This document shows, piece by piece, positions 1 through 64,000 of a stretch of DNA of 64,000 bases; within the stretch, counting starts at the first letter, position 1; the number at the start of each line of letters is the position of its first letter. A model generated the notes under the pieces. That model was given only the letters and a program-made list of their open reading frames with translations. It did not search any database and had not been told where the DNA came from. Source of the stretch: Candidatus Latescibacterota bacterium (GTDB taxonomy: Bacteria > Latescibacterota > UBA2968); the NCBI GenBank assembly GCA_965205975.1, contig OZ242195.1:3520001-3584000 (forward strand). Direction: 5' to 3'. Made by a program: the position numbers and the translations under genes.

Positions 1-1
1 C

Positions 2-127
2 GCCGACATCTCCGACGGTATCTTCCGATCCCACATCTTATCCGGGTTCGACCTGCAAATCGCATGGCTCTGGCAAAACCCCCTGCCCAACACATTGCGC
101 GTCTTGCGCAAAATCGGCATTTTGTAA
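2..127 (+). CDS. Uma2/DUF820-family endonuclease-like protein, C-terminal part (cut by window edge)
   Basis: Manual translation ADISDGIFRSHILSGFDLQIAWLWQNPLPNTLRVLRKIGIL* resembles the Uma2 C-terminus (GxxRSxxLxGFxLxxxWLW). Confidence 0.6.
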   Translation, partial: ADISDGIFRSHILSGFDLQIAWLWQNPLPNTLRVLRKIGIL

Positions 128-140
128 CATCTTTAGATCT

Positions 141-1244
141 ATGCTCAAATCATTCGCCTTCATATTTGCTTACCTGCCCGTACGGAAACCCCGTACCCAG
201 ACAAATAGGCTACGCCCCTCCCACTTGCCTTTTCCTTCACACTTCACACTTCTCACTTCTTACTTCTTATTGATCCTGCTCTTCGGCTGTACTGAACGCC
301 AGGTCCGCATCCACTTTGAACAGGCGGAAAAATATCGCCACGAAGGCAAAATCGACCTCGCAATCGAAGAATACAAAGCCATCATCGTCCTGAGTCCCGA
401 TGCGTTTGACGCCCTCAACAACCTCGGTTATCTATACGTTGGAAAAGGCCAATATGCCAATGCCATAGCACAATATCAAAAAGCCATCGCCGTCAAGCCC
501 GACTTTGCCGAAGCCCACTTCAACCTGGGCGTCGCATACATCGCACATAGCCAACTCGACAGCGCCATAGCTGCGTACCAACGCGCCCTCCAACACGATC
601 CCAAAAACCACGAAATCCACAACAACCTGGGCGCCGCCCACACCATGGCTGGCAATCGCACAGAAGCCGAAGTCAGCTACCAGCGGGCACTCAAACTCAA
701 ACCCGACTACGCCGACGTTTACAATAACCTCGGACTACTCTACACCTACGAAGGTCGGTACCGAGACGCCCTCCCACAATACGAAAAAGCCATCCGCTAC
801 AAACCCAACTTTGCCGACGCGTACAATAACATGGGCAGTGCGCACCTCGAATTGGGCCAATATGAAGACGCCATCCAGCACTTTCAAACCGCCGTCCGCC
901 TCCAACCCAATCACGCACTCGCCCAGGAAAACCTTCGAGAAACCAAAACGCGCATAGAAGCGCGCGAAGCCGGAGAAATGCGCGCCCAACACATCCTCGT
1001 CAAAACCGAAGCCGACGCCCAAAAATTGCTCGAACAACTCGACTCAGGTGCCGAATTTGAAGCACTCGCACAACTCTATTCCACCGACGCGGCATCCGGG
1101 CGACAAGGAGGCGACCTCGGCGCATTTCTGCCCGGCACGCTCTTGCCCAAATTTGAACAAGCCGTAAAGAAAATCGAACCTGGAAAAATCGGTGGACCCG
1201 TCAAAACCCCAGCCGGATATCATATCATTAAACGCATATATTGA
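141..1244 (+). CDS. TPR-repeat protein with C-terminal PpiC/parvulin peptidyl-prolyl isomerase domain, probable lipoprotein
   Basis: Several TPRs (A..NLG..Y...G.Y..A); rotamase motifs AQHILVKT, FEALAQLYSTD, GGDLG, PVKTPAGYHII; lipobox-like LLFGC. Confidence 0.85.
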   Translation: MLKSFAFIFAYLPVRKPRTQTNRLRPSHLPFPSHFTLLTSYFLLILLFGCTERQVRIHFEQAEKYRHEGKIDLAIEEYKAIIVLSPDAFDALNNLGYLYVGKGQYANAIAQYQKAIAVKPDFAEAHFNLGVAYIAHSQLDSAIAAYQRALQHDPKNHEIHNNLGAAHTMAGNRTEAEVSYQRALKLKPDYADVYNNLGLLYTYEGRYRDALPQYEKAIRYKPNFADAYNNMGSAHLELGQYEDAIQHFQTAVRLQPNHALAQENLRETKTRIEAREAGEMRAQHILVKTEADAQKLLEQLDSGAEFEALAQLYSTDAASGRQGGDLGAFLPGTLLPKFEQAVKKIEPGKIGGPVKTPAGYHIIKRIY

Positions 1245-1270
1245 GTCATCAACACACGCTATCCACAGGC

Positions 1271-1552
1271 TGTCATTCTGAGCCGTAACGCAGTGGAGGC
1301 GAAGGAGCGGGGTACAACTGCGACAGCAGTTCATCTCATACCAACACAGGTGGAACAGATGCTTCGGCTACGCTCAGCATGACAAAATACCACTCGCCGA
1401 CTCTGGTGGAACAGATGCTTCGGCTACGCTCAGCATGACAAAACACCACTCACCAACTCAAGTGGTAAAGATGCTTCGGCTACGCTCAGCATGACAAAAC
1501 ACCACTCACCAACTCAAGTGGTAAAGATGCTTCGGCTACGCTCAGCATGACA
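1271..1552. repeat. Palindromic TGTCAT...ATGACA element with four tandem copies of the right arm (56 bp period)
   Basis: Left arm TGTCATTCTGAGC at 1271; AGATGCTTCGGCTACGCTCAGCATGACA at 1357, 1413, 1469 and 1525. Confidence 0.9.
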
Positions 1553-1569
1553 GAGACACGAGACGATAA

Positions 1570-1860
1570 ATGAATGAATACTTTATCTATATCACGACAA
1601 ATCGCTCTGGAACCCTCTATATAGGTGTTACCAACAATCTAACAAGAAGGGTTTATGAACATAAATGCAAGCTCGTTCCTGGTTTCACAAGCAAATACAA
1701 CATCAATAGGCTGATATATTTTGAAACAACATCCGATATCCGCGAAGCCATATCAAGAGAGAAACAGTTAAAGGGGTGGACGCGAAAGAAAAAACTCGAT
1801 CTGATAAGAACCACCAATCCAATTTTCGCTGATTTGTCCGAGGATTGGTACTCGCACTGA
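1570..1860 (+). CDS. Small GIY-YIG nuclease (YhbQ/UPF0213-like)
   Basis: YIYI...LYIGVTNNLTRRVYEH, GFTSKYN, AISREKQLKGW motifs. Confidence 0.9.
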   Translation: MNEYFIYITTNRSGTLYIGVTNNLTRRVYEHKCKLVPGFTSKYNINRLIYFETTSDIREAISREKQLKGWTRKKKLDLIRTTNPIFADLSEDWYSH

Positions 1861-1873
1861 TATTATTGGTTCA

Positions 1874-2326
1874 TCATCGAGAAGCACTCTCATAAGTGTA
1901 ACTCTCCAAAGCCTCTTTCGCCATATCGAGTGCCTTCACAGCCTGTTCACGGCTCACACTTGGAAAGCCACACAAAAACTCGTCCAGATTATCTCCAGCT
2001 GCCAGATAGTCGAACAGGTTTTTTACAGGCACGCGGGTTCCTTTGAACACGGGCAGGCCGCTCATGGTACCCTTGCGGCTGTGAACAACGCCATTCGCGT
2101 TCTCGCGCACCCTCTTTCCGATTTCCTCCACCGCCTGCTCGCGGCTCACTGATGGAAAATAGTCTAAGAAAATGTGCAGATTGGACCCTTTTTCCAAATA
2201 GTAGAAAAGTTTCTTCACAGGCACATCGGTTCCCTCAAAGACGCGAGCATCGTCTGCAATATCCTCACCATTTTGGATAACGTCTTCCTCAATTGTGGTG
2301 GACAGGCTTTTGTTTGGTTGCATCAT
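1874..2326 (-). CDS. Tandem DUF433-domain protein (putative antitoxin)
   Basis: Two copies of VFxGTxVPVKxLFxYLxxGxNLxxFLxxFPSVSREQAV. Confidence 0.85.
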   Translation of the reverse strand: MMQPNKSLSTTIEEDVIQNGEDIADDARVFEGTDVPVKKLFYYLEKGSNLHIFLDYFPSVSREQAVEEIGKRVRENANGVVHSRKGTMSGLPVFKGTRVPVKNLFDYLAAGDNLDEFLCGFPSVSREQAVKALDMAKEALESYTYESASR

Positions 2327-2359
2327 GGCAAATCTCCTTATCTTCGCGCTCCAAAACTC

Positions 2360-5236
2360 TCAATCACCCAGCACAAACTGCGCCTGCTTGCTCACGCTGG
2401 GCGTATCCGATTTGATCAAATCCGTCACCACCACCTCGATCTCCAATTGCTCCTTGCTATTCTCGGGTACATCCAGTGCAATATAAAGCGGCTCTGATGT
2501 CGCGGTCCCCGTATGCTCATAAGAAATCTGCACCCCATCAGCCCGTGGCGTTTGGCCCAACAGCCGTCCCAATCCCCGAACCAGCCCCGTACCCTGTACT
2601 CCTTTAAGCCTGTATTCCACGCGGTAACTTGTTTGCCCAAACGCATCCCGGCTCAAATTGTAAACCTCGTAATAGAGATAAACCGGTTGCCCCTTCGCAA
2701 AAATCTTAGACGGCAGAGGCACCACCTGCAAATCCCCCTTTTGGAACTTCCCCACCTGCTCTCCCACCTCGACAACCTGCCCCGCCAGTTCCAGATCGCT
2801 CAGCGCCAGAGCCTCACCGCGGAAAGATTGAACTGTGACATACATCTTATGCGCCTGAATTTTTCGGCTTATAGGATCGCGCACCTGAGCGGCCAGGAAA
2901 TACTGCCCCGGAGACAGTGCCGCACGCACCTGATCCACCATCAGCGTCCCCTTCCCCGCCTGCCCACGGATAGCTTCAGCCACCCGCACGCTATCCCGAA
3001 AAACCGGCCTCAGCGAACGATCATAGACCACCACGTCTCGATCCAGCATCACCTGTGAATTTCCCGACGGCGTCAAAGCGGCCATTGGCACACCCATATA
3101 CGTCTCCATAGCCGTCTCTCGCTCAGATTCGCGGAAATTTGCCGTGTACATATAAAAATCCAGAGGATCGCCCCCGTAATCATGCACATAAACCGAAGGC
3201 GTATGGGACACAACCCGTGCCACAACCGTCTCGGGCGCCATCCGCGACCACAGCGCGTGATTGGGCGAATTGGGTGGAATAGGCGCGAAATCGAAAAAAC
3301 CACTACCCGTAGGATCCAGAAACGTAATCTCGATTCCCCCGCCGACCTCGGCATAAATCCACGACTCCCACTTATAACCCAGTTCAGACCCATCGCGCAT
3401 CACACTGCGCCTGCGCGGTACCGGAAAAGTCGGCATCCCCCGCAACTCAGCCGTCTCAGCCTCCACCCCATATCCATACGACGAACTCGACTGCCCGTGT
3501 ACATGTTTGCTCGGCGCAACTTCCTCCAGGGCATTTGCAGCCATCATATTCAGGCGATTCTTCACCTTTGCGACTTTTTTATCTGTCTCAAACACCAGAT
3601 AATCGGACCAACTCTGATGATCTGGATGCCCCAGCCGAATGTACACATCGCCCCGACGGTCCCATCCCCGGCCGTGCCACTCTTCCAGACCCTCGGTAAA
3701 ATTTGAACGCGCAAAATGCACCCGACGGTAATGCTCAACACGGCGCTCGTTCACCTGTGTCGTCGGCGTGGGATCCTGCTCCAGCCAGAAAACTTCTCGA
3801 AGCTGTGTTAGCGACCGCCCAAAAGCCGTCTGCATTTTGGAAAGCGCCTCGGCAGGAGCCACCAGAGACAAATCGTGGTAATACCCCCGTTCTGTCGGAT
3901 CCAAAAACTGAAAATAACGCTCAAAAGCCGCCTGCGCCTGGGCAAAATCCTCCCGCTCAATATACATCTCGGCCAAAAGCGGCAAATACTCTTTCGGCTT
4001 TGTCTGTGCCATCTCCTTCAACTCATCCAGACTATAGGTCTCCTCCCCCACACTCTTCAACCGCATCGCCACATGCGCCAGACGCGCAGGCGTAATAGGA
4101 TGGCCGGGATTCACCGCCATCTGTCGCGAATACGCTTTCATCGCCTTGTCGTAATAGCGCAGCGACTCGTAAAAAACACCCAGCTTGAAATACGCGTCAT
4201 AGTGATCCGGAAAAAGCTCTATCACATTCCCAAAATAGTGATCCAGATCCACACGATCCATCCCCACCATCGCCAGATGGCACATCCCCAGATTGTAGTG
4301 TGCCGCCGTATATGCTTTATCCATCGCGCAGGTCTCGCGAAACAACCTCAGCGCCCGCGACTTCTGGCCCGGCATCTTCAGTGCCGCCAGCGCCCGCCCG
4401 TTGCGCGCCTCCACAAATCTTCTCTTTTTTTGAATCGCCTTTAAGAACAATTTTTCAGCTTCTTTTACATCGTCCTGCTCCAGGCGAAGATAGCCCAACG
4501 CGCACATCGCCACCACATCATTCGGGTGCAAAATCATCATCCGGTCGCAAATACGTGCAGCCTCCTTCACCAGCTTCTCATCCGGAGCCTGCGCCCGCGT
4601 AATATACTTCTTCGGAATCAGGTCTCCCCGCTCAAAATACGCATCTGACACCGTCACATAGCGGCGTCCAAAGTGGTAATCGTAATAATACTTCAGCACC
4701 AGCGGATTGCGCGCCTGCCAGAACCGCGCCAAAAACAGGCCCTTGTTATTCCGATCCAATGCCTTGTAAAAAGCCGCCGTATCCGCGTCGGCCACCTCCG
4801 CCAAAATCACACCCGCCACCTGCTCTTCAAACTCGCCAAAACTCGCCTGCAATTCTACCTCGGCAACCTGTTGACCCGCCTCTCCCCCCTCCGCTTCTCT
4901 TTCTCGCTCTAAAATTTTGATGTGTACCCGCTCTACCCGAAGCTCGCCGATCAAAGTTTTAAGCACCACCTCTGACTCCGATTCCGACACAATCTCACCC
5001 TTCAACACCGTGCCATCCACGAGCAACACAGTAACATTGCGCGAAGGCTGCTCTATCATTTTAATCAGCGACTTTTCCACTCGAAGTTTGCCCATCGCCG
5101 TCTTGATCACCATCTCTGTCTCAGACTCAGACACAATCTCGCCCTTCAACACCGTACCATCCTGGAGCAACACCGTTGCGCCATAAACGGGCGTAACCGC
5201 CAAAAAGAGGCAAAGTGCAATTAAGAAAGTCTTCAT
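2360..5236 (-). CDS. Secreted TPR + GWxTD-domain protein (copy 1) with duplicated N-terminal beta module
   Basis: Signal peptide; 2x VLLxDGTVLKGEIVSESE; TPRs; FW..QDPTPTT.VNERRVEHYRRV...GWDRRGDVYIRLGHPD. Confidence 0.85.
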   Translation of the reverse strand: MKTFLIALCLFLAVTPVYGATVLLQDGTVLKGEIVSESETEMVIKTAMGKLRVEKSLIKMIEQPSRNVTVLLVDGTVLKGEIVSESESEVVLKTLIGELRVERVHIKILEREREAEGGEAGQQVAEVELQASFGEFEEQVAGVILAEVADADTAAFYKALDRNNKGLFLARFWQARNPLVLKYYYDYHFGRRYVTVSDAYFERGDLIPKKYITRAQAPDEKLVKEAARICDRMMILHPNDVVAMCALGYLRLEQDDVKEAEKLFLKAIQKKRRFVEARNGRALAALKMPGQKSRALRLFRETCAMDKAYTAAHYNLGMCHLAMVGMDRVDLDHYFGNVIELFPDHYDAYFKLGVFYESLRYYDKAMKAYSRQMAVNPGHPITPARLAHVAMRLKSVGEETYSLDELKEMAQTKPKEYLPLLAEMYIEREDFAQAQAAFERYFQFLDPTERGYYHDLSLVAPAEALSKMQTAFGRSLTQLREVFWLEQDPTPTTQVNERRVEHYRRVHFARSNFTEGLEEWHGRGWDRRGDVYIRLGHPDHQSWSDYLVFETDKKVAKVKNRLNMMAANALEEVAPSKHVHGQSSSSYGYGVEAETAELRGMPTFPVPRRRSVMRDGSELGYKWESWIYAEVGGGIEITFLDPTGSGFFDFAPIPPNSPNHALWSRMAPETVVARVVSHTPSVYVHDYGGDPLDFYMYTANFRESERETAMETYMGVPMAALTPSGNSQVMLDRDVVVYDRSLRPVFRDSVRVAEAIRGQAGKGTLMVDQVRAALSPGQYFLAAQVRDPISRKIQAHKMYVTVQSFRGEALALSDLELAGQVVEVGEQVGKFQKGDLQVVPLPSKIFAKGQPVYLYYEVYNLSRDAFGQTSYRVEYRLKGVQGTGLVRGLGRLLGQTPRADGVQISYEHTGTATSEPLYIALDVPENSKEQLEIEVVVTDLIKSDTPSVSKQAQFVLGD

Positions 5237-5281
5237 ATTACATCCCTATCCTGAAGAACCCCGGAAAAAGCAAAGGCAAAT

Positions 5282-5310
5282 ACAATACCCCTTCCCCGCA
5301 CACCTGTCAA
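5282..5310 (-). promoter_or_regulatory. Sigma70-like promoter for GWxTD copy 1
   Basis: Minus strand TTGACA-N17-TATTGT. Confidence 0.55.
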
Positions 5311-5316
5311 GCCATG

Positions 5317-5354
5317 AAAAATCGGCGGAAGGATACCAGACCCTTCCGCCGATT
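5317..5354 (-). terminator. Intrinsic terminator after PorV-like gene
   Basis: Minus strand ATCGGCGGAAGG/CCTTCCGCCGAT stem followed by a T run. Confidence 0.8.
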
Positions 5355-5389
5355 ATATTACCTCGAGGTGTTAATCTTCAAGTCAGAGG

Positions 5390-6472
5390 TTAAAAATCAA
5401 CAGCCCCTGAAATCACATGCACAGAAGAAAAGAAATCGCTGTCAAATGCCTTAAAGGCATAATCGAGCTTAACACCCCTACCGGTCTCCGTCAAATACTT
5501 CAGACCACCGCCAAAAGCATAGCTCTCTGTATCGTGATTGGTCTTATAACCCGCACGACCAGAAAAACCAATCGGACTGCCAGCAGCCTGGAATGTGTAT
5601 TCGATTCCCACCAGAACCTGCTCGTCAAAATCCACGGGATTTGTCACATCAAAAGCCAGATTCAGATGATGGGGAACCGGAATGCTACCCGACAGTGACA
5701 ATACATCCACCAGCATCCCCAGACGAATATTGCGCGGCAACTCAAATGCCTCTCGCTGATAGGTCTGTTCAAAGCTGTAATTTTGCACCGTCATCGCCAG
5801 AATCGTATTGCGGAAACCCGTATTGAAATACGTGCCCAGATCCACGGCAAAGGCTGTCTTTGAGTTATCGACAGTCGTGCGGTTGCCACCAATCAACACA
5901 CTCCCAGTACCTAAATTCTGACTGGCAATCTTTATATTCGCACCCACTGAAAAGCGATCTGTAATCTTCATACCATAAGCCGCAGAAAGCGCGTAATTCG
6001 ACGTTGTAAACGTTCCCGTCTCTGTAAAACCCGCGCCTGCAGGATTTGGATCAATGGCAGTGCCATTGAAATTACCGGCATCATAAGTCACAAATCCCAA
6101 ACCAAAGGTACCGCGGCCCGGAATATTGAGCGCCGCACCAGCGACCTGGCTTTTGGTATCCGCAATCCATGAAACATAAGTGAAAAATGCTTCACGACCA
6201 TCAAAAAACGCCAGCGTTGCGGGATTGGTAAACACACCAGACGCAGAACCGATCATGCCTGTACCTGCACCTGCAAGGGCTGCAGAACGCGCATTGGTCG
6301 GCAACTTCAAAAATGTAAAGCCAGCCTGAGCAACTTTGATAAATATGGGATTGTTTTCTTCGTGATTCTCTGGCAAAATTTTATCTGGCACACGCAGTTG
6401 CGCTTGCGTTGTTGTAGCCAGAAGCCCGAAAAACAACGCGAGCATCATAAGGGCCAGTTTTGTGTATTTCAC
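5390..6472 (-). CDS. PorV/PorQ-family outer-membrane beta-barrel (copy 1)
   Basis: AGFTFLKLPTNARSAALAG, NPATLA, alternating beta strands, terminal Phe. Confidence 0.85.
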   Translation of the reverse strand: MKYTKLALMMLALFFGLLATTTQAQLRVPDKILPENHEENNPIFIKVAQAGFTFLKLPTNARSAALAGAGTGMIGSASGVFTNPATLAFFDGREAFFTYVSWIADTKSQVAGAALNIPGRGTFGLGFVTYDAGNFNGTAIDPNPAGAGFTETGTFTTSNYALSAAYGMKITDRFSVGANIKIASQNLGTGSVLIGGNRTTVDNSKTAFAVDLGTYFNTGFRNTILAMTVQNYSFEQTYQREAFELPRNIRLGMLVDVLSLSGSIPVPHHLNLAFDVTNPVDFDEQVLVGIEYTFQAAGSPIGFSGRAGYKTNHDTESYAFGGGLKYLTETGRGVKLDYAFKAFDSDFFSSVHVISGAVDF

Positions 6473-6529
6473 AACTTATCTCCTTGATCAAAAGCAAGTC
6501 AACTATAGCTGTTGACTGCTGGAAGCTCT

Positions 6530-8650
6530 CTACCTGACCACGACAAAGCGTTCGATGTGCTTGGCACCAGTTGCCGTATCTTCGATGTGAGCAAAGTAAA
6601 TCCCGCTCACCAGGAACTGGTTATTATCCGAAGTCATCAGATCCCACGACTCGTCGCCAGAGCCAGAAGTGTGGTCAATGCGGGTCACGAGATCACCGGT
6701 AATGGTAAAAATGTGGATAACCGCCTGCCCAGGCAAATTCACAAACTGCAGCTTATTGGGCTGTCCCTGATAGTTAAAACCCCCATCGTTGAGTTGCCCG
6801 CCCTGCACCTGATAGGGATTGGGCACAATGCGAACCTGCGTAATATCACTGGCAGGACCGCGGAAGGGACTCACGCCCTCTGCTTCGGTGCGCGTGGCAA
6901 ACCGGCTGCTCTCCAGACCATTGGCATCAACGGCTGTCACGGAATAATAATACCTCGTGCCGCGAAGAGCCGTCTCATCGTTAAACGTAGTACCTGTCGG
7001 CGATCCGATCAGCTCGGGCACTTCTGTATGGCGGCCCGCGTAGCGGTACACATTGTAATGAGCCGCACCAGAAACCGCATCCCAACTCAACTCGTTGAGA
7101 TCGGGACCAGAGGTCACCGTCACTGAAGCGGGCCAATTGGGCGTAGCGGGCAACCGGGGCATCGTGCCCGTGCGATTTGCCCATGCCTCGCGTGCAACTG
7201 CCACGGTCGCCTTCAGCGAATCCAGACCACTGTCGAGAAAAGCTTCTTTTTCCATAAAACCAATCGTGCCATCTGCCCAGGCCTTGCCCACGCGTTTGTT
7301 TTCCGCTTCAGACGGACCGGCGACAATCACGGCTGACACAATGTGAATGCTCTGCCCCTGCTTTAAGTCCCAGGGACCAAAGGTCGTGACCCACTGATAG
7401 ATCTGCTCTGTGGTTACATACCCTGGCCTGTCGGGATCGGAAATCGCAATGCGGTCGTCGCGGCGGATCGAGTTCGGCTGCACATAAAAGTCATACACCG
7501 TCTTGCGGTCTGCTGTGCGCGTACTCGTCCACACTTCACCCGGCACCCAGCGCACATGGCGCGGCTGTGCATTTTCGGGATTGGAATTGTCATCCAGCCA
7601 GTTCTCGCCCAACACATTGGGATCATTGGTAGGCGTCTTATCCACATGCAAAAACACGCGCCCCTTGTAGTGCGATTCCATAAATTCGCCCGAACTGATA
7701 TTGGCATCGCGCACCCCATCGAGCAAATCGCCAACTGCTGGCGCGGGTTCGCCGCGATCATCGCCATCGGGGCGATACCCCAGCTTATCGCTGTCATCGC
7801 CGTCGTGGATGTAGAGTAGCTTTTCATCATCATCCCAGTAATTCACCTCATCCCATATACCGCCAGCGAGCAGGCCAGCATCGTAAGCGCGGCCCCCATC
7901 TTCGGGATTAATCGTGATATGCGCGCCACCTGCAGGACCTGAACCACCGCGCTGCAAATAGTAGTTCAACCCAACGTGGAAATTGTCATAAGACGGGTTT
8001 TTCTGCGCCGTTTCCGGGCTTGCAGCAATGCCGCGTTCGCCCGCGCGCAGATCAACCACATGCGGATTTTCCGGATATGTAATCGTGGTAACTTCAAAGA
8101 TCATATCGTCGGCATCGTGGTTTGCCCAGGAATACGTCTCACGCACAATGCGCAAGCCCTCAGAGTTTACAATGGTGCTACTGATCATAAAATCAGCACC
8201 CAAATCTGACCGCACGGCATCGTCGTCTTCGGGGAACAAACGCCAATTCGTACGCAATATCTCTTTGCCATCCTGAGTCAACGTTGGTGGATTAATGCGG
8301 AAGAACTTCGGATTGGGTCTGTTCAGTCGCGTCTGTGTGCCCCCCAACCTCGAAGACGAAAAATCGGCGAGGTCATCGAGCAGGTCATTGCACCAGGGAC
8401 TTTGCGTGGTATTCACCAGATGTTGCCCGCCTTCGTAATAGCTGGGCACATTAAACGACGAATATAGCCCCACTACCGCAAAACCCGGATTGCCAATGCG
8501 ATACCCGATATCCGGATCGGTATCGCCTGTTTCGAGACCGCCGGGCCAAATCAGACGCCCCGAGCTCCACAGCGTACCGATCTCGTGCCCCTGTGCATAA
8601 GCACTGCCAGCCATCAGTATCGCTATCAGCACAAATACAAAACGTTTCAT
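6530..8650 (-). CDS. Secreted protein with FN3-like domain and T9SS-like C-terminal sorting domain (copy 1); start revised to 8650
   Basis: AGGAG RBS then MKRFVFVLIAILMAGSAYAQ; C-terminus VRIVPNPY...LQFVNLP...IHIFTITGDLV...W...SGIYF...FVVVR. Confidence 0.75.
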   Translation of the reverse strand: MKRFVFVLIAILMAGSAYAQGHEIGTLWSSGRLIWPGGLETGDTDPDIGYRIGNPGFAVVGLYSSFNVPSYYEGGQHLVNTTQSPWCNDLLDDLADFSSSRLGGTQTRLNRPNPKFFRINPPTLTQDGKEILRTNWRLFPEDDDAVRSDLGADFMISSTIVNSEGLRIVRETYSWANHDADDMIFEVTTITYPENPHVVDLRAGERGIAASPETAQKNPSYDNFHVGLNYYLQRGGSGPAGGAHITINPEDGGRAYDAGLLAGGIWDEVNYWDDDEKLLYIHDGDDSDKLGYRPDGDDRGEPAPAVGDLLDGVRDANISSGEFMESHYKGRVFLHVDKTPTNDPNVLGENWLDDNSNPENAQPRHVRWVPGEVWTSTRTADRKTVYDFYVQPNSIRRDDRIAISDPDRPGYVTTEQIYQWVTTFGPWDLKQGQSIHIVSAVIVAGPSEAENKRVGKAWADGTIGFMEKEAFLDSGLDSLKATVAVAREAWANRTGTMPRLPATPNWPASVTVTSGPDLNELSWDAVSGAAHYNVYRYAGRHTEVPELIGSPTGTTFNDETALRGTRYYYSVTAVDANGLESSRFATRTEAEGVSPFRGPASDITQVRIVPNPYQVQGGQLNDGGFNYQGQPNKLQFVNLPGQAVIHIFTITGDLVTRIDHTSGSGDESWDLMTSDNNQFLVSGIYFAHIEDTATGAKHIERFVVVR

Positions 8651-8685
8651 AAGTTTATACTCCTGTAAATACGATTCAAAATCTG

Positions 8686-8715
8686 TCGCCCTCTCCCACT
8701 CACAGGAGAGGGCGA
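8686..8715. promoter_or_regulatory. Intercistronic 11-bp stem-loop
   Basis: TCGCCCTCTCC-N8-GGAGAGGGCGA. Confidence 0.6.
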
Positions 8716-8728
8716 AAATGGACACACA

Positions 8729-11700
8729 TTAGAACGAGAATCGCAAACCAAATGTGATGTCTCGACGGTCCAGATAGACGATATAAGGACGGCGCGTTTC
8801 CTGGAAATTGTCCAGATCGACATCGGAACCCGGACGGCTACCTTCCTGAAGTTTGCCGTCGGCACCAACCGTCCAGCCAAGTCGCTCCATATACGCGTCG
8901 GCTTTGGCATCGTCATTTGTGCCTGGATAGTCCCAGACCTCGCCATCGTAGTCACGCAGATTGTTGAAGTTCTTGAAATTAAAAATATTGTGAATTTCCA
9001 AATACAACAGCGGTGCGCCCGTGGTATCAAAGGCTTTTGAAATCCGCAGATCTGCCATGTTGCTATCTGTCCACTGCACATTCAACACATTCTGCAGCGC
9101 AGCGTCATTGGTCGGATTGTGATTCATCCACCAACCGCCTTCTCGGCGATAGAACAAGTTGGCTTCCCAACCGCCCTTCAACATGCGCTGTTCGGCTCCG
9201 TAATCCAGCGGCGTTCGGAAGTTCAAACCCAACTTCCAGATTGGACGCGGCTTAAATTGTGGATTGGCGGCATTAGCACTGGCCTCAATAGTCAATCGGG
9301 AAGGCGTCGATACCGTGTTCTGATCGTAGATATTCTCCCACCCAATCCGCTTGCTGCGCTCCTGACGGTAATCATAAGAAATGAAACCCGTAAAGAACTG
9401 ACCGCGCGATTTCTTAAAAGCAAGCTCATAACCGCGCACATCCTTGATCCGTCCCTGGGTTGTCCACCGCGTACGCCTGCCAGTACTGTTTTCGGGATAA
9501 TAACTCGTGTTGGGTTCGAGTTCCTTGTCGATGTCCTTAAAATACACCGTGCCCGAAGCCAGATATGTACCTTCAAAACTTTTCTCAAAACCGAGCTCAT
9601 AAGCGATGGTCTGTGGCATTTCTACCCATGTGTTGCCAAAGTTCTCCAGCGGCTCACCCGCACCGGATTGCGCGCGGTAAAGTTCCACTGTCGTCGGCAC
9701 CTGATAGAAGTGACCGTAGTTAAAATAGAGCTTGGAAGTCGCAGTTGTTGGATGAGACACGCCAAACCGCGGACTCCACTCCCACTGGGTTGGCGCGCGA
9801 ACCGAGCGTCGATTTTCGTATAACAATTCGGCATTCGATCCCAGATATTCTGCATGCGGCTGTCCTACCAGATCAAACCACTTGTCCGGACGGTGAAAAT
9901 CCAGCCTCAGCCCCGCATTCACCACGATCTGGCGATACTCCATACGGTCTTGCACGAAGAAACCGCCATACCACGGCGTCTTCACCCAATAATTGTGCAA
10001 GTTGGCTGTTTGCGTCGCCACGATATCTGCCGGATTGTCGCTTTCCCAACCTTCGGGGCGGTCTGGCAACGTGGAGGTATAACCGCGATATTCACGCAGA
10101 AAGAATGTATGTGCCTGAATACCGGCTTTGACCTGGTGATGTGGCGTCATCTGACTGGTAATATCAAAAGTTATATCCGTCTCTTTGATATAAGACCAGT
10201 CCGCTGAACGGCTGGCACCACCGCCACCGCGCAAACGGTAAATACCCAGAATATCAACGCGGCGGTTGGCATAGTTCCAACCCACAGGCGCTTCATCCAG
10301 AATCACAGCACCTGCTGATTGCGCGGATGCAACGCCGGATTCGGTAATTTCTTCAACCCGACCATCGGGATAAACCGCTGCTGCGGGAATACCCACGGCT
10401 TGAGGTTTCTGCCATGTGGCTTCCCAATCCGTTCTGCCATACCGCGCAGTAAAATTGTAAAATGTCTTGGGCGACAATGTGTGCGACCAGTTCAGAGTAT
10501 AATAATTGCGGTCAATGGTCTCTTGATTGGCTTGAGACCCCGGCGCAAACATCTGAACATCGTCAAAACGGCGCGAAGCTTCCACCTGTGACCTGACAAA
10601 GGTTCCCGTAAAGTCGCCAGTTTTTGTACCATCTGCCCAACCGCGCAAATACCCCAGCGATAGTTTTGTCGTGGCTGTTGGCGTAAACGTCAATTTGGCC
10701 TGTGCCAGGTTGTCGCGATACGACGTTTTGGACAAATCGTACGTATATGCCGTGCGCTCGCGCTGATTGGTCACCATCACCGACAATTTATCCTTGATCA
10801 CCGGTGTGCCAATTGTCACATCGTAGAGATAATCGGATTCGCGATCAGCAGCATTGGCATTAAAACCATTATTCCCTTCCAATTCAAAATTGCGATGCTG
10901 CCATGCCCATATCCCTTTGGCCTGAGCAACCGTTGTTATCGGAAGATCGAAAATCCCCGCAGTCCATTCGCCTGCCGGACCGCCGCGATCATTGAACTCC
11001 TGCGTCCAGCCCTTAAAATCAGGTACACCATCGCCATTGCTATCTGCTGTGGGACCATCGCTCTCAAAGCGACCGATATCCCACCAGTTGTCCGAGCTAT
11101 ATACGTCGGGACCAAAGTGCTTGCGACCAGCGGGATTATAACGCGCATCGGCACTGATTGTAAACTGACGCGGCTCGCGGGTCACAATATTGACAACGCC
11201 ACTGCGCGCATCGCCATATTCAGCACTAAAGCCACCCGTCAAAATCTGAACTTCTGCCAGATTTGTTTTGCTAAAAGAAGAATACGGACGGTTATTGCGG
11301 TTGTCTTTCATACCCACACCGTCCATTGTGTACAACATCTCTTCTTCACTGGCACCGCGAATAGTCAAACCCCAGTCATCGCTATCCACACCTACCTGTG
11401 TGGCAAACGCATCGCGCAGACGAGGACCCGTTGGTGCTTCGCGGACTTCACTTGCCTTCATAATCGTCTGAGCGTAAGAAACTTCCAATTCAACCGGCGG
11501 ACGCTCAGCCACCACCGTAATCTCACTCAATTCGACGGTCGATTCTGTCAGAGAAAAATTCACAGGCGAGGTGCGATCAATACTCACCACCACATCCGTC
11601 TTACTCACCGTGTGATATCCCACAAGTGATGCCTGAACTTCGTACACGCCAGGCAAAACCTGAATAATGAAGTAATCGCCATTGACATCTGCTGTGGCGC

Positions 11701-11872
11701 CCATTCTGGTGCCAACAAGAACTACGTTAGCACCTGGTAAGGGATCACCCCCAGCATCTGTAATGCGACCCGAAACTTTACCCGTGGTGGTCTGTGCATC
11801 GGCCTGATACGCCAGCCCAAACCCCAGAGCAATAGCAAGCAAGGCTATAAACCCAGCTCTCAAACGGTACAT
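8729..11872 (-). CDS. TonB-dependent receptor with N-terminal carboxypeptidase-regulatory-like domain (copy 1)
   Basis: TTGKVSGRITD..G.PLPGANV; plug motif GGFSAEYGDARSGVVNIVT; QDRMEY...VNAGLRLD; ends GLRFSF. Confidence 0.9.
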   Translation of the reverse strand: MYRLRAGFIALLAIALGFGLAYQADAQTTTGKVSGRITDAGGDPLPGANVVLVGTRMGATADVNGDYFIIQVLPGVYEVQASLVGYHTVSKTDVVVSIDRTSPVNFSLTESTVELSEITVVAERPPVELEVSYAQTIMKASEVREAPTGPRLRDAFATQVGVDSDDWGLTIRGASEEEMLYTMDGVGMKDNRNNRPYSSFSKTNLAEVQILTGGFSAEYGDARSGVVNIVTREPRQFTISADARYNPAGRKHFGPDVYSSDNWWDIGRFESDGPTADSNGDGVPDFKGWTQEFNDRGGPAGEWTAGIFDLPITTVAQAKGIWAWQHRNFELEGNNGFNANAADRESDYLYDVTIGTPVIKDKLSVMVTNQRERTAYTYDLSKTSYRDNLAQAKLTFTPTATTKLSLGYLRGWADGTKTGDFTGTFVRSQVEASRRFDDVQMFAPGSQANQETIDRNYYTLNWSHTLSPKTFYNFTARYGRTDWEATWQKPQAVGIPAAAVYPDGRVEEITESGVASAQSAGAVILDEAPVGWNYANRRVDILGIYRLRGGGGASRSADWSYIKETDITFDITSQMTPHHQVKAGIQAHTFFLREYRGYTSTLPDRPEGWESDNPADIVATQTANLHNYWVKTPWYGGFFVQDRMEYRQIVVNAGLRLDFHRPDKWFDLVGQPHAEYLGSNAELLYENRRSVRAPTQWEWSPRFGVSHPTTATSKLYFNYGHFYQVPTTVELYRAQSGAGEPLENFGNTWVEMPQTIAYELGFEKSFEGTYLASGTVYFKDIDKELEPNTSYYPENSTGRRTRWTTQGRIKDVRGYELAFKKSRGQFFTGFISYDYRQERSKRIGWENIYDQNTVSTPSRLTIEASANAANPQFKPRPIWKLGLNFRTPLDYGAEQRMLKGGWEANLFYRREGGWWMNHNPTNDAALQNVLNVQWTDSNMADLRISKAFDTTGAPLLYLEIHNIFNFKNFNNLRDYDGEVWDYPGTNDDAKADAYMERLGWTVGADGKLQEGSRPGSDVDLDNFQETRRPYIVYLDRRDITFGLRFSF

Positions 11873-12134
11873 AAACTCCTCCTTTGGTTTCTTTCCCAGG
11901 CATTGGGAAAGATAAGGAAAAAACCACCCGGCTCATTCCCAACGAAATTTCTCCATCTGAATGGAGCAATATCACCTGCAAAATATTATCTGCTCAGCCC
12001 TTAACATCACCTCCTTCTCAACCCCTCCCTGTGATTGCAAAAGCGGGCTTGAATGTCCCACCTCCTTTCGGTCTGCGATGTTAATTCTCAGTTTATCAAC
12101 TTGTGAATAATTTCCGATAATTCTTCTTCTGCCC

Positions 12135-12163
12135 AATTTAATATGCACCTCAAAATCTGTCAA
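12135..12163 (-). promoter_or_regulatory. Sigma70-like promoter of receptor operon 1
   Basis: Minus strand TTGACA-N17-TAAATT in an AT-rich intergenic region. Confidence 0.5.
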
Positions 12164-12360
12164 GTATATACGCCAACTTACAGAATGTGTAAATACTATC
12201 TATAACATATTGTTTTAAAAAAACTTAAACTTGAATTATCGGAATTTCAAAAAATAACTTGCTAAAATCAAAAAAGTGAGCCAGCGCACAAACAAAAATG
12301 TCCCGCGATATTTGACATTTCGACCATTTCATCTGGTCAAATACCAAATGGATGTAAAAC

Positions 12361-12395
12361 AAAAAATAAAGCCCCGCGCTATACGGGGCTTTTTG
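12361..12395. terminator. Intrinsic terminator after GWxTD copy 2
   Basis: AAAGCCCCG-N7-CGGGGCTTT with A and T tails. Confidence 0.8.
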
Positions 12396-12427
12396 TTGAA
12401 TTGTGCCACCACTGAGCAGAAGAGATG

Positions 12428-15400
12428 TCAAGGTGCAATAAAAAATATCACCTCCTTGCTCACCTTCATGTCCGTATTCAAATCCGTTACCGTCACCTCC
12501 ATCTCATAGTGTCCCGCCTCTGACCCACTCACATCGATCTCCAGATAATTGTACTCTGTTTCCCGCGTACCCACCTGCTCGTAAGAAATTGTCACCTCTT
12601 TCTTCTCCTCAATACCCAACAATGTTCCGACCGCGCGCAAAATCGTCACAATCAGGGGTTTGCCTTTGCGTGGTGAAATTTTGTAATCCATCTGGTAGCG
12701 CGTCTGACCAAATTCATCGGATGTCAGCCCATAGACCTCGTAATAAATCGTCACGGGCTGTCCCGGCACATAGGTTTTGGATGGCATAGGCACCACCTTA
12801 TGCCCTCCTTTGACCTTCCCTCCAGCATCCTCCACTACCGATCCGGCCATCTCTATATCGCTCAATCCCAACTCACCACCCTCATAAGCCTCCACCTCCA
12901 CCTCGCGCGTATAAGCCCCCATCGCATTGTGAGCGCGATCATGCACTTCCACGCCCAAATAATATTTGCCTGGCGGCACATTGAGCGCCAACTCATCAAT
13001 CAATAGAGTTCCACTACCCACCTCAGCATCATCTGACACGGCAAAAGGCAACCCGGCGACCTTCCGAAAAACCGGTGTCCACGTACTGTCAAACAGAGCA
13101 ATACCCCGTTCAACACGACCTTCAGTTCGCCCCGAGTCAATCAGAGCAACCAAAGGCACACCGCAATAGACCTCTAACCGGCTGCGCGGATTCTCCCCGC
13201 GAAAATCTATCGCATCGAAGTGAAATGCTAAATCATCTGTTACGGCCCGATAAATTTCAGATTGTTGCCGCACCGCCCGCGCCATCACCCGATCGGGTCT
13301 TTTTGCCGTCCACTGGCTCTGATTAAAAGTTGACAGCACGCGACCCTGCGGCATATCGGGAAAATCGAACCCGCCGCGGGAATCCAACGCCGTAAACACG
13401 ACCTCAATACCCCCTGCCACATCGGGATAAATCCAGTACTCCCAATTCGAACCCCCATCAATGGGAAAAATGGGAAAACCCCGGATATTAGTCATACCCG
13501 CATCGCGATCGCGGTGCGAATCCTGAACATCGTCATAATAGTTTCCATCATTGCGATCGGCACCGCCGCCAAAAAACGTGCGATTGGGATTCAATTCGTA
13601 ATCAATAGACTCAAAATCTGAAACAATCAAATCTCCTGCATCCTCACCCTGATATTGCACATCCCGCGTCGATGTCCGCAACCTGCCCATCCGCGCGATA
13701 ATCTCCTTATGCGCCTCGGGCGTCAGCCCCATCCACAACCGCTCCTTAACCCGCACGACATCGGGATCCATCTCATAGCGCACATCGCCTGCGCGGCTCT
13801 TGTGGGCTGGTTCGCCATAGCGAATATAAATCTCCCCGCGCTTGTCCCACGGCTTTTGTCCAGACGAAAAATGCTGCATCGCATACAACACCCGACGATA
13901 GTGCTCCACCAGACGCTCATTGCTCGGCGTGGCCGGCGTGGGATCGCGGCGCTGCCAGAACATCCGAACAAAGTCCGGCTGCTGTTCGGGCGGCAATGCC
14001 TCGTAAGCAACGGTCTCTTCCAGCGTTGCCAATAGACGAATGTCTTGCAGCAGACCGCGCGTGTCGTCATCTACCGTACGCAAATACTCCGCCATCACCT
14101 TCTGCGCTTCTCCTGTCTGTCCCATCAGTTGATACACGCCCAATAGCAAGGGAAGACATTCCGCACGCAATTCAGGACGCGTATCCATCAACTCGCGCCA
14201 CACGCGCGTCGCCCTTGTGCGTTGTTCCCGCTTCAACCATATCCGCCCCAAATCGAACCGCGCCCGTGCGTGCATCGGATTCACCACAGTCTGTCGGGTA
14301 TAAGCTTTCTCGGCAGATTCGACCTTGCCCTCGCGTTCAAACACCCGCCCGAGCAAATACAGCAACTCGGGGTGATGCGGATACGCTTCAATCGCCTCTT
14401 TCAAGGCGTCTTCTGCCCGTTGTTTGCCCCCCAGCAAACGGGCAAGCGCACGGTTGGCCTGTGCGGTTTTCCAATTGGGGCGAAGAGCCAAAGCCTGATC
14501 ATAAGCCACCACGGCCTCATCCCACCGCCTGCGTCCAATATGGGATATCCCCACACCATTATATACTTCGGGCAACACCCCACCTGCGTTCAACGCCGAG
14601 TTAAACGTCTGTTCCGCAAAGGGTAAATTGCCGGCAAACAAATAGGCATATCCCTGCGCGGATCGTCCCATCAAATCGTTTCCATCTTCATCGAGAAGCG
14701 CCTCAAGCATCTCCAGAGCCGCCTGCGCCATTGCCGTATCCGGCAGCACCTGTCGGGCCGCATAGCGCGGATCGATATGCTTTGCCAGTTCTCTGCGCCT
14801 GCCCAGGGCTGTGATTATCGCCCCATCCAGGTCAGGAGGCACACCAAAACCGAGTAGCGGATTGTAATACGACCGCGCCACAATCGGATTGCGGTCCATC
14901 CAGAACCCGTAGAGAAACGCCGCGCGGTCTGCGCGCCCCAGACCAGTATAAGTGGCTTCAACCTCGGAACCCCCAAACCGCTTTAACAAATGCTGCGCTG
15001 TTTTTGCTCGCCGATCATCAAAACCCGAAGCCGGAACAAGCGTCTCACCCATCACCTCAAATTTTCGAGCCGATACGAGTGTATCCCGCCCCGCCGTTAC
15101 CTGAACCCGCAACGTATATGTCCCCGGTAGCAGTTCATGAGTGGGAATGCCCTCGGCGAATTTGACTTCACCCCGATACCCGGGAAATGACCGCTGATCG
15201 CGCCAGAGGCGATGCCCGTATCGGTCTTCTATCTGCATCTCGACCCGGTGGCTCTGATAGCCCAGATAATACACCTCAAAATACAGATAGAGCGTATTCC
15301 CCCGCCGATATTGCCGCGCCGGGTTGGGCAGGATCAAGCGCCCGTCTTTTCGGAACATCTCAAGGCTCTCTCCAGCCCCCTGTGGATTAAATCCGGAAGA

Positions 15401-15892
15401 CAAATACAGATCGCTCATGCCTATTTTTCCGGGATCGTAAGCGGGCACACCGAGAGAAAATACCGCCAATCCCGCCCGGTCGGCCTGCAAGTCACTCAAA
15501 GTCAGTTCCCCGCGATAGCGACCTGTGGGCAAGCGCACCTGCACCATATCATATACCATGCGGTCTGTATCGACAGTGGCTTCCAGCGACTCGGCGGTCA
15601 GCCTGCTTTCCGCCTCCACCTGTTGCACAACCTCTCCGGCATCGTTTAAGACCCGTAGCGAAGGCTTGTACCGCGCGAGATAAATCCCCGAATCTTGCCT
15701 CAAAAATGCAAATTGCGCCACCGGAAACCTCAATATCACTTCCTCGAATCCCTCGCGGCCCCGATATCGAAAACTGCACACATCGATCTCGAAAGCTATG
15801 GACCCTTCCCCGCGCGGTGGCAGGTCCATCTCGCTGGCGTGCAGTTCAAAAGCTGCGACCATCAAACTCAAAAATATTATTGCGATACGCAT
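12428..15892 (-). CDS. Secreted TPR + GWxTD-domain protein (copy 2); start revised to 15892
   Basis: GAGG RBS then MRIAIIFLSLMVAAFELHA; TPRs; FWQRRDPTPATPSNERLVEHYRRV...PWDKRGEIYIRYGEP. Confidence 0.85.
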   Translation of the reverse strand: MRIAIIFLSLMVAAFELHASEMDLPPRGEGSIAFEIDVCSFRYRGREGFEEVILRFPVAQFAFLRQDSGIYLARYKPSLRVLNDAGEVVQQVEAESRLTAESLEATVDTDRMVYDMVQVRLPTGRYRGELTLSDLQADRAGLAVFSLGVPAYDPGKIGMSDLYLSSGFNPQGAGESLEMFRKDGRLILPNPARQYRRGNTLYLYFEVYYLGYQSHRVEMQIEDRYGHRLWRDQRSFPGYRGEVKFAEGIPTHELLPGTYTLRVQVTAGRDTLVSARKFEVMGETLVPASGFDDRRAKTAQHLLKRFGGSEVEATYTGLGRADRAAFLYGFWMDRNPIVARSYYNPLLGFGVPPDLDGAIITALGRRRELAKHIDPRYAARQVLPDTAMAQAALEMLEALLDEDGNDLMGRSAQGYAYLFAGNLPFAEQTFNSALNAGGVLPEVYNGVGISHIGRRRWDEAVVAYDQALALRPNWKTAQANRALARLLGGKQRAEDALKEAIEAYPHHPELLYLLGRVFEREGKVESAEKAYTRQTVVNPMHARARFDLGRIWLKREQRTRATRVWRELMDTRPELRAECLPLLLGVYQLMGQTGEAQKVMAEYLRTVDDDTRGLLQDIRLLATLEETVAYEALPPEQQPDFVRMFWQRRDPTPATPSNERLVEHYRRVLYAMQHFSSGQKPWDKRGEIYIRYGEPAHKSRAGDVRYEMDPDVVRVKERLWMGLTPEAHKEIIARMGRLRTSTRDVQYQGEDAGDLIVSDFESIDYELNPNRTFFGGGADRNDGNYYDDVQDSHRDRDAGMTNIRGFPIFPIDGGSNWEYWIYPDVAGGIEVVFTALDSRGGFDFPDMPQGRVLSTFNQSQWTAKRPDRVMARAVRQQSEIYRAVTDDLAFHFDAIDFRGENPRSRLEVYCGVPLVALIDSGRTEGRVERGIALFDSTWTPVFRKVAGLPFAVSDDAEVGSGTLLIDELALNVPPGKYYLGVEVHDRAHNAMGAYTREVEVEAYEGGELGLSDIEMAGSVVEDAGGKVKGGHKVVPMPSKTYVPGQPVTIYYEVYGLTSDEFGQTRYQMDYKISPRKGKPLIVTILRAVGTLLGIEEKKEVTISYEQVGTRETEYNYLEIDVSGSEAGHYEMEVTVTDLNTDMKVSKEVIFFIAP

Positions 15893-16011
15893 AGTTATTT
15901 CCTCTAAAAAAAACAGTCCAATACGGTTTCTATCTCTACAGAAACGCCTCCGGAAAGATATAGGTCCCAAAAATTTACTTCTAACTGATGATCTGCACAA
16001 TATCATGGGTC

Positions 16012-16131
16012 TGTCATTTTGAGCCTTTCGGCTTCGCTCAAGATAAACTCCGCGCAGTGGAGTCGAAAAATCTACTACCAGCACAGGTGGAACAGATGCT
16101 TCGGCTCCGTTACACTCCGCTCAGCATGACA
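16012..16131. repeat. Stand-alone copy of the TGTCAT...ATGACA palindromic element (REP/MITE-like)
   Basis: TGTCATTTTGAGC ... GCTCAGCATGACA; 16077-16106 matches 1340-1369 with one mismatch. Confidence 0.85.
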
Positions 16132-16370
16132 AACACCCAGACTTGCGTAACGTCAGTAATATAAACAACAATGTCCTGCGGCGTTCGGTGTTTATGAATC
16201 TAAGCCCCGTATAAGCGTGTAATACACTTAAGGCCATGTATAATTTTTCTTGTCATAGACCACAATTTTCGTTATTTATTGTATACCTTGATTCATAATC
16301 AGTATAACTGTAAATAATTGTAAATAAATGTGAATAAATGTAACTGTAATCGCAAAAAAAGGAGCCTCCC

Positions 16371-17648
16371 ATGAAACCACTGAATCGGCGCACATTTCTC
16401 AGAAGTGCAGGTGTTTGTCTGGCATTGCCGTTTTTAGACGCCATGATCCCCGTGGGGCGAACTGCGAGTCGGGCATTTGCACTTGCCCGCGAACAAACCG
16501 CAAAGCGGCTGGTATGTATTGGCAACCCCTTTGGAATGATCCCCGAGCGATTCTTCCCAACGGGAAGCGGAGGAAATTACACACTCCCCACACTCCTGCA
16601 ACCCCTATCAGCGCATCAACAAGATTTCACAATCTTCTCCAACCTGGACCACGGCGTAACCGGCGGACACCGCACCGCGCATACATTCTTGAGCGGCATC
16701 CGCATCAAAGACGCCAAAATGATGCCCGAAGGCAACATCAGCATCGATCAAAAAGCCGCGGAATTTGTGGGCGTCAACACGCGGTTTCCCTCGTTAAACG
16801 TAAGCATCAATGGCCACTGCGAAATGGTCTGGACGCGCACGGGCGTGCGGGTACCGCCAATTAACAATCCCCAAAAAGTATTTCAAGCACTATTTGTAGA
16901 TACCACAGCACAAGAGAAAAAGCAACGTGCAATCGCGCTCGAACAGCACGGCAGCATCTTAGACGCCGTAATGGGAGAAGCGCGATCCTTTGAGCGCAAA
17001 CTGGGACAAAGAGACCGGGAAAAACTGGAAGAATATCTGACCTCTGTGCGCACAGTCGAGAAAAAGCTGGGCATGTCCAAAGCGTGGCTGGACAAACCTA
17101 AACCCCAGGTCAATATGGCAATGCCGGAAAATGGCCCCTTTGTCGAAACCCTGCCCTTGATGTACGACCTCATTGCCCTATCACTCCAAACAGATTCCAC
17201 GCGGATCGCAACCCTGGAAGTCGGCCAGGGGATCAAAACCACGGACCTGGGCTTGAACACAAATTACCACAAATACTCACATCACGGCAAATTGCCCGAA
17301 CTCATGGAAGGCCTGACAATAATTGAAAAATACCAGATGGAACACCTGGGCCTGTTCTTCGACAAACTCAAAGCCATTGAAGACCCCGCCGGGGGAACCC
17401 TATTTGACAACACCATGGTATTATCGGGCAGCGGCATGGGCAATGGCAGTTCGCACTCTAACAAAAACCTGCCCATCTTGCTCGCGGGTGGCGGATTCAA
17501 TCACGGGCAGCACATAGTATTTCCAGAAGCAAAGCCCCAGCGCGTTCCACTGAGCAATTTGTACCTATCTATGTTGCAAAATTTTGGATTAGAAATCGAT
17601 CATTTCGGCCAGAGCACCGGCACGCTGAAAGGATTTGAAGTAAAATGA
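16371..17648 (+). CDS. DUF1552-family protein, Tat-exported
   Basis: NRRTFLR...LALPFLDAM; ISIDQ; ALSLQTDSTRI; YHKYSHHG; GNGSSHSNKNLPILLAGG. Confidence 0.85.
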   Translation: MKPLNRRTFLRSAGVCLALPFLDAMIPVGRTASRAFALAREQTAKRLVCIGNPFGMIPERFFPTGSGGNYTLPTLLQPLSAHQQDFTIFSNLDHGVTGGHRTAHTFLSGIRIKDAKMMPEGNISIDQKAAEFVGVNTRFPSLNVSINGHCEMVWTRTGVRVPPINNPQKVFQALFVDTTAQEKKQRAIALEQHGSILDAVMGEARSFERKLGQRDREKLEEYLTSVRTVEKKLGMSKAWLDKPKPQVNMAMPENGPFVETLPLMYDLIALSLQTDSTRIATLEVGQGIKTTDLGLNTNYHKYSHHGKLPELMEGLTIIEKYQMEHLGLFFDKLKAIEDPAGGTLFDNTMVLSGSGMGNGSSHSNKNLPILLAGGGFNHGQHIVFPEAKPQRVPLSNLYLSMLQNFGLEIDHFGQSTGTLKGFEVK

Positions 17649-20110
17649 AAAAAAGCGTTCTATTCCTCCTGATTGGCCTCTTGTCGTCAGCGACTGCATG
17701 GGCAGAAGGGGATGCGACATACAAAAACACCGTGCGGACATTTTTGGCGCAGCGATGTCAACATTGCCACGGCGCAGAGCTTCAAAAAGCAGACCTGCGG
17801 TTTGACACCCTCACGTTGGATTTTCACAATGAAGATGTCTTGCTAACCTGGCAAAATATCGCCGACATGTTAAACCTCGGCTTAATGCCGCCCTATGAAG
17901 AACCGCAGCCAGAACTGGCTGAAATGAAGCCCGTAATCGATTGGATCACCAGCGCGCTAAAAGCGCATTACGAAGCAGAAGAAAGCACGGGTGGACAAAC
18001 GGTATTGCGCCGCTTGAATCGGAAGGAATACCGCAACACCATTCGGGACCTGTTGCATCTGGACATGACCATGTTTGACCCCACAGATGCATTTCCCCAG
18101 GACGACGAAGAACACGGATTCGACAACATCGGCAAAACCCTCGTCATGTCGGATTTTCTGGTCGAAAAATATCTCGACGCAGCCGATCAAATCGTAGAGC
18201 GCGCCCTATTGCCCGGCCCGCCGCCAGAAGTAAAAACACACGAATTTACCTTTCCCATCATGCGCGGAGGCGGTGGATTTTTATCACCGGCGAGCCGCCG
18301 CTTGAAACAGGGATACGACGAGCTATTCCGCCGCCCCGATGACCGCTGGGGATACATGTCCATCGACAGATTCCGAAAAGGCGTACCGCATTCGGGAATG
18401 TACCGCGTTCGCGTTCGCGCATCTGCACACAACCAGCAACACCCTTATGACAGAATGCTGCGAACAGATGAAAATGAACCCATGCGCATGGGCATTGTCG
18501 CCGCATCCGGGCGTTATGGCGACCTGCGGCAGAGCAACACATCGGATATCACACTGGCCGAATTTGAAATGATCGCAGATGGACAACCGCGCGATTACGA
18601 ACGCAAACTCTGGCTGGATGAGTCCTATATGCCGCGCGTCACCTATCCAAACGGACCCGTCACTCTTTATTGGGGGGGCCTTCTGAGGCGTTATCACCCC
18701 CAGCTATACGAAAAAACAGACCGGCGCAAACTATCTCAACGAGAAGATCAAGAACTCGTACGCCGGCAAACCGAAGTCACAGTCATGAATTATCTCGGAC
18801 CGACCATTCGCATATACAAAGTCGAAATCGAAGGTCCCCTTTACGAACAGTGGCCCCCGCCTTCGCACACGAGCATCTTTGGCAAGCGCGATCCCAACAA
18901 AGTCAAACCGCGCGATATCCTGACGCGCTTTGCAACGCGCGCGTATCGCCGCCCGGTCAAACACAGTGAAATCGCGCACATCCTGCAACTGGTCGAGCAG
19001 CACGAAAAAGCTGGCGCCTCGCGCGTCCAGGCCATCAAAATGGGCTTAAAAGCCATCTTGTGTTCGCCCAATTTCCTCTATCTCTACGAAAACGAAGGCC
19101 AATTAGACGACTATGCCCTCGCGTCCAAGCTATCGTATTTTCTCTGGTCATCCCTGCCCGATGAGGAATTGATTGCGCAGGCAAAAAAGAAGCGATTGCA
19201 CAAACCCGATGTCTTGCGCGCACAAATTAATCGCATGTTAAAAGACGAGAAGGCACGGGCATTTGCAGAGAACTTCACAGAACGCTGGTTAGCCCTGTAC
19301 AAAATTGGCGAAATGCCGCCCGACCCGCGCAATTTCCGATTGTACTATCAGGCGCATCTCGAAGACGCGATCAAAAAAGAAACCCACGCCTTCTTCCAGC
19401 ACATCCTCGACGAAAACATGAGCATCGCGCATTTCATTGACTCGGACTTCACCTTCGTCAACCGGGACCTGAGCTTGTTATACAAAATAGAAGGCGTAGA
19501 AGGCCGGGAATTTCGCAAAGTAAAACTCAACGACCCCCAACGCGGCGGCCTGCTGGGACACGCCAGCGTATTGACGGCAACATCCAACGGCATCGAAACA
19601 TCGCCCGTGGTGCGCGGGGTATGGGTATTAGAAAACATATTGGGCATAACACCCCCGCCACCCCTGCCCGATATCGAGCCACTCGAACCCGACATTCGGG
19701 GATCGACGACCATTCGTCAGCAACTGGCAAAACACCGCAATATCGCCACCTGTAACGAATGCCATCGCCACATTGATCCATTGGGCTTTGCACTGGAAAA
19801 TTACAATCCCATAGGCGCGTGGCGATATGGTTACGGTCCCAAGAAACCAAAAATAGATGCATCAGATGTCCTATCAGATGGCAGCAAATTCGACGACCTT
19901 GTGGGCTTTAAGAAGATCCTCATGGGAAAGAAAGATCAATTTGCCCGCTGTCTGACAGAAAAGATGCTTACCTACGCGACCGGACGCACATTGGAAGCCA
20001 CCGACCGCCCCGAAGTGGATCGCATCGTACACAATTTGAAAACACAGGGCTATGGCTTGAAAGACCTGGTCATGCTCGTAGCGACGAGTGAGCCATTCAC
20101 GACCAAATAA
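17645..20110 (+). CDS. DUF1587/1588/1592/1595/1585 multidomain cytochrome c protein
   Basis: Heme motifs CQHCH and CNECH; LRRLNRKEYRNTIRDLL; LSYFLWSSLPD; TSPVVRGVWV; ATGA overlap with upstream gene. Confidence 0.85.
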   Translation: MKKSVLFLLIGLLSSATAWAEGDATYKNTVRTFLAQRCQHCHGAELQKADLRFDTLTLDFHNEDVLLTWQNIADMLNLGLMPPYEEPQPELAEMKPVIDWITSALKAHYEAEESTGGQTVLRRLNRKEYRNTIRDLLHLDMTMFDPTDAFPQDDEEHGFDNIGKTLVMSDFLVEKYLDAADQIVERALLPGPPPEVKTHEFTFPIMRGGGGFLSPASRRLKQGYDELFRRPDDRWGYMSIDRFRKGVPHSGMYRVRVRASAHNQQHPYDRMLRTDENEPMRMGIVAASGRYGDLRQSNTSDITLAEFEMIADGQPRDYERKLWLDESYMPRVTYPNGPVTLYWGGLLRRYHPQLYEKTDRRKLSQREDQELVRRQTEVTVMNYLGPTIRIYKVEIEGPLYEQWPPPSHTSIFGKRDPNKVKPRDILTRFATRAYRRPVKHSEIAHILQLVEQHEKAGASRVQAIKMGLKAILCSPNFLYLYENEGQLDDYALASKLSYFLWSSLPDEELIAQAKKKRLHKPDVLRAQINRMLKDEKARAFAENFTERWLALYKIGEMPPDPRNFRLYYQAHLEDAIKKETHAFFQHILDENMSIAHFIDSDFTFVNRDLSLLYKIEGVEGREFRKVKLNDPQRGGLLGHASVLTATSNGIETSPVVRGVWVLENILGITPPPPLPDIEPLEPDIRGSTTIRQQLAKHRNIATCNECHRHIDPLGFALENYNPIGAWRYGYGPKKPKIDASDVLSDGSKFDDLVGFKKILMGKKDQFARCLTEKMLTYATGRTLEATDRPEVDRIVHNLKTQGYGLKDLVMLVATSEPFTTK

Positions 20111-20135
20111 GTCACCAACTTCGCAAGAGAAAAAC

Positions 20136-20169
20136 AAAACGCTCTGGTATTATTACCAGGGCGTTTTTT
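20136..20169 (+). terminator. Intrinsic terminator
   Basis: AAAACGCTCTGGTA/TACCAGGGCGTTTTTT. Confidence 0.8.
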
Positions 20170-20396
20170 CTTTATAAAAATAAATAGAAACACTATCGTT
20201 TTCGATTGACCTACCTTAATTTAAATATTAATTTGGCTTAAACATTAATTCAATTTAAAAATAAAATAAATCATTTTAATCGCCATCACATTTCATCCGA
20301 GATCCGAAAGGAGGAATGCCTATAATATTAAGAGTAGAAGTGTTTTCCCTGCAGCATGTAAATCATCACACAAACCGCAACAAAGGAGGTCGTTCT

Positions 20397-21095
20397 ATGA
20401 AGTTCATTGTAGCAGCGTTACTAAGTCTGGCCCTTGTTGGGCCGGGAGTGGCAGAAGTGAACGGCACCTGGTCTGTTGGGGTGACCGGGCAATACGACGT
20501 GCCGCTGTTCAAGTTGAACCAGTGGTTCCCCTCGGGTGGGATTGACATCGGGGGAACGGTCTCTCGCATCAACAACCCAACCTGGACATTTGAACTGGAC
20601 GCGCGGTATGCCAAATACGGCTCGGGCGAACTGGAAAACCGCAGATTCCTGTGGTCGGTTGACCTGCAGGAATACGAAAGCTCCAACGCCAGTTCAGAAA
20701 TGACCTGGTTTACGGTAACCGCCAACTATATTTACCACTTCGACGGCGGAGGTGCAAAATTAGACACCGGGGGCGGCGCACCCTACTTCGTCATCGGATC
20801 GGGCTTTTACCACTACAACAACGAAATCAGCGGATTGATTTATCCCGGTCAGAGCGGAACGCTGGACACCAATTTGATACAGCGTCCCGAATCAGATGTT
20901 CGCACGGCTCTGGGTGTAAACGCAGGTGTGGGCGTCGAATATTTCGCCTCTCAGAATTTTGCCATTGACCTTCGGGCACAATACCACATCATCTGGGGTC
21001 ATGTGCGCCCCCTGGAAGCCTGGGGCTTACAAGAGGCATTTCCATTTCACAAACTCAACATAGGTGTTCGGCTCAAGTTGTATTTCCCCAAATAA
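20397..21095 (+). CDS. Small outer-membrane beta-barrel (OmpA/OmpW-like); start revised to 20397
   Basis: AAGGAGG RBS, signal MKFIVAALLSLALVGPGVA; PYFVIGSG, GVNAGVGVEYF, GVRLKLYF. Confidence 0.75.
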   Translation: MKFIVAALLSLALVGPGVAEVNGTWSVGVTGQYDVPLFKLNQWFPSGGIDIGGTVSRINNPTWTFELDARYAKYGSGELENRRFLWSVDLQEYESSNASSEMTWFTVTANYIYHFDGGGAKLDTGGGAPYFVIGSGFYHYNNEISGLIYPGQSGTLDTNLIQRPESDVRTALGVNAGVGVEYFASQNFAIDLRAQYHIIWGHVRPLEAWGLQEAFPFHKLNIGVRLKLYFPK

Positions 21096-21110
21096 TAACG
21101 GAGGTTCAAC

Positions 21111-24100
21111 ATGCGTTTTAACATTCGTTTGGGCTATCTCCTGATCCTGGTCGGCGCGCTATGCGTCTTCCATCCGGGCGATGGGATAGCCACAACAGGA
21201 AAAGTCACCGGTGTGGTAAAAGATGCCCAGGGTGAGGCACTACCGGGTGTCAACGTCGTCGTGAAGGGCACGCGGCGCGGTGCCGTAACCGATACAGACG
21301 GCTATTTTTTAATATTAGCTGCCGATCCGGGCGTGCATGAAGTAGAAGCATCCCTGGTAGGCTACCGCACCGAAACCATCCAAAACGTCCTGGTACAGGT
21401 CGAATTGACCACCACAGTGGATATCGTACTCCAGGAAGCAGCCTTAGAACTCGGCGAACTGGTCGTCATTGCCGAGCGGCCTGCCGTGGAACCCGATAAA
21501 ACCGTGAGTCGCTATATCGTAGGCGTCGAACAAGTCGAACAGGTTCCCCTCGCGCGAAACGCGGCAGAAATCATCGAATTGCAACCCGGCGTATCCCTGG
21601 ACGGCGCCATGCGCATCCGCGCAAGCCATACCGCCTCGGTAACCAATGGCACTAACGAAGTCTTTGTGGAAATCGACGGCATTCGCCTGTCCAACGACGA
21701 TGGCGTAGCCGAAAACAACACAGCCTCACAGGTCAACAGCCTGGCGCGCGGGGCATTGCAAGAAGTCGCCGTCGTCACCGGCGGCATGAACGCCGAATAC
21801 GGCAATGCACAGGGCGGCGTGATCAGCCTGGTGAGCCGCGAAGCCAAAGAGCGATATGGCGGCCTGGGCGAATACCGCCTGACCCTGCCGGGGCTAAAGC
21901 ACTGGGGCGCGAACGTCTATAACAGCCCGCTGTTAGAGGGCAAAACCCCGGACACCGGCAATCCCAATATAGATTCATCGCCTTCGGATTACGACAAAGC
22001 ATTAGGACATTTTTTGGAAGGCAACGTCTCCGGCCCAATCAATCCACAACTCGGCTTCTTCCTCAGTACCTATACAGATCGGCAGGCATCCGTTTTTCCA
22101 GGACCTTCCAATCACGCACCCTTCAACCTGAACACATCGGCCAATGCGACCTATCGGCCGGGCGACAAGTACAAATTCAAGCTCGGCACCACATGGGTGT
22201 ACAAAGACGGATTCAACAACGGCTCGACCAGTGTGGTACGCGGTCCGGGCGGCGCAACCACGGGCGTGCCGCCAGGCGGAGTGCGGGGCATCTCGGAAAG
22301 CGGCCTCAACCTCTACCTGCCCGCAGGATATAGCTCCTCGGGCAAGTCGCCGCGCACCGATCAGGTATTTTACGGCGTCTTGACACACACCATATCGCCC
22401 AAAACATTTTACGAAGTCCGCGTATCTTTCCAGAGCACATCTCTCGATACCAGTGACGTACCGTCAGAGACAACTGATATCATTCGCGGTGCAAACGGAT
22501 TTTACGGCACGCGAGATATCCACGCCTTTAGCTGGGCGCGGCGCACGCGCATCCTGTTAAAAGGCGACTTGTCCAGCCAGGTGACGCGGGGACACTTTGT
22601 AAAAGCCGGATTCGAAATCATCCGCAACAGCATCGAACAGCAAGATGTGATTTTCAACACAACCCGCGAACGCAACATCCGCTTGCTGGGCAAGGGCGAT
22701 CCCATCGTGGGCATGGAACCTTTTAATCCCGCGACCTACGCGGCTTATATCCAGGACAAAATGGAATTTGAGGGCCTGATCGTCAATCTGGGTGTGCGCT
22801 ACGAAGTCCTCGCGCCCGGCGAATCCTTTGGCCGCGCCATGGACCACGTCACCTGGAACCACTACAACTCGCTGACGCGCTGGCGAAACGTACCCATCGT
22901 GGATTCGCCCACGCAGACAGCCATCAGCCCGCGCCTGGGCATTTCACACCCCATCACAGAGCGCTCCACCATTCGATTTTTCACTGGACGCTTCCACCAG
23001 TTTATCGGCCTGCAAAGCCTTTACAACCGCACCTGGCGGGCCACCGGACCGGACAAAGATCTGAATGGCAACGGACAAATCGACGAGATGGAAATTTTCA
23101 ACGCCCTGGTCTATCCGCTGGCGGGTGAATTTGGCAATGTCCACATGAAACCCGAACGCACGACCAACTTTGAGGTCGGCTTCGACTACAACTTCTACGG
23201 CGATTACGTATTGGGTCTGACGGCTTTTTACAAAGACCAGGAAGGCACGCTATCCAGCGGTGGGTCTGACTTCTTCATCGACGAGCCGGTATTTGGCTTC
23301 AACTCCTCATACACCCACGCATTCTTCAATCGCCGCTTTGCTACATCTCGCGGATTTGAGCTGTCCTTTCAGAAAAAATTCAGCCAGATGACAGCCCTGT
23401 ACGTGGCTTACAACGTCAACTGGGCCAAAGCGCACCGCGGCGGCAAATCATCCTGGGAATGGTTCATCGCTCCCACGGCTCAATATGTGAACAGCGACAA
23501 GTTCTTTGCAGGCGTCACCGTGCAAGCCGACGGACAGGAAGTGCCCCGCGCACCAACGGCCGAAGAGCGGAGGGCATTCGCAGAGAAGGCCAATGAAATT
23601 GCTCTGAAATACAAAGCCAAAGCAGATGTGATGGAACCAAAGAGCAATGCCTTCTGGGAACAGCCAGTCCTCGTTGAAGACGGACTGTACTCCTTCAACA
23701 TCGCCAACTACAGCATTCCCACCTTAGATGGCGGTCTGGACAGGCGCAACTTTGCCAGCGTGCAATTCCTCTTCTCTGCACCGCCGGATTTCCACGTTAC
23801 TGCTCTGGCTGGATTCCGCGCGACCATGGTCTGGCAGATGCAGACTGGCGGCGCATTCTGGTACACGCCGCCCACGGGACCCCGGGAGCGGCGCAACGGC
23901 CCGCCCACCACAGTGACCGATGTCAGCTTTGAAAAAGACTTTGGACTGGGGCAAACGGGTACAGCCACAACCTTCCTGGAAGTCCGCAACCTCTTTGGGC
24001 AGCGCGACGATACGAGCACTGGTTTCCGCTGGATCCAGTACGGCCTCCAGAAACCGCCGCCCGGAGACAGCAAATTCGATACTTTCGGCGATATTTCCGA

Positions 24101-24170
24101 ACTGACCCGCTACAACGGCGGGCTGGGCAGACCCCGAACCATCGTGGCCGGGGCGCGGTTTAAGTTCTAA
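21111..24170 (+). CDS. TonB-dependent receptor (copy 2)
   Basis: TTGKVTGVVKD..G.ALPGVNV; GGMNAEYGNAQGGVISLV; QDKMEF; ends GARFKF. Confidence 0.9.
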   Translation: MRFNIRLGYLLILVGALCVFHPGDGIATTGKVTGVVKDAQGEALPGVNVVVKGTRRGAVTDTDGYFLILAADPGVHEVEASLVGYRTETIQNVLVQVELTTTVDIVLQEAALELGELVVIAERPAVEPDKTVSRYIVGVEQVEQVPLARNAAEIIELQPGVSLDGAMRIRASHTASVTNGTNEVFVEIDGIRLSNDDGVAENNTASQVNSLARGALQEVAVVTGGMNAEYGNAQGGVISLVSREAKERYGGLGEYRLTLPGLKHWGANVYNSPLLEGKTPDTGNPNIDSSPSDYDKALGHFLEGNVSGPINPQLGFFLSTYTDRQASVFPGPSNHAPFNLNTSANATYRPGDKYKFKLGTTWVYKDGFNNGSTSVVRGPGGATTGVPPGGVRGISESGLNLYLPAGYSSSGKSPRTDQVFYGVLTHTISPKTFYEVRVSFQSTSLDTSDVPSETTDIIRGANGFYGTRDIHAFSWARRTRILLKGDLSSQVTRGHFVKAGFEIIRNSIEQQDVIFNTTRERNIRLLGKGDPIVGMEPFNPATYAAYIQDKMEFEGLIVNLGVRYEVLAPGESFGRAMDHVTWNHYNSLTRWRNVPIVDSPTQTAISPRLGISHPITERSTIRFFTGRFHQFIGLQSLYNRTWRATGPDKDLNGNGQIDEMEIFNALVYPLAGEFGNVHMKPERTTNFEVGFDYNFYGDYVLGLTAFYKDQEGTLSSGGSDFFIDEPVFGFNSSYTHAFFNRRFATSRGFELSFQKKFSQMTALYVAYNVNWAKAHRGGKSSWEWFIAPTAQYVNSDKFFAGVTVQADGQEVPRAPTAEERRAFAEKANEIALKYKAKADVMEPKSNAFWEQPVLVEDGLYSFNIANYSIPTLDGGLDRRNFASVQFLFSAPPDFHVTALAGFRATMVWQMQTGGAFWYTPPTGPRERRNGPPTTVTDVSFEKDFGLGQTGTATTFLEVRNLFGQRDDTSTGFRWIQYGLQKPPPGDSKFDTFGDISELTRYNGGLGRPRTIVAGARFKF

Positions 24171-24191
24171 TCTGACAGGAGGAGCATATTC

Positions 24192-26531
24192 ATGTCTCTG
24201 AAAAACTTGAAAAAACAATGGCTATCGGGTCTGATGGTGCTGTGCCTCATGTCAATCGGCACAATAGATTTGCAAGCGCAGGTGGTCTATAGCGCGTCGC
24301 GGCACATGACCCGGTCGCAGGTGTGGCTCTCGTTTACCAACTCCGGTACGTCGAGCATGCACTATCAGGTGACGCCATCTCGGGTGATGATGCGCATGTC
24401 CTACCCGGGCGAATTGTATTCCCTATACGCCCTGCTGGGCACCGAAGAATTTGTGGAATACTGGGGCGACAAAGCATGGGGATCAGCCGCACAAAAGGCA
24501 TTTACAAACATGCACTCGGCTGGCGAGGGCGTGCTGGTATTGACCAATGTGGGCGGTGAAAAATACGTATCGGTCACAGGCCCGCGCACGCCCACCGAAG
24601 ACGTAATACCCATGAATTACGACATCGCCAACTCAAAAGAAGCCTCGTGGGGAATGCAGTCCATTGTGCCCAATCGCGGTGTGGGTCCAGGCACGGTAAA
24701 ATCCAACTGGTGGCAAGGTGCTTCGCCCCAATCCGCTGACCCGGCCAATTTGCGACCCTACGAAATTCACAACTTCGATTACGGCGTTTATCCGCCCGTA
24801 CAAAATGCAGGCGAAGAAATCCATATCACGCAGTGGCAGACAAAGCACAACATCGTCGTCACGCGCAAAGCACATGCGTGGAGTCATCAGGATTTCGACG
24901 ACTTTTTCATTATAGAACTCGAGTTCGAAAATCAAGGCGGACAGCAACTCGACGACACCTACCTTGGCGTCATGAACTCCATGTACGTCAACAGCTCTGG
25001 AACATCTTTCCGCTGGGGTCATGAAGGCGGCCTGGTCACCTATCGCCGCAGTCAGGCACTGGACGACCACTATCGCTACAGCGAGGCACCCAACTTCGAA
25101 AACAATTCCTTAAGTGGGCTATCACCCGCGGATTTCCAGGGCAAATACATCATGTACCAGTGGGATGGCAATTCCCCATCCAGCTTCGAAGAAGACACGG
25201 GCGACCCCTACTTCTCCGACCTGGAAGTCACGGCTTTTCCCGGCAGCAAGAGCAGGCCCGAAGGCATGCCCATTGCGCCGGCCTATCAGTTTATGGCACC
25301 TCTGGCTTTTCGCAATGCCGGGAGTCACACATTCAACGCCGCAGACGCAGCAGAAGGCTTTGTCGATCCACAGGGCGAACCCCTGTCGCACTGGTACGAA
25401 GTATTTGGCCGCCGCAACATCGACGACCCCACGCGGGGCGCGTTGAGCATGGCCGATCAGTACGACTTCTTCACCTCGCCCACAATGGCCAACCCGCCCT
25501 CTGAACAAATGCAGTGGGAAGACCTGATCTTTGGTCCCTACAGCCTGTCACCCGGGCAAAAAGCCAAAATCGTGCTCGCCTACGGCTTTGGGTCGGCCGC
25601 TGAATATGACATCAACAGCCAGACGGGTTATGCCAATGACATCACCAAGTGGTCGTGGAACGTGGGCGATGTTGGACCAGACGCCCGCAAATCGCTTTTA
25701 GCCAAAGGTGAAGAAGCCATGCTGCGTCATCTAAACCACGCGCAATTTGCCTATAACAACGAGTACCAGATACCCAACGCACCCCCGGATGTAGATTTTT
25801 TCCAGGGGAGCAATGCCCAGGCCAAAATTACGCTGACGTGGTCAGATGCCGCAGAAAAAGCCATCAACCCCGAATACGGACAGGCCGATGTGGTCGCCTA
25901 TCGGGTCTATCGCTCAATCTGGCAGGAAACCGGACCATGGGAACTGGTGGGCGAGGTTTCAGCTGGCAGTAGCCAGGGTGGCACGTACACCTGGGTAGAT
26001 GAAAATTCGCTGGCCGGATTCCAATTCGCCTACAATGTGCGCTCTGTAGCCAGCCCCAAATCGTCGTGGTCCGAAGGCTCCAAAACCCTTGCCGATCTCC
26101 CCGAGACCGTGCGCAAGCACCTCACGGAAAATGGTCTGGAAAGCGGATGGTCCGCAGCGGAACAGCGCATGATCGTTCCGGGCAGCCCAATTTTGGCCGC
26201 CAATGACGCCGCCGACAATATGGAGAGACCGGTAGTCGTGGTGCCCAATCCGTTTAGTCTGGCGCAAGCCCAATCCAATTATCAGGGCACACTCAAACTG
26301 CGCTTTGTCGGGGTGCCGCACCAGGCAAAAATCTCCATCTTTACGGTTTCAGGGGATCTCGTTGCCGAAATCAACCACAACGATCCAACGGCCGGGGAAG
26401 CGCAGTGGCTCTTAAAAGATCGCTTCCTCACAGGTGAAGCCACCTCATCCGCGTACTTCTTTGTGGTGGAGTCCCTCGTGCCTTCCAGTCGCGGTCAAAA
26501 GACCAAGGGCGCGTTCATAATCAACCGTTAA
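24192..26531 (+). CDS. Secreted protein with FN3-like domain and T9SS-like C-terminal sorting domain (copy 2)
   Basis: Signal peptide; C-terminus VVVVPNPF...LRFVGVP...ISIFTVSGDLV...W...SSAYF...FIINR. Confidence 0.75.
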   Translation: MSLKNLKKQWLSGLMVLCLMSIGTIDLQAQVVYSASRHMTRSQVWLSFTNSGTSSMHYQVTPSRVMMRMSYPGELYSLYALLGTEEFVEYWGDKAWGSAAQKAFTNMHSAGEGVLVLTNVGGEKYVSVTGPRTPTEDVIPMNYDIANSKEASWGMQSIVPNRGVGPGTVKSNWWQGASPQSADPANLRPYEIHNFDYGVYPPVQNAGEEIHITQWQTKHNIVVTRKAHAWSHQDFDDFFIIELEFENQGGQQLDDTYLGVMNSMYVNSSGTSFRWGHEGGLVTYRRSQALDDHYRYSEAPNFENNSLSGLSPADFQGKYIMYQWDGNSPSSFEEDTGDPYFSDLEVTAFPGSKSRPEGMPIAPAYQFMAPLAFRNAGSHTFNAADAAEGFVDPQGEPLSHWYEVFGRRNIDDPTRGALSMADQYDFFTSPTMANPPSEQMQWEDLIFGPYSLSPGQKAKIVLAYGFGSAAEYDINSQTGYANDITKWSWNVGDVGPDARKSLLAKGEEAMLRHLNHAQFAYNNEYQIPNAPPDVDFFQGSNAQAKITLTWSDAAEKAINPEYGQADVVAYRVYRSIWQETGPWELVGEVSAGSSQGGTYTWVDENSLAGFQFAYNVRSVASPKSSWSEGSKTLADLPETVRKHLTENGLESGWSAAEQRMIVPGSPILAANDAADNMERPVVVVPNPFSLAQAQSNYQGTLKLRFVGVPHQAKISIFTVSGDLVAEINHNDPTAGEAQWLLKDRFLTGEATSSAYFFVVESLVPSSRGQKTKGAFIINR

Positions 26532-26549
26532 AACACAAGGATTGAAGCT

Positions 26550-27527
26550 ATGAAAAATACGATGTTGCTAATCGTTTTGATGGTGCTCGCCCTATCGGTT
26601 CCGGCTTCGGCGCAGGCACTCTTCCCAGAAGCCGAGGAAATTCTGAATCCAGAGGGCCGCAGCAAGATCAAGCCATCCACATTCAATTTTTTGAAAGTGA
26701 CCAACAATGCCCGAGTCGCGGGCATGGGCGATGCTTTTACCGCGGTATCCGATGGGATAGACGGCATACTCTGGAACCCGGCTGGGCTGACCAAAGTGAA
26801 CAATTTTGGCTATACCTTTGGCTATACTCAATGGTTGGTCGAATCAAAATTTGTCACCGGGTCCCTCGCCTACAACACCGGGCAATGGGGCGTACTCGGA
26901 ATCTCCTTTGTCAACTTTTCCCTGCCCGACATACCCGAAACGACCACCATGGAACCAGACGGCACCGGTGCTATGGTGAACTCGGGCGATCTCGCCGTCG
27001 GCCTGGTTTACGCCTATCAATTGACCGACAAGCTCTCGGCAGCAGCCTCCCTGCGCTTTGTCCAATCCGCGCTGGGACCAGAGACACTCAGCGCAGTCTC
27101 CGTGAACGTCAGCACCTTGATGTACACGGGCTTTCAAAGCCTGCGCCTTGGTATGAACATGAAAAACCTGGGCGGAGAGCAGGAAATTGTGAGCGAAAAA
27201 TCGGAAATGCCCCTGGTATTCCACACCGGGATAGCCATGGAATTGTACGGCAACCTCGGCGATCCCGTATCCCTGACCGGCTCGTTTGAAGGCGCTTTCT
27301 TCACCGACCGCGAGCAACGCTGGAATCTGGGCGGTGAACTCTGGATACAGAACCTCATCGCGCTTCGAGCGGGTTATAAGATCAAATACGACGTGGAAAC
27401 CTGGAGTATTGGCGGTGGCCTCAAAGGGAAATTCGGTGGAAGACACATCGCCTTAGACGTGTCGTATAGCAATTTTGGCGATTTGTTTGACCCGCCTCTG
27501 CGCCTGAATCTCTCGGGTTCATTGTAG
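26550..27527 (+). CDS. PorV/PorQ-family beta-barrel (copy 2)
   Basis: FNFLKVTNNARVAGMGDAF...WNPAGL; LRAGY. Confidence 0.85.
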   Translation: MKNTMLLIVLMVLALSVPASAQALFPEAEEILNPEGRSKIKPSTFNFLKVTNNARVAGMGDAFTAVSDGIDGILWNPAGLTKVNNFGYTFGYTQWLVESKFVTGSLAYNTGQWGVLGISFVNFSLPDIPETTTMEPDGTGAMVNSGDLAVGLVYAYQLTDKLSAAASLRFVQSALGPETLSAVSVNVSTLMYTGFQSLRLGMNMKNLGGEQEIVSEKSEMPLVFHTGIAMELYGNLGDPVSLTGSFEGAFFTDREQRWNLGGELWIQNLIALRAGYKIKYDVETWSIGGGLKGKFGGRHIALDVSYSNFGDLFDPPLRLNLSGSL

Positions 27528-27530
27528 GAG

Positions 27531-27635
27531 GAATCGGACGAATCAACGAATCAACGAATCAACGAATCAACGACAGAGGTTGTAGCAACTTTGGGTGGTT
27601 GGGCGGGATTCGTCTATTCGTCTATTCGTCTATTC
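27531..27635. repeat. Inverted octamer tandem repeats
   Basis: (GAATCAAC)x4 then about 35 nt then (ATTCGTCT)x3. Confidence 0.8.
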
Positions 27636-27724
27636 ATTTCGCCGTATCTTTCATACCCCGCCGGAATTGGAACGCAATCCGACTTCCGTGCGGGGTGTGC
27701 CATTTGCGCTAACAGGAGAGACGT

Positions 27725-29704
27725 TTGGCCGAAGAACTGCAATCAGACCCAACAGGTGAACCTGCAAAAGGCATAACACTCCGCTCGGTTGCCCTGGGCA
27801 TTGGGATCGTAATCTTCATCAACCTGTGGGTGACGTATGCCGAGACCGTGGTAAAAACCTCTCGCCTGAACCTGAGCGTATTTCAAATAACGCTCCTCGC
27901 CATTTTCATCATCCTGATCGGGGTAGTCAACCCCCTGATCAAATCTGTAAATCGCCGCTACGCCTTTGCCCCCGCCGAATTGCTATCCGTCGTCGCCATT
28001 GGCATCGTCGGCTGCGTCGTGCCCACATCCGGCATCACCGGATTTCTGATCGGGGTAATTTCCACCCCCTTTTATTTTGCCACGCCCGAAAACGGATGGG
28101 CCGAGTACTATCACCCTAATCTCAATTCGTGGGTAGTACCCACCAATCAGGAGGCTGTACGCGCATTTTACGAGGGCTTATTGCCCGGTAACCCTATCCC
28201 CTATCGCGTGTGGCTGGCACCACTCGCGTGGTGGGGCAGTCTGGTGGTAGCCGTATTTGCCGTTTCCGCCACACTAATGATTATCTTGCGAAAACAATGG
28301 GTAGAATACGAAAAACTCGCCTATCCCATCGCCGCCGTACCCATTGAAATGTCGCAAGATGCCCTCTCTGCGCGTCTTCTCCCCGCATTCATGCGCGGCC
28401 CCATGTTCTGGATTGCAGCGGCTATACCATTTTTGATTTTTGTCTGGCACTCCCTGTCATGGGCATACCCGCTCCTGCCCAGCATCGGCATCCTTCCACA
28501 CGGGGGATATTTCCGCTTCACGCGCTATTCGCCGGGCATGTACATTCAACCCATGCAATTTTTGACCATCGGCTTTGCGTACTTTGCCAATACACAGGTC
28601 CTATTCTCAGTCTGGTTTTTCTTTTTACTCCACGTCCTGGAAGGGGGCATTTTTAACCGCCTGGGCTATCAGATCGAGCGATCAACCGATTCATTCAGCG
28701 CAGACCCGCCCACCGAAGCCTGGCAGTGTTTTGGCGCACTCGCCTGTCTCGTAGTGTGGCGACTGTGGGTCGCGCGGCGGCATCTGCGCGATGTCGTCCT
28801 CAAAGCACTCGACAAAAATCATCCGGTAGATGACCGCGGTGAAATACTTTCCTACCGGTCCGCAGTTCTAATTTTGTCGTGTAGCCTCATCTACGTCTTA
28901 TTCTGGCTCCTGCAAATAGGGATGGACCTGAGCACCGCATTGATTTTTATGTCCGGCGTCGCCGTCATTTACATCGGCATTGCGCGCGTGGTATCCGAGG
29001 CAGGCGTCGTGTATTCTGGCGCCACGGTGACGCCGCAGGCATTTGTCATGGACCTGCGCGGCACCCACGTCATATCCGGAAGCAGCATGACAGCCATCGC
29101 ATTGTCCTACTCCCTCATCGATTATATGCGCGGACTATTCACTCCGGCACTGGCTCAATCGATCAAATTGGGCGACCTGATTCGCGGCAACCGCCGTCTG
29201 TTATTCTATTGCGTGGGCATCGGCGTGCTCGCCGGATTTGTTTCTTCGGTATGGCTCATGCTCTATCTGGGCTATTCTTACGGAGCATACAATTTTCCGC
29301 GCTTCCCCTTCTTCAGCGGCGACCCAAAAGGCATCTACGGATCAACCCTTACGATGATGCGAACGCCCAAAGCACCCGACCCCAACCGCATCATTTTTTT
29401 CGCCATTGGCGCGGGCGCAATGGCCCTGTTGACATTCTTGAGATACCGATTTTCCTGGTGGCCCATCAACCCCATCGGCCTGACCATCTCCGCTGCCGAT
29501 AACACGGCATCTCTGGTCATGCCCGTATTCATCGCCTGGGTATGCAAATCCTCTTTGCTCCGCATCGGCGGCGTGAACCTCTATCGGAAAGCCATGCCCC
29601 TATTCCTGGGCCTGCTCGTCGGCTATACCGCTGGCGTCGCCTGGTCATTTCTCGTCGATGCAATCTGGTGGCCCGGCCAGGGGCATTCAGTTCACTGGTG
29701 GTAA
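27725..29704 (+). CDS. DUF6785/DUF6784-type polytopic membrane protein (OPT-like putative transporter), copy 1
   Basis: AGGAG plus TTG start; many TM segments; LRKQW.EYEKL.YP; WWPINPIG; PLFLGLLVG. Confidence 0.7.
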   Translation: MAEELQSDPTGEPAKGITLRSVALGIGIVIFINLWVTYAETVVKTSRLNLSVFQITLLAIFIILIGVVNPLIKSVNRRYAFAPAELLSVVAIGIVGCVVPTSGITGFLIGVISTPFYFATPENGWAEYYHPNLNSWVVPTNQEAVRAFYEGLLPGNPIPYRVWLAPLAWWGSLVVAVFAVSATLMIILRKQWVEYEKLAYPIAAVPIEMSQDALSARLLPAFMRGPMFWIAAAIPFLIFVWHSLSWAYPLLPSIGILPHGGYFRFTRYSPGMYIQPMQFLTIGFAYFANTQVLFSVWFFFLLHVLEGGIFNRLGYQIERSTDSFSADPPTEAWQCFGALACLVVWRLWVARRHLRDVVLKALDKNHPVDDRGEILSYRSAVLILSCSLIYVLFWLLQIGMDLSTALIFMSGVAVIYIGIARVVSEAGVVYSGATVTPQAFVMDLRGTHVISGSSMTAIALSYSLIDYMRGLFTPALAQSIKLGDLIRGNRRLLFYCVGIGVLAGFVSSVWLMLYLGYSYGAYNFPRFPFFSGDPKGIYGSTLTMMRTPKAPDPNRIIFFAIGAGAMALLTFLRYRFSWWPINPIGLTISAADNTASLVMPVFIAWVCKSSLLRIGGVNLYRKAMPLFLGLLVGYTAGVAWSFLVDAIWWPGQGHSVHWW

Positions 29705-29714
29705 AGGCGCTGAA

Positions 29715-31700
29715 ATGGCAATACAAACTGATTTTGTACACGAAACCGATCCCCAACAAGAAAAGGGCCTGACAGTCCGCTCGGTGGGTCTTGCACTGGG
29801 CGCAGTGGTCTTCATCAACCTGTGGGTGACCTATGCCGAAACCGTAGTGCATGCATCCAGACTGAACCTGAGCTTTTTTCAGCTCACATTGATGGCCGTA
29901 TTTGTCTTGCTGGTCGCAGCCGTCAACCCGATCTTGAAACTCCTGGGATCGCATCGCGCGTTTTCGCCCTCAGAACTGCTGGCAATTGCGGCAATCGGCA
30001 TGGTGGGGGGTGTGGTACCCGCTTCGGGCGTAACCGGATTTCTCATCGGCGTCATTTCCACGCCAATCTATTTTGCCACACCCGAAAATCGATGGGGCGA
30101 ATTCTATCATCCCAATCTCGACTCGTGGGTCGTACCCATAGACCCCGAAGCCCTGCGCATGTTCTACGAAGGCTTGCCACCCGGCGCGTCCATGCCCTGG
30201 GAAGTATGGCTGATGCCCCTGCTGTGGTGGGCGAGCTTTATCGTCGCAGTATTCGCGCTCTCAGCCAGCATGATGGTCATTTTGCGCAAGCAATGGGCAG
30301 AACACGAAAAACTGGTCTATCCCCTCGTGGCCGTCCCCCTGGAAATGGCGCAAGATTCGCGATCAAAAAAGTTGTTACCGGGATTTATGCGAGGCAAGCT
30401 ATTCTGGATCATGGCCGCGATACCATTTTTGTTATTCTTGTGGAATTCCCTATCCTGGTTTTACCCGCTCATGCCCGGAATCGGGATCTTTCCCCACGCC
30501 GGAAAGTTTAATTTTACGCGGTATTCTCCCCACGTCTATCTGGAACCCCTGAACCTGTTTACCATTGGCTTTGCGTACTTTGCCAACACACAGGTATTGT
30601 TTTCCGTCTGGTTTTTCTTCTTATTACACGTAGTAGAAGGCGGCATATTCAACCGCCTGGGCTACCAGATAGCCAGATCAACCGACTCGTTCAGCGCCGA
30701 CCCGCCCACCGAAGCCTATCAGTGCTTTGGCGCGCTGGCGTGCCTGGTCGTATGGCGATTGTGGGTCGCGCGGTGGCATTTGCGAGACGTCTTCCTCAAA
30801 GCATTTAGAAAAGCGTATCCCGCCGACGACTCCCGGGAAGTACTGGCCTACCGCACAGTGGTCTTTGTATTTTTAGTGAGCCTGTCTTTTGTGCTCTTCT
30901 GGCTCTGCCGCATCGGCATGGACATAACAACCGCACTCGTCTTTCTATGTGCGCTATCCATAATCTATATCGGTCTGGCACGGGTCGTATCAGAAGCCGG
31001 GATGGTGTATTCGGGCGCCACAGTAACGCCACAGGCATTTGTCATGGACATGCGCGGCACACAAGTCATGTCCGCGGGTAGCCTTACCGGCATTGCCCTA
31101 TCGTATTCCATTGTCGATTACATGAGGGGACTATTTACGCCCGGCGTGGCACAGTCCATCAAAATGGGAGAACTTATCCAGGGCAACCGCCGCGCATTGT
31201 TATTCTGGGCTGGCATAAGCGTCTTGCTGGGACTGGCCGCATCCGTATTTTACACCCTGCACCTGGGCTATTCTCACGGCGCGTACAACTTCCCGCGCTT
31301 CCCCTTTTTCAGCGGCGATCCAAAAGGCATCTACGGATCAACGCTAACCATGATGCACACGCCCAAAGCACCTGACGGCGAGCGCATGGTCTTCTTTGCA
31401 ATTGGAGCGGGCCTGATGGCATTGTTGACCTTCTTGCGCTACCGGTTCCCGGGCTGGCCCCTGCATCCCATCGGACTCACGCTATCGGCTGCCGATAATA
31501 CTGCCCACCTCGTCATGCCGGTCTTCATCGCCTGGGCGTGCAAATCTATCATCATGGCCGTCGGCGGTGTAAACCTCTACCGCCGCTCCAAACCCGCGTT
31601 TCTCGGCCTCCTCGTGGGCTATACAGCCGGAGTGGTACTGTCATTCCTCATCGACGCGCTGTGGTGGCCGGGAGAAGGGCATCTGGTGCACTACTGGTAG
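29715..31700 (+). CDS. DUF6785/DUF6784-type membrane protein, copy 2; start revised to 29715
   Basis: Colinear paralog of the preceding gene with long identical peptide blocks. Confidence 0.7.
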   Translation: MAIQTDFVHETDPQQEKGLTVRSVGLALGAVVFINLWVTYAETVVHASRLNLSFFQLTLMAVFVLLVAAVNPILKLLGSHRAFSPSELLAIAAIGMVGGVVPASGVTGFLIGVISTPIYFATPENRWGEFYHPNLDSWVVPIDPEALRMFYEGLPPGASMPWEVWLMPLLWWASFIVAVFALSASMMVILRKQWAEHEKLVYPLVAVPLEMAQDSRSKKLLPGFMRGKLFWIMAAIPFLLFLWNSLSWFYPLMPGIGIFPHAGKFNFTRYSPHVYLEPLNLFTIGFAYFANTQVLFSVWFFFLLHVVEGGIFNRLGYQIARSTDSFSADPPTEAYQCFGALACLVVWRLWVARWHLRDVFLKAFRKAYPADDSREVLAYRTVVFVFLVSLSFVLFWLCRIGMDITTALVFLCALSIIYIGLARVVSEAGMVYSGATVTPQAFVMDMRGTQVMSAGSLTGIALSYSIVDYMRGLFTPGVAQSIKMGELIQGNRRALLFWAGISVLLGLAASVFYTLHLGYSHGAYNFPRFPFFSGDPKGIYGSTLTMMHTPKAPDGERMVFFAIGAGLMALLTFLRYRFPGWPLHPIGLTLSAADNTAHLVMPVFIAWACKSIIMAVGGVNLYRRSKPAFLGLLVGYTAGVVLSFLIDALWWPGEGHLVHYW

Positions 31701-31837
31701 AAGTGTGAAGTAAGAAGTGTGAAGTGTGAAAAAAAGAAGACAGCGATGAAGGCAGAAGGATCTTTAGCTCACGAGTGGAGCGCGTAGGAATAGAGATAAC
31801 TCAGTGCGATTCTGAGTCCGGGTCTCCAGATGGGATA

Positions 31838-32155
31838 TCAGGCGGCATAGATTTCTTTCCCTTCTTCTAAGATGCTATAATAGATTAGTCCGATATTATT
31901 TTTGTGTCTCTCAAGATCTTCAGGTGTTGCAACCAGAATATCAAAAGGGACGCCAAGTCCGCGAATCTCTCGATAGAGATGCTGCGCTGTTCTTCGTCTG
32001 TGAACGCCATTGGGCATGACAACGAGCACATCTACATCGCTGTCCGGTCCCATCTCGCCTCGCGCAGCCGAGCCAAAAAGGATAATTTTGAGCGGATTGA
32101 CAACTTCGACAATTCGCTCTACGAGTTGATCAATGACATTTGCATCGGGTTGCAT
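31838..32155 (-). CDS. Minimal nucleotidyltransferase (MNT-type antitoxin)
   Basis: IILFGSAARG...DSDVDVLVV; EEGKEIY. Confidence 0.9.
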   Translation of the reverse strand: MQPDANVIDQLVERIVEVVNPLKIILFGSAARGEMGPDSDVDVLVVMPNGVHRRRTAQHLYREIRGLGVPFDILVATPEDLERHKNNIGLIYYSILEEGKEIYAA

Positions 32156-32393
32156 GAGTCACGCTCCAGAAAGTAGAATCCATCTCTGGAGAAACATAGC
32201 TTGATAGACGTTAAAAGTCAACGCGAAGGATAATTTCTCAGGATACAAAAAATAAAATTTAATGAGAATGTTTAATACTTTGGTTAAAGATAAGGTTGCG
32301 TTTATAAACGATTTTTCATAAACTTGCGTTATAGTAACAGGTTAAAAATCAAGTAACAAACGAGCTACGACTTGGGGATCGTTGGACCATTCT

Positions 32394-32594
32394 ATGCCCA
32401 GGAAGATACGAGAACTCATCGCGGATTTAGAAAGGGCGAACTTCCGCCTCCGAAAGAACCGAAGTGGTGGAAGCCATAGACGATACCTGCACCCTAACGG
32501 CCCACGAGTAACACTTTCGGGAAACAGGGGTGATGATGCCCACAAATACCAGGAAAAAATCGTAAAAGAAGCTATTGAGGAGGCCCAAAAATGA
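32394..32594 (+). CDS. hicA: HicA-family toxin
   Basis: MPRKIRELIADLERANF...GGSHRRYLHP...VTLSG; ATGA overlap with next gene. Confidence 0.75.
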   Translation: MPRKIRELIADLERANFRLRKNRSGGSHRRYLHPNGPRVTLSGNRGDDAHKYQEKIVKEAIEEAQK

Positions 32595-32857
32595 CCCAGA
32601 ATGCACAGATGATGCACGATAGCTCCCCAAAAAATAAAACCGCCTTAGAGTACCCCCTCATCGTCAAGTGGTCGGAAGAAGATCGAGCCTTTATCGGCTC
32701 GTGTCCCGGCATTATAGGCCCGTGCTGCCACGGGCAAGACCGCGGACACGTACTCCGACAACTCGTCCAGATCGTGAATGATTGGCTTGCAGATGAGGAG
32801 GCGACTGAGTCCAGGGGCACGCTGTCTTGGGCTATCGAGAAAGAGACTACCGCATGA
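32591..32857 (+). CDS. hicB: Short HicB-like antitoxin
   Basis: YPLIVKWSEEDRAFIGSCPGI...CCHG. Confidence 0.7.
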   Translation: MTQNAQMMHDSSPKNKTALEYPLIVKWSEEDRAFIGSCPGIIGPCCHGQDRGHVLRQLVQIVNDWLADEEATESRGTLSWAIEKETTA

Positions 32858-32958
32858 GCAAAGACAAGGAGTATATTGTCCGGTTCATTGGCTAAGTGTG
32901 CCGTAAGCCTACAAACCGTTGATCTGTTCAACCGTTTGTCTATTGGCCTATTATGAAG

Positions 32959-32990
32959 AGGCGTCTTGAATGCATTCAAAGACGCCTTTT
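32959..32990 (+). terminator. Near-perfect palindrome or terminator after hicAB
   Basis: AGGCGTCTTGAATGCATTCAAAGACGCCTTTT. Confidence 0.6.
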
Positions 32991-33024
32991 ACCTGCTTAA
33001 CACCGCACAGGTGGAGGTTCTCTA

Positions 33025-35445
33025 ATGACATGGTCTCGAATCTGTATCCTCTACGCGCTCCTCTGTATCCTATCCCTGGAACAGGCGGCAGCGGACCAGC
33101 GGGACTCCCTGTTGACCCTGGGGCAAAAGTACCTTCGGGAAGGGCAGACAGAAGCCGCTGTTGCGACATTCTCTAACCTGACCAAAACCTTCCCCCAAGA
33201 CGCGCACATCCAATCTCGCCTGGGCTATGCGTACTTAAAAAATCGCGACTTTGAAAAAGCAGAAGCCACATTCAAGGTGGCCAAAGGACTGGATAAAAAT
33301 TTAGCAGAAGCGTATGTGGGCCTGGGACTCGTCTATGCCGAACGCCCGGCCTCGGGCCTATCGGCGTATAGCAACTTCCGCAAAGCCGTAGGCGAAGCCA
33401 AACGAGCGACCAAACTCGACTCCACTTATGGACCTGCGTACCGACTACTGGGCGAATTGTACGAACGCTTTCAGGAAGACCACCAGAAAGCCGTAGATTA
33501 CTATCTGAAATACATCCAGGTAGAATCGGACAACCCCGACGGACTGTACTATTTTGGCCTCGCCTGCGTACAGGCCGATCAACACGACCAGATCGCGGCG
33601 CACATCATCCCCTATATCAACGCGCACGATCCCGAACTCCGCCTCTTGCCCCTCGCCGCTGCAGGCTATTTTCACCAGAAAGAACACCGCCTCGCCCTGA
33701 ACTACTACGAACGCTACTTACAGCGCGTTGACAAAAGCGAACGCGCCTATTACACCGACATATCTCTCGTCGCCTCAGAAAAAGAATGGCACGCATATCA
33801 GAGCCTATCCGAAGAACCCGAAAAGCAGGACTATCTGCAAAAATTCTGGCGGCGGCGAGACTCGGACCTTCTGACCCAGATCAACGAACGCATCGTAGAA
33901 CACTACCGGCGTGTATGGTATGCGCGCACCTTTTTTTCCAAAAAAATCAGCCCCTATGACCAGAGGGGCGAAGTCTATATCCGGTACGGCGAACCCGATT
34001 ATCGGTCTCGCTCCAACCAGCGCGAATTTGTAACATCTCCAGAAGTAGAAGCCGTTCGCAACCGAATGGCAGCCGATATCTGGGGACCAGCCGCGACCTA
34101 TTACACATTCACGGGACCGGTCTTTCCCATACGCAGCCAGCGCAAACCATTTGAAGGCAATATCACAAACCAAAGCCTGAACACCGGCGTATTTGGCACA
34201 GACGCAGGAGAAGACGACGCCGTCCTCGCCCTGAACCCCGGGGAAGAGGCAGAAACCCTGGGATTTCAATTTGTAATACCCGACCTCGTCGCATCCAGTC
34301 CATTTGATCTATCCGTTGCTCCCCGAACAGAGCAGCGTTTCTTGAATTACAGTCCCGTAACATCGGACCGCGAATTCGAAACTGTACCCTGGGAAACCTG
34401 GACATATACGCAACTGCAAGGCGGCGTGGAATTTACCTTTACCGACGAAGTCGGAAACGGACATTTTGATTTCGCGCCCATGCCGCCCTTGCCCCAAAGC
34501 GACAACCGAATCGCCAGCGTAGCACGACTCATGGAATACGCGCCCGGAGTAATCTATCAGCAATCCATCGGTGCTGTACCCGACTATTACCGTCCCAACG
34601 TGGGCAAAGACGCCCTCCACTTCTTTTACGACGTCGCGGACTTCCGCGGACCAGATGGCAGAACCATTGTAGAAGTGTATTACGGAGTACCCCCAGCAGA
34701 AGTCACCGTGGGCAAAGGCGACCGGGATTATCTCATACATACAAAAGGCACCCTTGCCCTGGCGGACGCAGGCCATGAAAACATCTACCGCGCACACGAA
34801 ATACTCTCCTATCAAAACAGCCGGGAATTCCCCAAAGCCCGGGGCGTATTCATCCCCGATGTCATACGCATTGAAGCATCTCCCGGAGAAAAATATCAGC
34901 TACAGGTACAATTGGAAGACGAATTATCCGGGCGCGCGGGCGCGTACAAACAGGAACTCACAGTTTCCGACTTCCACTCCGAAAGCGTAAAAATCAGCGG
35001 TATCCAGTTAGCCTCCTCAATCACCGACACGGGCACCAACGACCGCCTTCGAAAAAAAGACATCTACGTATCGCCAATGGCCTCCCGAAGCTACCCCCTC
35101 GGCAGTCGGGTATTCGCTTATTTTGAAATCTACAATTTGAAACGCGACACCTTCGGGCAAACCCGTTACAAAGTGCAATACCGCGTACAATTCAACCCCC
35201 GCAACACGGTAGGCCTCGCAGGCGTCATCACCTCGGGAATCCGTGCACTTCTGCGGCAGCAAAAACCCCAAGTCTCCGTAACCTATGAACAGGTAGGCAC
35301 CGACGAAGAAGAACGCGAATACGTAGAACTCGATCTTAAAAAAGCCAAACCGGGAGTAAATGTGGTGGAAATCACCGTACAGGACAAAGTAAGCGGAGAA
35401 CAAGCAACGCGAGAAGTCGTATTTTTTTATGGCGGATCGGGATAA
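33025..35445 (+). CDS. Secreted TPR + GWxTD-domain protein (copy 3)
   Basis: GGAGG RBS; signal peptide; TPRs; FWRRRD...NERIVEHYRRV...PYDQRGEVYIRYGEPD. Confidence 0.85.
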   Translation: MTWSRICILYALLCILSLEQAAADQRDSLLTLGQKYLREGQTEAAVATFSNLTKTFPQDAHIQSRLGYAYLKNRDFEKAEATFKVAKGLDKNLAEAYVGLGLVYAERPASGLSAYSNFRKAVGEAKRATKLDSTYGPAYRLLGELYERFQEDHQKAVDYYLKYIQVESDNPDGLYYFGLACVQADQHDQIAAHIIPYINAHDPELRLLPLAAAGYFHQKEHRLALNYYERYLQRVDKSERAYYTDISLVASEKEWHAYQSLSEEPEKQDYLQKFWRRRDSDLLTQINERIVEHYRRVWYARTFFSKKISPYDQRGEVYIRYGEPDYRSRSNQREFVTSPEVEAVRNRMAADIWGPAATYYTFTGPVFPIRSQRKPFEGNITNQSLNTGVFGTDAGEDDAVLALNPGEEAETLGFQFVIPDLVASSPFDLSVAPRTEQRFLNYSPVTSDREFETVPWETWTYTQLQGGVEFTFTDEVGNGHFDFAPMPPLPQSDNRIASVARLMEYAPGVIYQQSIGAVPDYYRPNVGKDALHFFYDVADFRGPDGRTIVEVYYGVPPAEVTVGKGDRDYLIHTKGTLALADAGHENIYRAHEILSYQNSREFPKARGVFIPDVIRIEASPGEKYQLQVQLEDELSGRAGAYKQELTVSDFHSESVKISGIQLASSITDTGTNDRLRKKDIYVSPMASRSYPLGSRVFAYFEIYNLKRDTFGQTRYKVQYRVQFNPRNTVGLAGVITSGIRALLRQQKPQVSVTYEQVGTDEEEREYVELDLKKAKPGVNVVEITVQDKVSGEQATREVVFFYGGSG

Positions 35446-35460
35446 AGACGAATAGACGAT

Positions 35461-35731
35461 AGGAGTATGGCGTTTGACCCCCTGATGCTGAGACCTGAAT
35501 AGGCGTAATAGCGGTGTTCGTCTGCACAGCACTGATTTCGACGGTGATATCATCTATCTCTTCGATTGTCAGCGGCGAAACGGACGTGGGTGCATTTACT
35601 GTCAAGGTGAAAGGGCGACTGACCTGTGTAGGTAAAGCACGGCTACCAGCACCATCTCGCACAGCCACGGTAAGCGTGAAAGTGCCTGTCTGTGTAGGTG
35701 TGCCTGTAATGCTGCCATTCGTATCGATAGA
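35461..35731 (-). pseudogene. Orphan fragment of putative-Ig (He_PIG-like) repeats
   Basis: No start or RBS; DNA closely matches 38041-38140, 37936-37978 and 38260-38295. Confidence 0.75.
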
Positions 35732-36817
35732 TTAGAAATTGAATGTGAGTGCGGCACGAAGCCCTTTGCCTGATGTGGGTGCAAGGCTCAGGTTGAGGCG
35801 TTGGGGTGACACTTCAACCCAGTTATCAGATTTCTTCATTGCACCGATCAGCGTGGGAATAACTATAAGTGGGGGTACGTATATCGCAGTGGCTAATAGT
35901 TCAGCCAATCCTTGCAACTCACCTCCGCCCCAGTCTGGAACATTTATCAGAATAGCCATAATGGTCCCAGCAGCAAGCCCGATTTTCAAGCCTTTGCCTG
36001 TGTTTCTATAATGTTTGATGCTGACGTCGAATGTAGAGATTGAAGAAACAGGTACTTGATAAAAGCGACGCCCTCTTTGGATAAAGAGCGTATCTTGCAT
36101 CATTTTAATGAGCGTGCCAACCATCTGTCCCTTCTGAATGGACGGGGCATACACACGCACTCGGGCATTGTATTTGGCTCCGACCTCTCGATAACTCTCG
36201 ATCTCTCGCAGGTGTTTGGCGACAACGAGGGTATCCATGTTGTTGTATGCTATGTTATAGGTATCAGCCCCTTGTTTGAGCGCGATACGACTTGAGTCTT
36301 TGTCCGCAATTCGGCTGGTGGCTTTTCCAGTGGCTCCTTGAGATGTATAGATGGTGTGTGCATACCATCCCTTTGTGATCTCTGAGGGGTCAATCTGCCC
36401 GCGTGGCATGACTGTGACGGTCTTTTGATTGAGCCGTTGGATAGCAGCTTGCTCTGTTTCAATTCCTTTTTCTGCCATACTTCCACTAAACCACTGATTT
36501 ATCTCATTTATTTGCCCTATCGTGGTTGCTTCTTCGCTCATAACCAGTGACAAGATTTTGTCGTAAGCAATCGTCTTCTTTCCCCACAGACCACTTCGAA
36601 TGGTAAACGAAGTCTCGTCAATCGCATCAATCCAGCCTTTTTCCAATTTCTGTTTATTCTTTCTATCGTAATAGGTGACTGCAACGTAGGCATCTTGAAT
36701 GAGTGTGTTGGCATTGACCTCTTTGCCTTGCAGGTATGTGGCAGCATACGCGAGGGTAGGAACCACCGCATTGAGCAAGAGGGTCGCAGTTACAAAGACA
36801 GCAGCTAATTTTTTCAT
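35732..36817 (-). CDS. Exported hypothetical protein with glycine-rich TM hairpin and Phe-terminated beta tail
   Basis: AAGGAG RBS; signal peptide; ends LNLSLAPTSGKGLRAALTFNF. Confidence 0.7.
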   Translation of the reverse strand: MKKLAAVFVTATLLLNAVVPTLAYAATYLQGKEVNANTLIQDAYVAVTYYDRKNKQKLEKGWIDAIDETSFTIRSGLWGKKTIAYDKILSLVMSEEATTIGQINEINQWFSGSMAEKGIETEQAAIQRLNQKTVTVMPRGQIDPSEITKGWYAHTIYTSQGATGKATSRIADKDSSRIALKQGADTYNIAYNNMDTLVVAKHLREIESYREVGAKYNARVRVYAPSIQKGQMVGTLIKMMQDTLFIQRGRRFYQVPVSSISTFDVSIKHYRNTGKGLKIGLAAGTIMAILINVPDWGGGELQGLAELLATAIYVPPLIVIPTLIGAMKKSDNWVEVSPQRLNLSLAPTSGKGLRAALTFNF

Positions 36818-36854
36818 GAGTTTCTCCTTTTAAGACAAAGGCACTGGCAGCTAC

Positions 36855-37658
36855 TCAAAATCGAAGTGTGGCAACAGCGGATACTCGTCCTTCGGGGCCG
36901 GGAAATAGATTGATGGAGACACGACTATCCTCCGGCGGTTTTCGGAAAAACTCGGACATAATTGCAGTACCAACGAGGGGACAGGTAATAAGAGTCCAGA
37001 ATTCGTCTTTGGAGTCCGTTAGCGCAAGACTTGCTGCGCCTCCTATCAGGCTACCCGCCAATGAATAGATAAATCGATCGTGTGGATCCATTCGGTTCAT
37101 GCCAACGGGTAAGCCTACGATATAGCCATACCATCCAAGAATAAAAAAGTTTTCTATTTCACAGAATGAAGCGTCCTTTGGGCAGTCAACGATCGCCGCA
37201 CCGGTCAGGCCCACTGTCATACCGACTAAGACCCCTCCAAGAACGCCGCTCGCCAACTTTTTTGCAATCCGTCCTCCGCCTGTACTATTTTGTTCTTGTT
37301 GTCTATTATCTATTACAGAAAGCGTATCAATTGTCTCTTTAAGCCTGTCTATTTCGCGGTCAGACTCTGCAAAGATCAGCTTTTGTATGCGCTCGAAAGC
37401 GATCTGCTCCTTCCAAAGACCGCGTCCAATAGTCAGACTTCCTTGATCAACAGCTTTAATATATCCTTGTGCAGTGTCCAGTTTTTCCCACTTTCCTGAG
37501 ACTTGATCCCTCTCTCCCGTCCCATAGATGACTTCAGCATAGACACCAACTTCAACCTTGCTGCTGTCAATCTCACCAGCTTGAAGGACCTCCCCTGCCA
37601 ACAGTGCCTGCGGCAGACAAAGACCCAAAATCAGAACGATTGCTGCTATATGTCTCAT
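36855..37658 (-). CDS. Exported hypothetical protein related to the neighbour; start revised to 37658
   Basis: GGAGG RBS then MRHIAAIVLIL; shared GxIxAxD...GLW..xIA motif; ends VSINLFPGPEGRVSAVATLRF. Confidence 0.7.
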   Translation of the reverse strand: MRHIAAIVLILGLCLPQALLAGEVLQAGEIDSSKVEVGVYAEVIYGTGERDQVSGKWEKLDTAQGYIKAVDQGSLTIGRGLWKEQIAFERIQKLIFAESDREIDRLKETIDTLSVIDNRQQEQNSTGGGRIAKKLASGVLGGVLVGMTVGLTGAAIVDCPKDASFCEIENFFILGWYGYIVGLPVGMNRMDPHDRFIYSLAGSLIGGAASLALTDSKDEFWTLITCPLVGTAIMSEFFRKPPEDSRVSINLFPGPEGRVSAVATLRF

Positions 37659-37681
37659 GATGATGCCTCCTGACAAAAAGT

Positions 37682-40600
37682 CTAAAAGAACTCGGGAGCG
37701 GTGCCAGTAAAGTGATCTAAAAAAATCAGAAAATCAGGCGTGCCAATGGTCCCATCGCCATTCAGGTCCATCTCAGCATTAAAACCATCATCACCTTCGG
37801 AGAGACCAAACACATTCACAAAAAGTAAGAAATCTGCTACATCAACCACACCATCATCATTAAAGTCTGCGATCAGACGAACAGTCATAGAAAAGCTGCC
37901 AGTTCCTGTCCTGCCGTGGTCATCGGTTACAGTGACGGTAAGCGTGAAAGTGCCTCTTTGTGTGGGTGTGCCTGTAATCTGTCCACTGCTTGAATTGATA
38001 GACAGACCAGAACCTGTGGCAGGGTTGCTGGACAGGGCATAGGAGTATGGCGTTTGTCCGCCTGATGCTGAGACCTGAATAGGGGTAATGGGACTGTTGG
38101 TCTGCACACCACTGATCTTGACGGATATATCGTCTATTGTCGAGACGCTCACACGCGGTCTGACGCGCATAGTGAAATAGCGACTTTCCTGTGTGGGGGG
38201 AGCACGACCAATGACAGCATTTCGCACTGCGACTGTGATCCTGAAATCGCTACTCACTGTGGGTGTGCCTGTGATGCGGCCATTCGTATCGATAGACAGA
38301 CCAGAACCTGAGGGAGGGTTGCTCTGTGGGAGAGGGGCATTCGCTGGGGGAGGGTTGCTCCCTATCCAATACGCATAGGACCCGTTACCCCCTGATGCTT
38401 TTACCTGTATGGTGTCAATTGCTACATTCTGAGTGGCTGTCACATCCGCTATTGCCGCGATCTGTATGGGCCGAGTAGCCGCAGAAACAGACAAATTAAA
38501 CGTTGTCGATGCCTCACCACCTACAGCATCCCGCACGGTCACTGTAATGTCAGAGTCGCCAGCCGCTGTGGGTGTGCCTGTGATGAGAGCCGTGTTTTGA
38601 TTTTGATTCAGGACGATACCCGAAGGCAAGTCAGATGTGGAATAGGTATAAGGTGTCCACCCTCCTGATGCCGTCACCGATATATCTGTAATTGCCCATT
38701 TTGAGTGGCTGTCACACCCGCTATTGATGCGATTGTAAGGGATGTATTATAAGTATTGCTCAACAATGTCATATCCGTCAAGGTTTGCGTCCCTTGCAAA
38801 TCCAGGCCAACCACTGCGTATTGAATTGTACAATGGCTCATGGTCAAATGGCCGTGATTTCTGATGCCATACCAGTCTCCTGCCGCAGGCGTTGAACTGT
38901 CGGAACGAAATACAACGGGCTGCGAGCTTGTTCCATTGGCGTTTATCTCTCCGTAGTTGATAATATCGATGTGATTTGCATCTTTCATGCCGTGAATATC
39001 TCGATTGGGAGCGGCTCTGATCACCGTGCCAGCGTCAATTGTCAAGGTCGCGCCAGGATAGACCACAATATCACCAATCAGATTTATTGTACCGCTCCAG
39101 CTAACGTCTTGCACAATTGGGAAGTGTTGAAATTCGGTATAGGGAACATTAACCTTATCGTAACCACTCGCTCCCCAACTGTCCCAACCGCTATGCAACG
39201 GTCCAGCAGCCGCCTTATTATCCCCTTGGCTTGGGACGAACGCTGTTCCCCATAATGCTCCGGTGCCCAACCAACTCATTTCTGGTGACAAACCCTTATT
39301 CGGTTGATCTGGATCTGGATTGGGTAAAAGTATTAAATCATAAGATTCTGCAACATCGGGTGTGTCCTCAACATTGGTGCTCAGGACAACGCCACTCTTT
39401 GTCAGGTCTTCATCAACACCGAATTTACCAGCACTGGTATAATTGCCTCCTGTGGGAAACGAGCCATGGGAACCTGCTCCTACATAGATAACCGGATGCG
39501 TTTCGCCTTCAGCCGGTGTAAAATCTATTCGAGGATTGAAAATTCTTTCACCCCTGCTGGTATAATTCATACCTTTGCCATGAAATTTGTAGTCGATTCC
39601 AACGAGTTCTGCGTCATTTGGATCATAAGATGTTACGCGAACATTAACGTGCGGCCAATCTCCTTCGTGGTCATTTTGAAAATCATTAAAGGGATAAAAG
39701 TAATAATACTGTATGACGACTTGACCGCCTTCGTCAAAAATATGCACGTATGCTGTATGGGGAAAATTTGGATGATCTCCACGCTTAGGATGAGTAGTGC
39801 TATTATAGTAATCATACCAGCTATCTTTACCCTCACTCTCATCATCCCTGTCCCCGTTACCAGGATATTCAAAATGTGCCGTCACCGGATGGGCTCCAGT
39901 AGCGTAATCCCCCGGAGGACGACCAGTATAACTTAAAACTTCAGGTAAAGACGCAAATTTATTCTGTGAAAAATTAATATCAGCATACAGGCTTTGGTAA
40001 GCACTAAGCAGATCAGAACTCCATCCTGGCGCGGGATATTGAAAACTTTCTAAAAATTGTCCTGTAATAGTATGAAGGCTAAACCAAAGATTAGAAACAG
40101 ACTCTGCACCCATGATCTCTACAGGCTCAGGAAAGATCACTTTGCGGTCTGGTTGTGTTAGATTTTTTGTCAAAATCAAAATCGGAGAAAATAGTTTGGC
40201 AAGCTCTATCGAATAAACACTCATATCGAAACTGTGATCCGCAGTATTACCGTGGTCATCGGTCACGGTTACCGTGATTGGGAAAGTCCCATCCTGTGAG
40301 GGGCTGCCGGTGATGCGATTATCACTTGATAATGAGATGCCTGAAGGTGCGCCAGATATGGAATACGTATAGGGGTCCCAACCTCCGGTTGCTGATAGAT
40401 GAATCGGGGTAATTGATTTGTCCTGTTCTACGGTTTTATACGCTATTGATGAGACGCTCAATGGCGGATTGATTGTTATGTCCAGGTTCTGACTCGCACT
40501 CTGGCCTCCGTTATCCTGCACTACGACTCTTACTTCGAAAATCCCATGCTCTGTGGGTCTGCCTGTGAGGGTTCCCGATTGATTAATCTCCAGACCATCG

Positions 40601-42078
40601 GGTGCGCCGTTTTCGTCTATGGTATATGTATAGGGCGGTTGGCCTCCGGATACGTTTATCTGAGGGGTATTAGATGTTGATGAGGTCCAGATGGAACTGT
40701 CTTCTGTGCCCTGTATATCTTCAGGCCATGTTACTGTCATTGGCGATAATGATGGTGAGGCACTGGCCTCATTGGATTCTGTGCTTTCGCCTTTTGCGTT
40801 TACCGCACGCACCTTGTAGGTGTAGGTAGTGCCATTGGACAGGCTGGTGACGGTGTAGCTGTTGGCGTTGGTCTGATCTTCGGCACTGTTGGCAATATCG
40901 GTCCAGTTGCCAAACGAACCCGATCCTACTTTCTCCTGGTATTGGTGTTTGGTGATGGGACTGCCACCGTTGCCCGGTGTGGTCCAGGTCAGGGTTATCT
41001 GAGTGCTACCGGCTTGTGCGGTGAGGTTGGTTGGTGCGTTGGGTATTGTGGCTGGTGAGGCACTGGCCTCATTGGATTCTGAGCTTTCGCCTTTTGCGTT
41101 CACCGCACGTACCTTGTAGGTGTAGGTAGTGCCGTTGGTCAGGCTGGTGATGGTGTAGCTGTTGGTGTTGGTTTGATCTTCGGCACTGTTAGAGATGTCG
41201 GTCCAGTTGCCAAACGAACCCGATCCTACTTTCTCCTGGTATTGGTGTTTTGTGATGGGGCTGCCGCCATTGCCCAGTGTGGTCCAGGTCAGGGTTATCT
41301 GAGTGCTACCGGCCTGCGCGGTGAGGTTCGTTGGTGCGTCGGGTACTGTGGCTGGTGTGGTGCTGTCTTCATTGGATTCTGTGCTTTCGCCTTGTGCGTT
41401 TACGGCACGTACTTGATAGGTGTAAGAGGTGCCATTGGTCAGGCTGGTGACGGTGTAGCTGTTGGCGTTGGTCTGATCCTCTGCACTGTTGGCGATGTCG
41501 GTCCAGTTGCCAAACGAACCCGATCCTACTTTTTCGCGGTATTGGTGTTTTGTGATGGCACTACCGCCATTGCCCGGTGTGGTCCAGGTCAGGGTTATCT
41601 GAGTGCTACCAGCTTGTGCGGTGAGGCTCGTTGGTGCAGGTGGAGCAGACGCCGGGGTGTTGTTGCTTACCGTCTGGTTGGTAATGGCCGCGGCTTGATT
41701 GCCCGATAGGTCTTGGACCGGGTTGGTCGCAGGTACGGTATAGGACACGGTCACTATGTCGCCAGCCTGCACGGATGAGTAGAGCACCGCTATCACGAAT
41801 GTTCTGATTACGACAACATCCAGCACGCCTCGGGAAGCACCGTTGACAGTGACCGTGAATGCCGAATTGTCTGGATCCGAATTACTGTCCAGTGTCTCGT
41901 TGTAGATCAGTTCGAGTTGTCTGCCGTTGATCCTTGCGGACTCCAGTGCCGGAGCGGTGGTGTCCTGTTCTTGCGCTGCGGCTGGCAGGACCGATAGTGC
42001 GGTGAGTAGGGCAAGGATATAGTGGGTAAGGCATTTTCTGAAATTGACAGTGAAAGTGGATGTTTCTGTATGAGTCAT
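37682..42078 (-). CDS. Large surface protein: SwmB-like, 3x FN3, putative-Ig repeats, NPP1/Vps62-like domain, beta-helix, C-terminal dockerin-like EF-hand pair; one frameshift near 38696
   Basis: ORFs 38674-42138 and 37682-38677 join if one base is added, giving ATQNxAITDISVTASGG, which matches the paralogous repeat ATQNVAIDTIQVKASGG. Confidence 0.75.
40745..41640 (-). repeat. Three near-identical 300 bp FN3-coding tandem repeats
   Basis: GGTCCAGGTCAGGGTTATCTGAGTGCTACC at 40981, 41281 and 41581. Confidence 0.95.
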
Positions 42079-42496
42079 TTTTGCCTTTCCTTTCGTAAAA
42101 GGTTGAGGGTGGCGTTGGATGGAAAATAGATTTAACACACGTTTACATTGATTTTAAAAAAAAGCCATATATCTTGTCAAGATTTTCTTTTCACATAATT
42201 CACACGTTTGTGGCACGCGATGAGATAGATGAGGCCTGTGATCAACATGATGCAAAAAGCGTGCCAGAAAACGTTTTCAAACAAAAAAAGCACTTAAAAT
42301 CATTCAAGTGCTTGAAAAACAAAGAGATAAAATTTGAGAATTATTTGTGCTGCAAATGCGAGATTACCCCATTGCCAATCAAAGCATGTGTTGAACTCGA
42401 TCAAGGATAGGGTTGCGTTTGTAAACAATTTTTCATAAACTTGCGTTATGGTAATGCGACTTACAGGTTAAAAAGCAAAAAAGACGAGGAGACCCT

Positions 42497-43324
42497 ATGC
42501 CCATAACCGACGCCCTGCCCGACATGAAGCGGGAACTGAAATTTTACCCAGCCAAAACTGACGCGCCCAAAAAACTGACGCGGGCGCAAATCCGGCACTT
42601 CAACGAAAAGGGATACATCTTCCCGCTCGACGTCTTCAGCAAAAAAGAAGCCGAAGCCAATCGCGCGTACTTTGACAAACTCATGAACAAAGCACAGGCC
42701 GCGGGCAGAAACAGCTACTCAATCAACGGGTGGCACCGCAGTTGCAAAGGCATCTACGACCTGCTCGTCGATAACCGCATCCTCGACTACGTCGAAGACC
42801 TGCTCGGGCCCAACCTCGTCTCGCGCATGACCCACTACTTCAGCAAAATGCCCGGAGACGGGAAAAAAGTCGCCTTTCATCAAGACGCATCCTACTGGCC
42901 CCTCACACCCTCCAAAACCGTAACCGTCTGGCTCGCCATAGACGATGTTGACCTCGCAAACGCCCCCATGGAAGTCATCCCCGGCTCGCACCTCCACGGA
43001 CAAATACCCTTTGAACGCAGCACACCAGAAGAAAACAACGTCCTCGGACAATCTGTTCACCACGCCGAAAAATTTGGCGACCCCGTGCCCCTGATCATGA
43101 AAGCCGGGCAAATCTCCATCCACTCCGACCTGTTGCTACACGGCTCCAGACCCAACACCTCGCAACGGCGTCGCTGCGGCCTGACCCTGCGATACATGCC
43201 CCCCGAAGTCCGCACCCGAGAAACCGACCACGCACCAGCGGTCTTATGCCGCGGCATTGATCCTTCGGGATACTGGCAGCACATCCCCCGTCCCAACGGC
43301 GACGAAATCCCAAAAAGAAAGTGA
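42497..43324 (+). CDS. Phytanoyl-CoA dioxygenase (PhyH) family Fe/2OG enzyme
   Basis: FHQDASYW, TVWLAIDD, IPGSH, LLHGS..N.S..RR. Confidence 0.9.
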   Translation: MPITDALPDMKRELKFYPAKTDAPKKLTRAQIRHFNEKGYIFPLDVFSKKEAEANRAYFDKLMNKAQAAGRNSYSINGWHRSCKGIYDLLVDNRILDYVEDLLGPNLVSRMTHYFSKMPGDGKKVAFHQDASYWPLTPSKTVTVWLAIDDVDLANAPMEVIPGSHLHGQIPFERSTPEENNVLGQSVHHAEKFGDPVPLIMKAGQISIHSDLLLHGSRPNTSQRRRCGLTLRYMPPEVRTRETDHAPAVLCRGIDPSGYWQHIPRPNGDEIPKRK

Positions 43325-43329
43325 AACGC

Positions 43330-44712
43330 CTATATCACTGTCCGTTTCCATCTACCCTTTAGATAGGATGTCCAGACCAGAACGCCTTGGATAATGCCGC
43401 CAATCAGCCAGGCAATCCAGATGCCGAGGGTATCCATCCCAAACAGAAAAGCCAGAATGTATGACAACGGCAGCATAACCACCCATTGCGCCAAAACCGT
43501 GTAATAGAGCGGAGGCTTAGTCTCGCCGCCACCTGCCAGGACGCCTGCGGACACGATGGACAACGCAGAAAAAATCTGCGCAATCGTAAAAAACCAGAGC
43601 ATGACATAGCCCATATCAATAACGGCCACCGAATCGGTAAACAGATCGACGATTTCCCGGGCGAAGGCACAAATGATAATGGCGCAAACAACGATAAACA
43701 CCATACAGAGCCGGATCGCACTTGCCCCAAAGCGTTCCGCTTGCGGTATTTGCTTTGCGCCCAATCGCTGACCAACCAGAGCAGTTGCCGCGACGCCAAA
43801 AGCCAGCGCTGGCATAATGCCGATCATCCGCATCTGTAGCCCAATCGTCAACGCGGCAACAGCAGTCGTGGGCTGCGAGGTCCAACTCGCCACCCGATAA
43901 AACAGGATACGCGCGCCATTGCGGAAAAATCCCTGAATACCCGCCGGCACCCCGATTCGCATCATCCGCCCGATAATATCGCGGTTAAAAGACAGACGCC
44001 AGGTCCAGCGCATATGCACACGCGAGCGCCCGGAAGTAAGCAGCCAAAAACCGACAATACAACCGACAGCCCGCGACGCGAGCGTACCAACTGCAGCACC
44101 ACAAACCCCCATCTGCGGCAGCCCCCAGGCGCCAAAGATCAAGCCATAGGTGAGGGGAAGCTTCAAAATTATAATAAGACACGAAATTTTTAACGGCGTT
44201 CGGGTATCGCCAGCACCGCCAAAAATCGCACTGATGAGATAATTGAGCATCATAAAAATGACGCCGCCAAAATAGATGCGCAGGAACGGCACGGCATGGC
44301 CGAGCACCTCGGGCTGTGCCCCCAACAAGATCAACGTCGGACGGGCGATCAAGCCCCCGAGCAAGGCCATAACAACGGCCAGCAGTGCCCCCATCAGAAT
44401 CGCCTGTTGCGCCGTATGACTGAGGTCTTTATGGCGCTCAGCCCCGTAAAATTGGGCAACCAGAGTACGCGACCCGGTACTGATCGACATCGCCATCACC
44501 ATCGTCAGAAACAGAATTTGCCGACTGAGTCCCACCGCTGAAATTGCTTCCGGACCCAGCTGCCCGACCATAGAGATATCGATGAGGCCCTCCATGGCAT
44601 CGAGCATCGAAGCGGCCACCACGGGCCAGGCAATAGCCCAGACCTGGGGCAGAACAGGCGTCTGATCTATGGGGGTTGCGGGCGTGCGGGAAGCCGATCC
44701 GGATTGGGACAT
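43330..44712 (-). CDS. MATE-family efflux transporter
   Basis: About 12 TM; IDISMVGQLG, GAGDTRTPL, VGQRLGA. Confidence 0.9.
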   Translation of the reverse strand: MSQSGSASRTPATPIDQTPVLPQVWAIAWPVVAASMLDAMEGLIDISMVGQLGPEAISAVGLSRQILFLTMVMAMSISTGSRTLVAQFYGAERHKDLSHTAQQAILMGALLAVVMALLGGLIARPTLILLGAQPEVLGHAVPFLRIYFGGVIFMMLNYLISAIFGGAGDTRTPLKISCLIIILKLPLTYGLIFGAWGLPQMGVCGAAVGTLASRAVGCIVGFWLLTSGRSRVHMRWTWRLSFNRDIIGRMMRIGVPAGIQGFFRNGARILFYRVASWTSQPTTAVAALTIGLQMRMIGIMPALAFGVAATALVGQRLGAKQIPQAERFGASAIRLCMVFIVVCAIIICAFAREIVDLFTDSVAVIDMGYVMLWFFTIAQIFSALSIVSAGVLAGGGETKPPLYYTVLAQWVVMLPLSYILAFLFGMDTLGIWIAWLIGGIIQGVLVWTSYLKGRWKRTVI

Positions 44713-44720
44713 AGATGTGC

Positions 44721-46439
44721 TCAGTCGGCAGTTGGGTGGGAAATAGTGGGGAGCACGAGCCGCGAAGGATGGGCTGCCGAGTGATGTACGGCATTCGTCG
44801 CCCTCACCAGCTCGGTATCTGCCAGATCGTTCCTTCCCGTGTTGTGATTGCGGTCGTGGTTGGGGAAGTCGCTGGATGTGATCTCCAGGCGAATGCGATG
44901 GCCCGGCTCAAAACGGCAGGCCGTTGGACCGAGTTGGATACGCAATTCCACCACCGTCCCCAATTCCAACAGTTCTTCACTATCGAGGCCATTGCGGTGA
45001 CGCGCGCACACCATGCCATAGCACATCTCCAGCGCGGGCGCCTGGTCCCCGTCTGTGGACGGGTACTCATCCACCAGGCGCGCAAAAAAATCCGTATCTG
45101 GCGCTGACGAACTGACAAAGAGGACAGCTTCTGGATAGCCGGCAATCTCCACGGCCTCGGTCAGGGGCGCAGAGCGGTAGCAGAGGATGTCATCGCGATC
45201 TTCCAGCAGACGCCGGTCCGACGGACCCGTAAACAACTGCTTTGTCCACAAAGTTGGCACCGGATCGTGGGGATCGTATTCAAAGCGATCAACACCGTCA
45301 TTTCCACCGTCAACCGAGAGCCGCCCGGAGCCGCCAAATCCGGCATTGCCATCGCTGCTCAACAAATACGCGCGGGGTGTCGTATTCGGCGGCGGCCAGG
45401 TATCGGCCTCGCGCCAATACCCCCCCTTCCCCGCCATCGCGAAATAGCGCACTGCTGGCTCGTCATCAATACCATTGTCGTCTTCCTTGAGCCAGTAGTC
45501 GAACCAGCGGATGATCATGCCCGGCAAATCGACCTCGGCATCCGACCCAAAGTCGAACCCCGCCACCTGCCGACTACCGAGACTCGGATGATTCCAAGGT
45601 CCGGCGATCAGCTTTGTCTGCGACCGCGCCTGCGCGGTGCGGCCATTGCGCTGCATCAGTTGCAGATGCCACATCGAGCCATTGCAGTGATCGTACCAGC
45701 CGCTAAAATCGAGATTTGGCACCGCAACTTCCCCGTGTACCTCGTCGAACCGCCATGCCCGCCGGTTTGGGTGCGCCAGCCAGTCTCTCGCGTACTCCGC
45801 CAGCCCCGGCGGCAGGTGGCGCGGAAAATCGAGCCACGGAAGGTAGTCGAGCCATTGTTTTTCGACATCCTCGTTCCATTCCTCCAGCGCCTCCGCTGGC
45901 GTGTGCGGCGGCGGCAATCCATGACGTCGCCGAAGATCCGGCGCCATAGAAGTGAGCCACCACTTGATGCGTCGTCCCGGCCGGAACCCGCCCGGCCAAT
46001 CCACCTCTGTCAATTCCAGGGGAATCGTGTACGCACACATCGCCAATAGATGCGGCGGGCGCAATTTGGCCAACTGCCACTGCATCCAGGCATTATAAGA
46101 AGCTCCCAGAGTCCCCACCCTGCCATTGCACCACGGCTGCGCCGCCAACCACTCTACAGAATCATAACCATCCTCGGCATCCCCCGTATGCGCCTCGGTA
46201 AACGGTACCCAATCACCCTCAGACCCGTAACGCCCACGCGAATCCATACTCACCACGGCATAACCAGCGCGCACATAGCGCTCAAATCCGGACTTCGAAC
46301 GACCGTACGGCGTACGCAACAAAATCCCAGGGAAGCGCCCCGCCGCATCGGGACGGAACACATGCGCCGCCATCCGCACCCCATCGCGCATCGGCACCCG
46401 CACATCGGGTTCAGTAAGAATCTCCATAGCATTATTCAT
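44721..46439 (-). CDS. CocE/NonD-family serine hydrolase
   Basis: VPMRDGVR, RTPY, GASYNA nucleophile motif, GPWNH, YDPHDPVPT. Confidence 0.9.
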   Translation of the reverse strand: MNNAMEILTEPDVRVPMRDGVRMAAHVFRPDAAGRFPGILLRTPYGRSKSGFERYVRAGYAVVSMDSRGRYGSEGDWVPFTEAHTGDAEDGYDSVEWLAAQPWCNGRVGTLGASYNAWMQWQLAKLRPPHLLAMCAYTIPLELTEVDWPGGFRPGRRIKWWLTSMAPDLRRRHGLPPPHTPAEALEEWNEDVEKQWLDYLPWLDFPRHLPPGLAEYARDWLAHPNRRAWRFDEVHGEVAVPNLDFSGWYDHCNGSMWHLQLMQRNGRTAQARSQTKLIAGPWNHPSLGSRQVAGFDFGSDAEVDLPGMIIRWFDYWLKEDDNGIDDEPAVRYFAMAGKGGYWREADTWPPPNTTPRAYLLSSDGNAGFGGSGRLSVDGGNDGVDRFEYDPHDPVPTLWTKQLFTGPSDRRLLEDRDDILCYRSAPLTEAVEIAGYPEAVLFVSSSAPDTDFFARLVDEYPSTDGDQAPALEMCYGMVCARHRNGLDSEELLELGTVVELRIQLGPTACRFEPGHRIRLEITSSDFPNHDRNHNTGRNDLADTELVRATNAVHHSAAHPSRLVLPTISHPTAD

Positions 46440-47323
46440 CGCACAGGCTCCGTATCAATAGTACCCATCGGCACCTCTATCAGATCCTCTCCGAGGATCA
46501 CCTGACCGTCGAAAACCTCTCCCACCTCGTGCAGCACCCGCTCCCGCACGCCCGGCGTTTCCAACTGCTCCGTCAAATGAACGAGCACCAGCGTCTCCAC
46601 ACCCGCATCCCGCGCCGTAGTCGCCGCATCGAGATGACCAGAACAACAACTCGTCAGGCGTTCGTCATCGACCGCGCCATTGATGAAGTGGCACATGTGC
46701 AGCAGCACATCCGCACCCCTTGCCAGATCCGTAAGCCGATCTACTGGCGCTGTATCGCCGCCAAATACGATGGTACCATCAGGTGTAGTCAAACGATATG
46801 CCAGACAGGTAAGCTGGGGCTGCACGTGTACCACCTCTGCCACATCGACCTGCCAGTTGTCGGTCTCTATCCGATCTCCGGATCCAACCTCGCGCACCTG
46901 TGGACTGGGCCTCTTCCGAGGCATAACGCCGCCGCGCGCCTCGTACACGAAATGGCTACCCGGGTGCAAAGTGCGGGCAGCCAGATCCGGGCCAAAAGCA
47001 CCATCGGCAGAAAACAACCGGTGCGCCATATGCGCTGTTGGCTCCGGGCCGTACACCTGCAACTCCGGTATCTGGCCGACGCTCTGATCCCAGCGCGTCA
47101 GCACCAGATAGGCAAAATCGATACAGTGGTCGTAGTGCAGATGGGTGAGAAACAAATGATCAATCGAAGGCAGAGCAAGCCCCGCTTCGAGCATGCGCCG
47201 CACCGACGCCGGACCGCAATCGAAGATCAGGGTCTCGTCGCCCGTCTGGACGAGATAGCTGGAGCCGCCGCGGTGCGCGAGTGGGGCAGGCGTGCCGGTA
47301 CAGAGGAGTTGAAGTCGCGTCAT
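46436..47323 (-). CDS. MBL-fold metallo-hydrolase (RNase Z/AtsA-like); start revised to 47323
   Basis: LLCTGTP, THLHYDHC, GGDT, LVLVH. Confidence 0.85.
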   Translation of the reverse strand: MTRLQLLCTGTPAPLAHRGGSSYLVQTGDETLIFDCGPASVRRMLEAGLALPSIDHLFLTHLHYDHCIDFAYLVLTRWDQSVGQIPELQVYGPEPTAHMAHRLFSADGAFGPDLAARTLHPGSHFVYEARGGVMPRKRPSPQVREVGSGDRIETDNWQVDVAEVVHVQPQLTCLAYRLTTPDGTIVFGGDTAPVDRLTDLARGADVLLHMCHFINGAVDDERLTSCCSGHLDAATTARDAGVETLVLVHLTEQLETPGVRERVLHEVGEVFDGQVILGEDLIEVPMGTIDTEPVR

Positions 47324-47394
47324 CCCTTTTGTCCTATCTTGCAATTCATATGCACAATATCCGACAAATCTCACCCAAGCGCAATGCCAACTCT

Positions 47395-48423
47395 TCATCC
47401 TCTGAGCAACCTCTCCAGAACCTTCTGAGCCACGTCCATATGGAACTGATGCCCCCCGTCGAACCGATCCACAAACAGATCCTCTATAGCACCTGCAGCC
47501 CGATACGCCTTCCGAATCCGCGCCAGACCGCGCGCTGCCCAATTGTTGGGAATAAGCCGATCCTGTGTCCCAATCTCAATCACCATAGGCCGGGGCGCGA
47601 TCAGTGAAAAAATCTCTGGGGTATCGCCATAGCGGAGCAGACCGGGAATCAACTGCGCGCCGCACTGACTCAGAGCCTGGTAGCGTTCCTGATACAAATT
47701 CATACACCCGGAAGGAACCGTGATCTTAATCCGGGAATCAAATGCCGAAATCATCATCGTCATCCGCCCTCCCAGCGACAGCCCCGCGCACCCCAACCGG
47801 TCCCCATCGACAAAATCGAGCCCCTGTAAAACATCCAGAGCAGCCTCCAAATCGCAGAGATGGAGCGCCACCACAGTAGTACCCAGCAAAGTAGCACACA
47901 TATAATTCCGGGGACAAAAATCAGTTCGGGGACCGGGATAGCCGGGTCTGCGCTCTCCAAACCCCCGAAGATCCGGAGCGAGGACCACATAGCCCTGTTC
48001 TGCAAACCCGTGCCCAAAATCGTAACTGCACTTATCGATCTCAGCCTGCCGCTCAGGCGTATCATTAAGCCCCACCACACTATCCTTCCCAAAATGCCCG
48101 TGCCCGTGAATACAGAGAAGCCCCGGCGCTTTATCCCCCTGCGCCAGGCCCTTTGGCACCAGGAGATAAGCCGGCACAAAAACCCCGGACTCCGTCTGAT
48201 AGGAAATCCGCCTGCGCACGTACACACCGCAATCGATCTCCTCCTCAAACTCAAGACAAAGCGCAGCCCGTTCGGGCCGCGGGCCGATCAGCCCGCTCAG
48301 CACATCTCGAAACGCTTCCTGCCAGACGCAAAAATCCTCCGGCGTACTCCCCTCAAACAGAAGAGACGGCTGCGCCTGATCGATCAAACGAGAAAGATCG
48401 TCTTCAAAAGATATAGGTCGCAA
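47395..48423 (-). CDS. Alpha/beta hydrolase (dienelactone hydrolase/esterase-like)
   Basis: VPAYLLVP, IHGHG, GLSLGG, LIAPRP, GGH. Confidence 0.85.
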   Translation of the reverse strand: MRPISFEDDLSRLIDQAQPSLLFEGSTPEDFCVWQEAFRDVLSGLIGPRPERAALCLEFEEEIDCGVYVRRRISYQTESGVFVPAYLLVPKGLAQGDKAPGLLCIHGHGHFGKDSVVGLNDTPERQAEIDKCSYDFGHGFAEQGYVVLAPDLRGFGERRPGYPGPRTDFCPRNYMCATLLGTTVVALHLCDLEAALDVLQGLDFVDGDRLGCAGLSLGGRMTMMISAFDSRIKITVPSGCMNLYQERYQALSQCGAQLIPGLLRYGDTPEIFSLIAPRPMVIEIGTQDRLIPNNWAARGLARIRKAYRAAGAIEDLFVDRFDGGHQFHMDVAQKVLERLLRG

Positions 48424-48438
48424 AAAATCCTCCTTTGC

Positions 48439-49335
48439 CTAATCGCGCGCGCCCCGAATAGGATGAATCTCCCGAAACTTCTGGAACTCCCAATAGGCGT
48501 GGTCTGCCGCGTACCCATTTGGAACCTCCTCTGTCTTATCCAGCCGCTTGTACGCCACACGCACATGGAGCACCTGCGGTTCATCCACGGGAAGCGCGTT
48601 CACCTGCCAGTTAAAATCCCACGCAGGACTACTCTGCCCCGGAACAATTGATCCGCCAGCACCCGAAGGAGAAAGATAGAACCGAAACCCCGGATAATCA
48701 TCCGCCATAATCAAAAACATCATACTGCGAATAATGCCAAAATAAAAGGGATAATCAAACGTATGTCCCGAATCCGAATGGCTGAAGTTCCGCTTCCCAT
48801 CTAAGAATGTCGTAGCTGCATCTCGCCCCCAGGGCTCGCGTTCATCCACCGGCAGATCAGTCGGAAAAATCATCGCCCCCTGTCCGTGAATCGGATTGTA
48901 ATAATAGGTCCACAACCCCTTCTCGATAAAATGAATACCGCCATCCAGCGGAGAATTGACATAGCAACACCAGCCAAAGGAATAGTCTTCCTGTGGACTG
49001 TGCCCCTCTCGGGCCGTGGCAGTCATCTCATAGTCGATATAGTATGGCGGAACCAGTCGATAGACCCCCCGCGTCTCCACAAAATTATTGGCCTCTGACG
49101 CCTCCTTAAACAACTCCACCGCGGTCTCATCTACCCGCCGCACCGCGGGCCGCCTTCCCCGATGGTGACCGAAAAGCAACACCCCATTTCCCTGAGACAC
49201 AGCGGTATGACCGTCTTTGATCGAAGTCAAAAACCAGACCCCGCTGTGCTGATTCTGGCCAGCGCCGTGGTCGGTATCGTCTCCAATAATAGCGCGCAAT
49301 TCGCCAGCAGAGATAAAATAACAAGGCTCAGACAT
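48439..49335 (-). CDS. Hypothetical protein, possibly galactose-mutarotase-like beta-sandwich
   Basis: AAGGAG RBS; long ORF in operon; SPSGAGG...PAWDF motif. Confidence 0.55.
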   Translation of the reverse strand: MSEPCYFISAGELRAIIGDDTDHGAGQNQHSGVWFLTSIKDGHTAVSQGNGVLLFGHHRGRRPAVRRVDETAVELFKEASEANNFVETRGVYRLVPPYYIDYEMTATAREGHSPQEDYSFGWCCYVNSPLDGGIHFIEKGLWTYYYNPIHGQGAMIFPTDLPVDEREPWGRDAATTFLDGKRNFSHSDSGHTFDYPFYFGIIRSMMFLIMADDYPGFRFYLSPSGAGGSIVPGQSSPAWDFNWQVNALPVDEPQVLHVRVAYKRLDKTEEVPNGYAADHAYWEFQKFREIHPIRGARD

Positions 49336-49559
49336 AAGTATTTCTCCTTATCTGTCGATAGCAGACCAAAAGAAAGGCCATCGGCGCGAGAAGCAATACA
49401 AACTGATCGTCAATCTTTTGTCGTTCTCTGTCATTGGTATATAGTAAGGAATACCGCGCATTACCACTGAATGAACGCTATGCAAAATCGGTCTTGATAA
49501 ATTCGAGTCTCAATATATCTTCATTGTATCTACTTAAAGGAGGAAAGATGTGGTCAGAG

Positions 49560-49951
49560 ATAGTTGGGTTTGCCGTTAAGCCGTTTTGTGGGTATATTTC
49601 GCAGGTGCTATCGTAGCGCACACAAAGGCACTCTCTTTTGAGAGTAAACGGTTTCGATGTGGGATAGCACACAAAACCCTCTCTGTGATGTTAGTTGAGA
49701 GGCAGATTTGGCAACAACAGCGGTATGGATTGCGGTTGTGTTGTCGTCAAATCTGATGGGCACAGTTAGGGGCCTGACCTCCCAAACCTGCGGTAGCAAT
49801 CCGCTGCTGTCAACTGCCCTGAAGTCTCGCCACGCAGTGAGCGGTTTAAACCTAAGCCCTTGCTCGGATATGCTGCATTGCCTCCAATGGGTGGGTCAAG
49901 CACCTGGGGTGTGGCAGGGACAAGCCACCTGCTCAGCAGGTGGTGGTTGAC
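49560..49951 (+). ncRNA. Structured non-coding element ending in an IS200/IS605-type right end (TnpB omegaRNA-like scaffold), no tnpB
   Basis: CAAG-CCACCTGC-TCA-GCAGGTGG-TGGT-TGAC at 49921-49951; GTCAAC 49809 complementary to GTTGAC 49946; many stacked hairpins. Confidence 0.65.
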
Positions 49952-49974
49952 AAGCATCAACCTTAAAGACCACC

Positions 49975-51171
49975 ATGCCTGTAATACTCACCATCAACGC
50001 CGGCAGTTCCTCGATTAAATACCAGTGCTTCGACATGCACAGCGAAGAATGCCTCGCAAAAGGACACGTCGAACGGCTGCTCTCTGCATCCGCAGAATTG
50101 TCTTACACGCGGCGGGATGGCGTCACCCATCGCATTCCCTTACCTCAAACCGCTCATGAAGCCGTATTTCAACGCATCTTTGAAATCCTTCTCCACCCGG
50201 AAAAGGGAATCCTCCGCACGCCCGATGAAATCCACGCAGTCGGCCATCGCGTTGTACACGGCGGCAGCCACTTCGCGGCCTCGACCCGGATCACGCCCGA
50301 AGTCGAAAAAACAATCGAACAGTGCGCCCCCCTCGCCCCACTACACAACCCCTTCAACCTGCGCGGAATTCGCGCCTGCCAGACCATACTACCCGACATC
50401 CCACACGTTGCGGTATTCGACACCGCATTCCACCAGACCATCCCGGACTACGCCCACACTTATGCCCTGCCCCACGCGATATCCGAACAATACCAAATCC
50501 GACAATACGGTTTCCACGGCATATCGCATCAATACGTCGCCAGGCGTGCAGCGGAAATTCTCAACTCGCCTTTGAAAACGCTAAAACTGATCACATGCCA
50601 TCTGGGCAACGGCTGTAGCATCACCGCCATCGAAAATGGAAAATCAATCGACACCAGTATGGGTTTCACACCCCTTCAGGGACTCGTAATGGGAACGCGC
50701 AGCGGAGACATCGACCCGGCGATCATCCTCTACCTGATTAGAGAACATCAGATGACGCCGGAGCAAATCGACCGGATGCTCAACCATCAAAGCGGTCTCA
50801 TCGGCGTATCTGGAATCGGATCAGACCTCAGAGATCTAATCGCCGTCCATGAGGAAAATCGGCGTGCGGCACTTGCAATCGACATCTTCTGCTACCGCAT
50901 CCGCCAGTACATCGGGAAATACGCGGCGGTACTCGACGGAATAGACGCGCTCGTATTCACCGCCGGAATAGGGGAAAACGCGCCACTCATACGGGCGCGC
51001 ATCTGTGAAAAACTCGGATTCTTGGGCGTACATCTCAACCGGACAAAAAACGAGGGCAACCCCATGAACGAAGCAATTCATCATGAGACCGCCCCGGTAT
51101 CCGTACTCGTCATTCCCACCAACGAAGAACTGATGATCGCGCGAGACACACTACGTGTGATTAAGAGCTAA
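49975..51171 (+). CDS. ackA: Acetate kinase
   Basis: INAGSSSIK, GHRVVHGG, APLHNP, DTAFH, YGFHG, HLGNG, FTAGIGEN, IPTNEE. Confidence 0.95.
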   Translation: MPVILTINAGSSSIKYQCFDMHSEECLAKGHVERLLSASAELSYTRRDGVTHRIPLPQTAHEAVFQRIFEILLHPEKGILRTPDEIHAVGHRVVHGGSHFAASTRITPEVEKTIEQCAPLAPLHNPFNLRGIRACQTILPDIPHVAVFDTAFHQTIPDYAHTYALPHAISEQYQIRQYGFHGISHQYVARRAAEILNSPLKTLKLITCHLGNGCSITAIENGKSIDTSMGFTPLQGLVMGTRSGDIDPAIILYLIREHQMTPEQIDRMLNHQSGLIGVSGIGSDLRDLIAVHEENRRAALAIDIFCYRIRQYIGKYAAVLDGIDALVFTAGIGENAPLIRARICEKLGFLGVHLNRTKNEGNPMNEAIHHETAPVSVLVIPTNEELMIARDTLRVIKS

Positions 51172-51181
51172 CACACAGCCT

Positions 51182-52164
51182 TCAATCCACCGGGATGCGG
51201 CCAGCGGAAGGAGCTGCGACTGATATTCTCGTGGTCGGATGAACGGGCAACCCTGAGCAGCGTGCTCGGTCAGCGGAAGGAAGGAATGGGTTTCGCGCGT
51301 GCAGGGAGATAAAGCCTTCGGCGTACGCGCAACGCCCCGCACTACCAAATGCGCCCCGCTGGTCTCGATGTCTCGTCCGTTTTCGGGCATAGGCACCGCC
51401 GTATCCCTGGCTCACCAGGCAGTCCAGCGCCGCCAGCTTTTTCTCCACATACATCGCGTAATATCGCCAAATGCGCCGTCGCTGGTCTCGACGTTTTCGG
51501 GCATAGGCGCCGCCGTATCCCTGGCTCACCAGGCAGTCCAGCCCCCAGCTCCACGACATCGGTGATGTCGATAAAGACATCGTTGTAGTAGCCCCCCAGA
51601 ATCCCAGACCTGCCGGGGAATCCCCGCACCGCCTCCCCCAAAATAAAAGACCTGCGCGACCCGATGGGGGGGATTTCGGTCACCGGGATCGACACTATTG
51701 GCCAGCCCGATGGCGTGCATCACGATCTGCCCGGCGGTGGCGTGCGCGTTGGTCAGGCCGTCACCTTCTTTGGGGAAGTGGGTCAGGACGATATCGGGAC
51801 GGATCTCTCGCAACAGCCTTGCCAGGCGCCTCACCGTCTCATCCTTGACGATCAGGACCGAATCATCGGCGCCAAAAAAGTAGATCTCTTCTACACCCAG
51901 AATCGCACACGCCGCGCGAACCTCTGCCGCTTTGACGTCGGAGCGTTCCTGCATCATCTCCAGAAGCTCGGCCCCGTCCGGCACTTCCTCACGGCGAAAC
52001 ATCGCGTCGCTGATCACGGCATCGTGCACCCGTGCGCCGTGGGTCAGCACCGCACACCGCACATCGTCGCCGCGGCTGACGTGATGGGCCATAGTACCGC
52101 CCGATTGGTCAAAAATATCGGCCGGATGCGCCCCGATGGAGAGCAGGCGTAGTGATTCTGTCAT
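51182..52164 (-). pseudogene. PIG-L/LmbE-family deacetylase disrupted by an internal duplication and indels (possibly assembly error)
   Basis: IGAHPAD, IRPDIVLTH; C-terminal peptides are spread across three frames. Confidence 0.75.
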
Positions 52165-52943
52165 TCTTCAGTCCCCCCACCTGGATTGGCGCGTAAGATT
52201 TCGAGATTTTGGGTCAGGACCTGCGTGCCATAAGCGAGAATATTGCCGACATTCATAAAACGGTAGCCCCAGCGAAGTTTTTCCTGGATCTCGGCGAGAT
52301 CCACAAGCGTGGTGCCAGCGACAATGCCGGACCCTTCCAGCCGCCCGGGAACATCCCGCATAATCTCCTGAACTTCCCTGGCGCTGGTTTCGGTAATCTT
52401 TCCGACCGATGCAGACAGGTCGAGCGGCCCCACGAGCAGGACGTCAATGCCCGCGACCTCCTTGATTTCATCGATGTTGTCGTAAGCCTCCTGGCTCTCG
52501 ACCTGGAGAATCAATACGGTTTCTGCGTTTGCTGTTTTGATGACGTGATTCCAGTCTTCGCCAGCTATGCGGGTCCACATGGGGGAAAGCCCGCGCTGTC
52601 CCTCAGGGGGGTAATGGGCATATTGCACTGCCCGAGCAGCCTCTTCGGCGGTATTGACCTGGGGCACCATCACGGCCACGGCGCCGACATCGAAGGCCTT
52701 CTTGATCAGAGCCGGGTCGTTCCAAGCCACGCGGATCATCGGCGCCACGCCATTCTGCCTGGCAAGGACGGGGATAGCGTCCAGGGATTCGGTGGCGAAC
52801 GGGGCGTGTTCGGTATCGATCCAGACAAAGTCTGGTCGGGCCTGCATGATGGTTCCAAGGACGAGAGATGAGGGGACCGGCAGGGAGGTCCCCAGCACGA
52901 TTTCGCCCTTTCTGAGCTTCTGTTTGAGCGGATTGGGATACAT
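52161..52943 (-). CDS. HpcH/HpaI aldolase family protein
   Basis: DFVWIDTEH, VMVPQVNTAEEA, YPPEGQRG, QVES, VGPLDLS. Confidence 0.9.
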   Translation of the reverse strand: MYPNPLKQKLRKGEIVLGTSLPVPSSLVLGTIMQARPDFVWIDTEHAPFATESLDAIPVLARQNGVAPMIRVAWNDPALIKKAFDVGAVAVMVPQVNTAEEAARAVQYAHYPPEGQRGLSPMWTRIAGEDWNHVIKTANAETVLILQVESQEAYDNIDEIKEVAGIDVLLVGPLDLSASVGKITETSAREVQEIMRDVPGRLEGSGIVAGTTLVDLAEIQEKLRWGYRFMNVGNILAYGTQVLTQNLEILRANPGGGTEE

Positions 52944-52952
52944 TCGTTCTCC

Positions 52953-53793
52953 TTACTTGCGTTCCCATCGACTGGGATTGATGCCAGGGGCATAGCTGGC
53001 CATGTTGGGCGGTTTGTTACCCCCTTCGGGGATCCAGTGGCGGGTGTTGCGGTCTCCGAAAAAGGGCCTCACTGCATCGGGCAGCGCGGCGACGGCCTGC
53101 GGATCCCACCCTTCAACTTTCTGGACAGGACCGGCCCAGGCCGGGCGGTAAGCAATAGCCAGCATCGAGCGGGGCCAGTCGCCGACATTGGGGAAGTTGC
53201 CGTGGAAAGACCTTGTGGTTAATAAACATCGCAGAACCGGCTTTTGCGGTGACCATGACCTCCTCTGGATGGGACTCGAAGCGCTGGTAGGGATTGCCGT
53301 CTGCGTGCATGGAGAGGTGCGATCGGGGAATTACGCGGAATGGAGAGACCTCTGGGGTCAGGTCGTCCAGATAATACAGCACCCGGACCATGACCGGTAC
53401 GCTACCCAGATAACCAAAGATGCGCGAACCGTAGGGTTGACCGTCCGTATGGAGGCTAATGCCGGGGTGCCCTGGCTCTGAGCGGGCATAGCCGTAGTGC
53501 GACAGGATGATATCCTCCCCCAGGAGTTCCCTCAGAAAGGCGACCGTCGGGGGATGGGCGATGAGGTCGGTGATTTCACCGCCGAGGAACTGGATGTCAC
53601 TCCGTCCCCGCTGGTGAATACTGTAATCCACCGGAGTGGTTTCCAAACTATCGGTTATCGCCTTGAGCCGGGCCAGATGCTCGGGCGTCAACAAATCGGG
53701 AATCAGAAGATAGCCCTCAACCTCAATCTGGCGAATGCGCTCGCCCGAAGTCAGGGCGGACCAGTCGCGGTCATCGATACGTGGAGCAGACAT
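52953..53793 (-). CDS. PhyH-family dioxygenase with a one-base frameshift near 53207
   Basis: LHTDG, YYLDDL, IPRSH; removing one T restores VFHGNFPN...MLAIAYRPAWAGP. Confidence 0.8.
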
Positions 53794-53974
53794 ATTGCCT
53801 CCCTTGTAGTTTCCAAGAAAACAATATAAGATCTGTACTGCTTTCTACAAGCGGAATATGTTCCATGTGGTTCATCTCTCAACCTATTCGCAATTTTTTG
53901 GCTTGTTCTTTATCTTATTATGGTATAATTATATACTTTCTCAATAAAATTCCTCAACATAAACGGAGCATCAC

Positions 53975-55063
53975 ATGATAGACAAAACCCACCTCTTTGA
54001 AGGTCGGACAAACGGGTATCACATCTACCGCGTACCGGGCATTCTCTGCACGCAAAACAACATCCTCCTCGCCACGGCAGAGGCGCGACGCGGCAGAGGC
54101 GGCGATTGGGACGGCAATGACGTGCTTATGCGGCGAAGTGCAGACAATGGTCAGACCTGGGACTCACCCACCGTTGTCGCCCGTTGCGACACATATGGCG
54201 AAGGCCCCATCAGCAACTTCGTCATGATCTCCGACCGCAAAGATAGCGCAGTACACGCCCTCTATTGTCACAACTACGCCCGCGTATTTTACATGCAAAG
54301 CAAAGACGACGGCGCCACATGGTCCGACCCCACCGAAATCACAGATGCACTCACACCCTTCCGCGAACAATATCCCTGGCGCGTCATAGCCACTGGACCC
54401 GGGCACGGCATCCAACTTCAAAACGGACGCCTCATCGTACCCATCTGGATGTCGGACGGCGGCGGCACGGAATTTGGCCCGGGCAAACTCGGGCATCGCC
54501 CCTCCACAGTCGCGGGCATCTACAGCGACGACCACGCGCAAACATGGCAGCGCAGTGACATTATCGTACGCACAGAAGGCGAATACATCAACCCCAGCGA
54601 AACACTCCCCGTTGAACGCAACGACGGGCGCGTCTTATTCAACATCCGCACGGAATCCAAACGCCATCGCCGCCTCATCACCACCAGCCCCGATGGCGCG
54701 ACCAACTGGTCAGAGCTAAAATTTGACGACGCCCTGCTCGAACCCGTGTGCATGGGCAGCATCCTCAAACTCCAAAACGGCAACATCATTTTTGCCAACC
54801 CCGACAACCTCGAACGCGAATTTGCCAGACCGGGCCGCGTCTCTTACGACCGCAAACGCCTCACCGTCAAAATGAGCACCGACGACTGCCAGACCTGGCC
54901 CGTCTCCAAAATCCTCGAACCGGGACCCTCGAGTTATTCCGACCTCGCCCAAACAGCCGACGGCACAATATGCTGCATATACGAAAACCAGATCTTCACG
55001 CGACAAAACGACACGCGATACGTCACCGTCGCTCGCTTTGACCTCGAATGGCTGGAACAATAA
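53975..55063 (+). CDS. GH33-like sialidase (BNR repeats), no signal peptide
   Basis: YRVPG motif; Asp boxes [45 protein letters not shown]. Confidence 0.9.
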
Positions 55064-55083
55064 AGCCGACAAGAAAGGGAAAA

Positions 55084-56703
55084 ATGGACACCTACGAACA
55101 CCGCGAAATGATACCCCTCGGAGAAGATGAAACCCCCTACCAGTTGCTCACAACCGATTATATATCAACGGGACAATTTGAGGGCCAGGAAATCCTCAAA
55201 GTCGAACCCGAGGGCCTCACCATGCTGGCGGACCGCGCCATTCGAGACAGCGCGCACCTGCTCCGCCCTGCACACTTAAAACAACTGACCAAAATACTCG
55301 ACGACCCCGAAGCCTCGGACAACGACCGCTTTGTCGCCATTGAAATGCTCAAAAATGCCAACATCGCCGCAGGCGGCGTCCTCCCCATGTGTCAGGACAC
55401 GGGCACAGCCATCATCATGGGCAAAAGGGGCAATCGCGTGTGGACCGACGGCAGCGACGAAGCCGCGCTCGCACAGGGCATTACCAGAGCCTTTCTGGAA
55501 ACAAACCTGCGCTACAGCCAACTGGCGCCACTCGACATGTTTCAGGAGGCAAATACAAAAACCAACCTGCCCGCTCAAATCGAGATCTATTCCGAACAAG
55601 GGGATACGTACAAATTCATGTTCATGGCCAAAGGCGGCGGATCCGCCAACAAAAGCCTGCTCTACCAGGAAACCCGAGCACTGCTCAATCCCGAACGCCT
55701 GCGCGACTTTATCGACCAGCGCCTGCGCGAACTCGGCACAGCCGCCTGCCCGCCCTATCACCTCGCCCTCGTCATTGGCGGCACATCCGCAGAATACACC
55801 CTAAAAACCGCCAAACTCGCAAGTGCCAAATATCTCGACACCTTGCCCACACAGGGCAATGAATACGGCCAGGCATTCCGCGATCTCGAAATGGAAAAAC
55901 AAGTCCTGGAAATGAGCCACGAACTCGGCATTGGCGCGCAATTTGGCGGCAAATACTTCTGCCACGATGTGCGCGTTATTCGCCTGCCTCGACACGGCGC
56001 ATCCTGCCCCGTCGGCATTGCCGTATCCTGCTCTGCCGACCGACAAATCCTGGGAAAAATAACGCGCGAAGGCATCTTCCTCGAAGAACTGGAAAGCGAT
56101 CCGGCAAAATACCTCCCCGAAGTCGATGAAGAAGCCCTCAGCGGCGACGTCGCAAAAATCGACCTCAACCAGCCCATGGACAAAGTGCGCGAAACCCTCA
56201 GCAAATATCCGGTCAGCACGCGCTTATCCCTCTCCGGCCCCATGATCGTCGCACGCGATATTGCCCACGCCAAACTCCAGGAGCGCATAGACAGCGGCGA
56301 AGGGCTTCCGCAATACTTCAAGAACCTGTGCGTCTATTACGCGGGACCCGCCAAAACACCCGAAGGATACGCCTCCGGTTCATTTGGTCCCACAACCGCA
56401 GGGCGCATGGACAGCTACGTCGATTCATTCCAATCAGAAGGCGGCAGCATGATCATGCTCGCCAAAGGCAATCGCTCGCGGCAAGTAACAGAAGCGTGCA
56501 AAAAACACGGCGGATTTTACCTCGGCTCCATCGGCGGTCCCGCCGCTCGCCTCGCCAAAGACGCCATACGCAAAGTCGAGTGCCAGGAATATCCCGAACT
56601 CGGCATGGAAGCGATATGGCGCATCGAAGTCGAAAACTTTCCCGCATTCATCGTCGTTGACGACAAAGGCAACGACTTTTTCTCGGGCTTTATGCGTCCA
56701 TAG
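55084..56703 (+). CDS. fumA: Class I Fe-S fumarate hydratase; start revised to 55084
   Basis: [47 protein letters not shown]. Confidence 0.92.
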
Positions 56704-56714
56704 AGGAGCAAAAC

Positions 56715-57528
56715 ATGCGATACGCAAACATAGGCGGCGTCAGCGTCTCGGGCCTCTGTATTGGCGGCAACCCGTTCAGCGGATTTTCGCACCAGACCAG
56801 AGAACGCAGCAAAGAAATGACCGATTATTACACCCCCAGCCGCATCAAAGACACCTGGCGACAGGCCGAAGAACTCGGCATCAACACCTTCTTTGGGCGC
56901 ACCGACGACCACATCATGGGACTCCTCGAAGAATACTGGGATGAAGGCGGCAGCATCCAGTGGTTTGCACAGGTCTGCATCGAACGCGGCAAACCCGATG
57001 CCTGGCGCAAATGGCTCCGCGCATCCATCGAACTGGGCGCAAGCGGCACCTATATCCACGGCGGCGTGGTCGATAACTGGTACGCCACAGAACAGTGGGA
57101 CAATTTTTACGAAGCAATCGACACCATGTCCAATGCGGGCGTCGCATCTGGATTTGCAGCCCATCAACCCGCGGCACACGAATGGGTGCGCGACAACCTG
57201 GACCCCGACTTTCAGATGTGCAGCTATTACAACCCCACGGACCGCTCTCGCAGCGCGCACCACAGTGACGAAGGCGAAAAATGGGAAGAAAAAGACCGCG
57301 CCAAAATGCTCGGCGTCATCGCCACCATCCCCTGTCCCGTCGTACACTACAAAGTTTTCGCAGGTGGCAACAAACCCATCCTCGAAGCCTTTGAAACCAT
57401 GGGCAAAGCCATGCGCGAAAACGACGTAGCCCTCGTCGGTCTTCTTCCTCAAAGACAATCCCGACATGATGCGAGAAGATATCGCACTCTTCGAAGAATA
57501 CGTTGAGGGCGTCACCGTGCTTGCGTAG
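56715..57528 (+). CDS. Aldo/keto-reductase-like hypothetical protein with a one-base frameshift near 57441
   Basis: VSGLCIGGNPFSGFSH, YKVFAGG; removing one base gives the C-terminus GFFLKDNPDMMREDIALFEEYVEGVTVLA*. Confidence 0.65.
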
Positions 57529-57622
57529 CGATAGTTATTCCGAAACAGTAAATTTCTCAGGAGAACTACCATGCCAACCTATGAATCCCGCTATTCAGCC
57601 GAGGAAACAGCGCGGCGTGGCG

Positions 57623-58147
57623 ATGAAATATACGAGCGGGCTGACCAACCAAGAGGCCAGACGTTTGATAGGATTGCCCAAGAAAGTGATAGAAAAGGGC
57701 AATCCTGTTGACGTTATATCCTGGCGTTGGACAAATGGAAAGGCGAGATATTTTTTATCTGCAGAACAGGAACCCAATTATTCTTTTCTTTTTGACATTC
57801 AACGAAGCTTAAAAAACAATCTGAAAATTACGTTGCACTTTCAAGAAGACACATCAAAAACAGGGCTGTTACGGATTGACTACCATGGACAGCACCAGAA
57901 TCCCAGAGAAATCAAAAGTAGCTTGCCCAATCGTTTCAAACCTTATGCCGCAAAGTGGTTTGACTATCACGAACACCATATCCACTATTATGTTGAGGGT
58001 TACAAGCCTTTGGCATGGGCAATCCCTTTGGCTGATGATGAGTTTCCCATCAAAGATATAACGACTACAACTGACATCTTTCCCGTGATACAAGAATTTG
58101 CCGTACGCATCAATCTGGAAACCAAATTCGAGAGGGTATCATCATGA
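57623..58147 (+). CDS. DUF6978-like protein
   Basis: LTNQEARRLIGLPK, LLRIDYHGQHQNP, HIHYYVEGY...WAIPL; AT-rich; ATGA overlap with next gene. Confidence 0.6.
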   Translation: MKYTSGLTNQEARRLIGLPKKVIEKGNPVDVISWRWTNGKARYFLSAEQEPNYSFLFDIQRSLKNNLKITLHFQEDTSKTGLLRIDYHGQHQNPREIKSSLPNRFKPYAAKWFDYHEHHIHYYVEGYKPLAWAIPLADDEFPIKDITTTTDIFPVIQEFAVRINLETKFERVSS

Positions 58148-58935
58148 ACTGGCTTGCTGAACAAGAAGACAAGTATTATACCTGGCTCAGGTCGAAAACT
58201 TATATTCCCGTGGGAGATGAAAGCGATTGGAGTCTTATTTCTACTCCCTTTACTGGTCTGTTCAACGACACACTGGAAATATACGCCAAGAAGGAGGGGA
58301 ATAAAATCATGCTCTCCGATGACGGCAAGACACTCCACGATTTGGAGTTAATGGGCGTATCTTTCTCCCGCTCGTCATCTCGAAGAGAGCTTCTGGACAG
58401 AGTCCTGGCCAGTTATGGCGTAAGCAATAAGAGCAAAGAACTTGTAGCACAAGCCAACAGAGAATCCGATTTTCCTCAGAGAAAGCATGATTTGCTTCAA
58501 GCGATGTTGGAAGTCAGCAACTTCTACGTACTTGCCAAGCCCACAGTTGTCAATATTTTTAAAGATGATGTGCGGGGATATCTGGATGAGAAAATGATAG
58601 TCTATACACCTGAATTCATTTCCAGGGGGTCTGTGGGTATTGAATTCAGCTTCGACTTCCAGGTAGCGTACCGGGAAAAGGAAATTGTACTAAAGTGCTT
58701 CAACAGTATCAACAGGGCTTCTTTATCCAGTTTTCTGTTTATGTGGAAAGATATTTTAGAATATAGAAAGACGTTGACAGGCAAACAGGTATCGGGACTT
58801 GCGGTTATCAACGACCAGGACAAGAACATCAACCAGGACTATATGGACGCGCTGGAGGCGGGAGGAGCAGATTATATAAGATGGCAAGAACGACATGAAC
58901 CTGAAAATATCGCAAAATTAAAAGAGGCAGCGTAA
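58144..58935 (+). CDS. DUF1828/DUF1829-like protein
   Basis: ISTPF....D.LEIY, LSDDGKTL.DL, FPQRKHDLLQAM, GSVGIEFSFDF, INDQ. Confidence 0.7.
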   Translation: MNWLAEQEDKYYTWLRSKTYIPVGDESDWSLISTPFTGLFNDTLEIYAKKEGNKIMLSDDGKTLHDLELMGVSFSRSSSRRELLDRVLASYGVSNKSKELVAQANRESDFPQRKHDLLQAMLEVSNFYVLAKPTVVNIFKDDVRGYLDEKMIVYTPEFISRGSVGIEFSFDFQVAYREKEIVLKCFNSINRASLSSFLFMWKDILEYRKTLTGKQVSGLAVINDQDKNINQDYMDALEAGGADYIRWQERHEPENIAKLKEAA

Positions 58936-58944
58936 AAGCAAAAT

Positions 58945-59859
58945 ATGAACTTCCCCACTCTCACACACACCCAGCGCATCGACAGATTAGCACCGCCATC
59001 AGGTAAAGTGCGCGTGGTACTCGACACGGATACATACAACGAAGTCGATGATCAATTCGCCGTAGCGCACGCGCTCTTATCGCCCGAGAAAATCTCGGTC
59101 GAAGCCATCTACGCTGCGCCCTTTCACAACCAGCGCTCTAACGGACCGAGCGACGGCATGGAACGAAGCTATCGTGAAATCCTCCGCCTACTCAACCGCC
59201 TCAACATCCCCAACGACAACCTCGTATTTCGCGGCTCCACAAACTATCTCACGGGACCAGACACACCGCAAGACAACGACGCCGTGCGCGACCTCATCGA
59301 CAAAGCCCTGGCATCTCAGGACCCGCTCTACGTCGCGGCCATAGGCGCCATAACCAACGTAGCCTCCGCCATCCTCCTCGAACCCGAAATCATCAAACGC
59401 ATTATAGTCGTCTGGCTCGGCGGACACGAACACAGTTGGCCCAACACCCTCGAATTTAATCTGCGACAAGACATCCTCGCCGCGCGCATCATCTTCGACA
59501 GCGGCGCACCCCTTGTCCAGATCCCCTGCCGCAATGTCGCCTCTCACCTCCTCACCACACTGCCCGAACTCGAAACCCATGTGGCGGGCAAAAGCGCCAT
59601 AGGCGACTTCCTCACCGAAACCGTTCGCGGCTATCACAAAGACCACTACGCATGGGCAAAAGAAATCTGGGACCTCTCCGCCACCGCTTACCTCGTCAAC
59701 CCAAACTGGGTCCCAACCCAACTGGTACACAGCCCCATACTCACAGATCAAATAACCTGGAGCCATGACCCCAGTCGGCATTTCATGCGCGTAGCCACGC
59801 ACCTCAACCGCAACGCCATCTTCGCCGATGTATTCAGAAAACTGGAAAGATCAGGTTAA
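58945..59859 (+). CDS. Nucleoside hydrolase (IU-NH family)
   Basis: VVLDTDTYNEVDDQFA, IGAITNVASA, EFNL, IWD. Confidence 0.9.
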   Translation: MNFPTLTHTQRIDRLAPPSGKVRVVLDTDTYNEVDDQFAVAHALLSPEKISVEAIYAAPFHNQRSNGPSDGMERSYREILRLLNRLNIPNDNLVFRGSTNYLTGPDTPQDNDAVRDLIDKALASQDPLYVAAIGAITNVASAILLEPEIIKRIIVVWLGGHEHSWPNTLEFNLRQDILAARIIFDSGAPLVQIPCRNVASHLLTTLPELETHVAGKSAIGDFLTETVRGYHKDHYAWAKEIWDLSATAYLVNPNWVPTQLVHSPILTDQITWSHDPSRHFMRVATHLNRNAIFADVFRKLERSG

Positions 59860-59902
59860 ACAGTATCATTCATCACACACACCCCAACACAAGGAGTTTT
59901 AC

Positions 59903-60652
59903 ATGAGTGCAGCACTGGATTACGGAGTCCAAAGTTTTTGCTTTCGCTACTTCAAAGACAACGCCGACGTCGCCCAAAAAGTAAAAGACATCGGCCTCGA
60001 CAAAATCGAAGTCTGCCAGGCCCACGCCGACTTCAAAAACCCCGACGCCTGGAAAGACATCGTCAAAACCTACAACGACGCGGGCGTATCCGTCATCTCC
60101 ATCGGCGTACAAACCTTCACGGGCGACCCCGCTGAAAAATCCTACTTTGAATGCGCCGCCATTGCAGGTGCCAAACACATCTCCTGCCATTTCCAGCTCG
60201 AATCCTATCCCAAAGCCATCACACAGGTACGCGCCTGGAGTCGGGCATACGGCATACGCGTAGGCATTCACTGTCACGGCGGATATCACTTTGGCGGACA
60301 ACCCGGTGTACTCAAACACCTCATCGGCCTCGGCGCGCCCGAAATTGGCCTGTGCATCGACACAGCCTGGGCCTTGCAAATCGGTCCTCGCCAGGGCAAC
60401 CCCGTCAAATGGACAGAAGATTTCGCCGGACAAATCTACGGCATCCACTACAAAGACTTCGTCTTTGACCCCAATGGCCAATGGCACGACACCGTCGTCG
60501 GCGAAGGCACGCTCGACCTCCCGGCCTTTGTCGCTGGACTCGAAAAAAGCGGCTTTGACGGCATGGCCGTCATCGAATACGAAGCCGACGTCGAAAACCC
60601 CGTACCCGCTTTAACCCGATGCGTCGAAACCATGCGCGCATTAGCCGGGTAA
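59903..60652 (+). CDS. Sugar phosphate isomerase/epimerase (xylose-isomerase-like TIM barrel); start revised to 59903
   Basis: AAGGAG RBS; GIHCHGG, CIDTAW, HYKD, GEGTLD, IEYE. Confidence 0.85.
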   Translation: MSAALDYGVQSFCFRYFKDNADVAQKVKDIGLDKIEVCQAHADFKNPDAWKDIVKTYNDAGVSVISIGVQTFTGDPAEKSYFECAAIAGAKHISCHFQLESYPKAITQVRAWSRAYGIRVGIHCHGGYHFGGQPGVLKHLIGLGAPEIGLCIDTAWALQIGPRQGNPVKWTEDFAGQIYGIHYKDFVFDPNGQWHDTVVGEGTLDLPAFVAGLEKSGFDGMAVIEYEADVENPVPALTRCVETMRALAG

Positions 60653-60669
60653 TGCGTCAATCTATCAAC

Positions 60670-60704
60670 AAAAAAGAGCGAGTCCTTTTTAACTCGCTCT
60701 TTTT
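60670..60704. terminator. Bidirectional intrinsic terminator
   Basis: AAAAAGAGCGAGT/ACTCGCTCTTTTT between convergent genes. Confidence 0.85.
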
Positions 60705-60746
60705 CTATTACAACAATTCTTCATCAAGACAAGCTCTCATTTTGAG

Positions 60747-62177
60747 CTAATCACGTCCTTCCCCTCCTCCATCCACCTGCGATATATAGCCGATCTCCCT
60801 TCCCTCAATCTCCAACAATTCCTTCTTCTTCACTGCGGGTTTCGACGAGCCAATAAGCACAATAACGCCTCTATCCTGCAGGGCCGGGATATGCGTTTGG
60901 TATGACATGGCACTCAACGGATTATCCTCCACATCAACCAAATCCCCAGTACCCAATCCCGTATTTGCAACCAGAGGAGAAAGATCCGAGATCCTGTTGA
61001 TAAAAAGAATCAGCCTATCCAAACGGATCAAGCCCGATAGGGGCGTGATATCCGTGATGCTGTTGCGATCAAGAGACAGATCTGTCAGGTTGGCCAAACC
61101 CGATAGAGGTGTGAGGTTCGAGATGCTGTTGATGGAAAGATACAATGTTGTCAGATTGGTCAAACCCGATAAGGGCGTGACGTCCGAGATCCTGTTGTCG
61201 GAAAGAGACAGCAATCTCAGACTGGTCAAACCCGATAGAGGTGTGACGTCCGAGATCCTGTTGGTAAAAAGAATCAGCCTATTCAGACTGGTCAAACCCG
61301 ATAGAGGCGTGATATCCGTGATGTTGTTGATGGAAAGATACAATGTTGTCAGACTGGCCAAACCCGATAGGGGCGTGATGTCCGAGATGATGTTACTGGA
61401 AAGAAACAGCGATCTCAGACTGGCCAAACCCGATAGGGGCGTGATGTCCGAGATGATGTTACTGGAAAGAAACAGCGATCTCAGACTGGCCAAACCCGAT
61501 AGAGGTGTGAGGTTCGAGATGCTGTTGCGGGTAAGAAACAGTGTTCTCAGACGGATCAAACCCGATAGAGGTGTAATATCCGAGATGCTGTTGTTGGAAA
61601 GATTCAGATATGTCAGATTGGTTAAGCCTGATAGGGGTGAAATATCCGAGATGCTATTGCTATTGCTTAGACGCTCTTCCACTCTCTCAGTACCAAAATT
61701 CAAACTTGTCAGACGGGTGGCAAACTCAAGCCCGGTCAAATCCCTGATATTCGCATTCCGTGCCTCAATGCGCGTCAAACTCACCATATCACTCCGCGTG
61801 ATCGGCGCACCGCTCGCCTTGCCGAGAAGATCCTCGATAGCAGCGCGCAGATTCTCATCCGGAATGGCAACCATCGCTGCACCATCACCGCCAAAGGAAG
61901 GCACCTCTTTGCCAAAGTTGCTGATAAAAAGTAGAAAATCGGAAAATTCTATTTCGCCATCGCTATCCAGATCATATCTGGCATCATAACGCCCATCACC
62001 CTGACGTGCTCCAAACTGACCTGCAAACGCCAAAAAATCATATAAATCAACCTGACCATTACCATCAAAATCCGGGGTAAGGGCTTGATCACCCGCCGTA
62101 CTATTCTGTCCCGAAAGAGACAGCGGATGCATCAAAAGCGCGAATGTCGATAAGATAAACAGAATCTGTTTATGCAT
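60747..62177 (-). CDS. Secreted internalin-like LRR protein with N-terminal dockerin-like EF-hand pair; start revised to 62177
   Basis: 22-aa repeats LxxLxLxxNxIxDxxPLSGLxx; IPDENLRAAI cap; DFDGNGQVDLYDF. Confidence 0.9.
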   Translation of the reverse strand: MHKQILFILSTFALLMHPLSLSGQNSTAGDQALTPDFDGNGQVDLYDFLAFAGQFGARQGDGRYDARYDLDSDGEIEFSDFLLFISNFGKEVPSFGGDGAAMVAIPDENLRAAIEDLLGKASGAPITRSDMVSLTRIEARNANIRDLTGLEFATRLTSLNFGTERVEERLSNSNSISDISPLSGLTNLTYLNLSNNSISDITPLSGLIRLRTLFLTRNSISNLTPLSGLASLRSLFLSSNIISDITPLSGLASLRSLFLSSNIISDITPLSGLASLTTLYLSINNITDITPLSGLTSLNRLILFTNRISDVTPLSGLTSLRLLSLSDNRISDVTPLSGLTNLTTLYLSINSISNLTPLSGLANLTDLSLDRNSITDITPLSGLIRLDRLILFINRISDLSPLVANTGLGTGDLVDVEDNPLSAMSYQTHIPALQDRGVIVLIGSSKPAVKKKELLEIEGREIGYISQVDGGGEGRD

Positions 62178-63718
62178 CAGTTGTCCGGCCTCCATGTGCT
62201 GCCAGAACGCACAACAACCCCTCTGTCCCGAAGGGCTGGGATATGCGTCCTGTATGCTATGGTACTCAACGGATTACCCCTCAGATCAACCACATCTCCA
62301 GTATCCAATCCCGTATTTGCCACAAGAGGCGAAAGGTCTGAGATGCTGTTGCCGTAAAGATACAGTGTATTCAGACGGGTCAAACCCGATAAGGGTGTGA
62401 GATCCGTGATACTACTGTTGCGGTAAAGCATCAGCCTCTCCAGACGGATCAAACCCGATAAGGGCTTAAGGTCCGAAATGCTGGTGCGGGCAAGAGACAG
62501 TCGTGTCAGATTGGTCAAACCCGATAAGGGTCTGATATCCGAGATATTATTGCGAGTAAGCCACAACTCTGTCAGGTTAGTTAAACCCGATAGGGGCGTG
62601 ACGTCAGAGATGTCGTGATTGAAGGAAAGAGACAGATAAGTTAGACTGGTCAAACCCGATAAGGGCGTGAGGTCCGTAATGCTGTTGTCGTAAAGATTCA
62701 GCCATTCCAGACGGGTCATGCCAGATAAGGCCGTGATATCCGTAATCCTGGTAAAGCGTAGCCACAGCCATTCCAGACGGGTCATGCCAGATAAGGCCGT
62801 GATATCCGTGATGCTATTGTGGTAAAGAGACAACCTCTTCAGATTGGTCAAACCCGATAAGGGCGTGATATCCGTGATGTCGTTGAAGTAAAGATGCAGC
62901 CCCTCCAGGCGGGTCAAACCAGATAGGGGCGTGACGTCAGAGATGTTATTCTGGTGAAGAGCCAGCTCTGTCAGGTTGGTCAAACCAGATAGAGGCGTGA
63001 GGTCCGTAATGCTGTTTTCGGAAAGAATCAGTTCTGTCAGACTGGCCAAACCAGATAAAGGCGTGAGGTCCGTGAGCCTGTTGCGGGAAAGAGACAGATT
63101 TGTCAGATTGGTCAAACCAGATAGGGGCGTAAGATCCGAGAGTCTGTTGCCGGAAAGACTCAGATATGTCAGGTTGGTCAAACCAGATAGGGGCGTAAGA
63201 TCCGTTATGCTATTGCTGTTGGTATAACGCCCTTCCACTCTCACATCACCAAAATGCAGGCTTGTCAGACGAGTGGCAAACTCAAGACCTGTCAAATCCC
63301 TGATCTTCGCATTCCGTGCAACAAGGTGCGTCAAGCGTGCCATCTCATTCCTCGTGATCGGCGCACCACTCGCCTTGCCCAGAAGACCCTCGATAACAGC
63401 GCGCAGATTCCCATCCAGAATAACAACAAGCGCCACCTCATCACCACTTTTGCCAAAACTGCTGCTAAAAATCAGAAAATCGGAAAATCCAATTTCGCCA
63501 TCGCCATCCAGATCGTATCTGGCATCATAACGCCCATCACCCTGACGTGCTCCAAACTGACCTGCAAACGCCAAAAAGTCGGAGAAACCAACCTGACCAT
63601 CCCCATCAAAGTCCGGGGTAAGAGCTTGATCACCCGCCGTACTACTCTGTCCCGAAAGAGACAGCGGATATATCAAAAGCGCGAATGTTGATAGAATGAA
63701 CAGAATCTGTTTACACAT
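62177..63718 (-). CDS. Secreted internalin-like LRR protein, paralog
   Basis: Same architecture with more repeats; TGATG coupling to the downstream gene. Confidence 0.9.
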   Translation of the reverse strand: MCKQILFILSTFALLIYPLSLSGQSSTAGDQALTPDFDGDGQVGFSDFLAFAGQFGARQGDGRYDARYDLDGDGEIGFSDFLIFSSSFGKSGDEVALVVILDGNLRAVIEGLLGKASGAPITRNEMARLTHLVARNAKIRDLTGLEFATRLTSLHFGDVRVEGRYTNSNSITDLTPLSGLTNLTYLSLSGNRLSDLTPLSGLTNLTNLSLSRNRLTDLTPLSGLASLTELILSENSITDLTPLSGLTNLTELALHQNNISDVTPLSGLTRLEGLHLYFNDITDITPLSGLTNLKRLSLYHNSITDITALSGMTRLEWLWLRFTRITDITALSGMTRLEWLNLYDNSITDLTPLSGLTSLTYLSLSFNHDISDVTPLSGLTNLTELWLTRNNISDIRPLSGLTNLTRLSLARTSISDLKPLSGLIRLERLMLYRNSSITDLTPLSGLTRLNTLYLYGNSISDLSPLVANTGLDTGDVVDLRGNPLSTIAYRTHIPALRDRGVVVRSGSTWRPDN

Positions 63719-64000
63719 CAGTTTCTCCTTTCACCACCCTCCAACAATTCCGTCATCTCACGGAAAATATCTTGTTCTATCTTCTCCACCGCGGGCTTCA
63801 ACGCGCCAAAACGCAACTCAATCCCTCTGTCCTGAAGGATTGGAATATGCGTATTGATTGATGTAGCACTCAACGGATTATTCCGTACATCAACCCGATC
63901 TCCACTGCCCAATCCCGTATTTGCTACCAGAGGCGAAAGATCCGAAATGTTGTTGCTGGAAAGTGTCAGAAACCTCAGGCTGGTCAAACCTGAGAGTACA
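63718..64000 (-). CDS. Third LRR paralog, C-terminal part (cut by window edge)
   Basis: SDLSPLVANTGLGSGDRVDVRNNPLS C-cap shared with the other two; TGATG coupling. Confidence 0.85.
   Translation of the reverse strand, partial: VLSGLTSLRFLTLSSNNISDLSPLVANTGLGSGDRVDVRNNPLSATSINTHIPILQDRGIELRFGALKPAVEKIEQDIFREMTELLEGGERRN

Follow-up and report, generated by a model that had tools for sequence, protein, structure and literature searches.

A gene-less IS200/IS605-type element beside ackA in a Latescibacterota bacterium carries a conserved RNA motif with suggested homologues inside tnpB genes

Protein-less members of the IS200/IS605 family, the PATEs, encode omegaRNAs that must be acted on in trans (Meers et al., PMC10055086), and stand-alone omegaRNAs have likewise been described (PMC10691335). 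For AmaTnpB, a region of the mRNA adjoining RuvC-II (nt 825-875) inhibits cleavage, and pairing of this region with the omegaRNA is suggested in the account of Nety et al. (PMC10278001). The element described here bears on the means by which gene-less IS605 elements gain TnpB, the tnpB mRNA being processed into the guide of its own product. Such elements act as a natural deletion screen, in which the parts retained indicate what the RNA needs, and a piece that appears to come from the middle of the nuclease gene is among the parts retained.

The locus lies in a window of 64,000 nucleotides, the whole stretch of DNA that was analysed, from the genome of a Candidatus Latescibacterota bacterium (G000). 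BLAST of this genome and its relatives gave a full element of 436 bp, of IS200/IS605 type and without an ORF. Three copies are present in G000; the two outside the window match positions 49550-49951 at 99% and continue leftwards for another 34 bp, up to a hairpin that stands behind TTCAC. An earlier note on this DNA had placed an element from 49560; an element is indeed there, but it starts at 49550 and full copies reach the 34 bp beyond. Matches were found in 11 of 61 related genomes, and the 13 near-full copies, in 8 genomes of the genus, fall at 98-99%, 88-90% and about 70% identity; the named records with the element carry the title Candidatus Latescibacterota. Eleven of 12 full copies, some of which occupy a common site, stand after TTCAC and one after ATCAC. 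The insertion leaves no target duplication, with the TTCAC motif 5' of the element, and the right-end boundary is sharp across the 13 copies. Full copies have subterminal hairpins at both ends, whereas the window copy lacks the 5' arm of the left one. The left end is common to tnpB-only elements (L042, L046-L048) and to an intact tnpA element in G006 (L215, 88% identity over 49 bp).

In agreement with the earlier note, no tnpA, tnpB or iscB ORF is present at the site. Neither tnpA nor a resolvase-type helper was found in G000, and an IscB search of this genome was empty, as were the controls of that search. Of 21 genomes in the genus, 13 contain Y1 transposase matches, and two of the 20 loci have ends that match. 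We regard it as almost certain that the locus is a 436-bp protein-less IS200/IS605 element composed of left end, promoter, structured RNA and right end, which entered the final codons of a sulfatase gene upstream of ackA, directly behind TTCAC, and that the window copy later lost its left tip. Copies, TAM, empty site and ends common to tnpB and tnpA elements thus bear out the non-autonomous element proposed earlier; further copies, a tnpB with a matching end, covariation support and evidence of transcription, whose absence that note had named as speaking against it, were all found. The window copy, having lost the TAM and the first 34 bp, is probably immobile. Elsewhere in the genus, copies of the 90% and the 70% type, each in a different genome (L025 in G016, L014 in G020), share a site inside an opposite-strand gene, which reflects either an old insertion or replacement by homing. 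Isolated left-end hairpins between A- and T-runs at G000:C1:3068174, 4766344 and 1221000 are terminator-like remnants of the IS200 family.

An exact empty site, with TTCAC joined directly to the right flank of the window copy, is present in two relatives (L200, L207), at the last codons of a sulfatase gene that precedes ackA and that G000 lacks. The acetate kinase gene itself (49975-51171, + strand; Pfam Acetate_kinase) is a neighbour only and starts 23 nt past the element end, the gap given in the earlier note. No terminator-like site was found between element and ackA, so read-through is possible. The idea that the element is an exapted ackA leader, also raised in that note, or else neutral debris, draws on the truncation of the window copy, the absence of tnpA from G000 and one RNA contig that continues into ackA. 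Among the 15 of 20 other genomes of the genus that have ackA, however, none carries the element upstream of it and two show the exact empty site, and the compensatory changes described below extend across 30% divergence and across phyla; this reading is very improbable and, for the element family, largely refuted. Gene order upstream of ackA is highly variable within the genus, and a 298-aa ORF in the window (48439-49335, - strand; no Pfam match) also adjoins ackA in G009. A DUF3800-VI RNA scoring over the Rfam gathering threshold (L028:956-1008, - strand) lies close to an element and outside it.

All parts of the window copy are read on the + strand. Outside the element, 49480-49549 holds a promoter-like repeat, a ribosome-binding site (49536-49543) and the start codon of a gene now lost. 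These are joined to the broken left end and stand where other copies carry the left-end hairpin; in another strain an RNA contig (X14) runs from this type of promoter and ribosome-binding site into different sequence. The promoter-like repeat of about 50 bp occurs at three unrelated places (window 49480-49532, G000:C1:4797004-4797057 and G000:C1:3142557-3142602) and is possibly a shared operator-promoter. The element begins with a left-end remnant (49550-49584), the 3' arm of the hairpin and subterminal sequence of the kind shared with tnpB-only and tnpA elements, which is overlapped by an internal sigma70-like promoter (49570-49598; -35 at 49570-49575, -10 at 49593-49598; 9/12 consensus). The -10-like hexamer is retained in the 70%-identical copies, and transcription would start near 49605. 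There the 5' domain opens (49605-49670), in which the P1 stem (49605-49612 with 49663-49670), a helix with both-sided changes, encloses the conserved motif treated below. Two further hairpins follow (49678-49755), and in the long one (49703-49755) both sides change in 9 of 16 pairs of the helix; from its position and the sequence shared at its base, this hairpin may be an elongated form of the one in the last codons of the cognate tnpB.

Downstream, the first omegaRNA hairpin (49758-49766 with 49814-49819) contains an inserted two-stem domain, and the region 49758-49819 is homologous to tnpB right ends at G000:C1:937624-937728 and 3181743-3181860. The central omegaRNA stem (49820-49920) has an insertion of about 50 nt which, on comparison of copies and of tnpB genes, is absent from the latter. 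The right end (49921-49951) consists of the subterminal hairpin and the terminal TTGAC, and, with GTCAAC (49809-49814), the terminal GTTGAC could form a pseudoknot of the kind characteristic of TnpB omegaRNAs. The flanking DNA at 49952-49968 corresponds to the guide and matches the empty insertion site, TTCAC plus flank. The stems listed in the earlier note all lie where it put them (CAAG at 49921, the 8-bp hairpin at 49925-49943, GTTGAC at 49946-49951, GTCAAC at 49809, and the pairings 49605/49663, 49630-49645, 49678-49702 and 49703/49746).

The element's right end resembles, at 77%, that of a tnpB clade represented by three genes elsewhere in G000. One of these is intact (G000:C1:3181831-3182922) and keeps the three acidic D/E/D motifs; in a cognate-clade tnpB at G000:C1:936893-937728 there are an internal deletion and a frameshift, with the right end intact. 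A tnpB with a matching right end, for which the earlier note had proposed a search, is thereby found, and an omegaRNA-type right end with the flank as guide is upheld. The frame beginning AVN, taken earlier for a tnpB tail, lies in DNA homologous to such a tail, but the local TnpB clade uses another frame and reads C-Q-Q-A-stop there. Judged by this sequence comparison, the 3' part of the element is the putative omegaRNA of a TnpB clade that has one intact gene at another place in G000. A search of G000 for TAM plus target gave nothing for any of the three guides besides their own flanks, as expected if guides aim at empty sites, and the trans-acting guide of the earlier note, in a regulatory role, is not supported. 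A TldR guide system was also considered and rejected, the cognate TnpB having retained its acidic motifs and the guides having no target beyond their flanks.

With respect to structure, folding of the 392-nt stretch alone gave a z of -2.37 against shuffles for the + strand (reached by 2 of 100 shuffles) and of -1.93 for the - strand, and 49605-49951 gave -2.40. Folding of a single copy is modestly better than chance, and the comparison of diverged copies supports the structure. Over seven copies the consensus fold of the + strand reaches -118.5 with both-sided changes in 21 of 111 pairs, and that of the - strand -75.8 with such changes in 11 of 90; the + strand is the structured strand. Behind the promoter, 98.3% of the cells of 94 pairs do pair and 18 pairs change on both sides, a level matched by 0 of 500 shuffles, where the alignment tested is also the one that gave the structure, and its sampling extends to about three lineages. 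The covariation that the earlier note had asked for is present in these compensatory changes, seen across the 30% divergence of the copies. Rfam gave no match on the stretch at E up to 10, the HEARO and group I intron models proposed there as well included. A minus-strand IscB/HEARO reading was rejected on the far worse fold of that strand and the lack of Rfam support, a group I intron on the missing Rfam match and the last base, which is C, and riboswitch look-alikes on the lack of Rfam support.

Transcripts are also indicated. The stretch is contained in 22 runs, of which 15 are recorded as RNA, and contigs over the element occur in sponge metatranscriptomes of three studies (four runs examined): X1 covers 49590-50085, X5 49621-49951 and X6 49646-49909, while X14 has the flanks only, in the empty-site arrangement. 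The X1 contig extends from the element into ackA. The X5 contig, from another insertion site, continues for 17 nt of flank past the right end and then for at least 13 A's, in one contig of depth 3.8 of a kind that cannot fix ends; an end of this form would be expected of a guide protected by TnpB and then tailed. Being assembled contigs, these data carry no strand, start or level and may include DNA carry-over, and the differences in depth (48.7 against 4-12 in X1, 31.4 against 4.8 in X6) were not used as evidence of expression, since the element is multi-copy and only contigs are at hand. One might argue that the structure has its role in single-stranded DNA, while TnpA transposes the element, and not in RNA, as IS200/IS605 elements are described to move as single strands (PMC10055086) and G-T-tolerant pairing would suit either polymer. 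The RNA contigs, the fixed spacing to the promoter and the absence of the conserved motif from tnpA elements all point the other way, which makes a role as DNA highly improbable.

The element RNA is headed by a stem/internal-loop motif of about 30 nt (49626-49654), defined by its distribution and covariation: an AGGC/GYUH stem, an internal loop with A opposite (Y)AAACG, and a CUC/GAG stem closed by a hairpin of free length. Motif-bearing elements matched no family in Rfam 15. The motif string was not found among the papers listed in the literature search, although omegaRNA alignments of supplements or subscription journals could contain it, and a term search of 10.1101/2025.02.20.638934 found nothing. 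A model of the whole 5' domain (R1) matched in 9 of 151 genomes of the phylum, eight in the genus and, as the only one outside it, G133, which belongs to another family of the window's class and carries a variant of the motif.

Beyond the phylum, a metagenome scan for the two stem-loop halves returned 35 matches, of which 26 were judged members and 9 judged chance by coding context and short stems. The 26 fall in about 8 sequence families, several being duplicate sites, and none contains a tnpB ORF. A complete IS605-type right end lies 190-360 nt downstream in 21 of them (those of L254, L267 and L264 were read individually, the rule-based match being wrong); two of the remainder are cut by a contig end and three are truncated or interrupted. 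In Chloroflexota, reached via a record titled Caldilineaceae, 2 of 5 pattern matches in 401 genomes are elements, and in one class of this phylum 19 of 22 model matches are, in 7 of 121 genomes; their left end follows TCAC or TCAT and their 3' part matches co-resident tnpB genes. A cyanobacterial order yielded one element (L423) in 1 of 150 genomes. The ORF-less elements headed by the motif are otherwise unrelated in sequence, and the distribution of the motif family is patchy. In the alignment of 31 members (A8), pairing holds for 91.7% of the 277 cells, both-sided changes affect 3 of the 9 pairs (21 cells), and none of 500 shuffles attained the covariation score. The motif is mostly invariant, an invariance inflated by the first members having been found by exact pattern. 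A8 is the count to use, its predecessor A7 having included one false match and two misaligned rows; the structure string of model R2 was mis-registered, so that it worked mainly as a sequence profile, and the register of R3 is nearly right.

Other searches were negative within their scope. R2 found 3 places in 151 Chloroflexota genomes and 7 in 151 Acidobacteriota genomes, none an element, and a pattern search of 401 cyanobacterial genomes gave 7 matches, all coding chance and 6 of them in ftsH. A pattern for the second stem region gave no match in metagenomes and 24 in GTDB, of which 10 are the element itself (records titled Latescibacterota) and 14 chance. Viral scans returned nothing or chance matches only, and BLAST against plasmids and phages nothing for L015, L260 and L284 and a right-end fragment only for L329. 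A pseudoknot between the motif loop and downstream GGUU/GUAAA, looked for by eye, was inconsistent.

Several observations adjoin this family. ORF-less IS605-type elements without the motif exist on Bacillus cereus-group plasmids (L403:2400-2770 and L404:2380-2766; no Rfam match); at the head of their RNA stand a boxA-like sequence and another conserved motif of stem and internal loop, the latter also present in soil and Chloroflexota members. In a cyanobacterium (G1230), a hairpin resembling the motif (L421:1501-1531, - strand) lies roughly 100 nt past an IS605-type right end and is followed by about 500 nt of non-coding sequence with no clear right end. Directly after another right end lies a non-coding array (L279:1000-1416, + strand) with a period of about 38 nt and about 11 units, in which two short repeats alternate and the variable spacers measure 8-9 nt, a layout that we take to recall TIGR arrays.

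The setting of the motif bears on what it may bind. A -10-like hexamer stands 17-20 nt before it in most distant members, mostly 18 nt in Chloroflexota, and this fixed position, with P1 starting near the predicted +1, would suit a motif that serves a host factor (RNA polymerase, Nus proteins or a nuclease-blocking protein) and protects the untranslated RNA or aids its transcription, TnpB not being the partner. In line with this, several members run on into a boxA-like stretch similar to that of the G000 rRNA operon, and in G1187 a single copy of the motif with the P1 stem but without IS ends (L411:1413-1469, + strand) stands about 65 nt before a glyoxalase-family gene, possibly an exapted or ancestral host use. 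Such a partner is nevertheless quite unlikely: in intact genes the motif is deep in translated sequence and confined to the cognate TnpB clade, neither the rRNA operon nor the other RNAs of G000 were found to contain a copy, and the window element has no clear boxA.

The motif was then seen in the genes themselves. It is absent upstream of intact genes (0 of 47 tnpB or tnpA loci); two weak model matches fell inside tnpB ORFs (E 0.005 and 0.012), in both of which one half of the motif stands on either side of the RuvC-II codons, with an 11-bp stem between the halves. In the intact G000 tnpB, the RuvC-II region is laid out likewise in its minimum-energy fold, about 300 nt upstream of the stop. 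In a first set (43 loci, 24 distinct segments) the motif is present in 8 of 24, with 0 or 1 of 300 synonymous shuffles matching. With 42 further loci and a looser rule (57 loci giving 52 scored segments), it is present in 11 of 31 loci at 36% identity or more to the G000 protein, 0.25 being expected from synonymous shuffles, and in 0 of 21 more distant TnpBs (below 36%); the rule had been loosened after examples were seen, the loci are kin and three segments are frameshifted or misaligned. The inner stems differ in sequence between lineages and yet pair. Model scores inside ORFs are weak (best E 0.76 in a later search), and whole-segment folding in the Latescibacterota clade gave z of -0.6 to -3.0 against synonymous shuffles. 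The full motif is missing in 20 of the 31 cognate-clade loci, several Latescibacterota-clade genes having an altered loop; the intact gene therefore does not require it. In the cyanobacterial genome that holds an element, no motif occurs in the tnpB segments scored (L461, L463, L466, L469 and others).

Overall, these sequence data suggest that the motif at the 5' end of the element and an RNA element located around the RuvC-II codons of tnpB ORFs are homologous. This also bears on the additional folded domain that the earlier note took for a possible new class of non-coding RNA. The domain does not stand alone as such a class: part of it is expanded tnpB-tail and omegaRNA sequence and its conserved core occurs inside tnpB genes as well. 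The core is uncatalogued, which upholds the impression in that note of something undescribed. A position at the RuvC-II codons is also that of the inhibitory region in the AmaTnpB mRNA (PMC10278001), and the motif might accordingly be a negative regulator which binds TnpB or blocks the RNP, damps the nuclease and is kept by gene-less elements to limit self-damage or as a decoy. The AmaTnpB region, however, is proposed in that account to pair with the omegaRNA, whereas the motif is self-paired with covariation, and by eye no complement of its loop was seen in the omegaRNA of the window; we hold such a regulator to be unlikely.

The insertion in the central stem contains a further sequence of possible relevance. 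The 16 nt at 49854-49869 (+ strand), the 3' arm of a bulged fold-back hairpin, match in antisense, at 16/16 positions, the final codons and the start of the omegaRNA in all three cognate tnpB genes of G000, and the six exact 12-mer sites in that genome are the three elements and the three tnpB tails. Since this complement covers the 5' arm of the first omegaRNA hairpin of the tnpB tail, the element might use it to pair with the end of the tnpB mRNA, unfold the helper omegaRNA and capture new TnpB, which would be compatible with the loading model below and apply only to the lineage of the window. Retention of the 12-nt core favours such a hijack: five of the 6 diverged copies listed have it unchanged and the remaining one retains a G-U pair, in contrast to the variable opposite arm. 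On the other hand, the net gain on cofolding with the tnpB tail (-8.5 kcal/mol) is no better than that of 200 shuffles (-7.8 +/- 3.3), the segment is mostly paired in cis, and the 5' arm of the hairpin looks like a decayed sense copy, so that a fold-back duplication explains its origin. Nor did two Chloroflexota elements, compared with 28 tnpB loci, show an antisense match longer than 13 nt. The sampling is of about three lineages. The segment is real, lineage-specific and without thermodynamic support, and its use for capture is doubtful.

Taking the data together, we consider that the element is very probably an internally deleted tnpB gene which retained the 3' omegaRNA and a second RNA element, the one found in intact genes on both sides of the RuvC-II codons, about 300 nt upstream of the stop. 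From established TnpB biology, it is also likely that the intact TnpB of the cognate clade would take up, in trans, the element RNA of about 350 nt with a guide of about 17 nt, and that the loaded TnpB would cut empty sites and so hold the element in place. The second element, the motif, is a candidate TnpB-binding or loading site that gene-less copies must keep, for which the chances seem a little short of even; its near-invariant loop and stem bases suggest a protein partner, and TnpB is the protein common to these elements. In the mRNA, the motif would help the new protein to engage its own transcript, and at the 5' end of a gene-less RNA it would recruit TnpB made elsewhere. A tnpB-derived gene-less element with a TnpB-binding or loading motif is our best overall explanation, to which we give an even chance. 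This loading model leaves the L411 copy and the motif-less boxA-like Bacillus elements unexplained.

It is tempting to go further and speculate that one TnpB clade uses a two-part RNA, the 3' omegaRNA and an element in the RuvC-II codons that loads, licenses or restrains, that gene-less parasites of several phyla moved the latter to the 5' end of a guide RNA in order to capture TnpB in trans, and that the lineage studied here added an antisense arm against the helper mRNA; in its entirety this scheme is tentative and rather improbable. The motif is a concrete fold of about 30 nt and a candidate structure for the mRNA effect adjoining RuvC-II in AmaTnpB. An overlooked RNA signal for the loading or control of the nuclease is suggested, which in TnpB editing tools would be erased by codon optimisation and is omitted from minimal guides.

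Compared with known systems, the element resembles a PATE, as far as these are described (PMC10055086), in its TnpA/TnpB-family ends, the lack of an ORF, insertion after a TAM without duplication, an omegaRNA at the right end and helpers in trans, and a PATE-like protein-less element with an omegaRNA is a kind already described. It differs in an RNA of about 350 nt that opens with a conserved module apparently from inside the tnpB ORF, and in two insertions in the omegaRNA, one of them antisense to the tnpB tail; neither such a 5' module nor the insertions appear in the descriptions consulted of PATEs and stand-alone omegaRNAs (PMC10055086, PMC10691335). With the AmaTnpB region the motif shares a possible function at the RNA level in tnpB coding sequence at the RuvC-II codons; that region, compared here by its description only, is from one ortholog and given without a conserved fold (PMC10278001), whereas the motif is self-paired, covarying and retained on gene-less elements. 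IStrons, which combine a group I intron with IS605/IS607, likewise have a large structured RNA between left end and omegaRNA (PMC13565253). The domain in the window is too short for this, has no group I match in Rfam and starts behind an internal promoter, and one insertion of the family lies antisense within a gene (L025, L014). Group I introns have a terminal G, whereas the element ends in C. In HEARO/IscB omegaRNAs the scaffold is on the strand that begins at the element end, with a 5' guide and an iscB partner, and the minus strand of the window would indeed read GTCAAC-hairpin...GTTGAC with a 5' guide; against this likeness stand the weaker fold of that strand (-75.8 against -118.5), the lack of a HEARO match and ends that match tnpB elements in + orientation. 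What these comparisons suggest to be new is thus an uncatalogued RNA module, with a traceable origin inside a nuclease gene, on a known kind of element.
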